Of a DNA stretch of 64,000 nucleotides, positions 1-64,000 are shown in pieces. The notes beneath the pieces are model-generated. The model was not told the origin of the DNA. It was given only the letters and a program-made list of their open reading frames with translations, and searched no databases. The DNA comes from an uncultured Candidatus Binatia bacterium. Lineage in GTDB: Bacteria; Desulfobacterota; Binatia; UBA9968; JAJDTQ01. Both the position numbers and the translations under genes were made by a program. The first letter of the stretch is position 1. Each line of letters begins with the position of its first letter. The DNA lies in NCBI GenBank assembly GCA_965242525.1, contig OZ251459.1, positions 1,696,001 through 1,760,000 on the forward strand, in the 5' to 3' direction.

Positions 1-10
1 GAGCGCCGCG

Positions 11-484
11 GTGGAGCACTCCTGGGGCGAGTTGAGCAAGGAGTACCTGAGGAAGCTCAAACGCGAACTCTACCCCGGCGCCCAGCGCTGGCGGTGGATG
101 CGGCGCCGGTTGCGCAACGCGGTGGCGGTGCCGGAAGCGTTCCTGAAGGACCGGGTGGGGCAGCGGTTGAGCCACTTCCTGTCCGAACTGGACATCGACG
201 TGGTGCCGGTGGCGAGCGCGGCCCTCGCGCGCATCCAGGACAGGGCCGACGTGCTGGTGCTGCCCATCCTCAACAAGGTGCTGCAGGGGCGCGAAGAGCT
301 GCAACAGATGGTGGAGCGCCTGAACGAGGAGTCCCGGCGGGAGCTCAAGCGCTTCCCCAGGGTGGTCCACTTTCCCATGGACCAGGGGGACGGCGCGGCC
401 CTGGAAGCCTTCGCCCGCATCGGCCTGCTGTACACGAGCCGGGTGGAACGGTTGCAGCGGGCCTACGTCAACGCCATGCAATGA
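11..484 (+). CDS. Hypothetical protein, possibly 5'-truncated by the window edge; weak resemblance to DUF2229/acyl-CoA dehydratase activase-associated domain
   Basis: 157-aa ORF with typical high-GC codon usage; frame stays open to the window start; family call is weak. Confidence 0.55.
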   Translation: MEHSWGELSKEYLRKLKRELYPGAQRWRWMRRRLRNAVAVPEAFLKDRVGQRLSHFLSELDIDVVPVASAALARIQDRADVLVLPILNKVLQGREELQQMVERLNEESRRELKRFPRVVHFPMDQGDGAALEAFARIGLLYTSRVERLQRAYVNAMQ

Positions 485-599
485 GCGCGCGCGTCAGCGG
501 AGCGCGCGCGACCGCCTCCTGATCCGCGGGAGCCGCCCGCTTCCTTCCGTTCCCCATCTCCCTCCGGAGCGAAACCGCGGAGGCCCGCGCCGCGGCGGT

Positions 600-2372
600 T
601 CAGCGCGGGTCGGAGACCACGTCCACCAAGGCCGGCAGCCGCTGCTCCTTCACCACCTTGCAGGCCCGCTCCAGGGCCGGCCCCAGCTCCGCGGGGTTGC
701 GGATGGGCCCTTCGCCCCAGACCCCGAAGCACTCGGCCATCTTGGCGTAATCCACCAGCGGGTCGCTCACGTGGGTGCCGATGCCGGCGTTCTCCACCGG
801 CCGGCCGCGGAACTCCGCCAGCTTGATGGCGTGCTCTTCCGAGTTGTAGAAGGAGTGGTTGTTGTGGATGACGATCAGCAGCGGGATCTTGTGGTGCGCC
901 GCGGTCCACAGGGCGCTGGAGGTCATCAGCAGGTCCCCGTCCGCCTGGATATCCACGCAGAACTTGTCCGTGCCCATGTGGCCCAGGGCCACGCCGATGG
1001 CCGCGCTCATGCCGTAGCCCACGCCGGCCCCGCCGCTCCGGCCCAGGTACTGGCCCGGCTTGGTCCAGTCCCACAGCTTCCTCGCCCACCCGTTGGCGCT
1101 GCCGTTGGCCAGCACCCAGTCCTCCCGCTTGATGGCCTCGCCCAACTCGTAGGCCAGGCACGCGGTGGAGACGTCGCTCCGGGTGAGGGTCGCCCGGGCC
1201 TGTTCCAGCCACCGCGCCCGGGCCCCGTCGTGGGCCGCCCGGGCTTCCTTCCTGCGGGCCTCCACCGCGGGGCTGCCCCCGTCGCCCATGAGCTCCCGGC
1301 ACAGCCGGGTGAGCTCGGGCAGGGCGATGGCCGTATCGGCGCTGATGGGCACGTCCACCGGCTGCAGCGGCTGCACGTCCGTGGCCCAACTGTGCACCAG
1401 CATGTCGTTCAGGTGGATGTGGATGATCCGGGCGTCGGGCCGGATGACGTAGCCCATCTCCCGGGTGGTGCGGTCCACGCTGGTCAGCGAGCCGTAGAGG
1501 TCCTGCACGTCCAGGGCCAGCACCACGTCCGCCTTCTTCAGGAACTCGTCGGACACGTTGGTCACGTCCAGCGGATGGGTGTTGGCGATGTTGTGGCGGT
1601 TGCCCTTGTCGATGACCGGGATGGCCAGGGTCTCCGCCAACTCGGCCAGGGCCGCCACCGCGGCCGGCTTGCGCCCGAGGAAGTCCGCGATGACCAGGGG
1701 GGACCGGGCTTCCACCAGGAGCTTCGCCGCCCGGCGCATGGCTTCCGGGTCCCCCTGCACCGGCGCCTGGGGAGCGAACCGGCCCACGTCCGGGATCTCC
1801 ACCTGCCGGGTCATGGCCATCTCCTGGAGGCCGGCGTCGTAGTTGATATAGACCGGCGCCGTGGGCTCGGTGACGGCCAACCGGTACCCGCGGATGAACG
1901 ACTCCGGGATGCTCTCCACCGCGGCCGGCTGGTCGTCCCACTTGACGTAGTCCCGCACCTGGTTCCCCTGCACCAGCGCGGTATGGATCCAGTCGATCCA
2001 GGGGCGGCGGATGGTGGTGTCCACCGGGCCGGTGCCGCCCAGGCAGATGACCGGGACCCGGTCGCACCACGCGTTGAAGATGCCCATGCTGCCGTGCTGG
2101 AGGCCCACCACGTCGTGCAGGATCGCCACCATGGGCTTGCCCGTGGCCTTGGCGTAGCCGTGGGATATGGCCACCGAGATCTCCTCGTGGCAGCAGAAGA
2201 TCACCTCCGGGTGGTGGTTGCCGCCGTAGTTCACGATGGAGTCGTGGATGCCGCGGAAGCTCGCCCCCGGGTTGAAGGCCGTGTATTCGATGTCGAACGC
2301 CTTGAGCATGTCCACCACCACGTCCGAGCCGTACTCCGCCTGCTTCCTCTCCGTTCTGCCTGCCTGTGCCAT
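600..2372 (-). CDS. Thiamine pyrophosphate-binding enzyme (acetolactate synthase/benzoylformate decarboxylase-like)
   Basis: Starts MAQAGRTERK after GAGGA RBS; NPGASFRG, catalytic HEE, ThDP motif ADGDLLM...HNN. Confidence 0.9.
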   Translation of the reverse strand: MAQAGRTERKQAEYGSDVVVDMLKAFDIEYTAFNPGASFRGIHDSIVNYGGNHHPEVIFCCHEEISVAISHGYAKATGKPMVAILHDVVGLQHGSMGIFNAWCDRVPVICLGGTGPVDTTIRRPWIDWIHTALVQGNQVRDYVKWDDQPAAVESIPESFIRGYRLAVTEPTAPVYINYDAGLQEMAMTRQVEIPDVGRFAPQAPVQGDPEAMRRAAKLLVEARSPLVIADFLGRKPAAVAALAELAETLAIPVIDKGNRHNIANTHPLDVTNVSDEFLKKADVVLALDVQDLYGSLTSVDRTTREMGYVIRPDARIIHIHLNDMLVHSWATDVQPLQPVDVPISADTAIALPELTRLCRELMGDGGSPAVEARRKEARAAHDGARARWLEQARATLTRSDVSTACLAYELGEAIKREDWVLANGSANGWARKLWDWTKPGQYLGRSGGAGVGYGMSAAIGVALGHMGTDKFCVDIQADGDLLMTSSALWTAAHHKIPLLIVIHNNHSFYNSEEHAIKLAEFRGRPVENAGIGTHVSDPLVDYAKMAECFGVWGEGPIRNPAELGPALERACKVVKEQRLPALVDVVSDPR

Positions 2373-2566
2373 GTGTCCTCCCCTCGTTGCGTGTTCGCCG
2401 CCTTGCGGCGCGTTTCCCGCGGCACGATCTCCCTCTCCGGCTCCCCTTACTTGGCCCCTCGGGAGGCCGCGCCCGACGCAGCAAAGCCATAGCCCCTTTG
2501 CCGCGCCTGCGTCAACCCGGCCATCTCCTCCGGGCCGCGGCGCGGCCGACCCGTTCCCGGCCCGGT

Positions 2567-2596
2567 TTGACACCCCGGCCCGCGTTCGGCTACTAG
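2567..2596 (+). promoter_or_regulatory. Putative sigma70 promoter for the LLM-MFS pair
   Basis: TTGACA-18 nt-TACTAG; a divergent TTGACG-18 nt-TATGGC on the minus strand (2515-2486) would serve the ThDP gene. Confidence 0.45.
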
Positions 2597-2636
2597 TGGC
2601 GGACACGAACCGCATCCCCTCGAACGGAGCCACACC

Positions 2637-3563
2637 ACGAAGATCGGCGTTTTCCTGCCCATCTCGGGACGCGCCGCCGGTCCCGATACCCTGCGCCAGG
2701 CGGCCCGGAGCGCGGAAGCCTGGGGCTTCGACTCCGTGTGGGCCGCGGACCGCGTGGTCATCCCCTGGCGCATCGACACCCCGTACCCTTACGGCCCGGA
2801 CGAGTCGTTCATCGTGCCCCCGGACCGCCCCTTCCTGGATTCCCTGAGCTGTCTCACGTTCCTCGCCGCGTGCACCGAGCGCGTGGAGCTGGGCATCAGC
2901 GTCCTGGTGCTGCCCTACCGCCAACCGCTGGTGTGGGCCAAGGCCGCGGCCACCCTCGACTGCCTCTCCCGGGGCCGGTTCGTCCTGGGCGTGGGCGTGG
3001 GATGGATGGAGGAGGAGTTCCGCGCCCTCGGGGCGCCGTTCCGGGACCGGGGCCGCATGACCGACGAGCAGCTCCGGGTGCTGAAGGAGCTCTGGAGCGC
3101 CGAGCGCGCGAGCTTCTCGGGAGAGTTCTACGAGTTCGAGGACGTGGCCTTCCTGCCCAAGCCGTACCGGGCCGGCGGCATCCCCGTCTGGGTGGGCGGC
3201 GAGGGCGCACGCGCCCAGAGGCGCGCCGGGCGCTACGGGGACGCGTGGTTCCCCTACTTCGTGCGCATCGAGCCGGACGAGCTCGCCGCACGGTTCGACA
3301 ACGTGCGGCGCTGCGCCGCGGCCGCGGGAAGGTCCCCGGACGGCGTGCGCTTGCACTGCTGCCTCCCCGTCCACGTCACCGAAGGTCCCGCGCCCCAGGA
3401 GCCGGACCGTCTGGCCGGGACCCCCGCCCAGCTCGTGGAAGCGGTCGGGCGCTACCGGGACGCGGGAGTGGAGCACCTCGCGCTCCAGTTCATGGTCCCG
3501 CGCTGGCCCGACCGGCTCGCGCAGATGCAGCGGTTCGCCGAAGAGACCCTGCCGCACCTCTGA
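2637..3563 (+). CDS. LLM class (putatively F420-dependent) oxidoreductase
   Basis: In-frame N-terminus (ACG)KIGVFLP...GFDSVWAADRV, LGVGVGWMEEEF, IPVWVGG; GGAG RBS 7 nt before ACG at 2637 (the ORF track starts internally at 2736). Confidence 0.85.
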   Translation, partial: TKIGVFLPISGRAAGPDTLRQAARSAEAWGFDSVWAADRVVIPWRIDTPYPYGPDESFIVPPDRPFLDSLSCLTFLAACTERVELGISVLVLPYRQPLVWAKAAATLDCLSRGRFVLGVGVGWMEEEFRALGAPFRDRGRMTDEQLRVLKELWSAERASFSGEFYEFEDVAFLPKPYRAGGIPVWVGGEGARAQRRAGRYGDAWFPYFVRIEPDELAARFDNVRRCAAAAGRSPDGVRLHCCLPVHVTEGPAPQEPDRLAGTPAQLVEAVGRYRDAGVEHLALQFMVPRWPDRLAQMQRFAEETLPHL

Positions 3564-3574
3564 ACCCCGGTCCC

Positions 3575-4846
3575 ATGCCTCGCCGCCCTTTCTTCTACGG
3601 CTACGTCATCGTCGCCATCTGCTTCTTCAACATGGTGCTGATGCGGGGGATCCTGGCCTCGTTCAGCGTCTTCTACATCGCGCTGCTGGAGACCTTCGGG
3701 TGGTCCCGCGCCGCCACCGGGAGCATCGCTTCGGTGAACGGCTTCTTCTACAGCGCCTCCGCGCCGCTGGTGGGCTGGGCGTTCGACCGTCTCGGACCGC
3801 GCATCCTCATGCCCTTCGGAGCCCTCCTCATCGGCTGCGGCCTGCTGCTCTTGGGGGTGAGCACGTCCCTTTGGCAGTTCTACCTCTTCTACGGCCTGCT
3901 GGTGGGGTTCGGCATCGGCTGCATCGGCTTCGTCAGCAACACCGCCCTGCTCTCCCAATGGTTCCGGCGCGGGCGGGGAAGGGCCATGGGCTTCGCCACC
4001 ATGGGACTGGGCTTCGGCATCCTGGTGGTGCCCGTGGTCCAGGCCCTCATCACCCGCTACGGCTGGCGCGCCGCGGTCATGCTGCTGGGGGCGGTGGTGC
4101 TGGCGACGCTGGCGCCCCTGAACGCAGTGTTCCAGAGGCGCCGGCCCGAAGACGTGGGACAGCTTCCGGACGGCGACTCCATGGACGCCGCGCCGGCCGC
4201 AGCCGACGCCGGCCCGGAAAGACCCCCCGCCCCCCGCCATGACTGGACCCTCCGGGAGGCGTTCCGGTCGTTCCCGTTCTGGGCCATCGCCCTGGGCCAT
4301 CTGGTCCTGGGCACCGGCCTGTCGCTGATGTACACCTACGCGGTGGCGCACCTGGTCCACGCCGGGTTGACGAAACAGGCGGCCGCCAACGCCTTCAGCC
4401 TCGTGGGGGTGGCGCGGATTCCGGGCACCGCGGTCTCGGGAGTCGCCTCGGACCGCCTGGGGCGCGACCACGCCTACCTCCTCGGCACGCTGTTGACCCT
4501 GGCCGGCATCGGGGTGCTCATGGTCCTGGGCCCGGACTCTCCCGGCTGGTGGTTCGCCGCCTTCGCCCTGCTCTACGGCGTGGGGCACAGCGCCGGCAAC
4601 CCGACCTTCGGCGCCACCATCACCGACATCTTCGGCGGCAGGAACGTGGGAAAGATCATCGGGTTCCTGGAGGTCACCTTCGGCCTCGGAGTGGCGGCAG
4701 GATCCGCCTTCGGCGGCTTGTCCTTCGACATCACCGGGTCCTACCGGCACGCCTGGGTGGTGGGACTGGCGGCCTTCACCCTCGCCTACCTGAGCATCCG
4801 GGCCAGCATGATATGGAAACGGCGCGTCGGCGCCGAGACCCGCTGA
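3575..4846 (+). CDS. MFS transporter (OFA/MCT-like)
   Basis: About 12 hydrophobic segments; MFS motif A variants GWAFDRLGPR and ASDRLGR; WFRRGRGRAMG. Confidence 0.9.
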   Translation: MPRRPFFYGYVIVAICFFNMVLMRGILASFSVFYIALLETFGWSRAATGSIASVNGFFYSASAPLVGWAFDRLGPRILMPFGALLIGCGLLLLGVSTSLWQFYLFYGLLVGFGIGCIGFVSNTALLSQWFRRGRGRAMGFATMGLGFGILVVPVVQALITRYGWRAAVMLLGAVVLATLAPLNAVFQRRRPEDVGQLPDGDSMDAAPAAADAGPERPPAPRHDWTLREAFRSFPFWAIALGHLVLGTGLSLMYTYAVAHLVHAGLTKQAAANAFSLVGVARIPGTAVSGVASDRLGRDHAYLLGTLLTLAGIGVLMVLGPDSPGWWFAAFALLYGVGHSAGNPTFGATITDIFGGRNVGKIIGFLEVTFGLGVAAGSAFGGLSFDITGSYRHAWVVGLAAFTLAYLSIRASMIWKRRVGAETR

Positions 4847-4888
4847 AGGACGGAAGGGAGGATGGCCTCGAGTCCTGGGAGCGGCTGG

Positions 4889-4917
4889 TTGACACCCCAT
4901 CCCTCATTCGCTAACCT
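4889..4917 (+). promoter_or_regulatory. Putative sigma70 promoter upstream of UbiD leader
   Basis: TTGACA (4889-4894), 17-nt spacer, TAACCT (4912-4917). Confidence 0.6.
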
Positions 4918-4925
4918 TGCCCGGG

Positions 4926-5075
4926 TCCGTTCGCTGAGAGAGTGTCCTGTCCGACGAATCCCGGTGCAGAGTTGCGCGAGAGTTCCCCGTGGTCGGTGTT
5001 TTACGACGACGTGCTCTCGACGCGCGCAGCCCGGATCGGCGTTCAGGGCGCGCACACGGGTCGTCAGCGGACGGA
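4926..5075 (+). ncRNA. Candidate structured RNA or long rod-like 5' leader
   Basis: Nested pairings 4926-4937/5064-5075, 4942-4949/5044-5051, 4951-4954/5036-5039, 4977-4983/5013-5019, 4988-4995/5004-5011, with G-U pairs favouring the + strand. Confidence 0.45.
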
Positions 5076-5108
5076 AACCAACCGCAAATCCAACGAGAGA
5101 GGTAGAAA

Positions 5109-6677
5109 ATGGCCAAAGCAGCAAAGAAGGCTCCGGCTGAGCAGATCCACGACCTGCGGAACGCATTGGAGTGGCTCAAAGCCGAAGGGGACCTGATCGA
5201 GACCGACAAGGAAGTGGATCCCGACCTGGAGATCACCGCGATCCAGAAGAACCTGGACGGCGGTTGCCCGATCCTGTTCCACAACGTCAAGGGCAAGCCG
5301 CATCACCGGGCGGTGACCAACCTGTTCGGGGACATGGGCGTGATCAACAAGATGTTCGGCTGGGCGGACCACACGGACCGCACGCGCAAGCTGGCCGACG
5401 CCATCGTCCACCAGATCCCGCCGATGGAGGTGGGCTCCGATGAGGCGCCGGTCCACGAGGAGGTCATCACGGACCCCAAGGACGTGAACGAGTTCATGCT
5501 CCCCATCCGGCATACGGAGTACGAGCCGGAGTTGACGGTGGGCTCGGGCAACCGGCTGATCTCCGGCGAGTATTTCGACGGCGGCACCGACCTGGGCTAC
5601 AACCGCATGAACTTCCGCTGGGGCAACGTGGGCACGTTCCAGATCTCGCCCGGGTCGCACATGTGGCAGGTGGTGTCCAAATACTACAAGGCCGACAAGC
5701 CCGTTCCCATCACCATGTGCTTCGGGGTGCCGCCGTCCTGCACGCTGCTGGCCGGGGCCGGCTTCGACTACGTGGTGCTGCCCCAGGGCTGCGACGAGCT
5801 GGGGGTGGCCGGCGCGGTGCAGGGCGCGCCGGTGCGCGTGGTCAAGGCCAAGACCGTGGACGCCCTGGCCCTGGCGGACTGCGAGGTGGTGCTGGAGGGT
5901 TACGTGAACCCCCGGGACCGGCGTTACGAGACCGAGGAATCCGAGAAGGCCGACATCCAGGGGCGTTTCCACTTCCACCCGGAGTGGGCCGGCTACATGG
6001 GCAAGGCCTACAAGGCGCCTACCTTCCACGTCACCGCGGTGACCACGAGAAGGCGCGAGGGCAAGCCCATCATCTTCCCCCTGGGGGTCCACACCCTGGA
6101 CGACCACAACATCGACACCACCGTGCGCGAGGCCTGCATGTACCTGCTGTGCGAACGCATGCAGCCCGGCATCATCCAGGACGTGAACATCCCCTACTGC
6201 ATGACCGACTGGGGCGGCGCCATCATCCAGGTGAAGAAGCGCAACCGCATCGAGGAAGGCTGGCAGCGGAACTTCATGTCCGCCATCCTCTCCACCTCCC
6301 AGGGCTCCCGTCTGGTGGTGGCCGCCAGCGAGGACACCGACATCTACGACATGGACGACATCATGTGGTGCCTGACCACACGGGTGAACCCCAAGACGGA
6401 CATCCTCAACCCCATCCCCGGAGGGCGCGGACAGACCTTCATGCCGGCCGAGCGCATGACCGCGGGCGACCGCCAGTGGACCGCCTCCAACACCGTGTTC
6501 GAGGGCGGCATGGGCATCGACGCCACCGTGCCGTTCGGTTACGAGAGCGACTTCCTCCGTCCGGTCTATGCGGTGGAGAAGGTGGACCTCAAGAACTTCT
6601 TCACCGACAAGGACATCGCCAACGCCAAGTCCCGCATGCACGGCTGGGTCCACTCCCTGGCCCGCACCGGTCGATGA
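5109..6677 (+). CDS. UbiD-family prFMN-dependent decarboxylase, phthaloyl-CoA decarboxylase (Pcd/PhtDa)-like
   Basis: UbiD architecture (EVDPDLEI, VVLEGY, GIDATVP); motifs YNRMNFRWGNVGTFQISPGSHMW, FHPEWAGYMG and C-terminal SLARTGR recalled from phthaloyl-CoA decarboxylases. Confidence 0.9.
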   Translation: MAKAAKKAPAEQIHDLRNALEWLKAEGDLIETDKEVDPDLEITAIQKNLDGGCPILFHNVKGKPHHRAVTNLFGDMGVINKMFGWADHTDRTRKLADAIVHQIPPMEVGSDEAPVHEEVITDPKDVNEFMLPIRHTEYEPELTVGSGNRLISGEYFDGGTDLGYNRMNFRWGNVGTFQISPGSHMWQVVSKYYKADKPVPITMCFGVPPSCTLLAGAGFDYVVLPQGCDELGVAGAVQGAPVRVVKAKTVDALALADCEVVLEGYVNPRDRRYETEESEKADIQGRFHFHPEWAGYMGKAYKAPTFHVTAVTTRRREGKPIIFPLGVHTLDDHNIDTTVREACMYLLCERMQPGIIQDVNIPYCMTDWGGAIIQVKKRNRIEEGWQRNFMSAILSTSQGSRLVVAASEDTDIYDMDDIMWCLTTRVNPKTDILNPIPGGRGQTFMPAERMTAGDRQWTASNTVFEGGMGIDATVPFGYESDFLRPVYAVEKVDLKNFFTDKDIANAKSRMHGWVHSLARTGR

Positions 6678-6692
6678 CCCGCACCGGCTATG

Positions 6693-6725
6693 AAGAGGCG
6701 GCCTTTTCCGAGGCCGCCTCTTTTT
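6693..6725 (+). terminator. Rho-independent terminator
   Basis: GAGGCGGCCT-TTTCCG-AGGCCGCCTC followed by TTTTT just after the UbiD stop. Confidence 0.85.
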
Positions 6726-6753
6726 GCGCCCACCGCTGCGCCGGCTCCGCCGC

Positions 6754-8940
6754 ATGACCGACCCCGCGCGACTCGAGCGGATGGCCGCCCTGCTGGAGCG
6801 GCGTTACGGCGGCCCGGGACGAGCCGCGGCCGGGCGCCTGCGCCGCTGGGTCCGGGGCGAGATCCCCTACGCCGAGCCGGAGATCCTCCAGCGGCATCTG
6901 GAAGACGCGCACCACGCCCTGGTGTTCGACGCCTTCCGGCAGGCGCTTCCCTTCGGCACCGGCGGGCGGCGCGGTCCGGTGGGCTACGGCGCCAACCGCA
7001 TGAACCCTTCCACCGTGGCCATGACCGTCCAGGGCCACTCCGACTACCTCCGCAAGCGCTTCCCCGACGAGACGCCCGCGGTGGTGGTGGCCAACGACGT
7101 GCGGGTCTTCATGGACCACGCCGGGGCGTACTCGTTCCTGGGCCCGCGGCATCCCCTGCTGGGCCTGTCCTCGCGCTCCCTGGCCCGGCTGGCGTGCGAG
7201 ATCTACGCCGCCAACGGCATCGTCTCCTACCTGGCGGAGCCCGAGGACGACCATGCGGTCACCAGCACGCCCGAACTGTCGTTCCTCATCGTCCGGTTGG
7301 GGGCCGCGGGCGGCGTCAACGTGTCCGCGTCCCACAACCCCCCGGACGACAACGGCGTCAAGGTCTATGACGACTACGGCAGCCAGCCCATCGCGCCCGA
7401 GGACCGGCGCCTGGCGGAGGCCATGGAAGACGCCGCCTCTGTGCGCACCCTTCCCTTCGGCGAGGCTCTGGCGGCGGGATGGATCCGTCCGGCGCCCGCG
7501 GCGCTCCACGAGGCCTACGTGGACACCTACGTGGAGATGTACGGGAAGCTCTACCCCGACCAGGCCCGGGCGCCGGTGGTCTATACCCCCCTGTGCGGCT
7601 GCGGCGTCACCACCGTGAAGGAGGTGCTGGAACGGCTGGGCTTCCGCACCCTCGTCCCTCCCGGCCAGGGGCCGGACGGCGGCTTCCGGGCCATCCCCTT
7701 CAAGGCCCCCAACCCCGAAGTGCCGTACGCCACCGCTCCGGCCCGGGAGTTCGCCGACCGCCGCGGCGTCGGCATCGTCCTGTCCAGCGACCCCGACGCC
7801 GACCGCTTCGGCATGGACGCCCGCCTGGCCGACGGCTCCTGGCGCCACTTCGACGGCAACCAGATGGCCGCCATCCTCTGCCACCACCTCATGCTCGACC
7901 CCGAGGGGCCCCGGCGCCGGGGCCTGGTGATGGAGACCCTGGTCACCACCCGGCTGCTCGGCCGGATCGTCGCCGAGGCGGGAGACTCCTGGCTCATCGA
8001 CGACCTGCCGGTGGGGTTCAAGTACGTGGCCCACGTGCTCAAGACCCTGGAACGCTGCGGCCGGTACCGGCACGTGGCCTGCGCGCCCGAGGACCTGGTG
8101 ATCGCCGCGGAGGAGAGCCACGGGGTGGTCATGGCGCCCGGCATCCGGGACAAGGACGCCACGCCCGCGTGCATGGTGCTGGCGGCCCTGTACCAGAGGC
8201 TGGCGGACCAGGGCCGCACCATGCTGGACTACTACGCCGAGGTCATCCGGGAATTGGGGAGCTACGACAACGTCAACCGCAGCATCGTGCTGGCGGGCCC
8301 GGAGGGGAGCCGGAAGAAGGAGCGGATCATGGCCGCGCTGCGGGAAGCGCCGCCCCGGGAGCTGTGCGGACACCCGGTGCGTCGCTTCGTGGACTACCGG
8401 GACCCCGAGGGCTTCGGTTCCATGGCCGGCGAGGCCGACGGGTTGGCGCGCAACGTGCTCCAGGCCTGCACCGACCGCTTCATCGTCACCGTCCGGCCCT
8501 CGGGCACCGAGCCCAAGCTGAAACTCTACTGCCAACTGCTGCCGGACGGGGAAGCCCCGGACGCCGCGGGCACGGAACTGCTGCAACGGGCAAGGGCCGC
8601 GGCGGAAGGCCTGGCGCGTTCCCTCTACAACGAACTGCTGGCGCGCATCCACGTGTCGCTGGACGACGCCGCGCTGCTCCTGCCGGACTTGATCGACCTG
8701 GAAGGCAAGCAGCGCTTCGGCCGGGAGACCGTGCCGCGGCTGCATGACGCCATGGCCCGGGGGCGGTTCGCCGCCCTTGAAGATTTGCTCGCCTGGCTCG
8801 CCGAGGAGACCCGGTCCCTGACGCCCGCGGCGGACCCCCTTCCCGCGCTCAAGCCCTCGCTGGCCCACCTCTGCGACGGCTGGCGCAACGAGCCCGGCAT
8901 GACCCTGGCGGAAGAACTCGCCCGTTGGGCGGCCCGGTAA
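6754..8940 (+). CDS. Phosphoglucomutase/phosphomannomutase family protein with C-terminal extension
   Basis: FGTGGRRG, SASHNPPDDNGVK (phospho-Ser), DPDADR (metal site), EESHG, RPSGTEPKLKLY. Confidence 0.92.
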   Translation: MTDPARLERMAALLERRYGGPGRAAAGRLRRWVRGEIPYAEPEILQRHLEDAHHALVFDAFRQALPFGTGGRRGPVGYGANRMNPSTVAMTVQGHSDYLRKRFPDETPAVVVANDVRVFMDHAGAYSFLGPRHPLLGLSSRSLARLACEIYAANGIVSYLAEPEDDHAVTSTPELSFLIVRLGAAGGVNVSASHNPPDDNGVKVYDDYGSQPIAPEDRRLAEAMEDAASVRTLPFGEALAAGWIRPAPAALHEAYVDTYVEMYGKLYPDQARAPVVYTPLCGCGVTTVKEVLERLGFRTLVPPGQGPDGGFRAIPFKAPNPEVPYATAPAREFADRRGVGIVLSSDPDADRFGMDARLADGSWRHFDGNQMAAILCHHLMLDPEGPRRRGLVMETLVTTRLLGRIVAEAGDSWLIDDLPVGFKYVAHVLKTLERCGRYRHVACAPEDLVIAAEESHGVVMAPGIRDKDATPACMVLAALYQRLADQGRTMLDYYAEVIRELGSYDNVNRSIVLAGPEGSRKKERIMAALREAPPRELCGHPVRRFVDYRDPEGFGSMAGEADGLARNVLQACTDRFIVTVRPSGTEPKLKLYCQLLPDGEAPDAAGTELLQRARAAAEGLARSLYNELLARIHVSLDDAALLLPDLIDLEGKQRFGRETVPRLHDAMARGRFAALEDLLAWLAEETRSLTPAADPLPALKPSLAHLCDGWRNEPGMTLAEELARWAAR

Positions 8941-9006
8941 GGCCGGGGCCGCAAAGCCGGGCGCCGGCCCTCCCCGGGGCGCGCCCGGCCCGGAAAGGAG
9001 CATCCC

Positions 9007-9192
9007 ATGAAGGACAAGGTCAACGTGAGCCTGGAGATCGAGCGGGAGCAGCGCGAGTGGCTGGAGGCCATGGCCCGGAAGCATGGACTTCCCGACGAGT
9101 CCAAGGCCCTCCGGGTGGTGCTGGACCACGCCCGGACCGCGGGGGACGAAAAAGTCCTGTTCGAGACCGTCCGCTGCCTCGGCTGCGGTTGA
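9007..9192 (+). CDS. Small protein, ribbon-helix-helix-like, with terminal CxxC
   Basis: AAGGAG RBS; beta-helix-helix pattern (VNVSLEI-EREQREWLEAMARKHG-DESKALRVVLD); ends RCLGCG. Confidence 0.7.
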   Translation: MKDKVNVSLEIEREQREWLEAMARKHGLPDESKALRVVLDHARTAGDEKVLFETVRCLGCG

Positions 9193-9211
9193 GCCGGCCG
9201 CGCCCTCCGGC

Positions 9212-10534
9212 TCAACCCGGCGCGCCCAGGGCCTTGCTCCGGATGGCCTCGACCTCCTCCACTTCCTTGGGGATGGCGGCCGACAGGACTTCGTGCCCGG
9301 CTTCGGTGACCATGACGTCGTCCTCGATGCGGACGCCGATGCCGCGGTAGTCCTCGTCCACGTCCTCCAGGTCTTCGGCCACGTACAGCCCCGGCTCCAC
9401 GGTGAAGACCATGCCGGGCTCCAGCGGGCGCGACGCCCCGTCCACGCGGTACCGGCCCACGTCGTGCACGTCCATGCCCAGCCAGTGGCCGGTCCGGTGC
9501 ATGTAGAAGCGGGTGTGCTCGCCCTTCTCGATGATGTCCGCGGCGGCGCCGACCAGGAGGCCGACCTCGACCATTCCTTCCACCAGCGCCTCCGTGGCCA
9601 AGGTGTGGAGGTCCTCCATGGACACCCCGGGCCGGACCGCGGCGATGGCCGCCTTCTGGGCCCGCAGCACGACCTCGTAAACCCGCCGCTGGGGCGCGGA
9701 ATAGGCCGCTCCCACGGGGAACGTCCGCGTGACGTCCGAGCTGTAACCGTCGAACTCCGCGCCGGCGTCGATGAGCACCAGGTCGCCGTCCCGCATGCGC
9801 CGGTCGTTCCGGGTGTAGTGGAGGACGGTGGCGTTGGCGCCGGAGGCCACGATGGACGGGTACGCCGGGCCGGCGCCGCCGGCCGCGCGGAAGTGGTACT
9901 CCACCAGCGCCTCCAGCTCGTACTCGCGGCTTCCGTCCCGGACCTCGGCCATGGCGGCCAAGTGCGCCCGCGCGGACGCCGCCACCGCCTTCCGCATGAG
10001 TCGGACCTCCGCCGCGGACTTGTAGAGGCGCATCTCGTGCAGGACCGCGCCCGGGTCCACCACCGACACGACGCCCCGGCCGGTGCGCGCGCGCCCGGCC
10101 CTGCTGCCGTCCACCAGCTCCCGGACGAGGGCGTTCATACCCTCGTCCCGGCCCGGCGCGAAATGGACCCTTTCGGCGTTGGCCAGGTGTTCCGGCAGGA
10201 TCTCCCGGACCCGGTCGATGGCGTAGGCGGCGTCGGCGCCGAACTCCTCCCGGGCCCCGTCCACGCCGTAACGCCTCCCGGTCCAGGTCTCCCGGTCCCT
10301 GTCCCGGGGCTGGACGAACAGGATGAAGCGCTCCCGTTCGTGCTGCGGCGACAGCACGCAAAGGCAGCGGGGCTCCGGGAACCCGGTCAGGTAGAGCAGG
10401 TCGTTGTCCTGCCGGTAGGGATACTCCACGTCGTTGGAGCGCGTGGCCTCGGGCGCCGCGGCGATGATGGCCACGCCCTCGCCCATGCGCTCCATGAAAA
10501 CCCGGCGCCGTTCCGCATGGTCCGTCCTGTCCAT
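9212..10534 (-). CDS. pepP: Xaa-Pro aminopeptidase
   Basis: YRQDNDLLYLTG, LIDAGAE, HWLGMDVHD, TVEPGLY, GVRIEDD. Confidence 0.95.
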   Translation of the reverse strand: MDRTDHAERRRVFMERMGEGVAIIAAAPEATRSNDVEYPYRQDNDLLYLTGFPEPRCLCVLSPQHERERFILFVQPRDRDRETWTGRRYGVDGAREEFGADAAYAIDRVREILPEHLANAERVHFAPGRDEGMNALVRELVDGSRAGRARTGRGVVSVVDPGAVLHEMRLYKSAAEVRLMRKAVAASARAHLAAMAEVRDGSREYELEALVEYHFRAAGGAGPAYPSIVASGANATVLHYTRNDRRMRDGDLVLIDAGAEFDGYSSDVTRTFPVGAAYSAPQRRVYEVVLRAQKAAIAAVRPGVSMEDLHTLATEALVEGMVEVGLLVGAAADIIEKGEHTRFYMHRTGHWLGMDVHDVGRYRVDGASRPLEPGMVFTVEPGLYVAEDLEDVDEDYRGIGVRIEDDVMVTEAGHEVLSAAIPKEVEEVEAIRSKALGAPG

Positions 10535-10731
10535 GACATGGACTTAAGGCAAGTTTCGGCCGGTGGCAAGGGGTTCGGCCGCTCCGGGACCGATCCCGTC
10601 CTCGCTTCGGGCGCCCGAATCTGCTACACAGGAGCTGCACGCCAGCGGACGGGGGCGTGTGGGCAAGGTCGTGTCTTGCGGCCCGCGGCCCGTGGACCCC
10701 GCGGGCCGGCGGGGGCCGGAGAGGAATTCGC

Positions 10732-11595
10732 ATGACGGATACCGTGTACAAGGACTTTCGCCGCGAGGAGATGGAATACCAGTTCAACCCTCGCGTGACC
10801 GTGGCCGAATACCCCCAGTTGACCGCGGCGCGGGAGAAGGCCAGCGAGGCCGCCCGGGCCCGGCTGAAGCACTTCCGCAACGTGCGCTACGGGAGCGGGC
10901 CCCGGGCCCTGCTCGACGTCTTCCCCGCCGAGGGGCCCGGGGCCCCGGTGCAGGTCTATATCCACGGCGGGTACTGGCGCGGCGGCAGCAAGGACGCCTA
11001 CGGCTTCATCGCCGAGCCGTTCGTCGAGGCCGGCGTCACCACGGTGCTGCTGGAGTACGACCTCTGCCCCCAGGTGGCCGTCCCCGACATCGTGCGCCAG
11101 ACCCGGGAAGGGATCGCCTGGGTCCATCGCCGCATCGCCGACTACGGCGGCGACCCCCAAAAGCTCTACCTTTCGGGGTCCTCCGCGGGCGGCCACCTGG
11201 TGGCTCTGGCGCTGAACCATCGGTGGGAGGATGACGGCCTTCCCGCGGACGTCATCAAGGGCGCGGTGGCCATCACCGGGGTTTACGACCCGGACCCGGT
11301 CTTCCACGTATCGGTCAACGAAGACATCCGACTGACCCCCGACACCGCCCGGGAGGTCAGCGCCATGCTGCATCCGCCCCTGGACCGGACCCCGCTGGTG
11401 GTGGCCGTGGGCGCGGCGGAGACCCGGGGATGGATCGGGATGTCCAGGGACTTCTTCGGCCTCTGCCAAGAGCGGGGCGTGGACTGCCGGTACCTGGAAG
11501 CGCCCGGGGCGCACCACTTCTCCATCTCCGGCCAACTGGGCGAACGGGGCAGCCTCCTGTCGCGCACCGTGCTGTCGCAGATGGGTTGCCTGTGA
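10732..11595 (+). CDS. Alpha/beta hydrolase, arylformamidase (kynurenine formamidase)-like
   Basis: IHGGYW, YDLCP, GSSAGGHL, HHF; GAGGA RBS. Confidence 0.88.
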   Translation: MTDTVYKDFRREEMEYQFNPRVTVAEYPQLTAAREKASEAARARLKHFRNVRYGSGPRALLDVFPAEGPGAPVQVYIHGGYWRGGSKDAYGFIAEPFVEAGVTTVLLEYDLCPQVAVPDIVRQTREGIAWVHRRIADYGGDPQKLYLSGSSAGGHLVALALNHRWEDDGLPADVIKGAVAITGVYDPDPVFHVSVNEDIRLTPDTAREVSAMLHPPLDRTPLVVAVGAAETRGWIGMSRDFFGLCQERGVDCRYLEAPGAHHFSISGQLGERGSLLSRTVLSQMGCL

Positions 11596-11615
11596 ACCGC
11601 CGGCCTCCCGGCGCC

Positions 11616-12203
11616 ATGGATGCCATGAACCACGGACACGGCCGAAACCGAAGCGCGGTTTGCAAGGGATGGATGATGGGCTTGGCGCTGCTCTCCTGGG
11701 GCGTTCCCGGCCATGCGGAAACGGTGTACGTCAGCGGCTATCGAGAGGTCATGCTCCGTTCGGGCCCCAGCGTCGAGCACAGGATCCTCGCGGTGCTCAA
11801 GACCGGCAACCGGATGGACGCCCAGGGAGGGGAGGGCAACTACCGGCTCGTCACGCTACCGGACGGGCGGCAGGGCTACGTGCTCAGGAACTTCCTCACC
11901 GCCGATGCGCCGCCCCAGCGGCGGGTCGAGCAGTTGACCGCCAGGGTCGAGTCCCAGGAAGCCGAGCTCGGAAAGCTCCGCAGCGAGAACTCGCAGCTCA
12001 AGGCCGACAACGAACGGCTCACCAACGACAACCTGGGCCACAAGCGCCAACTCCAGCAATTCCGGCAGGATAACGCGGACCGCCAGCACGACATGCGGCT
12101 ACGGTGGTTCGTGGCCGGAGCGGGCGTCCTCCTCACCGGCTGGTTGATGGGATGGACCCGCGTCCGCCTGCGGAGAAAGGCCCGGGCCCGGAGCTTCACC
12201 TGA
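11616..12203 (+). CDS. TIGR04211/YgiM-like SH3 domain protein
   Basis: Signal peptide, AETVYVS...LRSGPS.EHRIL SH3b domain, coiled coil, C-terminal TM WFVAGAGVLLTG; start uncertain (11592/11616/11625). Confidence 0.85.
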   Translation: MDAMNHGHGRNRSAVCKGWMMGLALLSWGVPGHAETVYVSGYREVMLRSGPSVEHRILAVLKTGNRMDAQGGEGNYRLVTLPDGRQGYVLRNFLTADAPPQRRVEQLTARVESQEAELGKLRSENSQLKADNERLTNDNLGHKRQLQQFRQDNADRQHDMRLRWFVAGAGVLLTGWLMGWTRVRLRRKARARSFT

Positions 12204-12356
12204 CGGGATCTTTCCGTCTTCGGCCCAGCACCACGGACGACTCCGATCCCCCCTCCCCCTGAGGCAGGGGACGCTGCACCGTGAGACCCTGTCCATACGA
12301 AAGCCGGTAACGGGAATCCACTGCGCCTGCCGTCATTCCCGCAGATGTCCACCTCC

Positions 12357-12382
12357 GTCATTCCCGCGAAAGCGGGAATCCA
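12357..12382 (+). repeat. REP family 1 (GTCATTCCCGCGAAAGCGGGAATCCA)
   Basis: Palindromic 26-mer; identical copies at 12659-12684(-), 30346-30371(+), 34373-34398(+), 34467-34492(-). Confidence 0.9.
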
Positions 12383-12387
12383 CTTTC

Positions 12388-12559
12388 GGAACCTCTGAAC
12401 AATCGGGACAGGGGGCATGAGCGCGTCCTTCGACTCCGCTTCGCTACGCTCAGGATGAACGGGGGACTTCGCTTCGCTACGCTCAGGACGAACGGGGATA
12501 GGGCGTCAGGGTGAGGGAATCGGGATCCATCCTGGATGTCTCGATTGTTCAGATGTTCC
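12388..12559. mobile_element. MITE-like element A (subfamily I, 2 internal REP family 2 units)
   Basis: Terminal inverted repeats GGAACCTCTGAACAATCG / CGATTGTTCAGATGTTCC; TTTC direct repeat on both sides; inverted homolog at 34691-35069. Confidence 0.75.
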
Positions 12560-12563
12560 TTTC

Positions 12564-12659
12564 ATCGCTCTCGCCGCACAAATCTCTCCGGGTCGGATTG
12601 CTCTTCTCGATCAACCCGATCTTTCTCGACCGCCTTTATCTCTGGATGGCGCTTTGCAT
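12564..12659 (-). pseudogene. GIY-YIG nuclease C-terminal remnant
   Basis: Reads MQSAIQR*RRSRKIGLIEKSNPTRRDLCGE, matching the family tail AIxREKxxKxWxRxWKxxLIExxNPxWxDL. Confidence 0.65.
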
Positions 12660-12760
12660 GGATTCCCGCTTTCGCGGGAATGACGGAGGTGGATGGTAAT
12701 GACAGGGTTGGACGATAATGACGGAAGTGGGCGGGAATGACGGAAGTGGACTTGAATGGT
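12659..12760 (-). repeat. REP family 1 inverted copy plus decaying ~20-bp half-REP tandem
   Basis: TGGATTCCCGCTTTCGCGGGAATGAC followed by repeated (GGG)AATGACGGAAGTGG-like units. Confidence 0.8.
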
Positions 12761-12790
12761 CTGAGCTTCGAGTCTGAGTTTCGATTCGAA

Positions 12791-12900
12791 GGAATCTCTG
12801 GACAATTGTCCCCGTTCGTCCTGAGCGTAGCGAAGCGAAGTCGAAGGACGCGCTTTCCCACAGGAAGAGGGAGTTCGAGCCGGAATCGATCAGAGGTTCC
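12791..12900. mobile_element. MITE-like element C (subfamily II, 1 unit)
   Basis: GGAATCTCTGGACAAT...ATCGATCAGAGGTTCC; closely similar to 48960-49068; flanks CGAA/TGAA. Confidence 0.7.
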
Positions 12901-14332
12901 TGAAGGGCCTGAGCTTCAGTTTCCGGGGCGGGACCTTCCTTGCCTCGCCGAAGGCCGCGGGGCTGGCACCGGTTCGTTGCGCTCGATGGAGGGCCCAGGA
13001 CCGTGCGATGGACACGCAGGCTCCGTCGGGGAGGGGCGCGGAGGCCACCGCGGCGTCTCCCAGGCGGGCGTGCAGGCGATGCACCAAGTCCCTCGCCGTC
13101 ACCGAGGCGGGGAGCGTCACGTGGAACGGAGACGCGGGAAATTCGTCGAGGGCGGAGCGGTCCGGAGCCACGCGCACCCGCGGGTCCGAGCTGAACTCGT
13201 TCCGGAGGCGCTCCAGCCGCTCGCCGTCGCCGCCCTCGTCGACCTCGACCCGCGCCACCAGGTCGTGCACCCGGTCGGCCAGCACGTTCCGGGTCGCCTC
13301 GGCCACCTGCTCGACCGGACAGGGGCCGGCCTCCACCGTGACCACGTACTGCGGCACCGCGTAGCTGCGCCCGGACCGGGAGCCGCGGCACCGCTTCGAC
13401 AGGAACTTCGGCTTCAGTATCCCCGTGTAGCTGCGCCCGGACGAGGAGCCGCGGTACCGGGGGTGGGCGACCAGGTTCGCCACCTTCTCCCGCTGGAGCC
13501 GGGCGTCGCGCTTCTTTGCTTCCCTTCCCTCGGCCCATCGGCCCTGGTGCCAGGACAACGGGTCTCGTACGGGCGCCAGCAGGGCGCCCCGGGCATAGGC
13601 CCGGTAGGCGAACTCGGTGTCCTCCCGCCCCCAGCGCACGAACGACTCGTCGTTCCCGCCCACCGTTTGGTAGAACTCCCGGCCGATGCCGAAATTGCCT
13701 CCGACCACATGGAACACGTCGTCCGCACGCGTAGTCAGGTAGTTGGTCCGCCGCAGGTAGGGATCGGCCCAGGGAGGGTCGGCCGGGCGGTCCGAGAACA
13801 GCTCCCGCAGCGTCCCCGGCCGGCTCCGGATGGCCTCCGCTTCCACGTCGTCCACCGAAACGTGGGCGCGGAACCCCAAAGTCAGCGCGTCGGAGACGAA
13901 ATGGTGCCAGCGGGCATGGGCGGCCATCCAGCCGGCTTCCACCAGCCAATCGCAGTCCAGGAACAGGATGATCCCGTACGCCGCCTCCCGCGCCCCGGTG
14001 TTGCGCGCCCGGGCCAGCCCGAACCCGCGGCGTTCCTGGCGCACCACCCGGACGTCCATCGGCGACCGGGGCAGCGCCAGCGGGGGATCGGACCCGTCGT
14101 CCACCACCACCACCTCGAAGAGGTCCCGGGGGTAGGTCTGCCCCTCCAGCGCGGCCAGGGTCCGGGCGAGCACCGCCGCGGGCGGCCCATAGGCGGGCAT
14201 GACCACGCTGACCGGCAGGGAGGGGGTGAACTCCTCCGGCGGCGGCAGGGCCGCTTGGCGCCAGTCGTTGTACGGCACGTTCGCCGGCCGGGGAAACGGC
14301 GCCGACGGCGTCCCGCGGGAAGGTTGCGCCAT
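12890..14332 (-). CDS. Glycosyltransferase family 2
   Basis: VSVVMPAY, VVVVDDGS, ARARNTGA, FLDCD, WGREDTE. Confidence 0.92.
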   Translation of the reverse strand: MAQPSRGTPSAPFPRPANVPYNDWRQAALPPPEEFTPSLPVSVVMPAYGPPAAVLARTLAALEGQTYPRDLFEVVVVDDGSDPPLALPRSPMDVRVVRQERRGFGLARARNTGAREAAYGIILFLDCDWLVEAGWMAAHARWHHFVSDALTLGFRAHVSVDDVEAEAIRSRPGTLRELFSDRPADPPWADPYLRRTNYLTTRADDVFHVVGGNFGIGREFYQTVGGNDESFVRWGREDTEFAYRAYARGALLAPVRDPLSWHQGRWAEGREAKKRDARLQREKVANLVAHPRYRGSSSGRSYTGILKPKFLSKRCRGSRSGRSYAVPQYVVTVEAGPCPVEQVAEATRNVLADRVHDLVARVEVDEGGDGERLERLRNEFSSDPRVRVAPDRSALDEFPASPFHVTLPASVTARDLVHRLHARLGDAAVASAPLPDGACVSIARSWALHRAQRTGASPAAFGEARKVPPRKLKLRPFRNL

Positions 14333-14381
14333 ACGCTAGATCCGGTAAGTTGTGATTCCGACCGGGCAGGGACCGGGTGCA

Positions 14382-15155
14382 GTGACCATCCTCTCGCACA
14401 GCCGCAAGTTCATATTCGTGTCGGAGCGCAGGGCCGCCAGCACCAGCATCAGCGCCTCCCTGTCGCCCTTGTGCGCGGACGACGACGTCGTCGTCGCCCG
14501 GGATTCCTTGGACGCGTACGCCCCCGAGTACGACGAGGACGACTTCGGCTCCATCCGGCCTCGCAACGAACTGGTCTTCCGCGACGTGCTCCCCATGACC
14601 CGCAAGGGACCGGGTTCACGGCACATCCTGCCGGGGGACATCCGGAAGGTCGTCGGAGACCGGGTGTGGGACGAGTACTTCAAGTTCACGGTGGTCCGGA
14701 ACCCGTGGGACTGGTTCGTGTCGCTGTACTGCTGGAAGCTCCGCGGCGACTGGCCGCAGCAGGGACGCTCGCACCACCAATCGCTGCGCGGCTACCTGCG
14801 TTCGCGCTACCGGCTGTACCGGACCTTGCCGAACCATGCGCTCGGCCGCCACCGGGCGAACGTCGAACTCATACTGAAGCGGGGATGGTTCGCCGCGTTC
14901 CTCAGCGAGGTGCCTGCGTTCTATTGCCTCGACGGACGCCCCTATGCGGACTATTGCATCCGCTTCGAGAACCTGCAACAGGGCTACGACGAAGTCTGCC
15001 GCCGGCTGCGCATCCCCTGCCGACCCCTGCCCAGGACCAAGAACAGGGTCCGGGGCGGGAACCGCGGCTACCGCGAATACTATACGGACTGGTCCCGGGA
15101 ACATATCGCCCGACAGTGCCGTCCGGTCATCGACGCTTTCGATTACCGCTTCTGA
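14382..15155 (+). CDS. Sulfotransferase family 2 protein
   Basis: LSHSRKFIFV..RAASTSI (5'-PSB-like), FKFTVVRNPWDWFVSLY (3'-PB), IRFENL, YREYY. Confidence 0.85.
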   Translation: MTILSHSRKFIFVSERRAASTSISASLSPLCADDDVVVARDSLDAYAPEYDEDDFGSIRPRNELVFRDVLPMTRKGPGSRHILPGDIRKVVGDRVWDEYFKFTVVRNPWDWFVSLYCWKLRGDWPQQGRSHHQSLRGYLRSRYRLYRTLPNHALGRHRANVELILKRGWFAAFLSEVPAFYCLDGRPYADYCIRFENLQQGYDEVCRRLRIPCRPLPRTKNRVRGGNRGYREYYTDWSREHIARQCRPVIDAFDYRF

Positions 15156-17401
15156 CCCCGCGCCGGCCCGGCCGGCCGGTCCTCACCGCGCGCCCACTCC
15201 AGGTAGCGCGCGGTGAGCTCCATGCCCCGTTCCAGGCCGAATTCGGGCTCGTAGCCAAGGAGGCGGCGCGCCTTGTCGATGCGGACCGAGCACTTGGCCG
15301 CGTAGAGGTCGAGGAGCCTCCCCGAAGGCAGGAACTCCTGCGGTCCGGCCGCCTCCCGGGGAGGCCGCAGGGTCCCCTGCCGGTACAAACGCCCGGCCGC
15401 GGCCTTGCCGCGCTCGCCCAGCCGCTGATAGACGGCGAAGCGAAGGGCCTGACGCAGCGGGCGCAGCGGCCAACGGCCCAGCACGCGCTCGGGGGTGGGG
15501 AGGAGCGGCCGCCGGTTCGCGCTTCGGATCTGGCGCTCCATCTCGTCGTACTCCACCAGGCGGACGGCGCCGTCCCGTCCGAGCGCCTTTGCGCAAGCGC
15601 CGTAGAAGTCGAGCCACGTTGGGTGTTCGGGGCCGGAGACGAGGAAGGTCTCGCCCAGGGCTTCGTCGCGTTGCGCCGCCAGCACGAGCGCCCGGACCAC
15701 GTCGTCCACATGGACCGCGTTGCAGATCCCGTCCCCGGGCGCCGGCAACAACACCGCGCCGGCGGTCAGCATGTCGGCCGGGCGCTCGGTCCAGTACCGG
15801 CCGAACGGCCCGTACACCACCGTGGGCTGGACCATGGCGGCGGGAAGGCCCTCTTCCCGGACCATGCGCGCGACCTCGCGTTGGGCGGCCAGCTTGCCGT
15901 CTCCGGGGCGCCGCCCGAGGGGGCTTGCCTCGGTCAACGGCGCGTCGGGCAACGGCTCGTAAACGGACAGGGAACTGACGTGGACCAAGCGGCGGACCCC
16001 GGCCCGGAGACACCCCGCGCCGATCGACCGGGCGGCTTGCCGGTCGGCCGCGGGCGAGCGCGTGTCCCGGGCCAGGTGGAACACCACGTCGCAGCCGTCC
16101 ACCAGGGCGTCGATCGCGTCGCCCGCGGCGTCCCGGTCGGCCATGTCGAAGCGGCGCAGGTCAACCGCTCGGGCCGGGAAACGGGCGATGCGGGCGGCGT
16201 TCCGGAACGTGCGGACCGCGGCCCGCACGCTTGCCCCTTCCTCCAGCACGAGCTTCTCCACCAGCCGCCCGCCGATGAAACCGCTCGCGCCGGTGACGAG
16301 CACGCGCCTGCCTTCCAGGGTCCCTCGGCTCGGCGTCCGGGCGGGGCCGCTCCAGGACCGCGGCAGCGGACGGCGAAGGCGGTAGCAGCCGTCGATGACG
16401 CGGACGGCGCGCGCCGCGGAAGCGCCGGAAACGAACGGCTCGCCGCCGGTGCGGAGGGCCCGCAGCCAATCCTCCATCTCCCATTCGTAGGCATCCTCGT
16501 ACAGGCGTTGGTCGGGCATGGCGGCGCCGGTGCGGCCGTCGAGCTCGAACCGGAGGAGGCGGTCCGGGCAGGCGCGAACGACGGCGTTGCGGTGCAGCGC
16601 CACCTCGACCCGTCCCCGGCTGCCGGTGATGACGGCGGTGTTGCGGAGGGCGCGCGTGCGGCTCAACTCCACCGTGCCCGTTGCGCCGCTGTGGAGCTCC
16701 AGTTCCAGGAGGGCATCGCCTTCGACACCGCCGAGGGAGTCGTCCCGGTAGCTCACCGGCCGCCCGTCCCCGAGCCACCACAGCAGGGTGTCCAGGGTGT
16801 GCGACCCGGTGTCCAGCAGCACCCCGCCGCGGGAGGCCTTGGGGTCCCATAGCGCGGGCGAGTAGGGACCGGTCCCCCTGGCGGCCCTGTCCGGGGCCAG
16901 GCGGCGCGTATGCCAGCTCTCCCCTTCCCGGACGTCGAAACCTTCCACCTCGCCCAGGGCGCCGCTGTCCACCAACGCCTTGACCCAGCGGGTGACGAAC
17001 AGGAAGCGGCGCATGTGGCCGACGGCCAGGCAGGCCGACCCGGCCGCCGCGGTCTCCACCATGGAGTCGGCCTCCTCCCGGGAAGCCGCCAGGGGTTTCT
17101 CCACGAACACGTGGACGCCGCGGCCCAGCAGCGGCAGGCTCACTTGCGCGTGGGACCCCGCGTGGGTGGCCACCAGCGCCGCCTCCACTTCGTCCGGGGC
17201 GAGGTCCGCGGCGTCCGCGGCCACCCGCGGCGCTCCGTAGCGGCGGGCCAACTCCTCCGCCCGGTCCGTCCGCGGGTCCACCAGCACGCGCGGCCGCCAC
17301 CCGAGCCGAGCCAACGCCGGCAGATGGCGCTCACCGGCCACGCCGCCGCAGCCGATGACCGCCAGATGAGGAAAACGCCGGCCGGTGGTCGAAGGACTCA
17401 T
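15143..17401 (-). CDS. Fusion of Gfo/Idh/MocA oxidoreductase and NAD-dependent epimerase/dehydratase
   Basis: N-terminal IGCG, VEKPLA, GGVLLDTGSH; C-terminal VTGASGFIG, HVSSLSVY, VHVDDV. Confidence 0.88.
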   Translation of the reverse strand: MSPSTTGRRFPHLAVIGCGGVAGERHLPALARLGWRPRVLVDPRTDRAEELARRYGAPRVAADAADLAPDEVEAALVATHAGSHAQVSLPLLGRGVHVFVEKPLAASREEADSMVETAAAGSACLAVGHMRRFLFVTRWVKALVDSGALGEVEGFDVREGESWHTRRLAPDRAARGTGPYSPALWDPKASRGGVLLDTGSHTLDTLLWWLGDGRPVSYRDDSLGGVEGDALLELELHSGATGTVELSRTRALRNTAVITGSRGRVEVALHRNAVVRACPDRLLRFELDGRTGAAMPDQRLYEDAYEWEMEDWLRALRTGGEPFVSGASAARAVRVIDGCYRLRRPLPRSWSGPARTPSRGTLEGRRVLVTGASGFIGGRLVEKLVLEEGASVRAAVRTFRNAARIARFPARAVDLRRFDMADRDAAGDAIDALVDGCDVVFHLARDTRSPAADRQAARSIGAGCLRAGVRRLVHVSSLSVYEPLPDAPLTEASPLGRRPGDGKLAAQREVARMVREEGLPAAMVQPTVVYGPFGRYWTERPADMLTAGAVLLPAPGDGICNAVHVDDVVRALVLAAQRDEALGETFLVSGPEHPTWLDFYGACAKALGRDGAVRLVEYDEMERQIRSANRRPLLPTPERVLGRWPLRPLRQALRFAVYQRLGERGKAAAGRLYRQGTLRPPREAAGPQEFLPSGRLLDLYAAKCSVRIDKARRLLGYEPEFGLERGMELTARYLEWARGEDRPAGPARGQKR

Positions 17402-17517
17402 GGCCGCGTTTGTACCACGCGCAACGCGGGATTTCCCCTTCCCCGGGACCATCCCGCACGTCCCCGGAAAGGTCCGGAAAGTGGCGGTAGGATGCTCGCC
17501 ATGCTACTTTTGCCCGC

Positions 17518-18963
17518 ATGCGCGGAGTCGTTTCGGCATGGATGGGAAGGGCGCCGCGGCTCCTGTTCGTGGCGGCGCTCCTGCTGGCGGCCTTCGCCGG
17601 CGGGCTGTACGTCGCGCAGTACAAGGTCTTTCCCTACGGTATCCTGTCTTCCGCCAGGAAAACCTTCCTGGCGGCGGTCGAGACCAACATCCACGACCCC
17701 GACCGGGATACCGGCCGGAAGCCATGGGAGTTCGTGGACGTCCCGCCCGGGCAGGCGGCGGCCCGGCGCTTCGAGTTCATGGGCAGCGATCATCTCGCCG
17801 ACCCGATACTGGTTCCGGGAGGGCGGGGGCACTTCCGGGAGCACTGTCCGGGCCACGTGGGCTGTCTGGCGGTGGAGTACGCCGGCCGGGGCGAAGTCCG
17901 GCATGCCTGGCCGTACCGCCCCGAGGAGTTGGAGAAATGGCTGGAGAAGGAGGAGTTCACAGGGGATTTCCCGTACGAGCACGCACTCGGGTTCTCCTTC
18001 CTCGACCATGCGTACATAACGGGAGTGTTACGATACTCCAATGGGGATCTGCTGACGGTCTTCCACTTCGCTCATACCCACCCTTACGGCGGCGGGGCGG
18101 CGCGCATCGACCGGACCGGCAAGCCCATGTGGTACCGTCCGGACCAAAGCCACCATCGACCGCAACTGACCGATGGGGAAGTCGCCCTGGTTCCGGGCCT
18201 GCGGCGCGGCAAGCCCAGGGATATCGCGCTCATACCGGGACGGCGCTTCCCCCGAATCGACCTGTCTTGTCCGCAATGGAGTCACGACCTCGTGAACGCA
18301 ATCGACCCGGGAGGGAGGAGGCTGGAAGAGACTTCCGTCTTCGACGCCGTACGGAATTCTTCCTATGCCCCGCTCCTGCTCCCTTCGGATCCTTGCGACC
18401 CGACGCATCTCAACGCCGTCCACCGGCTGGGAGAAGACGCCGCGGGATCGGGCCTCGAACCCGGAGACCTCGTGGTGTCCCTCAGGAACCTGCACGCATT
18501 CGCCGTACTGGACCGCCGGGACCGTCGGTTGAAGCGACTGGTGCGCGGCGGGTTCATGGCGCAGCACGCCGTCCTCCATTTCGAAGACTCCAGGTTCCTC
18601 ATGCTGGACAACCAGGGCGGTAGAACCGCGGGCGGCGCCCTGGGCGTGTCACGGCTGCTGATGGTGGACGCGGCGAGCGGCGAGGAGACCTCGATCTTCC
18701 CGAACCACAGGACTCCTGGCCATTTACGAGAGCTGTACACCGACCGGAGAGGCGGACTTGCCATGTCCCCGGACCGCAGCAGGGCCATCGTCACGTTTTT
18801 CGAATTGGGCAAGGCAGTAGAGGTCCGTATCGCCGACGGCGCAGTGCTGGTAGTGTTCGACTCGCTCCACGACGTGTCGCAACTGGAGGAGTTTCCGGAG
18901 GAACGAACCGCCCGGGCGGTACGGAAGAGGCTCCATGAAGTCCGCTACGGCGGCGACGGATGA
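17518..18963 (+). CDS. Arylsulfotransferase (ASST)-like protein, membrane-anchored
   Basis: N-terminal TM; SHH, DPTHLNAV, VSLRN, QHAV...LDNQG motifs of PAPS-independent aryl sulfotransferases. Confidence 0.8.
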   Translation: MRGVVSAWMGRAPRLLFVAALLLAAFAGGLYVAQYKVFPYGILSSARKTFLAAVETNIHDPDRDTGRKPWEFVDVPPGQAAARRFEFMGSDHLADPILVPGGRGHFREHCPGHVGCLAVEYAGRGEVRHAWPYRPEELEKWLEKEEFTGDFPYEHALGFSFLDHAYITGVLRYSNGDLLTVFHFAHTHPYGGGAARIDRTGKPMWYRPDQSHHRPQLTDGEVALVPGLRRGKPRDIALIPGRRFPRIDLSCPQWSHDLVNAIDPGGRRLEETSVFDAVRNSSYAPLLLPSDPCDPTHLNAVHRLGEDAAGSGLEPGDLVVSLRNLHAFAVLDRRDRRLKRLVRGGFMAQHAVLHFEDSRFLMLDNQGGRTAGGALGVSRLLMVDAASGEETSIFPNHRTPGHLRELYTDRRGGLAMSPDRSRAIVTFFELGKAVEVRIADGAVLVVFDSLHDVSQLEEFPEERTARAVRKRLHEVRYGGDG

Positions 18964-18991
18964 CGCGCGAGAACAGGAGGATGATACGATC

Positions 18992-19189
18992 ATGGATTTC
19001 GACGCACCCGTGGTGATGGCGTACATCGGCCCCGGCGCCGGATTGGGGGCCGTCGGCTCCCTGCTGGCGGTGGGGTCGGCAGGGCTCGTCATGGTGGTGG
19101 GCCTCGTGTGGTATCCCCTCAGGCAGGCGCTGCGCAAATGGCGGGCGTGGCGGCGCGGGAGGGAAGCGGCCGGCGGCGAGGAAGGGTGA
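18992..19189 (+). CDS. Small membrane protein (AYIGPGAG type)
   Basis: AGGAGG upstream; AYIGPGAG, one TM segment, WYP and a basic tail. Confidence 0.7.
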   Translation: MDFDAPVVMAYIGPGAGLGAVGSLLAVGSAGLVMVVGLVWYPLRQALRKWRAWRRGREAAGGEEG

Positions 19190-19234
19190 AGTTCCGGGAC
19201 CGGCGTTCCGGGCCGGACCGGGAGCGGGGAGACC

Positions 19235-21148
19235 ATGGCCGCGGATAGCTCGTTGGCGGACGGCCCCGGGCAGACGCCTGCGCCGCCCACGGGTTGGGCG
19301 GGCGTCCTCCGCGAAGCGTGGACGTTCGGACGGGCCCTCGTCGCCTACCGTCCGCGCACGGTGGCGCTGACGGTGCTGCTCCTGCTCGCGTCGAGCGCCA
19401 CCGAAGCGCTCGGACTCCTCATGCTCATCCCTCTCCTGCACGCCGTTGGCGGCGGCGCAGCGGGCGACCCCCAGGGCATGATGGCAAGGGTCCTGGGCGG
19501 CATGGCGGACGCCGTGGGACCGGAACGGATCCTGCCCGCGGTGCTCGGCGGCTTCGTCGCCCTCGCCTTCGTCCGCGCCGTGACCGTCTGGCGGCGAGAC
19601 GTGCTGATCGCCAGGACGCGGATCGGCTTCGTCAGCCGGCTGCGCGAGACGCTGCTCGAGGCGGTGGCCCGGGCGGACTGGCGGTTTCTCGCAGGCCAAC
19701 GCCACTCCGACCTCCAGCAGGCGCTGACGGGGGAGGTGCACCGTATCGGCCAAGCGAGCTTCCACCTGTTGCTGATGACCGCGGCCGTCGTGCTGGCGGT
19801 GACGCAAACCGCGGCCGCCTTTCTCATCTCGCCCCCGGTCTCCACCGCGGCCCTGTTGACGGGCGCCGTGCTGCTCGCGCTGATCCGACCGCTGCTTCGG
19901 CGTTCGCAGACCCTGGGCGCCCAGATCACCCGTGCCAACCGCGTGATATTGGCCCACGTGCAGGACTTCCTGGCCGGCCTCAAACCGGCCAAGGCCTACA
20001 CCGCGGAACGGGTCCACGCGACCCGCTTCGGCGAGGCCGTCGCGGCCATGTACCAACGCCAGACGGCCTCCGTAACGGCCATCGCCGGGGCCCGGGCGAC
20101 GCTCCACCTGGGCGCCGCCGCGGCGTTGGCGGCAACGGTGTGGTTCGCCATCGCGGAAGCCGGACTCACGCCGCCGGAACTCGTGGTGGTGGTGGTGGTC
20201 TTCGCCCGCGTGATGTCCACGCTGACGCACTTGCAGAACAGCGCGCAGGAGTTCGCCAACGCGCTGCCCGCATACCGCTACACGCAGGAAACGCTGCACG
20301 CGCTGCGGCAGGCGGCGGAAGACGACGCCGGGGCGGACCTCTCGACCGGGAAGCGCGGGGAGCCGCCGGGCGCTTGCCGGAACGAGCCCCGCATGGCGCT
20401 GCGCGCGGCGCTGACGGTCCGCGCCGTCTCCTTCGACTACGGACAGCGGACCCGAACGGGCCCGGGGCGCAAGGCGCTGGGCCGCGTGGACCTGGACATC
20501 CGCGCCGGAGGGATCACCGCGGTCTCGGGGCCCTCGGGCGCCGGCAAGAGCACGCTGGCGGACATACTGCTGGGCTTGCTGGAACCCGCGAGCGGCGCGG
20601 TGCTGGTGGACGGCGTCCCCCTGGGCCCCTCGAACCGCCGCCGCTGGAGACGTTCCTGCGCCTATGTGCCCCAAGAGCCGTACCTGTTCCACGACACGGT
20701 CCGGGCCAACGTCGCATGGGCGCAGCCCCATGCCAACGACCACGAAGTCTGGCGGGCGCTGCGCCGGGCCGCGGCCGCGGACTTCGTGGCGGGGCTGCCC
20801 CAGGGCCTGGACACCGTGGTGGGAGACCGCGGCGGACGACTGTCGGGCGGCGAGCGGCAGCGCATCGTCCTGGCGCGGGCCCTGCTCCTGGAACCGACGC
20901 TGCTGGTGCTGGACGAAGCCACCAGCCAACTGGACGCGCAGACCGAACGACGCGTGGTGGAAACGCTGCGGTCGCTGCGCGGGCGCACCACGGTGGTGGC
21001 CATGGCCCATCGGGAGGCGATGATGGCCGCGGCGGACCGCGTGGTGCTGCTGGACTCGGGCCGCGTGGCGGCCATCCATGTCCCGCCTGCGACCGCCGGG
21101 CGTCCTTCGACTTCGCTTCGCTACGCTCAGGACGAACGGAGGGGGTAA
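19235..21148 (+). CDS. ABC exporter, fused permease and ATPase
   Basis: TM domain; Walker A GPSGAGKS, LSGGERQR, Walker B VLDEAT. Confidence 0.93.
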   Translation: MAADSSLADGPGQTPAPPTGWAGVLREAWTFGRALVAYRPRTVALTVLLLLASSATEALGLLMLIPLLHAVGGGAAGDPQGMMARVLGGMADAVGPERILPAVLGGFVALAFVRAVTVWRRDVLIARTRIGFVSRLRETLLEAVARADWRFLAGQRHSDLQQALTGEVHRIGQASFHLLLMTAAVVLAVTQTAAAFLISPPVSTAALLTGAVLLALIRPLLRRSQTLGAQITRANRVILAHVQDFLAGLKPAKAYTAERVHATRFGEAVAAMYQRQTASVTAIAGARATLHLGAAAALAATVWFAIAEAGLTPPELVVVVVVFARVMSTLTHLQNSAQEFANALPAYRYTQETLHALRQAAEDDAGADLSTGKRGEPPGACRNEPRMALRAALTVRAVSFDYGQRTRTGPGRKALGRVDLDIRAGGITAVSGPSGAGKSTLADILLGLLEPASGAVLVDGVPLGPSNRRRWRRSCAYVPQEPYLFHDTVRANVAWAQPHANDHEVWRALRRAAAADFVAGLPQGLDTVVGDRGGRLSGGERQRIVLARALLLEPTLLVLDEATSQLDAQTERRVVETLRSLRGRTTVVAMAHREAMMAAADRVVLLDSGRVAAIHVPPATAGRPSTSLRYAQDERRG

Positions 21149-21216
21149 TCGTTCGAGGGTTCAGGGTTTCCCCGATCAACTGTCCGAGGTTTCCCTGATC
21201 GACCGTTCGGGGTTTC
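21101..21216 (+). repeat. REP family 2 unit followed by three MITE right-end-like motifs
   Basis: CGTCCTTCGACTTCGCTTCGCTACGCTCAGGACGAACGG then GTTCAGGGTTTCC, GTCCGAGGTTTCC, GTTCGGGGTTTCC. Confidence 0.75.
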
Positions 21217-21221
21217 CCCGA

Positions 21222-21250
21222 TTGACACTCCCTGCCCCGTGGGCTAGTTT
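21222..21250 (+). promoter_or_regulatory. Putative sigma70 promoter of LLM-hydrolase operon
   Basis: TTGACA-17 nt-TAGTTT. Confidence 0.55.
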
Positions 21251-21295
21251 GCTCCCGCACAGGTTCGCCGCGACTGTTTCAGGTTGGGAGGACGA

Positions 21296-22540
21296 ATGCA
21301 CCCGGTACGGCTCTTCTGCTGGCATTTCATGGCGTATCCGCACCTGCCCGAGGACTTCGACGAGAAGTACGATTCGGGTTGGGTCACGGTTCCCAACAGC
21401 CTGTGGGACTCCGAGAAGTCCCGGGGCCTGTTCCAGGAATACATCGACCAGCTCGCCTACGCCGACGAACTGGGCTTCGACGGGCTGGTGCTGAACGAGC
21501 ACCACCAGAACATCTACGGCCTCATGCCTTCGCCGAACCTCATCGCCGCGGCGTTGACCCAGCGCTCCTCCAGGGCGAAGATCGTGGTGCTGGGCAACCT
21601 GCTCCCCTTGCACCTCAACCCCCTCCGAGTGGCGGAGGAATACGCCATGCTGGACAACATGAGCAACGGGCGCGTCATCGCCGGTTTCGCCCCCGGCGGC
21701 GGCCCGGAAAACTACAACTACGACGTGCCGTCGGTGACCTCCCGGGAACGTTTCTGGGAGGCCGTGGACTTGGTGGTGCGTTCCTGGACCGACGACGGCC
21801 CGTTCCGCCACGAGGGCCGCTACTACCCCCTGCGTTACGTCAACCCCTGGCCCAGGCCCACCCAGAAGCCCCATCCCCCCATATGGGTGCCGGGCTCCCG
21901 CAGCGCTTCCACCCTGACGGAGGTGGCCAAGCGCGGCTACTGCTATTTCCTGTCCTCCCGGAGCCACGGAGGGGAGACCTACCGGGCCCGGGAACAGTTC
22001 TCCAGGGTGCTGGAAGAGCACGGCGACGCCTACCAACCCTTCCGCATGGGCATCCTCATGTCCGCCTACGTGGGGGAGACCGACGCCCAGGCCCGGGAGG
22101 AAGCGGAGGAGGGCGTATGGTACTTCCTGCGCAACTGCCTCAAGGGGCACCTGCGCAAGGAAGGGCGCCAGCTCACCTTCGGCGCCGGCGTCCCCTACAT
22201 CCCCGCGCCGGCCTGGAAAGAGTACCTGAAGCACTCCGACCCCGAGCGCCCCATGCTGGGGGACGTGCAGGACTGGGACGAGCTCGACAAGGCCCAGTCC
22301 ATCGTCGTGGGCAGTCCCGAAACCGTGCACCGGAAGATCCTGGACATCGTCGAGAAGTCGCAGGTGGGCAACCTGCTGATCCAGTTCCACCTGGGCAACA
22401 TGCCCTCGGATCTGGCGCGCGAGAGCCAGCGCCGGTTCGCCGCCCAGGTGGCGCCGGCCCTGAGGGAGGACTCCGCACGGGTCTTCGCCAAGGCCTACCC
22501 GGGGATGGAGGAGAGCGTTGCCGCGGGGGCGGTGGCATGA
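21296..22540 (+). CDS. LLM class flavin-dependent oxidoreductase/monooxygenase
   Basis: GFDGLVLNEHH, PLRVAEEYAMLD, PRPTQKPHPPIW. Confidence 0.92.
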   Translation: MHPVRLFCWHFMAYPHLPEDFDEKYDSGWVTVPNSLWDSEKSRGLFQEYIDQLAYADELGFDGLVLNEHHQNIYGLMPSPNLIAAALTQRSSRAKIVVLGNLLPLHLNPLRVAEEYAMLDNMSNGRVIAGFAPGGGPENYNYDVPSVTSRERFWEAVDLVVRSWTDDGPFRHEGRYYPLRYVNPWPRPTQKPHPPIWVPGSRSASTLTEVAKRGYCYFLSSRSHGGETYRAREQFSRVLEEHGDAYQPFRMGILMSAYVGETDAQAREEAEEGVWYFLRNCLKGHLRKEGRQLTFGAGVPYIPAPAWKEYLKHSDPERPMLGDVQDWDELDKAQSIVVGSPETVHRKILDIVEKSQVGNLLIQFHLGNMPSDLARESQRRFAAQVAPALREDSARVFAKAYPGMEESVAAGAVA

Positions 22541-23329
22541 GCCGGCGCACCCTGGAGATCGACGGCGGGAAGGTCTCGGTGCTGGAGGGGGGCGCCGGCG
22601 ACGCCACCCTCTACCTCCACGGCTTCGCGGACGTCCACGGGGTCACCGAGGGCTGGATGCCGTTCCACGAGAAATTGCTGGAAGGCTGCCGCGTCCATGC
22701 ACCCGCGCATCCGGGTTGCGCGGAGTCCGACGAGATCGCCCACCTGGAGTCCGTGGAGGACCTGGTCTTCCACTACCTGGAGGTGATCGACGCCCTGGGG
22801 CTGGACCGGTTCCACCTGGTGGGGGCCTGCGTCGGGGGCTGGGCGGCCGCGGAGCTGGCGGCGCGCCACCCGGAAAAGGTCCGCCGGCTGGTGCTCATGG
22901 ACGCCGCGGGCCTGTTCGTGCCCGGGGCGCCCATCGGCGACGTCTTCATGATGTCCCATCCGCGCCGGGGAACCGACTACTCGGAGCTCAGGGCCATGCT
23001 GTTCGCCAGCGACCGGACGCCGGTGGGGCGCAGGCTGTTCCCGGACGGCCGGGGCGAACTCGACGACGAGGTGCGGCGCTACCAGATGCTCCGGTTCGCC
23101 AACCGGTTCGGCTTCAACCCGCCCTATTTCTACAACCGCTCGCTGCGGAGCCGGCTGCACCGCATCGGCGCGCCCACGCTGGTGCTGTGGGGCGAACAGG
23201 ACCGCATGGTGCCCTTGGCCCACGGCGAGGCCTACGCCGCGGGGATCCCCAATTCCAATGGCCTGGAGGTCCTGAAGGGCGCGGGCCACAGTCCCCAGGC
23301 GGAAGACCCGGAAGCCGCGGCCGCCCTGG

Positions 23330-23352
<23 letters not shown>
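22537..23352 (+). CDS. Alpha/beta fold hydrolase with Cys at the nucleophile elbow
   Basis: YLHG, GACVGG, LWGEQD, AGH; ATGA overlap with the upstream LLM gene. Confidence 0.88.
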
Positions 23353-27027
<3,675 letters not shown>

Positions 27028-27031
<4 letters not shown>

Positions 27032-27855
27032 GGCCCGGTCTTCCCCCCGCGCTTCGGCTTCCTCCCGCCCCGGGGCGCAGGCGCTTCCGGCGTGACGTAA
27101 GCGGCGCTGATGCCCCCGTCCACCACGAACTCGGCGCCGGTCACGAAGGAGGATTCGTCGCTGGCCAGGTAGAGCGCGGCCCGGGCGATCTCCCGGGCCT
27201 CGCCGAAACGCCCCATGGGGATGTGCACGAGACGACGTTGCTGCTTCCTGGGGGTATCCAGCACCTTCATCAGCAGCTCGGTGCGCAGGGGGCCGGGGCA
27301 CAGGGCGTTGACCCGGATGTTCTCCCGGGCGTGGACCACCGCCAGCTCCCGGGTCAGGGCCACCACGCCCCCCTTGCTCGCGGTGTAGGCAAGCTGCGGG
27401 GTGGCGGCGCCCATCAACGCCACGAACGAGGCCGTGTTGATGACGGAGCCTCCTCCCGACCGGCGCAGCGCCGGTATCCCGTGCTTGCACCCCAGGAACA
27501 CCCCCTTGAGGTTCACCGCCAGCGTCGCGTCCCAGACCGCTTCGGGCGTGTGGACCGCGTCGGCGTCCGTGTCCAGCATGACGCCGGCGTTGTTGCAGAG
27601 GACGTGCAGGCCGCCGAACGCCGCTTCCGCGGCCTCCACCATGCGGGCGCAGTCGCCGTCCCGGGACACGTCCGCGCGGCAGTAGGCGGCCTTGCCGCCG
27701 CTGCGGTTGATGCGGGCCGCCAGCCGCTTGCCGCCGCGGTCGTCCAGGTCCGCGACCATCACGCAGGCGCCCTCCCGCGCGAACAGCAGCGCGGTCTCCC
27801 GGCCGATGCCGCCGGCGCCCCCGGTGATGAGCGCAACCTTGTCCTTCAGACGCAT
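27028..27855 (-). CDS. Short-chain dehydrogenase/reductase
   Basis: [17 protein letters not shown]. Confidence 0.93.
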
Positions 27856-27915
27856 GGGAAGAGTGTCGGTACGAAAGGGAACCCCTGACGGCCTCGGGAG
27901 CCGCGCGACCGGGGC

Positions 27916-28671
27916 TCAGCCGGAGCGCGCCGCCCCCGAGGCCTCCACCAGCGCGTCGAACAGGCGCTGCTGCACGGGGTCCTCCGCGGCCGTGAGCTCG
28001 GGATGCCACTGGATGGCGAAGAGCCACGGATGCGACGGCCTCTCCATCCCTTCGATGGTGCCGTCCGGGGCCCGGGCCACCACCTCGAAGCCCGGCGCCA
28101 CCCGGCGGATGGCCTGGTGGTGCCAGGAGAGGCACGAGAAGTCCGTGGAGCCCAGGACCCCGGCCAACCTCGACCCCCGCTCCACGAGGACCGGATGGGG
28201 GACGGGCTCCCGCGGGGGCGCGCGGTGGATTACGGTCTCCCCCACCTCGTCGGGCAGGTGCTCGATGAGGGTCCCCCCCTCGCACACGTTCATGAGCTGC
28301 GCGCCGCGGCAGATGGCCAGCGTGGGAACGCCCAGGTCGAATATGCGCCGGGCCAAGTCGAGCTCGGCGCGGTCGCGCTCCGGGTCCACCATATAGACCG
28401 TGTGGTGGTTCCGGCCGCCGTAGAGGGCCGGGTCCAGGTCTCCGCCGCCACTGAACACCACCGCGTCCAGCACCGGCAGGACCGCGTGCATGCGCTCGTC
28501 CCCGGGGGGCAGCAGCAGCGGGACGCCCCCGGCCCGGCGCACCGCGTCCACGTATTGGCCGGGAAGCGAGAACCGGTTCTTCGCGTCGCGGCCATAGGTG
28601 GTCACGCCGATGAACGGGGCCCTCTCGACGCCGCTTCCCCGGTCCCGCCCGTCTCCTTCAGATCCTTTCAA
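27916..28671 (-). CDS. Gamma-glutamyl-gamma-aminobutyrate hydrolase (PuuD/peptidase C26) family
   Basis: [20 protein letters not shown]; probable TTG start overlapping the upstream stop. Confidence 0.9.
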
Positions 28672-30031
28672 AGTAGCGCTTCCTTTCCCAGTCGGTGACC
28701 GCATCCCGATACTTCCTCTCCTCGGTGCGGAAGAAATGCGCGTAGTGCTCCACCACGCCGGGGCCGAAACTCTCCCGCGCGAACCGGCTCGACTCGAACA
28801 GGTCCACGGCTTCGGACAGGGACCCCGGAACCTGCGGCGCGCCGGCCGCGGCGTAGCCGTCCCCCTCGAACGCCGGCGGCGGCTCGATCCTGCGTCGGAC
28901 GCCGTCCATCCCCGCGGCCAGGGCGGCCGCGTAGAGGAGGTACGGGTTGCAGTCCGCGCCCGGCGCCCGGCACTCGATGCGGCAGCCGTCTCCTTGGCCC
29001 ACCACGCGAAACCCCGCGGTGCGGTTGTCGAGGCTCCAGGCGATCCCGGTGGGCGCCCAGGACCCGGCCCGGTACCGCTTGTAGGAGTTGACCGTAGGCG
29101 CGTAGAAGACCATGGTCTCGGGCAGGTGCGCCAGCCATCCCCCCAGGAACCAGCGAAACGTGGGGGAGAACGCGCCGGGGCCGTCGTACCCGGCAAAGGC
29201 GTTGACTCCGTCCCGCCACAGGCTCAGGTGCGCGTGGCAGCTCGACCCCGCGAGCTCCGCGGCGTACTTTGCCATGAAGGTGACGCTGCGCCCCATCTGC
29301 TCGGCGACTTCCTTGAGGCACTCCTTGAACACGCAGTGGCGGTCCGCCATGGTGAGGACCTCGTCGTACCGCACGTTCAGTTCGTGCTGTCCCGGACCCC
29401 ACTCGCCCTTGGATCCCTCCACCGGCACCCCGGAGTCCCGCAGGTGGCGGCGCACCGCCCCGTGGAAGCCCTCCTCCCTGGACCCCTGGAGCACGTGGTA
29501 GTCCTCGATGTAGCCGCCCGCGGGCGCGAGGTCGTGGTATTGCTTTTCCGCGGCCTGCCGGTACGAGTCCTCGAACAGGTAGTATTCCAGCTCCGACGCC
29601 GCCATGGCCCGGAACCCCAGGGCGCGGAGGCCCTCCACCTGCCGCCGCAGTAGGGTGCGGGGCGCCTCCGCCACCAGCTCGTGGGAAGCGCCTTCCCGGA
29701 CGTCGCAGAGCACCAGCGCGGTCTTCTCCTGCCAGCTCAGGCAACGCAACGTGCCCAGGTCCGGCGCCAGGTGGAAGTCGCCGTACCCCCGTTCCCAGTT
29801 GGCCAACCGGTATCCCTGGACCGGCTCCATCTCCATGTCCGCGGTGAGCAGGTAATCGCACGCGTGGACGCCGTCCGACACCGCGGATTCGAGGAAGAAC
29901 CCGGCGTCCAGCCGTTTCCCCATGAACCGGCCGTAGAGGTCGGTGAACGCCACGAGGACGGTGTCCACCCGACCTGCGCTCACGGCTTCCTCGAGTTGGG
30001 CAACGCTGAGCATGCCCTTGGCCTCGACCAC
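28658..30031 (-). CDS. Glutamine synthetase family protein (gamma-glutamyl-amine ligase, PuuA-like)
   Basis: SELEYY, EWGPGQHE, TFMAK, GSSCHAHLS, DNRT, RIECR, VTDWE. Confidence 0.92.
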   Translation of the reverse strand: MVEAKGMLSVAQLEEAVSAGRVDTVLVAFTDLYGRFMGKRLDAGFFLESAVSDGVHACDYLLTADMEMEPVQGYRLANWERGYGDFHLAPDLGTLRCLSWQEKTALVLCDVREGASHELVAEAPRTLLRRQVEGLRALGFRAMAASELEYYLFEDSYRQAAEKQYHDLAPAGGYIEDYHVLQGSREEGFHGAVRRHLRDSGVPVEGSKGEWGPGQHELNVRYDEVLTMADRHCVFKECLKEVAEQMGRSVTFMAKYAAELAGSSCHAHLSLWRDGVNAFAGYDGPGAFSPTFRWFLGGWLAHLPETMVFYAPTVNSYKRYRAGSWAPTGIAWSLDNRTAGFRVVGQGDGCRIECRAPGADCNPYLLYAAALAAGMDGVRRRIEPPPAFEGDGYAAAGAPQVPGSLSEAVDLFESSRFARESFGPGVVEHYAHFFRTEERKYRDAVTDWERKRYFERI

Positions 30032-30086
30032 TTGTCTTCCTCCTGCGCTGGCGCTCCGGTGTTCTTCCTACTCTAGCACATACGCG

Positions 30087-30339
30087 GGAAAACCCTGAAC
30101 CACGGTCCCCGTTCGCCCTGGTCGTGGCGAAGTCGAAGGACGCCCACGATCCCCGTTCGTCCTGAGCGTAGCGTAGCGAAGTCGAAGGACACCCACGACC
30201 CCCGTTCATCCTGAGCGTAGCGTAGCGAAGTCGAAGGACGCCCACGACCCCCGTTCATCCTGAGCGTAGCGTAGCGAAGTCGAAGGACACCCTTTCCCAT
30301 AGGGAGAGGCGCCTCGAGCCAGGATTGTCCAAAGGTTCC
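30087..30339. mobile_element. MITE-like element E (subfamily II) with 4 tandem units, 49-bp period
   Basis: GGAAAACCCTGAAC...ATTGTCCAAAGGTTCC; units start at 30107 (degenerate), 30151, 30200, 30249; tail matches elements C and D. Confidence 0.75.
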
Positions 30340-30345
30340 CACCCC

Positions 30346-30371
30346 GTCATTCCCGCGAAAGCGGGAATCCA
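30346..30371 (+). repeat. REP family 1 copy overlapping the stop codon of the R-M gene
   Basis: GTCATTCCCGCGAAAGCGGGAATCCA. Confidence 0.9.
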
Positions 30372-33300
30372 CTTTTCAGTAGAATGGCGGCGATGCGGCG
30401 GGCGGTATCGGTAAAGCGCCGGACTTCCTCCGGCCGCAGCGGGCGGTCCAGGATGTCGCGTTCGCGGTAGGAAAGCCATTTCTTGAGGACCTGGTAGCCG
30501 CCCAGTTTGTAGTTCCAGACCGCGGCGGGGACGTTGCGCCAAAAGGCGCGGTCGTTCAGGCATACGTCGAACGTCGTGTCGCCGAGGGCAGGGAGGGTAT
30601 CGCCCATGGCGGCGCGTTCGTCCGGCGTAAAGGCGCGTTCGATAGCTTGACCCTGGCCGGGCATGACTGCCCCGCCCGCTCCGACGTGGCCCCATCCCGC
30701 GGTGAGGGCGAAGTGGTCGCCGGTCATGTTGCGCCCGTCCGTGGTGGCGGGAACGGCAACGGCGGCGAACTCCGGGCGCAACGGGCCCGTGGTGACGCCG
30801 GGAACCGGCGTATCGGGGTCGAGCAGGGCTGCGAGTTGGCGGCCTCGGGCGGCCGATCGGGCGAGGGCGTCAGCCGCTTCAGTGGTCTCCCTGTCCGTGG
30901 ATGCGGAGCCTCGTTCGGATGCGGGCGGGACGCCCGCGTTCCCAGGAAAGTCGCATTCCCCGGCTGGCTCACGGCCCTCATAAGCGGGGAACTTCCCTGG
31001 GAGCGCGGGCGTCCCGCCCGCAGGGGTGGGGAGCAAGGCAGAGCGGGGTGAAGCCGGCGATACCCCTGCGGTTCCGGGGGCGGGCCAACCTAGAAGCGGG
31101 ATGCGCGGCCACTCCATGCGCAGCGCTCCGGCGTTGGCCTCTTGGTAAGCAGGATCATGGAGCACGGCGAGGACGTGGTGGAACAAATCCTCGACGCCAA
31201 GGCCGAGGCGGTTGAGGTAGCGCCGGGCGGCGGCCGAGAGGTTGGGGCGATTGCGGGGGGCGCCGGTGTCGCTTCCGATACCGTGCGCCGAGGAAGGTCG
31301 CTGCCCTGAATCCAACGATACCCATTCCATGGTCGCCGGTGTCGCTTCCAATACCGTGCGCCGCAGGAGCGGGCGGCCATGCTCCGGGGTGTCGCCATCG
31401 CTCCCACTGTGGCTATCGCGGAGCCATGCGGGAATACATGTTGCACTGCGGTCCATGAGATCGATGCATCCGATATGCGTGATTGCTTGTGGTGGCGACC
31501 ATTCCCGGCGAGGTTTCTGCTGTGCCACCAGCCATTCGTTCCCTTGGAACACGTGCGCTCTATAGTCGGCGCGCTTCTCGTCGAGCAGTTTGGTTTCCGC
31601 CTCCCAATACAGCCATCGGTTGTCGAACGGACGATAGGCGAAACGGACGAAACCGGCTTCGTCCGGCCCGCCGCGGGCAAGCAGCGCCTCGCGCACCGCA
31701 CGGGCGTCGAAGCGCGCTGTCGCTTTCATCGCCGCCGGGTAGCGCCGAGCGATCTCCTCGTGGCTCAAGCCCGGATCGAAATAGTCCCCGACCCGCGCTT
31801 TCAACAGGTCGAGATCCACATCGACGAGGAACGGGTCCCGGCTAGTCTTGACCCCCGGAAGCGACACCGGGAACAAGTCGGGCAGGGATGGCCAGTCGAA
31901 CCAGCCCTCGCTCACCGCCATCGGCTTGAACGGCAAACCGAGGCGAAGCGCGGGTTCCAGCGTCGCATAACCGGAATCCATGTCGGGAGCGTCAAGGCTC
32001 CCCAACATCGCCTGCCGTCTTTCCGCAGCACGCGCATGATGGAAATCCCGGTACAGGATGCGTCCCCTCGCGGACGCGCCGCTTCCCGACCTCGACAACA
32101 ATGCGATGCTGGCGCCGACCTTGATCCCCGGCGATTGTCCTTGCAGGGCAAACACCGTTTCGCTGGTCCGTCCGTCAGGGGCGTACTCCGAAACGATGCG
32201 GTCGCCATGCAGGTTGTCGATGCGCACCGCGTCGAAGGCTTCCAGGTAGCGTTCCCGCATCCCCGTGAACGACAGGCCGTCGAGCCAGGAGTAGTTGGAG
32301 ATGAAGCAGACCACGCCCCGACCGGTCTTCTCCGCAATGCGCCGTTCCGCCATGCGGAAGAAGCGCACGTACAGGTCGTTCAACCCCTGTCCCTCCGGCC
32401 TCCGCACCCTCCTGGTCCTTCGGTAGGATTCCGAAAGCTCCCGCTCCTCGTCCACCGCCAAGCCCGCGAAGCCGTTGTAGGGCGGGTTGCCCAGAATCAC
32501 CAGGATGGGCGTGTCCTGTTTCACCCGCTCCGCACGGTCCCGTTCCTCCTCCAGTTCCGGGAAGGGCAAGGGCTTGATCGTGTGCGGCTCCCAGCCGGTC
32601 AGGGCGTTGGTGAGGAAGACGCCGGGCCGTTCCATGCCGTCGTCCTTCAGGGGCGCGTCCAGGTCCTGCATGGTCAGTCCCACTTGCAGGTGAGCCACCA
32701 CGAAGGGCGCGGGCATGATCTCGAAGCCGAACACCCGCTCGGTGGCCGCCTGCTTCACCCGCGCCCCGGCCAACGCTCCCAGGCCGCTGCCTTCCAGGTT
32801 GGCTGCGATGCGGCGCAGCACTTCCGCCAAGTAAGCCCCGGTGCCGCAGCACGGGTCCAGCACATAGACGTTCTCTGCAGCCAGCCCCTCCGGGATGCCC
32901 AGATCGTCCCTCAGCGCTCGGTCCACGCGGGCCACCATGTAGCGCACCACTTCGGAGGGGGTGTACCAGACGCCCAGTTGCTTGCGCAGGTCGGGGTCGA
33001 AGGCTTCGAGGAAGGGTTCGTAGAAGTAGGGCACGGCCTCGCCTTCGTGGAAGCGGGAGAAGAAGGCCGCGTGGTCCACCCGGTCCAGTGCGGCCGCGGT
33101 CCAGTCCAGCACTTCGACGAGACCCAGCGGTTGCAGGCGGTTGGGAGCAGAGATTTGTTGAAACAAGGCTTGCAGGACCGGCGCGCGCAGGTGCCAGATC
33201 GCTTCGCGCCAGTGGAAGGAAGCGGGCGGGACGCCCGCGTTCCCAGGGGGGACGTTGGCAGGGGGGACGTTGGCAGGGGCGACGTTGGCGGGGGGGACAT

Positions 33301-34111
33301 TGGCAGGGACGTTCGGAGTGCCGGCCCTTGCCCACAGCACCCAGGCGGAGAAGACGCCGTAGAAGAGCGTCTGCACCAGGGTCGAACGGAAGAAGCGCGC
33401 GCCTTTCTCTCCCTTGAAGCGGACGCCCAATGCCTCTTCCAGCGCCTTGCGCACCGCCTCCAACGAGGGCGCATCGCCCGCGGCCTCGACACGGGCCAAG
33501 CCATCCCTGGCATAGGAGGCCAGCAGCCACGCCAAGTCTTTGGGTTCGGCCAACGCCGCCCGGTGCGACAGCGCCCGGCACAGGTATTCGCCCAAGCCCG
33601 CACCCACCTCCCGGGCAAAGGTGCGGGGATGCTCCAACTTGCGGCGGAAGTCGTCCGCGCCATCCGCCAGACGGAAGGTCTCCAGTTTCGCCGCACGACC
33701 CGCGGCGTCTTCGCCCACCAGCACGAAATCGCGGGTGTTGGTCACCAGCACCAGCCGGTAGCGGTTCCAATAGCGGCTTACCTGATCGCCCGCCGCGGTG
33801 AGCCATGCGTCGTCGTCAGCGGCCTTCACTTCCACCACACCGCGCTCCGGTGTTTGGCCCTCACGCGCTTGGCCCCGCTGGACCTGCTTTGCCGCAAAGA
33901 GACCAAAATCGGGATGGCCCGCGCCCTGGTCAGCAAGCTCCTGGACGCAGAATACCTTGGGCTTGAGGGCCGTGCCCACGGCGTTCAGCAGGTTTGCCAG
34001 CGGTCCGTAGCTCGATCGCTCGCCGGTGGCGCCGCCCGAGGCGCGAACCCGCCCCAGGTCGGCAAAGTATGTCTCTACTGCCGCTGTGAGGTTCGCGTTC
34101 GCTGCCGTCAT
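30347..34111 (-). CDS. Single-chain restriction-modification enzyme (PD-(D/E)xK nuclease + N6-adenine MTase + Type ISP-like C-terminal TRD; Type IIG-like)
   Basis: HPDFG...VVEVK, GVWYTP, LDPCCGTG, GNPPY, YRPFD, C-terminal VWNYKLGGYQVLKKWLSYR; AAGGAG RBS; no helicase motifs seen. Confidence 0.9.
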   Translation of the reverse strand: MTAANANLTAAVETYFADLGRVRASGGATGERSSYGPLANLLNAVGTALKPKVFCVQELADQGAGHPDFGLFAAKQVQRGQAREGQTPERGVVEVKAADDDAWLTAAGDQVSRYWNRYRLVLVTNTRDFVLVGEDAAGRAAKLETFRLADGADDFRRKLEHPRTFAREVGAGLGEYLCRALSHRAALAEPKDLAWLLASYARDGLARVEAAGDAPSLEAVRKALEEALGVRFKGEKGARFFRSTLVQTLFYGVFSAWVLWARAGTPNVPANVPPANVAPANVPPANVPPGNAGVPPASFHWREAIWHLRAPVLQALFQQISAPNRLQPLGLVEVLDWTAAALDRVDHAAFFSRFHEGEAVPYFYEPFLEAFDPDLRKQLGVWYTPSEVVRYMVARVDRALRDDLGIPEGLAAENVYVLDPCCGTGAYLAEVLRRIAANLEGSGLGALAGARVKQAATERVFGFEIMPAPFVVAHLQVGLTMQDLDAPLKDDGMERPGVFLTNALTGWEPHTIKPLPFPELEEERDRAERVKQDTPILVILGNPPYNGFAGLAVDEERELSESYRRTRRVRRPEGQGLNDLYVRFFRMAERRIAEKTGRGVVCFISNYSWLDGLSFTGMRERYLEAFDAVRIDNLHGDRIVSEYAPDGRTSETVFALQGQSPGIKVGASIALLSRSGSGASARGRILYRDFHHARAAERRQAMLGSLDAPDMDSGYATLEPALRLGLPFKPMAVSEGWFDWPSLPDLFPVSLPGVKTSRDPFLVDVDLDLLKARVGDYFDPGLSHEEIARRYPAAMKATARFDARAVREALLARGGPDEAGFVRFAYRPFDNRWLYWEAETKLLDEKRADYRAHVFQGNEWLVAQQKPRREWSPPQAITHIGCIDLMDRSATCIPAWLRDSHSGSDGDTPEHGRPLLRRTVLEATPATMEWVSLDSGQRPSSAHGIGSDTGAPRNRPNLSAAARRYLNRLGLGVEDLFHHVLAVLHDPAYQEANAGALRMEWPRIPLLGWPAPGTAGVSPASPRSALLPTPAGGTPALPGKFPAYEGREPAGECDFPGNAGVPPASERGSASTDRETTEAADALARSAARGRQLAALLDPDTPVPGVTTGPLRPEFAAVAVPATTDGRNMTGDHFALTAGWGHVGAGGAVMPGQGQAIERAFTPDERAAMGDTLPALGDTTFDVCLNDRAFWRNVPAAVWNYKLGGYQVLKKWLSYRERDILDRPLRPEEVRRFTDTARRIAAILLKSGFPLSRE
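30921..31078. repeat. REP family 3 cluster inside the CDS, alternating orientation
   Basis: GCGGGCGGGACGCCCGCGTTCCCAGG (30921-30946), inverted copy 30996-31021, degenerate copy ~31052-31078. Confidence 0.8.
33222..33313. repeat. REP family 3 copy plus 15-bp tandem repeat inside the CDS
   Basis: 26-mer identical to 30921-30946, followed by 4-5 GGGGGGACGTTGGCA-like units encoding ANVPP. Confidence 0.85.
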
Positions 34112-34164
34112 GGTCTCCTTTGTTGCCGAGCGCGGCCTGACATGCAAGCACTGCACATGCCCGC

Positions 34165-34240
34165 ACCCTCTCCCCAACCCTCTTCCAGAGGGGAGCGCGT
34201 CCTTCGACTTCGCTTCGCTACGCTCAGGACGAACGGAGGG
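34165..34240 (+). repeat. CCCTCTCCCC-type palindrome fused to a REP family 2 unit
   Basis: CACCCTCTCCCCAACCCTCTTCCAGAGGGGAG then CGTCCTTCGACTTCGCTTCGCTACGCTCAGGACGAACGG. Confidence 0.7.
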
Positions 34241-34372
34241 TGGAATCCCATCGCTCTCTCTCGTCCTCCACTGGCATCAACGGAGATGGCCATGTGTAAC
34301 CATGTTGGCGCTTCAGGAATTCGTGTGGGTTGTGACACTCCCCACCCCTCATTCCCGCGGAAGCCTCGCCTC

Positions 34373-34625
34373 GTCATTCCCGCGAAAGCGGGAATCCAGA
34401 CCCTGCGGGCAAACCCTGTGGGCGCCCTGTACGAGAGGTTTGTACAACGAGAGCGAGGAAACCGGATGGATTCCCGCTTTCGCGGGAATGACGAGAGGGT
34501 GGGCGGCTGTGGGAATGACGAAGGATGGGCGGCTGCAGAGCAATGCCCCCGTCCGTCCACAGGGCCGTGGGCAGTCTTGCAAGTGGGAATGACGTGGGGT
34601 GGGCGGCTGCGGAGCAACGACGGCG
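34373..34625. repeat. Inverted REP family 1 doublet plus decaying half-REP units
   Basis: 34373-34398(+) and 34467-34492(-), followed by GGGAATGAC...GGGCGGCTG units. Confidence 0.85.
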
Positions 34626-34690
34626 TGACCCCTGTTGCTCCCCTCTCCCTCCTGATTTACCCACTCGAAAGACGGAAGAGGCTCTCTTTC

Positions 34691-35069
34691 GGAACCTCTG
34701 AACAATCGAGACGTCCAGGATGGATTCCCGATTCTCTCACCCTGACGCCCCTATCCCCGTTCGTCCTGAGCGTAGCGAAGCGAAGTCCTCTCGTTCGTCC
34801 TGAGCGTAGCGAAGCGAAGTCCTCTCGTTCGTCCTGAGCGTAGCGAAGCGGAGTCCTCCCGTTCATCCTGAGCGTAGCGAAGTGGAGTCCTCCCGTTCAT
34901 CCTGAGCGTAGCGAAGTGGAGTCCTCCCGTTCATCCTGAGCGTAGCGAAGCGGAGTCCTCCCGTTCATCCTGAGCGTAGCGAAGCGGAGTCCTCCCGTTC
35001 ATCCTGAGCGTAGCGAAGCGGAGTCGAAGGACGCGCTCATGCCCCCTGTCCCGATCGTTCAGGGGTTCC
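34691..35069. mobile_element. MITE-like element B (subfamily I) containing an 8 x 34-bp tandem array
   Basis: GGAACCTCTGAACAATCG...CGATCGTTCAGGGGTTCC with TTTC on both flanks; units at 34758 + 34n, ending at 35025. Confidence 0.8.
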
Positions 35070-35105
35070 TTTCCGGGGTCGGGAGGAAACCCGATGTTCG
35101 CGCGT

Positions 35106-35705
35106 TCAAGGGATCGGCCAGAACTCCCGGGTGTGGGCTCCCCAAGGGCGTCGCCCGAAGATCCGACGCAGCTTCGGCTCGAAGTGCTCGATGGGCCGGG
35201 TGTCGTATTCCGGGTCGAAGGACATCTGGTCGTAGTCGCGGCAGAAGCGCTCGGTCATCTCGAAGGCGGGGTGGCCGCGGAAACGCTCACGCTCGTCCCG
35301 GTTACGCCCGATCTTGTCGAAATAGTAGTAGCCCTGGAAGACGCCGTGCTGCTCCAGCATCCAGTAAGTGGATCGGCTGACGTAGGGGCGCAGCACCTGT
35401 GCGCCAATCTGCTCGTGGTTGACGACGGCGAGGGTGTCGCCCAGGTCGTGCAGCACGCCGGCCACCACGATCTCGTCGCACTCCCCGGCGTTCTCGGCGC
35501 GGGTCGCGGTCTGCAGCGAGTGCACGTAGCGGTCCACCTGACCGCCCGGATAGCTCTGGCGCAAGAGCTCCAGGTGCGCCGCCACACGCTCCACGACGGC
35601 TTCCTCGAACGGTTTCCGCAGTTCCCTAGCCAGGGCATAGTCCTCCGCGGCGCCCCGGTCCATGCGGGTGTAACCCACCTTCATCCTGTGGTCGGCATCC
35701 GGCAT
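35106..35705 (-). CDS. HD-domain protein (PhnZ/TmpB-like metal-dependent subfamily)
   Basis: HSLQTATRA, LHDLGD, NH, HGVFQGYYY; GAGGAGGG RBS. Confidence 0.85.
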   Translation of the reverse strand: MPDADHRMKVGYTRMDRGAAEDYALARELRKPFEEAVVERVAAHLELLRQSYPGGQVDRYVHSLQTATRAENAGECDEIVVAGVLHDLGDTLAVVNHEQIGAQVLRPYVSRSTYWMLEQHGVFQGYYYFDKIGRNRDERERFRGHPAFEMTERFCRDYDQMSFDPEYDTRPIEHFEPKLRRIFGRRPWGAHTREFWPIP

Positions 35706-36049
35706 ACGACCCCTCCTCGGCCGAGAGTCCGTCCATCCTACCCCGAACCGCCGCGCGACTTCCAGACGCAGACCCGCACCGCCCGGTTGGCGGACCGCAA
35801 TTTGCAGGAAGTGATGGAAAAACTGCGTGACTTCCGGACGCCGACCCGCACCGGCCGGAGGGGCGTCCGGGCCGCCCTGCCGGACGCATCCTCGGGCCGC
35901 CGGGCGGCCATGTCGGACCCCGGGAGGAGCGCTGAACGACAGGGGCGCAAACTCTGTTGCATTCCCGTATGACATGTGGCATGGAGAACCACCAAACCGG
36001 AAGCGCGGCGGCGGACCGCCGTCGAAGCCTCACGTCCAAGGAGGACAAG

Positions 36050-37015
36050 ATGAAACGTTTATTCGCGATGGTGCTCGGATTGGCCCTGTGCGGCGGCGTG
36101 GCGGCGACCGCGAAGGACGCGGCTGCCCAGAACTTCCTCGTGGTCGGGGGCGGATCGACCACCGGGGTCTATTACCAGGTGGCCCTGAACGTCTGCAAGC
36201 TGGTCAACGACAACCTGAAGGCGCAGGGCTACAACTGCATCGGCCGGCCGGCCCTCGGCTCCGTCTTCAACATCAACGCCATCAGGAGGGGCCTGCTCAA
36301 CTACGGCGTCGCCCAGTCCGACCGGGTCTGGCAGGCGTACAACGGCAGCGCCAACTGGGAGGGCAAAGCCGACAAGGGGCTGCGCACGGTCTTCAGCGCC
36401 CACCCCGAGACGGTCATGGTGGTGGCCCGCAAGGACACCGGCATCCGGTCGCTCCAGGACCTCAAGGGCAGGCGCGTCAACATCGGCAACCCCGGTTCCG
36501 GACAGCGGGGCAACGCCCTGGACGTGCTGCGCCTCTCGGGCATCGACAAGGACAAGGACATCAAGGCCGAAGGACTGCAACAGCACGAAGCCAACCGGGC
36601 GCTGGTGGACAAGAAGATCGACGCCTTCTTCTACACCGTGGGCAACCCCTGGGGCGGCGGCCTGGAGATCGCCAACAGCACCGCCATCACCATGGTCCCC
36701 CTGAACACGCCGGCCATCGAGAAGCTGGTTGCGGACAACCCCTACTACGTCATGACCGCCATCCCCGGAGGGATCTACAAGGGCGTGGACAAGGACGTGC
36801 CCACCTATGCGGTGAAAGCGACCTTCGTGACCGGCGAGAAGGAGCCCGCGGACCAGGTCTATGCCGTGGTCAAGACGGTGTTCGAGAACCTCGACAAGCT
36901 CCGCGGCCTGCACCCTGCGTTCCAGATCCTGAAGCCCAAGGACATGCTGAAGGGCCTCTCCGCCCCGATGCATCCGGGCGCGGTGCGCTACTACAAGGAA
37001 AAGGGCTTGATGTAG
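36050..37015 (+). CDS. TAXI-family TRAP transporter solute-binding protein
   Basis: Signal peptide, GSTTGVYY, GSVFN, AQSD, GNPGSG, PMHPGAVRYY. Confidence 0.95.
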   Translation: MKRLFAMVLGLALCGGVAATAKDAAAQNFLVVGGGSTTGVYYQVALNVCKLVNDNLKAQGYNCIGRPALGSVFNINAIRRGLLNYGVAQSDRVWQAYNGSANWEGKADKGLRTVFSAHPETVMVVARKDTGIRSLQDLKGRRVNIGNPGSGQRGNALDVLRLSGIDKDKDIKAEGLQQHEANRALVDKKIDAFFYTVGNPWGGGLEIANSTAITMVPLNTPAIEKLVADNPYYVMTAIPGGIYKGVDKDVPTYAVKATFVTGEKEPADQVYAVVKTVFENLDKLRGLHPAFQILKPKDMLKGLSAPMHPGAVRYYKEKGLM

Positions 37016-37040
37016 CGGTTGCCCTCTCCATCCCGGGTTC

Positions 37041-37071
37041 CGGGGCCGGCGGCCTGAGGCTGCCGGCCCCG
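37041..37071 (+). promoter_or_regulatory. Intergenic GC-rich hairpin (mRNA stabiliser or partial terminator)
   Basis: CGGGGCCGGCGGCC-TGA-GGCTGCCGGCCCCG, no U tract. Confidence 0.5.
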
Positions 37072-37113
37072 AGCCGTGCCGGAAACCGCGGATGACCCGC
37101 GCTGGGCTTTGCC

Positions 37114-39294
37114 GTGGACTCCCCGAACCCTGACGACCGTTCCAGCGAAACCGCAGACTTGGACGCGTTGGCCGATCTGGGCGAGGCGGAAGGCAAGGTC
37201 CGCGCTCCCGGCGGCGCGACCGGCGGCTTCCTCTGGGCCCTAGCCCTCTGCTGGTCCCTGTTCCAGCTCTACATCGCCTACCGGCCCCTCAACTCCATCA
37301 TCGCCCGCAGCATCCACCTGACCTTCGCAGTGGTGCTGGTCTATCTGTCGTTCCCGTCCATCCGCCGGGCTGCGACGCTGGAGCGGGTGCGGGCCCTCGC
37401 CCGACGGCTGTTTCCGGGACGCCCGGAGCCGGACCCCAACGCGGTCCCCCGGTACGATTTCCTGCTGGCGGCCTTGGCCGCTTGCGGCGCCGCCTACCTG
37501 GCCTGGGACTACGAGGGCATCGTGCACCGCTCCGGCCTGCCGCTGGAGCGGGACGTGTACATCGGCGCGGTGTTCGTGGTGTTCCTGCTGGAGGCCGCCC
37601 GCCGTTCCCTGGGGCTCGCCCTCCCCGCCCTGGCCGCGGTCTTCCTGCTCTACTGCTTCATCGGTCCGTGGCTGCCGCGCTTCCTCGCGCACCCGGGCAT
37701 CCCGCTCGATTTCGTGGTGGACCACATGTACCTCTCGGACAGCGGCATCTGGGGCGTGCCGCTGGGGGTGTCCACGGACTTCGTCTTCCTCTTCGTCCTC
37801 TTCGGGTCGCTGCTGGAGCGGGCCGGGGCCGCAGAATACTTCGTGCAGGTGGCCTTCGCCATGCTGGGGCGCTTCCGGGGCGGACCGGCCAAGGCCGCGG
37901 TGCTGGCCTCGGGCCTCACCGGGATGGTGTCCGGATCGTCCATCGCCAACGTGGCCACCACCGGCACGTTCACCATCCCCCTCATGAAACGCGTGGGCCT
38001 GCCCGACTACAAGGCCGGCGCCGTGGAGGTGGGCGCGAGCACCAACGGCCAGCTCCTGCCGCCGGTCATGGGCGCCGCGGCCTTCATCATGGCGGAGTTC
38101 CTCGGGCTCCCGTACATCGACGTGGTGACCGCGGCGGCCATCCCCGCGGTGCTTTCCTACATCGCCCTGCTCTACGTGGTCCACCTGGAAGCCCTCAAGC
38201 TGGACCTCACCGCCCTGCCCGAAGAAGAGCTGCCGCGGTTCTGGCCCACTTTCCTCAAGGGGATCCACTTCCTCGTCCCCATCCTGGCCCTGATCTACAC
38301 GCTGGTGGTCCTGCGGTTCTCCGCGGTCGCCGCGGCCTTCAACGCCATCCTCCTGACCCTGGCCATCATGGTGCTGCAGAGGGTCGCGCAGAGCTGCGCC
38401 GGGGTCCTCGGAACGGCGGCCGGGAACGGGCCGGACGGGGAGGGCCGCGGCTCCCTCGGACACGCGCTGCTGCAGGGCCTGGCCCTGAGCTTCCGGGAGA
38501 TACTGCAAGGGTTCGTGTCGGGGGCCCGGAACATGGCGCCCATCGCGGTGGCCACCGCGGCCGCGGGCATCATCGTGGGCACGGTCACCCTCACCGGCCT
38601 CAGCAGCCGGTTCATCGAGGCCATCGAGATCATCTCCCTGGGCAACGTCGTGCTCATGCTCCTCCTGACCGCGATCACGAGCCTGATCCTCGGCATGGGC
38701 CTGCCCACCACCGCCAACTACATCGTCATGGCGACACTCACCGCGCCGGTGATCGTCACCCTGGGAGGGCAGGCGGGGCTGGTGATCCCGGTGCTGGCGG
38801 CCCACCTGTTCGTGTTCTACTTCGGGATACTCGCGGACGACACGCCTCCGGTGGGGCTCGCCGCGTTCGCGGCCTCCGCCATCGCGGGGTCCGAACCCAT
38901 CAAGACGGGGCTCCAGGGGTTCACCTATGACCTGCGCACCGCGATCCTGCCCTTCGTGTTCGTGTTCAACCTGGAGTTGCTGCTGATCGCGGGCGTGGAC
39001 GCCGGCGGACAGATCATCTGGCTCGACAACGTGGTGCGGGTGGTGTGGGTGATACTGAACGGCCTAGTGGCCATGATGGCGTTCGCCGCGGCCTTGCAGG
39101 GATTCTTCGCCGACCGGTGCGGCTGGCCCGAGCGCGCGCTCCTGATGCTGGTCTGCATCACCGCGTTCCGTCCGGACCTGGTGGCGGGGGCGGAGGACTC
39201 GTGGCGCATGAGCGTGCAGTTCGGGGCCTGGGTGGTGTTCGCGGGCCTCTACCTGGTCCAGAGGAAGCGCCGGACCTCCCGCGCCGGGGCGTAG
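37114..39294 (+). CDS. TRAP transporter fused 4TM/12TM permease (TAXI type)
   Basis: GGPAKAAV, SGSSIAN, PPVMGAAAFIMAE, GMGLPTT, TPPVGLA. Confidence 0.95.
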   Translation: MDSPNPDDRSSETADLDALADLGEAEGKVRAPGGATGGFLWALALCWSLFQLYIAYRPLNSIIARSIHLTFAVVLVYLSFPSIRRAATLERVRALARRLFPGRPEPDPNAVPRYDFLLAALAACGAAYLAWDYEGIVHRSGLPLERDVYIGAVFVVFLLEAARRSLGLALPALAAVFLLYCFIGPWLPRFLAHPGIPLDFVVDHMYLSDSGIWGVPLGVSTDFVFLFVLFGSLLERAGAAEYFVQVAFAMLGRFRGGPAKAAVLASGLTGMVSGSSIANVATTGTFTIPLMKRVGLPDYKAGAVEVGASTNGQLLPPVMGAAAFIMAEFLGLPYIDVVTAAAIPAVLSYIALLYVVHLEALKLDLTALPEEELPRFWPTFLKGIHFLVPILALIYTLVVLRFSAVAAAFNAILLTLAIMVLQRVAQSCAGVLGTAAGNGPDGEGRGSLGHALLQGLALSFREILQGFVSGARNMAPIAVATAAAGIIVGTVTLTGLSSRFIEAIEIISLGNVVLMLLLTAITSLILGMGLPTTANYIVMATLTAPVIVTLGGQAGLVIPVLAAHLFVFYFGILADDTPPVGLAAFAASAIAGSEPIKTGLQGFTYDLRTAILPFVFVFNLELLLIAGVDAGGQIIWLDNVVRVVWVILNGLVAMMAFAAALQGFFADRCGWPERALLMLVCITAFRPDLVAGAEDSWRMSVQFGAWVVFAGLYLVQRKRRTSRAGA

Positions 39295-39369
39295 CCCACG
39301 GAGTGGCCCTCGCGTTCCTTTTCCTGTATAGAGGGGACCAACGCCTCCCGCGAACGAGGAGAACCACAC

Positions 39370-40095
39370 ATGGCGGACACCATACCCCGCATCGTTGACG
39401 AGAACGACCCGGCATTGGAATCGGGAACGGTCGAGTACGGAAGCTGCAAGGGCTACCTGTCGCGTCCCAGGGACGGCGCCGGCCTGGGCTCGGTCATCGT
39501 CATCCATGAGAACGTCGGCTTGGTGGACCACATCCGGGACGTGGCGCGCCGCTTCGCCAAGGAAGGTTTCGCCGCGCTGGCGCCGGACATGCTCCAGCGG
39601 GTGGGCGGCAGCGGACAGTTCCACAAGTCGGAGGACGCCATTGCCGCCATCCGGAGCCTGGACCCCGACGGCTGCGTGGAAGACCTGACCAGCGCCCTCC
39701 GGTACCTGAAGGGCCAGGGTTTCGCCAACGGCAAAGTGGGGGTGGTGGGCTATTGCTGGGGCGGCGGCCAGTCCCTCAACTTCGCCACCCGGTGCAGCGA
39801 CCTGAGCGCCGCGGTGGTGTACTACGGCCGCAACCCCAACCCGCTGGAGCAGGTGGCCAACGTCTCCTGCCCGCTGATGGGGAACTACGCGGAAGACGAT
39901 CCGAACATCGTTCCGGGAATCGAACCCCTCAGGGAGGCGCTGGCCAAGTCCGGCAAGAGCATGGACCTGAAGATCTACCCGGGCGCCAAGCACGCCTTCA
40001 ATAACAACACCAACGCCGACCGCTACCACCCGGAGGCGGCCAGGGACGCCTGGCGGCGCACCGTGGACTTCTACCGGGCCAACCTGTCAGGCTAG
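39370..40095 (+). CDS. Dienelactone hydrolase family protein
   Basis: IHENVG, GYCWGG, YPGAKHAF. Confidence 0.93.
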   Translation: MADTIPRIVDENDPALESGTVEYGSCKGYLSRPRDGAGLGSVIVIHENVGLVDHIRDVARRFAKEGFAALAPDMLQRVGGSGQFHKSEDAIAAIRSLDPDGCVEDLTSALRYLKGQGFANGKVGVVGYCWGGGQSLNFATRCSDLSAAVVYYGRNPNPLEQVANVSCPLMGNYAEDDPNIVPGIEPLREALAKSGKSMDLKIYPGAKHAFNNNTNADRYHPEAARDAWRRTVDFYRANLSG

Positions 40096-40140
40096 ACACC
40101 CGCGGCAGGGACCGCGGGCGGGCTCGCAACCGGACCGCGA

Positions 40141-40734
40141 TCAACTACGGCGGGTCAGGTCGATGGGGATGGCGTCGCGACGGTCGGGCAGTTCCAGGAA
40201 CGTGACACTGTCGTAGAAATCATCCAGCGCGATGAACCTGCCGTTCCGCTCCGCCCATTCCCGCATCCGGCGGTTGCAGCTATTGCGCCAGGACAGCACT
40301 TCGATACGCCAACCGCGGCTATACATCCGTTCCAGGTCGGCGTGAAAACCAACCCCGTCCATGAAGCCGGCGCCGTCGCCGGTGAGCAGGACCGCGATAC
40401 CGGGGTTGCCGTTGTAGTCCAGTGAATCGCGCAGCATGGCGGTCTGGAGCGTCTGGTCCACACCTTGCTCCCGGCCGCCCAGCGCGCCGCGTTCCGATAA
40501 CTGCACGGTGACGCCCTCGTTTTCCAGGCGGTTCCAGACGAGACGCAGTTCCGGGGGCACGGAACCGACGGCGATGGCGTGTTCGATCTCCCGCCCCGCG
40601 TGGGCCAGTTCCAGCAGGTTGCGGAACTGGATGCGTGCGCGGGAACGGGCGCTTTCGCCTTCCCGTTCGGCGGCCTCATGCTGTGCGCCGATGAAGATGT
40701 TGGAGTTGTCCCAGTAGATGAAAACCTTTTCCAT
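40141..40734 (-). CDS. NYN (LabA/DUF88, PIN-like) domain protein
   Basis: YWDNSN, EQGVD, LLTGDG, FIALDDF; alternative start at 40752 created by an 18-bp duplication. Confidence 0.85.
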   Translation of the reverse strand: MEKVFIYWDNSNIFIGAQHEAAEREGESARSRARIQFRNLLELAHAGREIEHAIAVGSVPPELRLVWNRLENEGVTVQLSERGALGGREQGVDQTLQTAMLRDSLDYNGNPGIAVLLTGDGAGFMDGVGFHADLERMYSRGWRIEVLSWRNSCNRRMREWAERNGRFIALDDFYDSVTFLELPDRRDAIPIDLTRRS

Positions 40735-40824
40735 TGCCAAAACCTTTTCCATTGCCGAACCACGGTCGCCGAGGGAGCGCGCCGGCGTCCCCGGCCTCGA
40801 AGACCGGCCGGGGGGAGGAACCCC

Positions 40825-41109
40825 TCAACACTCGTCGGGGTCGAGACAGGCCAGGAGTCGGCGGCGCAGGCCGTTGCGGCCGGGGTCGTCGTAGTGCCGG
40901 ACGCCGAAGTAGTAGCAGCAGCTCTCGTTGTCCAGGTCGTTCTGGAACACGCGGAGCCGGCCGTCCTGGAAACGGATGCGCACGAGACAGGTGCCGCCGG
41001 GCACGTTCGAGGTGACCACCTCCTCCACCACGCCGACGCCCCACTGGCGGTAACGGTCGTGCTTCACTTCGTCCCCGGCCCTCAGGAAGAGTCTCGGATC
41101 ATTGCGCAC
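40825..41109 (-). CDS. DUF3553-like small SH3-fold protein
   Basis: GDEVKH...WGVGVV...VRIRFQDG...CCYYFG; start uncertain. Confidence 0.7.
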   Translation of the reverse strand: MRNDPRLFLRAGDEVKHDRYRQWGVGVVEEVVTSNVPGGTCLVRIRFQDGRLRVFQNDLDNESCCYYFGVRHYDDPGRNGLRRRLLACLDPDEC

Positions 41110-41134
41110 GACCCATCTCCAAGCCCCCCCTCCC

Positions 41135-41617
41135 TCAAGCCCGGTCGGCAACGAAACCGAGCCGCGGGCGCCGGTCGCCGCCGCACGCCAGAGCCAAACC
41201 CAGGGCGCCCGCGGCCACGGGGAAGGAGACGTCCGTGAGCTTCCACGCGATCCCGAGGCCGTCGGCGCCCACGGTCCGGTAGCCGAGGCCCCATTCGAGG
41301 TTCAGGACGTAGAACCAGTTCCAGTAGTACAGGAGGCCGATGACGCAGAAGGCGTAGAACAGCACGTTGGCGCTCAACCGGCTCCACGTGACCGCGTCGC
41401 CGGAAGCCGCTGCGTCCGCCGCACGCTTGCGCGCGTATGCGAACAGGACGCCCAGCACCACCGCAGCCCCGGTGAACCAGTCGATGACGCTCCACCACGG
41501 GATGTACGGGGAGGCCTCCGTGGACTCGTAGATCAGCGGCTCGACGAAACCGAGTATCCCCACCACCAGCGCCATGACGATGAGGTACGCTCCGACGACC
41601 TTCCTGATCGCGTCCAT
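41135..41617 (-). CDS. Hypothetical 4-TM membrane protein
   Basis: GGAGG RBS before MDAIRKVV; four hydrophobic segments. Confidence 0.7.
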   Translation of the reverse strand: MDAIRKVVGAYLIVMALVVGILGFVEPLIYESTEASPYIPWWSVIDWFTGAAVVLGVLFAYARKRAADAAASGDAVTWSRLSANVLFYAFCVIGLLYYWNWFYVLNLEWGLGYRTVGADGLGIAWKLTDVSFPVAAGALGLALACGGDRRPRLGFVADRA

Positions 41618-41706
41618 GCCTCCCTCCTTCCGGCGGCGCCCCCCGTCCATGCCTCCCCCGGACGAGGACCCATGACCCCGTAAGCTAACAGCATCCGGCG
41701 CGCTTC

Positions 41707-42198
41707 TCAACCGGGGAAATCCGGGACACTCGCCAACTCCGCCTCCACGAAGTCCTCCGCCTGCGGGTCCCAGGCATAGACCGCCATCCGGGCCACCGCG
41801 CCCTCCATGACCGAGACCACCATCTGGGCGGCGTCCGGGTAGGCGGGCTCGCCGAAGGGGCTGGCGCAGGCCCTGTCTTCGTCGGAGAAGTAGGCGTCGT
41901 GGTCGGGGTGGGAATGGTAGAACGCCCGGAGGCGCAGCCCGCTCCGTTCCGCCTGCTCCAGGACCGCGGCCAGGGCTCCGGGGTCCATGGTGTAGGCGGT
42001 CCGGGCGTCCCGCGGGAAGGTCTCGGGATCCTTGGCGTGGAGGCGGTTCTGGATGTTGGGGAGCCGGTGGACCTCGTGGACGCGGCGGCCGCGGCCCAGG
42101 ATGACGCCGCAGCACTCCTCCGGCCAGGCATCCCGGGCGTGCGCGGCCACCGCGGCCACGGCCGCTTCGGTCAGTCGGAGTGCGGCGCCGGACTTCAT
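41707..42198 (-). CDS. JAB/Mov34 (M67) metallopeptidase, Mec-like
   Basis: PEECCG and YHSHPDHDAYFSDED JAMM motif. Confidence 0.9.
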   Translation of the reverse strand: MKSGAALRLTEAAVAAVAAHARDAWPEECCGVILGRGRRVHEVHRLPNIQNRLHAKDPETFPRDARTAYTMDPGALAAVLEQAERSGLRLRAFYHSHPDHDAYFSDEDRACASPFGEPAYPDAAQMVVSVMEGAVARMAVYAWDPQAEDFVEAELASVPDFPG

Positions 42199-42228
42199 TC
42201 CACCCCCGGGGCCGGACCGGACAGGCCC

Positions 42229-43443
42229 CTAATCGATGACCCCCTCCCGCGTGAGGGTCTCGAACTCGTGGTCCGGCAGCCCCAGCAACTCGCGGTAGAA
42301 ATAGGCGTTATGCTCGCCCAGCAAGGGGTCCCTTCGGTCCGGACCGCCATCGCTCCCGGACAGGGTGAACGGCGCCCGCTGGTACGACATGACCCCGATC
42401 TCCGGATGTTCCATGGGGTTCCATTGGCCTCGATGCGCGAGCTGCGGGTCCTGGTAAACCTGGTCCATGCGGTTGACCACTCCTGACGGAACGCCCGCGG
42501 CCTGGAGCCGCTCCACCAGGTCCCGGGCCTCGAACCCGCGCGTCCACTCGCCGACCCGGGCCTCCAGCTCGTCCACCCGGGCGCGCCGGGCGGCCGCGGT
42601 GGCGTACTCGTCCCGGCCGCCCCATTCCGGGCGCTCCATGACATGGCACAACCCCCTCCACTGCTCGTCCGAAGCGACGCTGAGGACGCACCAGTGGTCC
42701 TCGCCGGCGCAGGGGAACGCGCCGTGGGGCGCGGCCGTCGGATGGCGGTTGCCGTCGCGCATGGTGACGACGCCGTTGAGGCCGTAGTCCAGCAGCAGCG
42801 GCGCGATGTACTGGAGCCCGGTCTCGTACTGCGCCAAGTCGATGTGCTGCCCGCGGCCGGTGGCGTCCCGGTGCTCCAGCGCGGCCAGCACCGCCACCAC
42901 GCCGTAGCCCACGGCGATGTAGTCGATATACGGGCCGTAGAGGATCTGGGGCGAGCCGTCCCGGTATCCGGTAAGGTTGGTGAAACCGGCCAGCGAGGAA
43001 AGCTGGGAGCCGAAGCCGGGGTGGTGCGCGTGGGGGCCGCTCTGTCCCAGGTTGGAGCTGCTCAACATGACGAGCCGCGGGTTGACCTCCTTCAGGGTCT
43101 CGTACCCCAGGCCCAGACGGCCCATGGTGCCCGGGCTGAAGTTCTCCACCAGGATGTCCGCCCAGCCGGCGATGCGCCGGGCCAGCGCCGTGGCGGCCGG
43201 CCCCTTCTTCAGGTTGAGGGTCACCCCCAGCTTCTCGCTGTTGCACAGCGCGAACAGGCCGGAGCGGTTGAGCCCGTGGACGTTGTCCTTGTACGGGGGG
43301 TAGTGGGTACGGAAACCGTCGGGGCGCACCCGCGACTCCACGTGGACCACGGTGGCGCCCTGGTCCACCAGATGCTTGCCCACCACCGGGCCCGCGGCAT
43401 ACGCGGCGAACTCCGCCACCTTGAGGCCTTCCAGCGCCTTCAT
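42229..43443 (-). CDS. Class III (CaiB/BaiF) CoA-transferase
   Basis: AAGP, ENFSPG, PYID (catalytic Asp), GQHID, LLGEHN. Confidence 0.93.
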   Translation of the reverse strand: MKALEGLKVAEFAAYAAGPVVGKHLVDQGATVVHVESRVRPDGFRTHYPPYKDNVHGLNRSGLFALCNSEKLGVTLNLKKGPAATALARRIAGWADILVENFSPGTMGRLGLGYETLKEVNPRLVMLSSSNLGQSGPHAHHPGFGSQLSSLAGFTNLTGYRDGSPQILYGPYIDYIAVGYGVVAVLAALEHRDATGRGQHIDLAQYETGLQYIAPLLLDYGLNGVVTMRDGNRHPTAAPHGAFPCAGEDHWCVLSVASDEQWRGLCHVMERPEWGGRDEYATAAARRARVDELEARVGEWTRGFEARDLVERLQAAGVPSGVVNRMDQVYQDPQLAHRGQWNPMEHPEIGVMSYQRAPFTLSGSDGGPDRRDPLLGEHNAYFYRELLGLPDHEFETLTREGVID

Positions 43444-43492
43444 GGTCCTCCCGTCCGGGACGGCCGCCGCCGGCCGCCCGTCCTTTCCCGCG

Positions 43493-44752
43493 TCAGATCA
43501 CGCCCCGGTCCCCGAGGCGCGCCAGCTCCTCCGGGTCCAGGCCCAACTCGGCGTATATCTCCCGGTTGTGCTCGCCGATGAGCGGCGCCCTGCGGCGGAT
43601 CCGGCAGGGGAACTCCGAGAACCGCGCGAACCCCCCCGGGTAGGTGATGGAGCGGTCGAGATCGGGATGCTCCACCTCCTGCCAGAACCCCCTCGCCCGG
43701 AGCTGCGGGTCGGCGAGGATCTCCTGGGCGGTGGAGACGGGATAGCCGAGCATGCCGCGCTCGGTCACGGCCTCGAAGAACTCCCGCTTGGTGACGCCCG
43801 CGAAGAACTCGCCGATGGGCTTCTCCATGACGTCGATCTCCTCCTGGGTCACCTGCTCGATGTGGAACGTGCGCCAGTCCTTCCGCAGCAGGAACTCCGG
43901 CGCCGCCCCCTTGTCGGCCATCCATTCCACCAGCGCCTGGTTGGTCTTGCGCCCGGCTTCGCCCCCGTAGATGATGAAGTTGAGGTAGCCGTCCTTGCAG
44001 GGCCAGAACACCCGCATCCTGGCGCCGGTGATGGTGCGCCCGGTCATGAAGGAGCCGGCGCGCTTCTCCAAAGCCCGGTTGAGGTCCCAGAAGGTATGGG
44101 CGTGGGAGAAACCCCAGAGCATGCACGCCTGGGCCGACACGTCCACGTGCTCGCCGCGGCCGGTGCGCTTGCGCTGGGTGTGGGCCACCAGGGCCCCCAT
44201 GGCGGCGTAGGCGCCGGTCCACTGGTAGGACTGGGGAAAGGTCACCCGGAGCGGCGGCCGATCCGGGTCGCCGGTGAGCGACATGCACCCGCTCATGGCC
44301 ATGATCTCGATGTCCGTGGCCCGGTACCGGCTGTAGGGGCCGGTCAGCCCGAAGGGGGTGATGGACACCAGCACCAGCCCGGGGTTGGCCTCCCGGATGG
44401 CCGCATGGCCGAGAGCGATGTCGTCCAGGTAGCCGGGCCGGAAGGTCTCCAGGACGAAGTCCGCCTTCTCCACGAGCCTGCGGAAGAGGTCCTGCCCTTC
44501 CGGGGCTTCGATGTCCAGCGTGATCCCGCGCTTGTTGTTGTTGAAGGCGAACCAGTACAGGCTCTTCTCGGGATCGTTGCCCCCGTCCAGGTACGGCCCG
44601 ATGCGCCGGGCGGCGTCGCCTCCGGGCCGCTCCACCTTGACCACGTCGGCGCCGAGGTCGCCCAGGGTCTTGCCGCAGAGGAAGCCCAGCTCGTCGGTCA
44701 GGTCCAGTACGCGGTAGGGCGCCAGAGGCCCTTGCTGCTCATGCGGCGTCAT
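43493..44752 (-). CDS. Class III (CaiB/BaiF) CoA-transferase, probable non-catalytic partner subunit
   Basis: RVLDL, LGADVVKVE, NKRGITLD, APLIGEHN; no Asp at the position equivalent to PYID (FPQSY). Confidence 0.9.
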   Translation of the reverse strand: MTPHEQQGPLAPYRVLDLTDELGFLCGKTLGDLGADVVKVERPGGDAARRIGPYLDGGNDPEKSLYWFAFNNNKRGITLDIEAPEGQDLFRRLVEKADFVLETFRPGYLDDIALGHAAIREANPGLVLVSITPFGLTGPYSRYRATDIEIMAMSGCMSLTGDPDRPPLRVTFPQSYQWTGAYAAMGALVAHTQRKRTGRGEHVDVSAQACMLWGFSHAHTFWDLNRALEKRAGSFMTGRTITGARMRVFWPCKDGYLNFIIYGGEAGRKTNQALVEWMADKGAAPEFLLRKDWRTFHIEQVTQEEIDVMEKPIGEFFAGVTKREFFEAVTERGMLGYPVSTAQEILADPQLRARGFWQEVEHPDLDRSITYPGGFARFSEFPCRIRRRAPLIGEHNREIYAELGLDPEELARLGDRGVI

Positions 44753-44813
44753 CGACCTGCCGCGGGTCCGTGTTCGCGCTCATCGACGGCTCCGTCCCTC
44801 CCCCGGTTTCGTC

Positions 44814-44843
44814 CGCATAGCCCGCAGGGCCGGGCGTTGTCAA
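44814..44843 (-). promoter_or_regulatory. Putative sigma70 promoter for the CoA-transferase operon
   Basis: Minus strand TTGACA-18 nt-TATGCG. Confidence 0.45.
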
Positions 44844-44853
44844 CATGCGCCCG

Positions 44854-45252
44854 TCACCCGCTGCCGTATTCCACGTAGTTGGACACGCGCCAGCCCGGCC
44901 CCTCCCTGCGCACGCGGACCAGGATCCTTCGGCGGAACTCGTCGGCGCCCTCCGGCCGGACGGTGAGCTCATATACGAACGCGGCGCCCCTGCCCGCTTC
45001 GCGCCGTTCCAGCAGACTGTAATAGACCCGGGGCTTGCGCGTGCCCGTGTCGATGGAGTGCCCCGAAGTCAGCCGGATCCGCTCGTCCACCTTCCGCCGG
45101 GCGAGCCCCACCGTGTAGTCCCGGGACCCGGGCAGGTCGATCTCCACGTAGTGCCGGTCGAGGAACGCCTCCGCGGCGCCCCGGGCCGTGGCGTCGCCGG
45201 CCCCTTCGCAACCCGCCAGGAGCAGTACCACGCACAGCGCGCGCCAAGTCAC
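44854..45252 (-). CDS. Putative lipoprotein
   Basis: Lipobox LLAGC after a short hydrophobic signal; downstream of lspA. Confidence 0.75.
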   Translation of the reverse strand: MTWRALCVVLLLAGCEGAGDATARGAAEAFLDRHYVEIDLPGSRDYTVGLARRKVDERIRLTSGHSIDTGTRKPRVYYSLLERREAGRGAAFVYELTVRPEGADEFRRRILVRVRREGPGWRVSNYVEYGSG

Positions 45253-45430
45253 CCCGCGGGCCTCCTCCCACCGAGGGCCCTCCGGTCTTCCCCTCGGCGC
45301 CGGGCGGCCTCCCGGTCCTCCCGGGGACGCGGCGTCCCCGCCGGCCCTGCGCCCCTGCCGTTGCCCAAGGCCGCATATCGATCCATGAACCGGTCCGCTT
45401 CCCCGCGTCCGCAGTCTCCGGGCTCCACCT

Positions 45431-45931
45431 TCAACCCCGGGTCCGCGCAGGCGCGAACGGGTCCCGGCCCCTGGCCCGGACCATACCGTAAACGCACAAC
45501 GCCGCGCCCACGCAGATGAAGCTGTCCGCCACGTTGAAGGCCGGCCAGTGGTAGCCCTTCCAGTGGACGTCCAGGAAGTCGATCACCTCGCCGTGGAACA
45601 CCCGGTCCACCAGGTTGCCCGCGGCCCCTCCCAGGATGAACGTCAACGCAAGCGCGAGAACCGTATCCGCCTCCGAGAGCCTCCGCAGCAGGTGGACCAC
45701 GAAGGCCATGGCCGCCAGCGAGAAGGCCAGGAGGACGTAGGAGCCCAGGGCCCTGCGCTCGCCGGCCATGAGTCCAAAGGCGGCGCCGGTGTTGCGCACG
45801 TGGGTCAGATCCACCCAGCCCTCGATGACCGGGATCGAGTGGTGGAGCGGGATCATGTGGCCCACCAGGAGCTTGGCGCCCTGGTCGAGCAGCACGATCA
45901 CCGCCAGCAGTGTCGCTATGCGTGTGCGCAT
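45431..45931 (-). CDS. lspA: Lipoprotein signal peptidase II
   Basis: [30 protein letters not shown]; follows ileS. Confidence 0.96.
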
Positions 45932-48825
45932 TCGGTCTGCGGCAAGGATCGCAACACTTCCGCGCAACGCGGACAGACGCCCGGACGGACCGCGTCCTTC
46001 CCCACGCCGGCGTGGTACTTCCAGCACCGCTCGCACTTTTCGCCGCCCGCGGGATAGACCCCGACGGCTCCGCCCAGAAGCGCGCTGTCGAAGCCCGTGC
46101 CCTGCCCCGCGGGCGCGCTGCGGGAGCGCTTGCCGCCCTCTTCCTCGGCTCCGGGTTCCGGGTACGCCAGCTCGGCCGACGGCGCCCCCGGAACCACCGA
46201 CACCTGCGAGACGATGAAGACGTCCTCCCACGGGGTGGCCGCGGCCCCGCGCAACAGGGCCTGGATGCCCGGGGCCTTGCCGTAGGCGTCCGGATAGAGC
46301 GCCACCCGGGCGTCCAGGGAGTGGCCGATGGCGCCCGATTGACGCGCGGCCTCCAGGGCCTTCAGCACCTCGCCGCGCAGGTCCAGCCGCAAGTCCCATT
46401 CGGCCGCCAACTCCGGGTCGGACCACCTGCCGTCCGGCTGCGGCATGGGCGAGAGCAGTACGCTCTCCCGATGGGGCTCCGTCCGGGGCGCGTGCTCCCA
46501 GATCTCCTCCGCGGTGAACGAGAGGATGGGCGCCATCAGGTGGACCAGGGTTTGCAGGATCCCGTGGAGGGCGGTCTGGGCCGACCTTCGGCTCACCGAG
46601 CCCCGCGCCTCGCAGTAGAGCCGGTCCTTGACGATGTCCAGGTAGAGGGAGCTCAGATCCACGCTGCAATAGTTGTTCAACGCATGATAGACGAGGTGGA
46701 ACTCGAACCGGTCGAAGGCTTCCAGGCACCGCCCCAGCAGCCGGTGGGTGCGGTCGAGGATCCAGCGGTCCAGCGCCTCCATGCCGTCGGGACCCACCGA
46801 GTGGGCGCCCGGGTCGAAGTCGTGGAGGTTGCCGATGAGGAAGCGGGCGGTGTTGCGCAGCCGCCGGTACGACTCCACCAGCCGGTTCAGGATCTCCCCG
46901 GAGATGCGCACGTCGTCCCGGTAGTCCTCCGCGGCCACCCAGAGGCGGATGATGTCGGCGCCGAACTTCCGGGTGATCTCCTGCGGCGCGGTCACGTTGC
47001 CCAGGGACTTGGACATCTTGCGTCCCTTGCCGTCCAGCACGAAACCGTGCGTGAGCACGCCGTCGTAAGGGGCGCGGCCGCGGTTCGCCACCGAGGTCAG
47101 CAGCGAGGTGTGGAACCAGCCCCGGTGCTGGTCGCTGCCTTCGAGGTACAGGTCCGCCCTGCCGCCGAGTTCCGGGCGCCGCTCCACCACCGCGGCATGG
47201 CTCACGCCGGAGTCGAACCAGACGTCCAGGATGTCCTCCTCCCGGGAGAACCGGGTGGAGCCGCAACTCTGGCAGCGGAACCCGGGCGGGGCCAAGTCTT
47301 CCACCGGCCGTCCGAACCAGGCGTCGGACCCTTCCCGCTCGAACAGCCGGGCTGCGTGCTCGCACAGGGCCTCGCTCAACTGCGTCTCGCCACACTCCCG
47401 GCAATAGAGCACGGGGATGGGCACGCCCCAGGAGCGCTGCCGGGAGATGCACCAGTCGGGCCGGTTCGCCAGCATCCCGCTGATGCGGTCCCGTCCCCAG
47501 GGCGGTATCCACTGCACTTGGTGGATGGCGTCCAGGGACCCCTGCCGCAACTCGCCCGCGGCCATGGAGATGAACCACTGCTCGGTGGCGCGGAACAGCA
47601 CCGGCCGCTTGCACCGCCAGCAGTGGGGGTAGCTGTGGTTCATCTCCTCCGACTTGAGCAGGCGCCCATCCTCCTTCAACCTGGCGATGACCCTCGGGTT
47701 GGCGTCGAAGACCATCTCCCCCCGGAACTCGCCGGCTTCCTCGGTGAACCGGCCCCGGGCGTCCACCGGCGCCCAGGCGTCCAGGCCGTACCGCTGGCCC
47801 GCCTCGAAGTCCTCGTGCCCGTGTCCCGGGGCCACGTGGACGCACCCGGTACCCTGCTCCGCGGTGACGAACTCCCCCAGGATGACGGGCGCCTCCCGGT
47901 CCAGCCACGGGTGCGAGCAGACCACGCCTTCCAGGTCCGCCCCGGACCATGAGCCCTCCAGCGCCTCGAACCGTCCGGTGTCGTACCCGAAGGTCTCCAT
48001 CAGCGATGCAACCAGGCCGTCCGCCGCCACCAGCACGCCCGCGGGGGTGCGCACGCGCCGGTACCGCATCTGCGGATGCAATGCGATGGCCTGGTTGGCC
48101 GGCAGCGTCCAGGGCGTGGTGGTCCAGATGGCGAAGGCGCCGTCCGCGTCCCCGGGCAGCTTCCCCCGGGCGTCCCGGACGGGGAACTCCACGTAGATCG
48201 AGGGGGTCGTCTGGTCGTCGTATTCGACCTCGGCTTCGGCCAGCGCGGTGGCGCAGGACGCGCACCAGTACACCGGCCTCTTCCGCCGGTACACGGCGCC
48301 TCTGGCCATGAACTTCCCGAGCTCGCGGACCTCCGCGGCCTCGTACTCGAAGTCGATGGTCCGGTACGGCTCCTGCCACCGGCCCAGCACCCCCAGCCGC
48401 CGGAACTCCTCCCGCTGCACCGAGATGAACTTCTCGGCGTGCGCGCGGCACAGCTTGCGGACCTCCAGCTTGCCGAGACGGTTCTTCTCCTCCCGGCCCA
48501 GGCTCTTCTCCACCTGGAGCTCGATGGGGAGGCCGTGGCAGTCCCAGCCCGGCACGTAAGGCGCGTAGTGGCCCCTCATGCTCTTGTACTTGACGATGAT
48601 GTCCTTGAGGACCTTGTTGAGCGCGTGCCCGATGTGGATGCGCTCGTTGGCGTAGGGCGGACCGTCGTGCAGGATGAACTTCGGACCGCCGCGGTTGGCC
48701 TCCGCCATCTTCCCGTGGATGTCGTCACGCTCCCACTTCTCCACCTGCGCGGGCTCCCTCTGCGGCAGGTTCCCGCGCATGGGAAACGTGGTCCTGGGCA
48801 GGTTGAGCGTGTCCTTGTAGTCCAT
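45916..48825 (-). CDS. ileS: Isoleucine--tRNA ligase
   Basis: [32 protein letters not shown]-terminal CERC...CPRC. Confidence 0.99.
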
Positions 48826-48959
48826 GAGCTTCGTCCCTCACTTGCCGGCAAGCGACTTCCACGGCGCCAGGGAAACCTCGTGAAAGAGTCCGGTTCGGGC
48901 CGGCCAAGCGGGAGTCGGGAGGATGGTCCCTTCCGAAATCCCTCCCGGAAGCCTCTCAA

Positions 48960-49068
48960 GGAAACCCTGAACGATTATCCCGTTCGTCCCGAGCGTAGCG
49001 AAGCGAAGTCGAAGGACGCGCTTTCCCACAGGGAGATGGGGTTCGAACCGGAATCGTTCAGGGTTTCC
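48960..49068. mobile_element. MITE-like element D (subfamily II, 1 unit)
   Basis: Inverted termini GGAAACCCTGAACGATT / AATCGTTCAGGGTTTCC; flanks TCAA/TTAA. Confidence 0.78.
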
Positions 49069-49300
49069 TTAACACAATTAACACAAAGCCGCGCCGGTAG
49101 TCCACGGGAAGGAAGGCCGGGGAAACCGGCTGGATTCACGGACCTCCCTATGGTATGAGAACTCGATTTTCGACGGGATCCCCGCTCGTTTCCCCACCGA
49201 AGAAAGGTCCTGCCTCTCGTTCGTCCCGTACGAGGAGAGATCCCGCGGGGAGGCTCGCTCCGGCATCACCGGGGTCCGGCGCAGCCGAGGAGGAACCTCG

Positions 49301-50071
49301 ATGGCAAACGCGAAGAAGAAGCAGCGCGGGTCCAACGCGCGCGAGCTCGGGCGGCTCAGGAAGACCGTGGCCCGGGCCACGCGCATGCTCTTCCACCAGG
49401 GTCTCGCGGATTACCACGGCCACGTGAGCGCCCGGGTCCCGGGCGCCGACAAGCTGCTCATCAAACCGGTGCTGGCGCCCCTGGGATCCATCCGCAGCAA
49501 GGACATCATGGAGGTGGACATCCGGGAGTACAAGGAGAACTGCGAGGCCAACTGGGCCAGGGCCGGCGACCAGAAGGCCGTCATCCAGCTCAAGATCCCG
49601 CCCCGGGAAACCATGATCCATGCGGCCATCTACGAAGCGCGGCCGGACGTGAACGCGGTGGTCCACACCCATCAACCCCTGGCCACGGCGTTCGCCATCG
49701 CCGGCGTCCCCATCCGCCCCATCTACAACCAGGCTGCGGCCTTCGCCCCCGAAACGCCCGTGTTCCACAGCCCCCGGTTGATCTACACCGTCCGGGACGG
49801 CGTCGAGGTGGCGGCCGCGCTGGCCGACCGCATGGCCGTGCTGATGCAGGGACACGGCGTCACCACCGTGGGGGACAGCGTGGAGCAGGCCGCGTGCCAC
49901 GCGGTTTACCTGGAACGAACCGCGTACATGCAGTGGGTGGCCGGCAGCGTGGGCCGGGCCGTGTCCATGCCGGACCGGAACACCGCCATCATGGCGGCGA
50001 CCAACCGCGGGCGGGCGCACCACGCCTTCGCCTACTTCACCGGCCTCATGCCGGAAGAGATGCAGGACTAG
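49301..50071 (+). CDS. Class II aldolase/adducin family protein (possible decarboxylase)
   Basis: GHVSAR, ETMIHAAIYEARPDV, VHTH, LMQGHG. Confidence 0.9.
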   Translation: MANAKKKQRGSNARELGRLRKTVARATRMLFHQGLADYHGHVSARVPGADKLLIKPVLAPLGSIRSKDIMEVDIREYKENCEANWARAGDQKAVIQLKIPPRETMIHAAIYEARPDVNAVVHTHQPLATAFAIAGVPIRPIYNQAAAFAPETPVFHSPRLIYTVRDGVEVAAALADRMAVLMQGHGVTTVGDSVEQAACHAVYLERTAYMQWVAGSVGRAVSMPDRNTAIMAATNRGRAHHAFAYFTGLMPEEMQD

Positions 50072-50104
50072 GGGTCCGTCCCCCGCGAGAACGGAAGGAG
50101 AACC

Positions 50105-51676
50105 ATGGCCGAGCCGAACCGCAGCGCGTCCGGAGCCGCGGGCCGTCCCATCCAGGACATCCGGGAATGGCTCGACCGCGCCGAAGGGATCCAAGAGCTC
50201 ATCCAGATCGAAAAGCCGGTGGACCGGGACGAGGAGATGAGCGCCATCACCTACCTGGTGGCCAAGCAGGACCCGTCGCCGGCGATCCTGTTCGACAACC
50301 CCAGGGGATACGAGGACAGCCCCATCGGCGCCCGGATGCTCTGGAACATCCTGGGTCCCAGCCCGAAACGCATCGCCCTCACCATCGAGGAGCCCCCGGA
50401 GACCCCGACCCTGGAGCTCATCCGCCGGCTCAAGGAGAAGATGAAGGACCGGGTCCCGCCGCGGGAGGTGCCCGCGGCCGAGGCGCCCGTGTACGAGAAC
50501 ACCCTGGCCGAAGACGCCATCGACCTGGAGCAGTTGCCCATCCCCAGGCATTGGCCGCTGGACGGCGGCCGTTACGCGGGCACCGCGGACGCGGTGTTCA
50601 CGCGGGACCCGGACTCCGGCTACCTGAACATCGGCACCTACCGGATGATGCTCCAGGGCAAGCGGGAGGTGGGTCTCTACCTGTCGCCGGGAAAGGACGC
50701 CCGGCTCCACATCACGCGGTGCTGGGAAAAGGGCGAGTCCATCCCGGTGGCCGCGGCGTGGGGCATCGACCCGCTGTTCATGCTGGTGGGCTCCCAGACC
50801 TTTCCCAAGAACGTGTCGGAGTACGAGTTCGCCGGCGGCATCAAGGGAGAGCCCATCCCGGTGGTGCGGGCCCAGACCAGCGACCTGCTGCTGCCGGCCA
50901 ACGCGGAGCTCGTGGTGGAGGGCGTCATCAGGCCCAACTCGGTGAAGACCGAAGGTCCCTTCGGGGAGTTTCCCGGATACTACGGCAGGCCGGAGGCGGG
51001 CTGCCCGCTGGTGGACGTCACCCGGGTGCACTACCGCACCCGCCCGGTGCTGACCAACGCCATCATGGCGGACTATCCCTCCTGCGAGCAGAGCGGCTTC
51101 TTCGCGGTGATCCGGTCGGCGCGCATCTGGGACGACCTGGACAAGCTGGGGATACCCGGGGTCCAGGGCGTGTACGCCCATCCCGCGGGCGCCGGAGGCT
51201 TCGGCATGACCGTCGTCAGCCTGGAGCAGCGCTATGCCGGCCACGCGGCCCAGTGCCTGGCCCTGGCCGCCCAGGTGCCCGGCGGCGCGTACTACACCAA
51301 GTGGATCATCGCGGTGGACGAGGACATCGACCCCACGGACATGGACCAGGTGATCTGGGCCATGAGCAGCCGCTGCAACCCCATCGACGACATCGACGTC
51401 CTGCGCAACACCTGGAGCACCTGGCTGGACCCCACCCAGAACCCGCCGGAGGAACGCCCCTACGGCTCCAAGGCGCTCATCAACGCGTGCAAGGAGCACC
51501 GCTACCTGCCGGTCTTCTCCAAGCGCACCACGCTGCGGCGGGAGATGTACGACCAGGTGGCCCGGCGCTGGAAGGAACTGGGGCTGCGGGGGACCGTCCC
51601 CGAAGTCCGGGCGTTCGAGCAGGAGAAGAAAGTCGTCTATCACGAGCAGGGGGGGTTCGAGCCGGGCAAGAAGTAG
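50105..51676 (+). CDS. UbiD-family decarboxylase
   Basis: DGGRY, NIGTYR, EGPFGEFPGYY, VDEDIDP, LINAC. Confidence 0.93.
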   Translation: MAEPNRSASGAAGRPIQDIREWLDRAEGIQELIQIEKPVDRDEEMSAITYLVAKQDPSPAILFDNPRGYEDSPIGARMLWNILGPSPKRIALTIEEPPETPTLELIRRLKEKMKDRVPPREVPAAEAPVYENTLAEDAIDLEQLPIPRHWPLDGGRYAGTADAVFTRDPDSGYLNIGTYRMMLQGKREVGLYLSPGKDARLHITRCWEKGESIPVAAAWGIDPLFMLVGSQTFPKNVSEYEFAGGIKGEPIPVVRAQTSDLLLPANAELVVEGVIRPNSVKTEGPFGEFPGYYGRPEAGCPLVDVTRVHYRTRPVLTNAIMADYPSCEQSGFFAVIRSARIWDDLDKLGIPGVQGVYAHPAGAGGFGMTVVSLEQRYAGHAAQCLALAAQVPGGAYYTKWIIAVDEDIDPTDMDQVIWAMSSRCNPIDDIDVLRNTWSTWLDPTQNPPEERPYGSKALINACKEHRYLPVFSKRTTLRREMYDQVARRWKELGLRGTVPEVRAFEQEKKVVYHEQGGFEPGKK

Positions 51677-51715
51677 CGCTCGCTCCCCCTTGCCCGGTAC
51701 GATGCCGCAACCGCC

Positions 51716-53460
51716 ATGAGCATGTCCTCGCGCATCCTCTACCAACCCGACGAACGCCCGCCGCAGGTCCTCGCCTTCGGCCTCGGCTGCCAGCAGGCGG
51801 CGCTGTGCATCGCCGCGGTGGTGCTGACCCCGGTCATCGTCATCCGCGCCGCGGACGGAGGCGAACCCTACCTGTCCTGGGCCGTGTTCGCCGCCCTCTC
51901 CATCAGCGGGCTCGCCACCATCCTCCAGGCCGTGCGGGTCGGGAGCGTGGGCGCCGGCTACCCGCTGCTCATGGGGACCTCGGGGACCTTCATCGCGGTC
52001 TGCGTGACCGCGCTGGCGGACGGCGGGCCGGGGATGCTGGCCACGCTGGTGTTCGTCTCGGCGCTCTTCCAGTTCGTGCTCTCGTCGCGGCTCGCCTGGC
52101 TGCGCCGCCTCATCACCCCCACCGTGGCCGGGACGGTGCTCATGCTGATCGCGGTGACCGTCATGCCCATCGTGTTCGACATGCTGAAGGACGTGCCCGA
52201 GGACGCGGCGCCCGCGGCCGCGCCCGTCAGCGCCGCGGTGACGCTGGCGGCCATCGCGGTGCTGGCCTTGCGCGCACCGGGCGCCCTGCGCCTCTGGGCG
52301 CCGGTGGCGGCGCTGGCGCTGGGCTGCGTCACCGCGTCGTTCTTCGGCCTCTACGACACGCGCCTGGTGCTCGAGGCGGACTGGGTGGGCGTCCCCCGGG
52401 GCGGTTGGCCCGGCTTCGACCTGGGCTTCGGACCCACGTTCTGGGCGCTGCTGCCGGCGTTCGTGTTCGCTACACTGGTGGGCGCCATCGAGACCATCGG
52501 CGACTCCATGGCGATCCAGGGGGTCTCCTGGCGCAAGCCCCGGGCCACGGACTTCCGCGAGGTGCAGGGGGCGGTGGCCGCGGACGGCGTCGGGAACCTG
52601 CTCTCCGGCCTCGCCGGCACCGTGCCCAACACCACCTACTCCACGAGCATCGCCATCACCGAGCTCACCGGCATCGCCGCGCGCAGCGTCGGCGTGTGGA
52701 TGGGGGCGGCGTTCGTCGTGGTGGCGTTCCTGCCCAAGGCGGCCGCGCTCCTGCTCGCGGTGCCGGGACCCGTGCCGCGGCCTACCTCACGGCCCTGCTG
52801 GCCATGCTGTTCGTGCTCGGAATGCGCATGGTGGTCCGGGACGACATGGACTACCGCAAGGCGTTCATCGTGGGCGTGTCGTTCTGGATCGGCGTCGGTT
52901 TCCAGAACCAGCTCATCTTTGCCGACCACCTGGGCCCGTGGTGGGGGACGCTGCTCGGCAACGGCATGGCGAGCGGCGGTCTCACCGCGCTCTTCCTCAA
53001 CCTGTTCCTGGAGTTGACCGGACCCCGCCGCTGGCGCATCGAGACCGAACTCGACATCGAGGCCCTGCAAAGGATCGACGGCTTCCTGCGCGAGTTCGCG
53101 GCCGCCCGGGGTTGGCCGGAGGAGGCCTCCGACCGCCTCCGCTCGGCCGGGGAGGAGGCGTTCCTGAGCCTCGTGGACCAGCACCGGCAGGCACGGGAAA
53201 ACGAGCGGCAGGGGAAGCGCCGCCTGTTGACCATGGTGCACGGCGACCGCCGGAGCGCGGAGCTGGAGTTCGTCGCCGCCTCCGGCGACGAGAACCTGGA
53301 GGACGTGATGGTCCTGCTCTCGGAGCAGCCGGGAACCCCGGTGGAGCACGAGATCTCGCTGCGCCTGCTGCGCCATTACGCCTCGTCCGTGCGCCACCAG
53401 CAATACCACGGCACGGACATCGTGACCGTCAACGTCCAGGGCGCGCAAGAGTCCTCCTGA
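51716..53460 (+). pseudogene. NCS2 (xanthine/uracil/ascorbate) permease fused to a degenerate RsbW-like HATPase domain; single-base frameshift near 52774
   Basis: Upstream frame has NCS2 motifs (LITPTVAGTV, ETIGD, ADGVGN, PKAAA); CCC GTG CCG CGG becomes P-V-A-A-A-Y-L with one added G and continues in the frame ending at 53460 (~581 aa); could be a sequencing error. Confidence 0.8.
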
Positions 53461-53619
53461 CCGCCTGCCGGGACGCGCTTCCGGCAGCGCCGGCCTTCGC
53501 GCCGAAAACGCCCGATCGCCCGAAAATCCAAGTTGCCGCATACCCTTGGCCGTGCTATCCTGCGTTCGTCGATGGGCTCCGATTGGCCGCGCCATCAAAC
53601 CGAGGAGAAAGGACGTCCG

Positions 53620-53961
53620 ATGGAAATCCGGGAGGAAAAGACGGGGTCCCTGGTCGTGGTCGCGCTGGAAGGACGCGTGGACGGCCACAGCGGACCGGAG
53701 CTGGAGCAACGGGTCACCGCGATCGTCGAACGCGGCGACGCCCGCGTGCTGCTCGACTGCGAGAAGATGGAGTACATCAGCAGCGCCGGCCTGCGCGTGG
53801 TGCTCGTGGGCGCCAAGAAATGCCAGGCGTCCGGCGGCAAGCTGGCGCTCTGCGCGCTCCAGCCCGCCTGCAAGCAGGTGATGGAGATCAGCGGTTTCCT
53901 GAACATGCTCGACTGCTACGAGACACGCGCCGACGCCTGCGCCGCGGAAGCCGAGGTGTAG
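53620..53961 (+). CDS. STAS-domain anti-sigma factor antagonist (RsbV/SpoIIAA-like)
   Basis: LEGRVD, LLDC..MEYISSAGLR (phospho-Ser), VMEISGF. Confidence 0.93.
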   Translation: MEIREEKTGSLVVVALEGRVDGHSGPELEQRVTAIVERGDARVLLDCEKMEYISSAGLRVVLVGAKKCQASGGKLALCALQPACKQVMEISGFLNMLDCYETRADACAAEAEV

Positions 53962-53963
53962 CC

Positions 53964-54617
53964 ATGCTGACCTTCACCGAAGAGATCATGCTGTTGATGC
54001 TGGACGACGACGGCCTGTTCCTGCCGATCCGCGGCGGCGCGGTGGAGCACATCCTGGCGGGGGCGACGCTGATGGACCTGGCCTTCGCCAACCGCATCGA
54101 CACCGACCCCGAGCAACTCCTGGTCCTCGACCAGACGCCCACCGGCAACCCGATGCTCGACGACACCCTGGAGCGCGTCGCCGGTTCCGGCGAGACCAGG
54201 GACACCCGCGGATGGGTGGACGCGCTGGCCCGGGAGGCGGCGCCCGAAATCCGGCAGCGGGCGCTGGCCAGCCTCATCGACCGCGGCATCCTGGAAGCCC
54301 AGGACGAGAGGTTCCTGTGGGTCTTCCGTTCGCGGCGCTACCCGATGATCGACGGCCGCGTGGAGCGCGAGGCCAAGCTGCGGATCGGGGACGTGCTGCT
54401 GTCCGACGACGTTCCCGACCCCAGGGACGTGGCCATGATCTGCCTGCTGGACGCCTCCGACCTCCTCGGCGACATATTCTCGGAACGGGAGATGGAGCGC
54501 GCCCGGCCCCGGGTGGAGCAACTCCGCAAGATGGACATCATCGGCCGCGAGGTGGGCAGCGTCATCGCCGACATCGAGCACTCCATCACCATGGCCATGG
54601 CGCAAGTGGCGCACTAA
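53964..54617 (+). CDS. GPP34 (GOLPH3/Vps74) family protein
   Basis: LTFTEEIMLL, LAGATLMDL..ANRI, PTGNPMLD, LIDRGIL, FLWVF..RRYP. Confidence 0.85.
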   Translation: MLTFTEEIMLLMLDDDGLFLPIRGGAVEHILAGATLMDLAFANRIDTDPEQLLVLDQTPTGNPMLDDTLERVAGSGETRDTRGWVDALAREAAPEIRQRALASLIDRGILEAQDERFLWVFRSRRYPMIDGRVEREAKLRIGDVLLSDDVPDPRDVAMICLLDASDLLGDIFSEREMERARPRVEQLRKMDIIGREVGSVIADIEHSITMAMAQVAH

Positions 54618-54719
54618 CCGCGGGCCCGCGGAACCGTTGCCGGCCGGGCGCCCGGGCAAGGGGCGGCCCACGCGCCGGCGGCGAACGAACCGGCCGACCG
54701 GCGGCCGCCAAGTCCGCGG

Positions 54720-55571
54720 CTAACCTTCGCGGCCGTCCTCCTCGACTCCCAGCATCCGGCGCACGTCCCCTTCCACTTCGGGGTCCAGTCCCGGGGGCGC
54801 GGTGTCCACCGCGGCCGCCAACCGCTTCACCACCGCCCTCATGGCCGCGAGACGCGCGTACCTCTTGTCGTTGGCGGGAACCGCGACCCAGGGCTGCGGG
54901 ACGGTGGAGGTCTTGCGGAACATGTCCTCGATGGCGGTTTCGTATTCCGACCAGCGGGAGCGGTTGCGCAGGTCTTCCGCGGACAGCTTCCAGCGCTTGA
55001 GGGGGTCGCTCCAACGCTGGCGAAACCGCTCCAACTGCTCTTCCGGAGTGATGTGGAGGAAGATCTTCACGAGACGGATGCCGTCGTCGTCCAGCATGCG
55101 TTCGAACTCGTTGATCTCGGAATAGGCGCGGCTCCACTCGGCCTCCGCGGCGAAGCCTTCCACCCGCTCCACCAGGACCCGGCCGTACCAGGAACGGTCG
55201 AAGACCACCATTTGCCCGGGACGCGGCAGACGCTTCCAGAAACGGTAGAGGTAGTGCTGGCCCTGCTCGTCCGGGGTGGGCGCGGCGATGGGCCAGACCT
55301 TCAGGCCGCGGGGGTCCAGGGGCCAGCTCATGCGCCGTATGACGCCGCCCTTGCCCGCGGCGTCCCAGCCCTCGAACAGGACCACCGAGCGCCGGTGTTG
55401 CGCCCGGTAGGCCAGGGATACTTCCCGCAGGCGCTCCTGGAGCCCGGCGAGCTTGCGCTCGTACTTCTTCCGCCCCACGCGCTTGTCCATGTCCAGGCGG
55501 GACAGGCCCGGCGGCGCGGGCTGTAGCCGGATGGGCGCGCGTTGGCTGAACCACTCCCTGTTCTCTTCCAT
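54720..55571 (-). CDS. ppk2: Polyphosphate kinase 2 family protein
   Basis: FEGWDAAGKGG, FDRSWYGRVLVERVEG, KRWKL. Confidence 0.93.
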   Translation of the reverse strand: MEENREWFSQRAPIRLQPAPPGLSRLDMDKRVGRKKYERKLAGLQERLREVSLAYRAQHRRSVVLFEGWDAAGKGGVIRRMSWPLDPRGLKVWPIAAPTPDEQGQHYLYRFWKRLPRPGQMVVFDRSWYGRVLVERVEGFAAEAEWSRAYSEINEFERMLDDDGIRLVKIFLHITPEEQLERFRQRWSDPLKRWKLSAEDLRNRSRWSEYETAIEDMFRKTSTVPQPWVAVPANDKRYARLAAMRAVVKRLAAAVDTAPPGLDPEVEGDVRRMLGVEEDGREG

Positions 55572-55673
55572 GTGTGCTTCCTGCTCGACGGCGCGGCGGG
55601 TGGAAGACGACCATGGCGCAGGCCGCACGAGCATGAGAGTGGCTGCCGTACGGTTCCAGGGGCGGCCGGGCCG

Positions 55674-57251
55674 TCAGTCGTTGGCCAGCAACCGGCCTCT
55701 GCCCCACTCCTCGTGACGGAAGATGAGCGACTTGATCACCACCGGAACCGCCCTGGCGTCCGGAAGCTCCTGGCCGATATCCACGAAGTCGAAGTCCTTC
55801 AGGTCGATGCCGTCGATGGAGACCACCCCGGCGCCGGGAAGGATCTCCTTGTCGATGATGTTGCCCACCAGCTTGGCGATGTCGGCGTCCAGCACCAGCA
55901 CCAGGGAATGCCCCTGCCGCAGGTGCTCCTTCATGCCCTCCACCACCCCCGCGGCCAGGGTGCGGATGAGCGGGTACGAAGGCCCCAGCTCCCAGTGGAG
56001 CGCCAGCGCCGCGGCCCGGTCGCCTTCCGCCATGTCGAAACGCCGGAGCGCCCCTTCGATGGAGCTCCTCACGTCTTCGACGGACAGGGGCTCGGCTTGG
56101 CGGAAGCGCGGGGTAACCACCTGCAGGTTCCTGAGGGGCAGCAGGGACGGGTCCGACAGGAAAATGGTGTTGCCGCTCACCTGGACCGTGTACTGGGACG
56201 CTCCGATCACCGTGGCCCGGATGCGCACGTCGGGTTCCTCGAACCGCCAGGACTCGCGGGTGGCCAGGTCCAGGGCGCCCGCACGGATCTTGCGCCCCAC
56301 GTGGTTGCCCAGGTCCCCCTTGTCCGCGGTCTCGTATCCGTAGATGTACTCGGAGACCCCGCCGGAGAACTGGACGCGGTGGATGGGGTCCCGGTACGAC
56401 AGCGCGGGGGTCAGCATGAGCTCCTGGGTCAGCGGCGAGAGCGGGCCGCGGTTCAGGACCTCCAGGAGGCAGCCGCTCAACGTGTCGGCCATCCGTTCCT
56501 TCTCGTCCTCCCCCAGCGCCTGGCCCAGCGCCAGCGGCACGCCGCTCGCCCTGCCGATGCGGGCGCCCGCGTCCTCGAGCCGTTCGACCTTCCGGTCGCC
56601 GTCCAGGGCCACCAGCCGCGCCCCCACCTCCAGGGCCGCGGTGTCCACCACCTGTCCGCCCCGGGTGACGGCGATCTTGCTGGTGCCGCCGCCGATGTCC
56701 ACGTTCATGCACGCCACTTGGTCGTCCCGGGCCGACGCCTCCACCGCGCCGGAGCCGAAGGCGGCCAGGATCGCTTCGAGGTTGTGGCCGGCCGTGGCGC
56801 ACACGAACTTGCCCGCCTCCTCCGCGAACAACGCGGCGATGGCCTCGGCGTTCTCCTTCTTGGCCGCCTCCCCGGTGACGATCAAGGCGCCGGTGTCGAT
56901 GTCCTGCCGGGTGAGGCCGGCCCGGGCGTAGGCCTGGCGGATGAAGTCGTCGAGCTTCTCCGTGTCGATGGTGAGCTTGTCCACGTAGGGAGTCAGCAGG
57001 ATCGGCGACTCGTGGACGATCTCCCGCTTCACCACCACGAAACGGCTGGACAGGGAGATCCCCTGCCGGCGGAGGGTCAGCCGGGAGAAGATGAGATGGG
57101 ACGTGGACGAGCCGATGTCGATGCCCACGGAAGCAAGCGAGATGCGCTCGGACTTCCACATGGGATGGTCTTCATCGGGCAGGGGCGCGTGGTCGTGGTC
57201 GTCGTCTCCTTCGTGGCAGATGAGGGGAAGTTGGCTGGGGTCTCCGTCCAT
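55674..57251 (-). CDS. eutA: EutA-like (ethanolamine ammonia-lyase reactivase family) protein
   Basis: SVGIDIGSSTSHLIFS, TGEAAKKENA, FVCATAG, NVDIGGGT, SGGV, IRATVIGA, VPVVIKSL. Confidence 0.85.
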   Translation of the reverse strand: MDGDPSQLPLICHEGDDDHDHAPLPDEDHPMWKSERISLASVGIDIGSSTSHLIFSRLTLRRQGISLSSRFVVVKREIVHESPILLTPYVDKLTIDTEKLDDFIRQAYARAGLTRQDIDTGALIVTGEAAKKENAEAIAALFAEEAGKFVCATAGHNLEAILAAFGSGAVEASARDDQVACMNVDIGGGTSKIAVTRGGQVVDTAALEVGARLVALDGDRKVERLEDAGARIGRASGVPLALGQALGEDEKERMADTLSGCLLEVLNRGPLSPLTQELMLTPALSYRDPIHRVQFSGGVSEYIYGYETADKGDLGNHVGRKIRAGALDLATRESWRFEEPDVRIRATVIGASQYTVQVSGNTIFLSDPSLLPLRNLQVVTPRFRQAEPLSVEDVRSSIEGALRRFDMAEGDRAAALALHWELGPSYPLIRTLAAGVVEGMKEHLRQGHSLVLVLDADIAKLVGNIIDKEILPGAGVVSIDGIDLKDFDFVDIGQELPDARAVPVVIKSLIFRHEEWGRGRLLAND

Positions 57252-57395
57252 CCGGTGGCGTCCTTTCGCGAGTACGAATGAAACCAGCGTCATAACACAA
57301 GCCCCGGCGGGTTGCCATACGCGCCCCGGCCGCGGAGCCCGACGGGATGGCGCCGGGCTTGAGAATCGGGCGAAAAGTCGTAGAATGGGTCCCGC

Positions 57396-60300
57396 ATGGC
57401 GACCCCACCGCACGAACGGGAGTATGGAGAGATACGCGACTTCCTGCGCCGGTTCGTTCGCCGCTTCCGGATGGTCCGGGGCATGGAGGGGTTGTGCCTC
57501 ACCGCGGCCGCGGCGCTGGTGCTCGCGGCTCTCGGCCTCGGGGTGGACGCGGTCAAGGAGCGGCTGCCGTACGCGCCCCTGGCCCTGAGCATCCTCTCCG
57601 GGGCGACGCTGCTGGGGCTGGTCGGCTACACCCTGCTGTGCTTCCTGCGGCCGCACGCGCTGTCGTGGGCGGCCCGTTGCATCGAACGGCAACGACCGGA
57701 GCTGCGCAACAACCTGATCAACTCGTTGCAGCTCTACCCGCAACTCACAGGTCCCGCGGACGCCGCCGGAGCCTCCGCCCCCATGATCCTCGCGCTGGTC
57801 CGGCAGACCCGCGAGCAGGTTCGCGCCATCCGGCTCGCCCACGTGGTGGACTGCCGGCCGTTGAAGGCCAGGGCGCGGCTCCTGGCGCTGGTGGCCGCGC
57901 CGGTCCTCGCCCTGGCCGCGTGGAACCCCGGCTTTCCGGGCCGGACCCTTGCGCTGGTGGCTCATCCGTTGGAGCATCTCCCTCCCGCGGACATCTTCAT
58001 CCACGTGGTGACCCGGGACGTGCGCGTGATTCGCGGGACCTCGGTGGCCGTCGAGGCGGTGACCTCCGGAGCGAAGCCCGGCCGGGTGGTCCTCGCGTTC
58101 CGGCCATCGGCGTCCGGGGACGGAGGCGAAGCCGAGCGGACCGCGGCCATGGAGCGGACCGGGCCGGACCGGTATGCGGCGATGCTGCCCGAGGTAACGG
58201 AAGACCTGGACTACCGGGTGGTCACCGGGCCGTTCGCCTCCCCGTGGTACCGGATCGCGGCAACGGAGCGTCCGGCCGTCACGGACCTCACGGTGACGCT
58301 CTACCCGCCGCACTATACCGGCCTCCCCGACGAGACCCTCGCCGGCGGCAACGTGCGCGGCGTCAAGGGCTCCACCTTGAGCTTCGCCGTCGCCGCCAAC
58401 AAACCCGTGGCCCACGCGGTCCTCGCCCTCGACGACGGACGGGAAGTCCCCCTGAAGCTCACCGGAGACCGCCTCCAGGGCAGCATGGTGCTGTTCCGCT
58501 CGCAGCGGTACCGTATCCGCATGGAGGACCCCTTCGGCTTCGAGAACCTCCCCGCCCCCTACGAGATGCACGCGGTCCCGGACGGCTTTCCCGTGGTGGA
58601 GCTGCTGCGCCCCGCGGAAGACCTGGAAGTGAACGGCGACGAAAGGCTGGTGCTGGAGTACCGGGCGGAGGACGATTACGGGGTCCGGGAGATCGCCCTG
58701 GCGGCCAGGGTCGGCGACCGGGAGGAACGTCTCCCGGTATGGCGCCGGGACCCCGAGCGGACCTTGCAAGACCGTTTCGTCTGGGACCTGGACGCCATGG
58801 GCCTGGACCAGGGCGACGTGGTCACCTACCACCTGGAGATACTCGACAACGACACCATCTCGGGTCCCAAGCTCGGAAGGTCGCGGCCGTTCAGCCTCCG
58901 CCTCAAGGACCTCGAAGTCGAGCACCGGCAGGTCACGGAGATGGTCCGCGGCCTGTCGGACAAGATGCTGGACCTGCTGGCGGACCACCTGGAAAGCGCT
59001 CCGACCGAAGCTCCTCCGGCCGCGGCGGGACCGTCCCCCGAGGACCGGCTGGCCGAGGGGCTCCACCGGATGATGGAGCGCGTGGACGAGGTGATGGCGC
59101 GCACCCGCGACGACCGCATGAGCGACTTCGCCACCTGGTCCGACCTGGAGACCCTGAAGCGCAACCTCGAATACGCCCGCACCGAGTCGCTGGACGAGAT
59201 GCGCCAAGCGTCGTCCGCGGGGGAGCGGGAGCGGGCCCACGACGAGATGGCCACGGACCTGGAGCGCATGTCCATGCTCAGCGAGGACATGAGCCGGCGG
59301 CTCGCGGGACAGAACGCGGCGTCCAACGCCAGGGACATGGTCAAGGGCCAGGAGCGCTTCCTCGATTCGCTGGAAAAGCTCAGGAGCGGCCACAAGGAGC
59401 TGGACGAGGTCCTGGACGAGCTGTCGCGGCTGTCCAGGCAACTCCGGGAGCTCCAGGCGTCGCTCATGCGGTTCGCAAGGGACCTCCCCGGCGAGTTCCT
59501 CAACCCGGAGAGCATGCGGAACATGCCCTTCGCCGACATGCGCTCGGGTATGGACGATATCCGCAGGAAGCTCCGGGAGGGGGACATCCAGGGCGCGTTG
59601 CAGTTGGCGCGGGAACTGTTCAACCAGATGGCGCAGTTGGCGGCCTCCCTCAGGAGCGGCCAGCAGCAGGCCCAGAACTCCATGATGGCGCGGATGCAGG
59701 GAGCCATGAGCCAATCCGGCAACGAACTGCAGCAGATCCTCCGGGAACAGCAGGACATCCTGCTGGGGACCGAGAGCAGCCACGGGGAGAACACGCGGGA
59801 GCTGGAGGAGAGGCGCCGGGAAGCGCTGGAACGGCTGGCGGCGGAGACCCGGGCCAAGCTGGAACCTCTGACCCGTCTCCTCACCGACCGCGAGTTGCAG
59901 GACGCGCAGGGACTGCCCGAGACCGCGGACCGGGACGCCGTGAGCGTCCATCCCCTGTTGGCCGGCCTGCTCTCCATGCTCGCGGACCGGGACTTCGCGG
60001 CCTTCGCCCAACGGTTGGAGCCCGCCCTCGACCAACTCGACCAGCCGCTCACAGAGGACCAGAGGAAGGGGGTGGCGGCCATGGCCGAACTGGCGCGGGA
60101 ATACCGGGACCTGGGCCGGATGGCCGCTCCCGAGATGACCGCGCCCCGGAAGGAGGCGGTCCGGGGCCTCGCCGTCCGGCAGGGGGTCCTCGAGGAACGG
60201 ACCCGGGACTTGGCCGAGAGGCTGCGGCACCTCTTCCAGTTGTTCCCGTCGCTGGACCCGAAGATCGTCAGGGACGTGGCGGAGGCAAGCGGCTTCATGG

Positions 60301-60704
60301 GCCGGGCCGCCCATGAGTTGGGCCGGCTCGCGCCGGGGATGGCCATCCCCCCGGAACAGGAAGCGGTGCGGCGCCTCACGGACTCGGGCCGGCAGATGCA
60401 GGCCGCGATGCAGCGGTTGGCGCAACGGGGACGGCTGGGACGGGTGCCGCTGGTGCGCCTGTTCCGGGACGGCCGCTTCATTCCGTCCGGCCGGTCCGCT
60501 CCCCCGGCCGGGACGCCCCGGTTCCCGGACTTCGACGTGGACGAGAGCCTCGCCGGACTGGACACGGACAAGGTGGAGCTTCCCGGAAAGGACGACTACA
60601 AGCCCGAGAAGTTCCGCAAGGAGATCCTGGAAGCCCTCAAGCAGGGGGCGCCGGACCGGTACAGGGAACAGATCGAGAGCTACTTCAGGGAGCTGTCGCA
60701 ATAG
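57396..60704 (+). CDS. DUF4175-like membrane-anchored coiled-coil protein
   Basis: Three N-terminal TMs, PPHYTG, AEDDYG, DNDTISGPK, long helical tail, C-terminal YFREL. Confidence 0.85.
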   Translation: MATPPHEREYGEIRDFLRRFVRRFRMVRGMEGLCLTAAAALVLAALGLGVDAVKERLPYAPLALSILSGATLLGLVGYTLLCFLRPHALSWAARCIERQRPELRNNLINSLQLYPQLTGPADAAGASAPMILALVRQTREQVRAIRLAHVVDCRPLKARARLLALVAAPVLALAAWNPGFPGRTLALVAHPLEHLPPADIFIHVVTRDVRVIRGTSVAVEAVTSGAKPGRVVLAFRPSASGDGGEAERTAAMERTGPDRYAAMLPEVTEDLDYRVVTGPFASPWYRIAATERPAVTDLTVTLYPPHYTGLPDETLAGGNVRGVKGSTLSFAVAANKPVAHAVLALDDGREVPLKLTGDRLQGSMVLFRSQRYRIRMEDPFGFENLPAPYEMHAVPDGFPVVELLRPAEDLEVNGDERLVLEYRAEDDYGVREIALAARVGDREERLPVWRRDPERTLQDRFVWDLDAMGLDQGDVVTYHLEILDNDTISGPKLGRSRPFSLRLKDLEVEHRQVTEMVRGLSDKMLDLLADHLESAPTEAPPAAAGPSPEDRLAEGLHRMMERVDEVMARTRDDRMSDFATWSDLETLKRNLEYARTESLDEMRQASSAGERERAHDEMATDLERMSMLSEDMSRRLAGQNAASNARDMVKGQERFLDSLEKLRSGHKELDEVLDELSRLSRQLRELQASLMRFARDLPGEFLNPESMRNMPFADMRSGMDDIRRKLREGDIQGALQLARELFNQMAQLAASLRSGQQQAQNSMMARMQGAMSQSGNELQQILREQQDILLGTESSHGENTRELEERRREALERLAAETRAKLEPLTRLLTDRELQDAQGLPETADRDAVSVHPLLAGLLSMLADRDFAAFAQRLEPALDQLDQPLTEDQRKGVAAMAELAREYRDLGRMAAPEMTAPRKEAVRGLAVRQGVLEERTRDLAERLRHLFQLFPSLDPKIVRDVAEASGFMGRAAHELGRLAPGMAIPPEQEAVRRLTDSGRQMQAAMQRLAQRGRLGRVPLVRLFRDGRFIPSGRSAPPAGTPRFPDFDVDESLAGLDTDKVELPGKDDYKPEKFRKEILEALKQGAPDRYREQIESYFRELSQ

Positions 60705-60730
60705 CCCGGGTCCCGAAGCGGCGGCGAGGC

Positions 60731-60946
60731 GGAAAACGTCGGCAGCCTCACGAACGAGCGCGTCCTTCGACTTCGCTTCGCTACGCTCGGGACGAACGGG
60801 GACAAGAGGGCCGCGTGACGGAAGACCGGAAGCCGCCGCGGGCTGGTGGGCACGGTGTTTCACGGACAAGAGGGCCATGTGACGGAAGCCCCTCATGCAC
60901 GGCTCGATCGTCCAGGGTTTCCGTTGGTTGGTGGTTCGGAGTTTCC
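60731..60946. repeat. Degenerate MITE-like shell with a REP family 2 unit and an internal ~25-bp direct repeat
   Basis: Unit at 60761-60799; GGACAAGAGGGCC..GTGACGGAAG at 60800 and 60864; right-end motif ATCGTCCAGGGTTTCC ending at 60922. Confidence 0.65.
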
Positions 60947-60979
60947 CCTGGATCGTCAGCGAGCTTTCCGGTGTCCCGA

Positions 60980-62581
60980 ATGAGAATCGCAAGGTTCCGA
61001 TGCGCCTGGGGGGCGGTGCTGCTGGCGGCCGTCCTCTGGTCGCCGGCCGCGGCCCGGGACGAGGCTCCCGCGGCGCCGGCCGGGTCCGGCGTCGAGGCCG
61101 CGAGGGAGTTGCTGGGCGCGTGGCGCGTGGAAGAGGCCCGGCCGGTGGTGTCCCGCCTCATGGCGGAGCGGCCGGGTTCCGCGGAGGTCCTGGACCTGGG
61201 AGCGCTCCTGGCCTACTACGAGGGCGACTACGACGGGGCCCTCGAAACCGTGGAGAGGTCCCTGGAGGTGGAGGCGGAGGACGACCGACGCCAGGGGCTG
61301 CGCCTCCTGCTGCAACAGACCCGCGACGCCACCCGGGGCTTCCGGCGTTTCGAGAGCGAGCACTTCGTACTCTACCTCCACGACGCCCGGGACGGCATCC
61401 TGGCGGAACCCGCGCTGGCGGCCCTGGAGAAGGCGCAGCAGGAGGTGGGGCGCGAGCTGGGGTATCGGCCCCGGTCCAGGGTGCGCGTGGAGATCGCGCC
61501 GGACGTGCGCTCGTTCAACGCCATCTCGACGCTTTCGCTGAGGGACATCGAAGAAACCGGCGCCGTCGGCCTGTGCAAGTTCAACAAGGTCATGATCATC
61601 TCGCCGCGGGTGCTCGCGCGCGGCTACCGCTGGCTCGACTCCCTGGCCCACGAATACATCCATTTCGCCATCGTCCACCTGACCCGGAACAAGACCCCCA
61701 TCTGGCTGCACGAAGGCATCGCGCGCTACTACGAGACCTTGTGGCGGAACCCCGTACAGGGCGAGAGGCCGGATTACCTGACCCCGGCCAACGAGACCTT
61801 GCTGGCCACGGCCGCGGCCACGCGGGAGTTCGTGAGCTTCGAGGAGATGGAGCCGTCCCTCATACGGCTGGATACGCCGGAGCAGGTGCAACTGGCCTAT
61901 GCCGAGGCGGCCTCCGCGGTGGACTACATCAAGGGCGTCCGAGGTCCCGGGGGCATCCGGGAAGTGCTGGCGCAAGTGGAGCGCACTTCCACGGCCGAGG
62001 CCATCGAAGCGGTCATGGGGAAGCCGCTGGAGCAGTTCGAGGCCGACTGGCGGGAGTTCGTCCGGGGACAGGGCCTCCGGGTGGTGGAGGGGAGCCGCAT
62101 GCGCACCTACGAGGTCAAGGACGAATCGAGGAGTCAGGAGATCGTCGAACTGGGGGAGATCCGGTCCGAGATCGCCAGGAACCGGACCCATCTGGGAGAC
62201 CGCATGCGTGCGCGCGGGCGCCTGCGCGCCGCGGCCGCGGAGTACCGCAGGGCGCTGCGGGCCGGCCCGAACTCCGTCGTCATACTGGAACGGCTGGGGG
62301 AGGCGCTGGTCCACGGCCAACGGTTCGGGGAGGCGCTGCCGTACCTGGAGAAGGCGCTGCGCCTGAACCCGGACTCGATCCGGGCTTGGTTCCTGACGGG
62401 CCGGCTCCACCACGGCGCCGGCGACTACGCCGCGGCGCGCAGCGCCCTGCGGGAGGCGCTCCAGATCAACCCGTTCCACCCCGGCGTGTACCGCGTCCTG
62501 GGCCAGGTCCACGAAGCGCTGGGGGAGGAAGCGGAGGCGCGCAAGGCCCGGGGAGTCCTGCAGGAACTGGGGGGCCGGTGA
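60980..62581 (+). CDS. Secreted TPR protein with a peptidase MA-like zinc domain
   Basis: Signal peptide, HEYIH...PIWLHEG gluzincin motif, C-terminal TPRs. Confidence 0.85.
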   Translation: MRIARFRCAWGAVLLAAVLWSPAAARDEAPAAPAGSGVEAARELLGAWRVEEARPVVSRLMAERPGSAEVLDLGALLAYYEGDYDGALETVERSLEVEAEDDRRQGLRLLLQQTRDATRGFRRFESEHFVLYLHDARDGILAEPALAALEKAQQEVGRELGYRPRSRVRVEIAPDVRSFNAISTLSLRDIEETGAVGLCKFNKVMIISPRVLARGYRWLDSLAHEYIHFAIVHLTRNKTPIWLHEGIARYYETLWRNPVQGERPDYLTPANETLLATAAATREFVSFEEMEPSLIRLDTPEQVQLAYAEAASAVDYIKGVRGPGGIREVLAQVERTSTAEAIEAVMGKPLEQFEADWREFVRGQGLRVVEGSRMRTYEVKDESRSQEIVELGEIRSEIARNRTHLGDRMRARGRLRAAAAEYRRALRAGPNSVVILERLGEALVHGQRFGEALPYLEKALRLNPDSIRAWFLTGRLHHGAGDYAAARSALREALQINPFHPGVYRVLGQVHEALGEEAEARKARGVLQELGGR

Positions 62582-62625
62582 CGCGCCGGTCCGCACCACT
62601 CACCATCGGGAGAAAGTGAAGCCCC

Positions 62626-63654
62626 ATGGACGACACACGACTCGCAGACCGGGAACTGGCGGCCATCGAGGAGTTCGGAGAAAAGCGCCGGGTGATGCTT
62701 TCGGAGATCCGCAAGGTCATCGTGGGCCAGGAAAAGGCCGTGGAGGAGGTGCTGATCGCGCTCTTCTCCCGAGGCCACTGCCTGCTGGTGGGGGTTCCGG
62801 GGCTGGCCAAGACCATGCTCATCAGCACCCTGGCGGAAGTGCTGGACCTCCGGTTCAACCGCATCCAGTTCACCCCCGACCTCATGCCGTCGGACATCAC
62901 CGGCACCGACATCCTGCAGGAGGACGCGGCCACCGGCAGGCGCCGGTTCCAGTTCCTGAAAGGCCCCATCTTCACCAACGTCCTGCTGGCGGACGAGATC
63001 AACCGGACGCCGCCCAAGACCCAGGCGGCGCTGTTGCAGTCCATGCAGGAATACCGCGTGACCGCCAGCGGAACCACCTATCCACTGGACCTGCCGTTCT
63101 TCGTCCTGGCGACCCAGAACCCCGTGGAGCAGGAAGGCACGTACCCGCTGCCGGAAGCCCAACTCGACCGCTTCATGCTGAACGTCCACATATCCTACCC
63201 TCCCCTGGAGGACGAGGTGCAGATCGTCCTCCAGACCACCTCGGCCGACAAGCCGTCGCCGTCCAGGGTCATGGACGGGCCGGCGATCCTCGGTTGCCAG
63301 GACCTCGTGCGGCGGGTCCCGGCGTCGCGGTTCGTGGTAAACTACGCGGTGTCGCTGGCGCAACGAACGCGGCCGGGCAACCCCCAGGCCCCCGGGTTCG
63401 TCGAGGACTACGTGGAATGGGGCGCGGGTCCCCGGGCGTCGCAGTTCCTGGTCCTGGGAGGCAAGGCCCGAACCATACTGGACGGCCGCTTCGCGGTCTC
63501 CGCGGAAGACGTCCGGGCCATGGCGCCATCGGTCCTGCGCCACCGCATCATCCCCAACTTCAAGGCCCAGGCCGAGGGGGTCTCGTCCATGGACATCATC
63601 ACCCGGCTGCTGGAAGAGGTCCGGCCCGAGTCCGAGGGCAGCGCCGCGGCCTGA
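62626..63654 (+). CDS. moxR: MoxR-family AAA+ ATPase
   Basis: GVPGLAKT, RIQFTPDLMPSD, LADEINR, ATQNP, YPLPEAQLDRF. Confidence 0.96.
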   Translation: MDDTRLADRELAAIEEFGEKRRVMLSEIRKVIVGQEKAVEEVLIALFSRGHCLLVGVPGLAKTMLISTLAEVLDLRFNRIQFTPDLMPSDITGTDILQEDAATGRRRFQFLKGPIFTNVLLADEINRTPPKTQAALLQSMQEYRVTASGTTYPLDLPFFVLATQNPVEQEGTYPLPEAQLDRFMLNVHISYPPLEDEVQIVLQTTSADKPSPSRVMDGPAILGCQDLVRRVPASRFVVNYAVSLAQRTRPGNPQAPGFVEDYVEWGAGPRASQFLVLGGKARTILDGRFAVSAEDVRAMAPSVLRHRIIPNFKAQAEGVSSMDIITRLLEEVRPESEGSAAA

Positions 63655-63740
63655 CCGGCGGCCCGGGCCGCGGAGACTCGCCTGCCCTCCGCCTGACGGC
63701 GCGTGCGCCAAGCTCCGGGAGCGCCTTCGGACCGAGCGTC

Positions 63741-64000
63741 ATGCTGCTCCATTTCGACTACGACGGCGTGCTCGTGGACTCCTTCGACCAGTTGCTGTCC
63801 GCGGCCCGGGAAGCGGCTTCGGACACCGGCCTCGGAAGGCCGCCGACCCGCAGCGACTTCGAGACCATCGAGGACCTCACCGCGAACGGCATCGCCGCCC
63901 TGCTGGGAGTGCCGCAACACGGCATCGACCTCTACACCCGCCGGATGCACCAGGCCCTCGCCGCCGACGGCCATGAGCCGACCATGTTCCCGGACATCCC
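63741..64000 (+). CDS. HAD-family hydrolase (3'-partial)
   Basis: MLLHFDYDGVLVDS motif I; runs off the window. Confidence 0.8.
   Translation, partial: MLLHFDYDGVLVDSFDQLLSAAREAASDTGLGRPPTRSDFETIEDLTANGIAALLGVPQHGIDLYTRRMHQALAADGHEPTMFPDI

Follow-up and report, generated by a model that had tools for sequence, protein, structure and literature searches.

A predicted kinase-dead RsbW-like tail on an NCS2-type carrier encoded beside a STAS-GPP34 gene pair in a sponge-symbiont Binatia genome

The window analysed here is a 64,000-nucleotide stretch of contig OZ251459.1 (assembly GCA_965242525.1) from an uncultured Candidatus Binatia bacterium, a member of a sponge-symbiont genus of Binatia. Positions 51716-54617 encode, in this order, an NCS2 permease with a C-terminal tail, a STAS protein and a GPP34 protein. 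Upstream on the plus strand, a class II aldolase gene (49301..50071; Pfam Aldolase_II, 9.6e-38) opens a conserved aldolase-UbiD-STAS-GPP34 block and is followed by a plus-strand UbiD-family decarboxylase gene (50105..51676; Pfam UbiD, UbiD_C and UbiD_N), 39 nt past the end of which lies the permease start codon. The N-terminal 352 codons of the permease and two bases of codon 353 occupy 51716..52773 (plus strand, frame 2; Xan_ur_permease, 6.2e-46), within a frame 2 ORF that starts at 51716, while the last transmembrane helices, residues 354-435 of the 581-aa protein, are encoded by 52774..53019 (plus strand, frame 1; residual Xan_ur_permease match). Frame 1 then remains open to the stop codon at 53458-53460, so that a predicted cytoplasmic, RsbW/UsfX-like GHKL tail (residues 436-581 plus the stop codon) is encoded by 53020..53460 (plus strand). 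Single-domain STAS and short GPP34/GOLPH3-like proteins are encoded on the same strand at 53620..53961 and 53964..54617, respectively; the former gene begins 159 nt past the permease, and the ATG of the latter lies 2 nt beyond the STAS stop codon. The unit ends at a convergent polyphosphate kinase 2 gene (54720..55634, minus strand; Pfam PPK2, 1.1e-83). The ORFs and Pfam matches bear out the layout given in a preliminary description of this DNA, namely a permease with a tail of ~145 aa, a STAS gene and, 2 nt on, a GPP34 gene. No promoter or terminator signal above shuffled sequence was found when 49000-55000 was scanned, and a 44-nt inverted repeat bracketing 49022-60757 was rejected as the boundary of a mobile unit, being one of 463 dispersed copies.

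The frameshift that the preliminary description had noted in the permease gene is present in the assembled sequence as a 1-nt gap at 52773..52774 (plus strand), where one G of a GG pair is absent after 52773 relative to the orthologue in genome G023, intact at 581 aa, but it is probably not biological. Judged from the sequence comparisons, the gap most likely arose during assembly and the gene is intact at 581 aa, because contigs from four of four public sponge-metagenome runs (three studies) carry, at full depth, an additional G following 52773. Two of the contigs show no other difference over 730 bases, although the best-matching run may be the source sample of the genome assembly, in which case this evidence would not be independent of the assembly. 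A relative that is likewise 581 aa long is 91% identical, and the N-terminal part encoded by 51716..52773 is 95% identical to the G023 orthologue. A real deletion that left the gene freshly dead in this genome would agree with the assembled sequence and with the close relative G002, in which most of this gene is genuinely gone, a sign that loss is under way in the clade. Such an event nevertheless appears improbable in view of the extra G in the public contigs, the length of 581 aa in 13 of the 14 members of the 90% cluster, and a dN/dS of 0.22 downstream of the gap with no further stop codon.

The carrier part (51716-52780) matches Xan_ur_permease (PF00860) with 157.3 bits against a gathering score of 27, and the intact orthologue scores 48.5 against NF037981 NCS2_1 (cut-off 40). 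In the full-length model of the G023 orthologue (pLDDT 86.5, pTM 0.81), helices extend to residue 435 in the run expected for a 14-helix 7+7 carrier, and the tail follows directly after the last helix. The NAT signature motif, located in TM10, is [Q/E/P]-N-x-G-x-x-x-x-T-[R/K/G]. In an alignment with UapA (PDB 5i6c and variants), the permease has T-S-I-A-I-T-E-L-T-G where UapA has E/Q-N-N-G (STSIA versus AENNG in the crystallised protein), and the QH of TM1 has become QQ, while the E..GD motif of TM8 is retained. Across 88 family loci, the signature is replaced by the consensus S[TS]S[VI][SA]xTELTG (TTYS[TS]S[VI][SA]xTELTG when extended upstream), with the TM8 Glu and Asp found in 70 and 77 of the loci, respectively; the altered substrate motifs recorded at the outset are therefore confirmed by both the UapA alignment and the wider family. 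Compared with UapA, UraA and SVCT1 (PDB 5i6c, 3qe7 and 8jew), the carrier has the same Pfam family, the same overall helices and the TM8 Glu/Asp, but its NAT Q/E-N-x-G is replaced and its TM1 His is lost. These data show an NCS2/SLC23-type carrier, with 14 predicted helices, belonging to a distinct subfamily with its own motif at the NAT signature.

The last ~150 aa of the protein fall below the HATPase_c_2 (PF13581) threshold (15.6 bits versus 27.4, E 0.017), weak matches to this model occur in 13 of 42 family members (best E 2.2e-4), NCBIfam provides no name for the tail, and its sequence profile found no meaningful match among PDB sequences (best E 0.57, RpoD). Profile-profile comparison with hhalign, however, aligned the tail to an RsbW-like alignment over 117 columns (probability 91.2%, E 9.8e-7), versus 0.2% for each of the control alignments, STAS and GPP34. 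Foldseek searches with the AF2 model of the tail (pLDDT 80.7) gave 19 matches at E <= 1e-3, headed by UsfX (E 4.9e-8) in entry 8ih8, by its PDB title a UsfX-RsfB complex; among the matches listed, ranks 1-18 are all anti-sigma kinases (UsfX, RsbW, SpoIIAB). VIA superposed the tail on RsbW 6m37_C with Z 15.2 and rmsd 2.1 A over 114/115 residues and returned Z 12.8-14.4 for UsfX (14.4), the Rv1364c RsbW domain and SpoIIAB, but <= 6.7 for histidine kinases. A feature search of the ESM Atlas led to HATPase_c_2 clusters too. The RsbW/SpoIIAB pattern first noticed in the tail was thus recovered by hhalign, the AF2 model, Foldseek and VIA, and the tail has the GHKL (Bergerat) fold of the RsbW/UsfX/SpoIIAB anti-sigma subfamily.

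Erosion of the ATP-binding residues, originally described for this one protein, extends to the whole family. Neither the N-box Asn nor the G1 Asp occurs in any of 176 tails (0/176 each), and the ATP-motif positions read T/S, A-A and E-x-S-L-R in 176/176, the N box, the G1 DxG and the Gly-rich G2 being gone. Other polar positions are invariant (E50, E51, N97 and H131, in the numbering of the 151-aa query, 53005-53457) or nearly so (S118, R120, Q132, Y134, H135 and D138), and the dN/dS of the tail relative to G023 is 0.24. The ATP site therefore appears to be dead, with no kinase activity expected, yet under selection.

The fusion of an NCS2 carrier to such a tail defines an unnamed family of 560 cluster representatives, found mostly in sponge-associated MAGs from a wide range of phyla; the genome collection contains at least 487 stretches that match it, and intact full-length homologs, the existence of which had been in question, are abundant. 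A tail-only match in genome G025 was rejected as a free-standing gene and is a remnant without a permease. Our literature searches yielded no paper on this carrier design, in line with the earlier statement that no description was known. We likewise know of no described NCS2/NAT member with such a tail.

The STAS protein (53620-53958) matches PF01740 (67.6 bits versus 22.6, 9.4e-19) and TIGR00377, 'anti-sigma factor antagonist' (83.3 versus 53.45, 1e-23). Its ISSAG motif contains the SSAG site (S54 S55 A56 G57), which was initially described as intact and is indeed invariant in 19/19 aligned orthologues, with a predicted phosphorylatable Ser. The GPP34 protein (53964-54614) matches PF05719 (151.4 bits versus 29.1, 4.3e-44), and in 23/23 genomes of the genus with a GPP34 gene, that gene is paired with STAS. 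Of 214 longer GPP34 relatives, the best 120 included no STAS-GPP34 fusion protein. The locus itself contains no Ser kinase or PP2C/SpoIIE phosphatase gene. The genome harbors one RsbW gene, one SpoIIE gene and three STAS genes, and the RsbW-type kinase and SpoIIE-type phosphatase are encoded with a STAS gene of their own at C1:2962125-2964045, ~1.2 Mb from the locus; within this region, the live RsbW gene spans C1:2963683-2964045. In the main text of a 2025 study (Microbiome 2025;13:4, PMC11706023), GPP34 is introduced as a marker of sponge symbiosis and a short form is reported from a sponge-associated bacterium; form and type of host are the same here. That main text contains 0 occurrences of STAS, anti-sigma or permease neighbours; the tight STAS-GPP34 pairing would provide a signalling context for bacterial GPP34 that is absent from it.

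The three genes had been proposed to form a module. They do adjoin at this locus and in some other lineages, but the arrangement is not conserved in the genus, where STAS-GPP34 follows aldolase-UbiD with no permease at all in 11 of the 12 other loci inspected. Aldolase orthologues lie upstream of UbiD in 12/12 of these loci, and UbiD is 91-93% identical in all 12 and directly precedes STAS in 10; in the remaining two, the space between UbiD and STAS holds an extra 364-aa ORF (G003) or a permease remnant (G002). In the latter, the permease survives only as a deletion remnant of 41 + 50 codons beside an intact STAS-GPP34 pair, and because the pair is intact while the carrier is reduced to a remnant, STAS-GPP34 does not need the carrier. 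Genus-wide, 21 of 23 other genomes have the pair without the carrier, including G010, in which no carrier was found. From these sequence comparisons, the conserved unit is STAS-GPP34 behind aldolase-UbiD, into which the permease was inserted in one small clade, and the gene order seen here reflects a recent insertion. The carrier may belong instead to a catabolic operon, with UbiD 39 nt before it and STAS 159 nt after it.

STAS and RsbW neighbours were surveyed in the 4-6 kb flanks of 158 other family loci. Recurrent neighbour clusters obtained by stop-to-stop ORF clustering were assigned with Pfam, and ORF cluster 2 (29 loci) was rejected as a neighbour gene, being an alternative frame of the permease. 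STAS and GPP34 lie directly downstream in 7/158 loci. The contigs concerned are of Binatia, Alphaproteobacteria and Thermoanaerobaculia type, either gene order occurs, and the carrier tree implies at least two separate origins of this adjacency. A STAS or RsbW-like match occurs in the flanks of 16/158 loci from about six lineages, and at one of them (L196) the carrier abuts genes for a live RsbW, a STAS protein and an RR-SpoIIE phosphatase. The proposed co-occurrence, widened to STAS or RsbW genes, hence recurs in about six lineages, but 149/158 loci have no STAS match in their flanks, a count to be read with STAS presence as a lower bound, the STAS HMM having been built from a narrow set. Adjacency to STAS or RsbW exceeds a chance estimate that is itself rough and involves few lineages; because of this excess, docking of a STAS protein on the tail stays plausible.

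A somewhat doubtful but real possibility is that the tail, self-contained and unrelated to free STAS proteins, serves to regulate or dimerise the carrier itself, much like the STAS domain fused to SLC26/SulP carriers or the contacts through which RsbW-type proteins dimerise. Its binding partner would then be a metal, a small ligand or the carrier's cytoplasmic face, and the STAS-GPP34 adjacency would be an accident of the insertion site. Consistent with this, 142/158 loci have neither a STAS nor an RsbW neighbour, the other neighbours are varied metabolic genes (PhyH at 10 loci, SDR at 8, amidohydrolase at 7), and the insertion of the permease into the conserved aldolase-UbiD-STAS-GPP34 block is specific to one clade; moreover, the polar and His-rich set E50, E51, N97, H131, Q132, Y134, H135 and D138 might serve as a ligand- or metal-binding site, and the whole-protein pTM suggests a fixed arrangement of tail and carrier. 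Against it, partner-switching genes adjoin the carrier in about six lineages, with both gene orders represented, and the nearest structural relatives of the tail are precisely STAS-binding proteins.

Among these relatives, RsbW and SpoIIAB of Bacillus (PDB 6m37, 1tid and 1l0o) are the best structural match, with the same order of strands and helices, but both are active Ser kinases that possess the N, G1 and G2 boxes, each of which has been replaced in the tail. UsfX of M. tuberculosis and RsbW1 of M. smegmatis, the kinase-negative anti-sigma-F factors (PDB 8ih8 and 8jzt; PMC7693655), share both the fold and the expected lack of kinase activity. According to PMC7693655, they have kept the ability to bind STAS antagonists, and phosphorylation is left to another RsbW homologue: RsfB, a STAS protein, is bound by RsbW1, the homologue of UsfX, and phosphorylated by the separate kinase RsbW2. 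These proteins are, however, free-standing soluble holders of a sigma factor, whereas the domain described here forms the C-terminal end of a membrane carrier, is sub-threshold in Pfam and has a different set of invariant residues. It is very unlikely that the carrier is a membrane-tethered anti-sigma factor whose dead RsbW domain frees a sigma factor upon substrate transport, making it a transceptor that controls transcription. Sigma factors are bound by RsbW, SpoIIAB and UsfX of the same fold (PDB titles of 1l0o and 8jzt), and kinase-negative anti-sigma factors exist (PMC7693655); yet no sigma-factor gene was noticed among the recurrent neighbour clusters run against Pfam, and the conserved surface residues of the tail are unlike those of RsbW.

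Partner switching with a target other than a sigma factor is represented by SiaABCD of P. aeruginosa, in which a STAS-like switch protein acts on a diguanylate cyclase (PMC8457831). SiaB (SiaB-SiaC, 6kko) matches the tail structurally (VIA Z 10.8), but is an active and free-standing kinase, unlike the fused dead tail. SLC26/SulP carriers, as reviewed in PMC8256260, likewise have a cytoplasmic domain from the partner-switching toolkit attached to the C-terminus of a carrier built of 7+7 inverted repeats. There the fused domain is STAS, whereas here the STAS-binding kinase fold is fused and STAS is separate, adjoining in a minority of loci.

NCS2 and SLC26 carriers share a fold. A reading that we regard as quite possible, though still tentative, is that the dead RsbW-type tail serves as a STAS docking site through which a phospho-switch operating in trans controls the carrier; the links at the locus hint at this without proving it. 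The dead kinase domain would act as a docking site, as with kinase-negative UsfX and RsbW1, and would bind the unphosphorylated form of a STAS protein. The genome's only live RsbW-type kinase and only SpoIIE-type phosphatase, acting in trans, would determine whether that protein is phosphorylated. Binding of STAS would then switch transport on or off; in the alternative direction, whether the STAS protein is held or set free would depend on the state of the carrier. The switch may have a second client in GPP34, whose gene is the conserved downstream neighbour of STAS. The fuller version, in which the partner switch (RsbW, SpoIIE, STAS) acts directly on the carrier via the dead-kinase tail and in parallel on membrane-associated GPP34, seems rather unlikely.

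If docking on the tail holds true, it would assign a role to a large unnamed family and would form a mirror image of SLC26 carriers, in which the fused half of the pair is STAS. Partner switching would thereby be extended from sigma factors and a few enzymes to the direct control of transport, and nutrient uptake in sponge symbionts would be switched post-translationally rather than via a sigma factor.

The NCS2 permease gene of the window (51716-53460, plus strand; stop codon 53458-53460) lies downstream of genes for a class II aldolase (49301-50071, plus) and a UbiD-family decarboxylase (50105-51676, plus), and is followed on the same strand by genes for a STAS protein (53620-53961) and a GPP34 protein (53964-54617), with a convergent PPK2 gene 3' of the latter. 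Its reading frame changes from 2 to 1 between 52773 and 52774; aligned with its orthologue in G023, a genome of the same genus, it is one base short after 52773. This orthologue is an uninterrupted 581-aa protein (identity 95% for the N-terminal portion and 91% for the tail), and 13 of the 14 members of its 90% cluster have the same length. Logan contigs from four of four public runs, which represent three studies of sponge metagenomes or coded organisms, carry, at full depth, an additional G behind 52773, and two of the contigs show no further differences from the window over 730 bases. As the best-matching run may be the source sample, the contig comparison is a check of the assembly rather than independent biology. 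Against G023, dN/dS is 0.22 downstream of the gap and 0.16 upstream. Because of the contigs with the G, the 581-aa cluster and the low dN/dS, the frameshift is very probably an assembly error and the gene intact. The window also contains, at 48979-49022 and 60757-60800, a perfect inverted pair of a 44-nt dispersed intergenic repeat, which is present in 463 copies (243 forward and 220 reverse, ≤3 mismatches; reversed control, 0) in the 4.2-Mb genome and resembles a REP- or MITE-like element.

A phmmer search with the last 151 aa of the permease (53005-53457) against 1.84 billion representatives yielded 560 proteins at E ≤ 1e-3 and 283 at 1e-10; among the 150 matches listed of the 560, 32 were 542-650 aa long with the match at the extreme C-terminus. 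Pfam detected HATPase_c_2 only below threshold, in 13 of 42 tails, and a profile of these 42 tails aligned with one built from 17 RsbW-like domains of this order at 91.2% probability (hhalign, E 9.8e-7, 117 columns), versus 0.2% each for the STAS and GPP34 control profiles. The AF2 model of the tail (pLDDT 80.7, pTM 0.77) has the order strand-helix-helix-strand-strand-helix-loop-strand-strand, and Foldseek with this model gave 19 hits at E ≤ 1e-3, with UsfX, RsbW and SpoIIAB filling listed ranks 1-18. In VIA comparisons, the model matched RsbW with Z 15.2 (rmsd 2.1 Å, 114 of 115 residues), UsfX, the Rv1364c RsbW domain and SpoIIAB with Z 12.8-14.4, SiaB with Z 10.8, and histidine kinases with Z ≤6.7. 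A full-length model of the G023 orthologue (pLDDT 86.5, pTM 0.81) places the tail domain immediately after the last helix. At the position of the N-box Asn, the 176 tails compared (168 loci) have T or S and never Asn; the four commonest residues listed at the G1 Asp position are Ala, Ser, Gly and Thr, and the G2 glycines are replaced by E-x-S-L-R. In the same tails, E50, E51, N97 and H131 (numbered in the 151-aa query) are invariant, and S118, R120, Q132, Y134, H135 and D138 nearly so. Together, the profile, structural and residue comparisons bear out the RsbW/SpoIIAB-type tail with eroded ATP-binding residues proposed in the preliminary description: the predicted fold is of the anti-sigma kinase type, and judging from these residues the ATP site has been lost and replaced by a new conserved polar surface.

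Intact full-length homologues of the fusion are numerous. Of the other 24 genomes in the genus, 22 have the fusion (one to three copies each), and at least 487 stretches in a species-level genome collection encode it. The best 79 loci lie on MAGs labelled as Binatia, Gamma- and Alphaproteobacteria, Acidobacteriota, Latescibacterota, Nitrospinota, Gemmatimonadota and Nitrospirales; judging by isolate names, many of these MAGs stem from work on sponges or corals. Tandem carrier copies occur at 12 of 158 loci. Among other genera of the order, one of 16 genomes, G025, has a match: a tail-only remnant lacking the permease part (locus L017, 5527-5970, minus strand), with no clear genes around it. 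Both Pfam and NCBIfam assign the permease to NCS2, and alignment with UapA confirms altered substrate motifs: QH of TM1 is QQ and the NAT signature is T-S-I-A, with the TM8 Glu/Asp pair retained. The substitute for the NAT signature is itself conserved across 88 family loci (TTYS[TS]S[VI][SA]xTELTG), and the TM1 Gln is retained in 85 of 85. These carriers are a distinct NCS2 subfamily under selection rather than in decay.

Apart from the window's own genome, GPP34 is found in 23 of 24 genomes within the genus and in 0 of 16 outside it; in all 23, the coordinates place a STAS gene approximately 40-50 nt upstream of a GPP34 gene. At 12 of 12 fetched loci, the STAS-GPP34 pair stands behind aldolase and UbiD orthologues (UbiD 91-93% identical). 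Eleven of these loci have no permease, and the twelfth, in G002 (locus L136, 6276-6550, minus strand), retains between UbiD and STAS only codons 1-41 fused to the last 50 codons, a 99-aa open frame. Therefore, the resident block of the genus is aldolase-UbiD-STAS-GPP34, into which the carrier was inserted in the G000 (the window's own genome)/G023/G002 clade and later lost in G002, and permease-STAS-GPP34 does not hold as a conserved module in the genus. In a tree of 89 carriers, the nearest relatives of the window carrier are gammaproteobacterial. In about nine genomes of the genus, the distance between one of the carrier copies and a particular STAS gene is constant at 38-62 kb, which is conserved synteny and not adjacency. 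Among proteins P0168-P0287, many near relatives of the window's GPP34 (50-62% identity) are approximately 391-393 aa long, and in P0168, P0175, P0204 and P0170 the GPP34 domain precedes a hydrophobic C-terminal part without a Pfam name that resembles about four membrane helices; in organisms with this form, GPP34 would be membrane-anchored. A second, more distant GPP34 copy in G000 (C1:3252250-3252855, long open frame), with matches in ~680-aa frames of relatives, may represent the published GPP34-P450 long form.

Across the family, HMMs made from our own alignments identified STAS (9 loci), GPP34 (7 loci) and RsbW-like (8 loci) genes in the flanks of 158 loci, at 16 loci overall. STAS and GPP34 lie immediately downstream of the carrier, in both gene orders, at L020, L054, L065, L056, L061, L154 and L157, and in the carrier tree this adjacency corresponds to three changes, at least two of them forced by starred branches. 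On metagenome contig L196 (2552-8051), the tailed carrier extends into the end of a live RsbW gene convergent to it, and genes for STAS, an RR-SpoIIE phosphatase and a Peripla_BP_6 protein come next; at six loci of another clade, an RsbW gene is 2.7-3.5 kb away. In alphaproteobacterial L054 (1499-11789) and L065, two tandem tailed carriers, STAS, GPP34, an ammonium transporter, a second STAS and type III glutamine synthetase constitute a nitrogen assimilation setting. The remaining recurrent neighbours are ordinary metabolic genes. By a hand estimate (~1-2 partner-switching genes per Mb, ~1.3 Mb of flanks), ~1.5-3 hits are expected by chance versus 19 observed in about six lineages, indicating a real but modest enrichment. 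Across the family, the proposed association with STAS and GPP34 is partly borne out, with STAS itself identified at 9 of the 158 loci. The main rival explanation is that the tail is a regulatory or dimerisation domain independent of STAS.

In agreement with the preliminary description, which knew of no such system, the literature searched on NCS2 and anti-sigma proteins, on partner switching and transporters, and on both Pfam families together yielded no account of this design. The STAS review PMC8256260 contains neither "permease" nor "pseudokinase", and where it uses "transporter" it deals with SLC26/SulP carriers to which a STAS domain is fused; the main text of the GPP34 paper PMC11706023 mentions neither STAS nor permease. 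The partner-switching genes of G000 comprise a single live RsbW, a single SpoIIE phosphatase and three STAS genes. PMC7693655 describes two RsbW proteins of M. smegmatis: RsbW1, which is UsfX-like and kinase-negative, binds RsfB, a STAS protein that RsbW2 phosphorylates. By analogy with RsbW1-RsfB, STAS in its unphosphorylated form would dock onto the tail, and through this docking the partner switch may act on transport.
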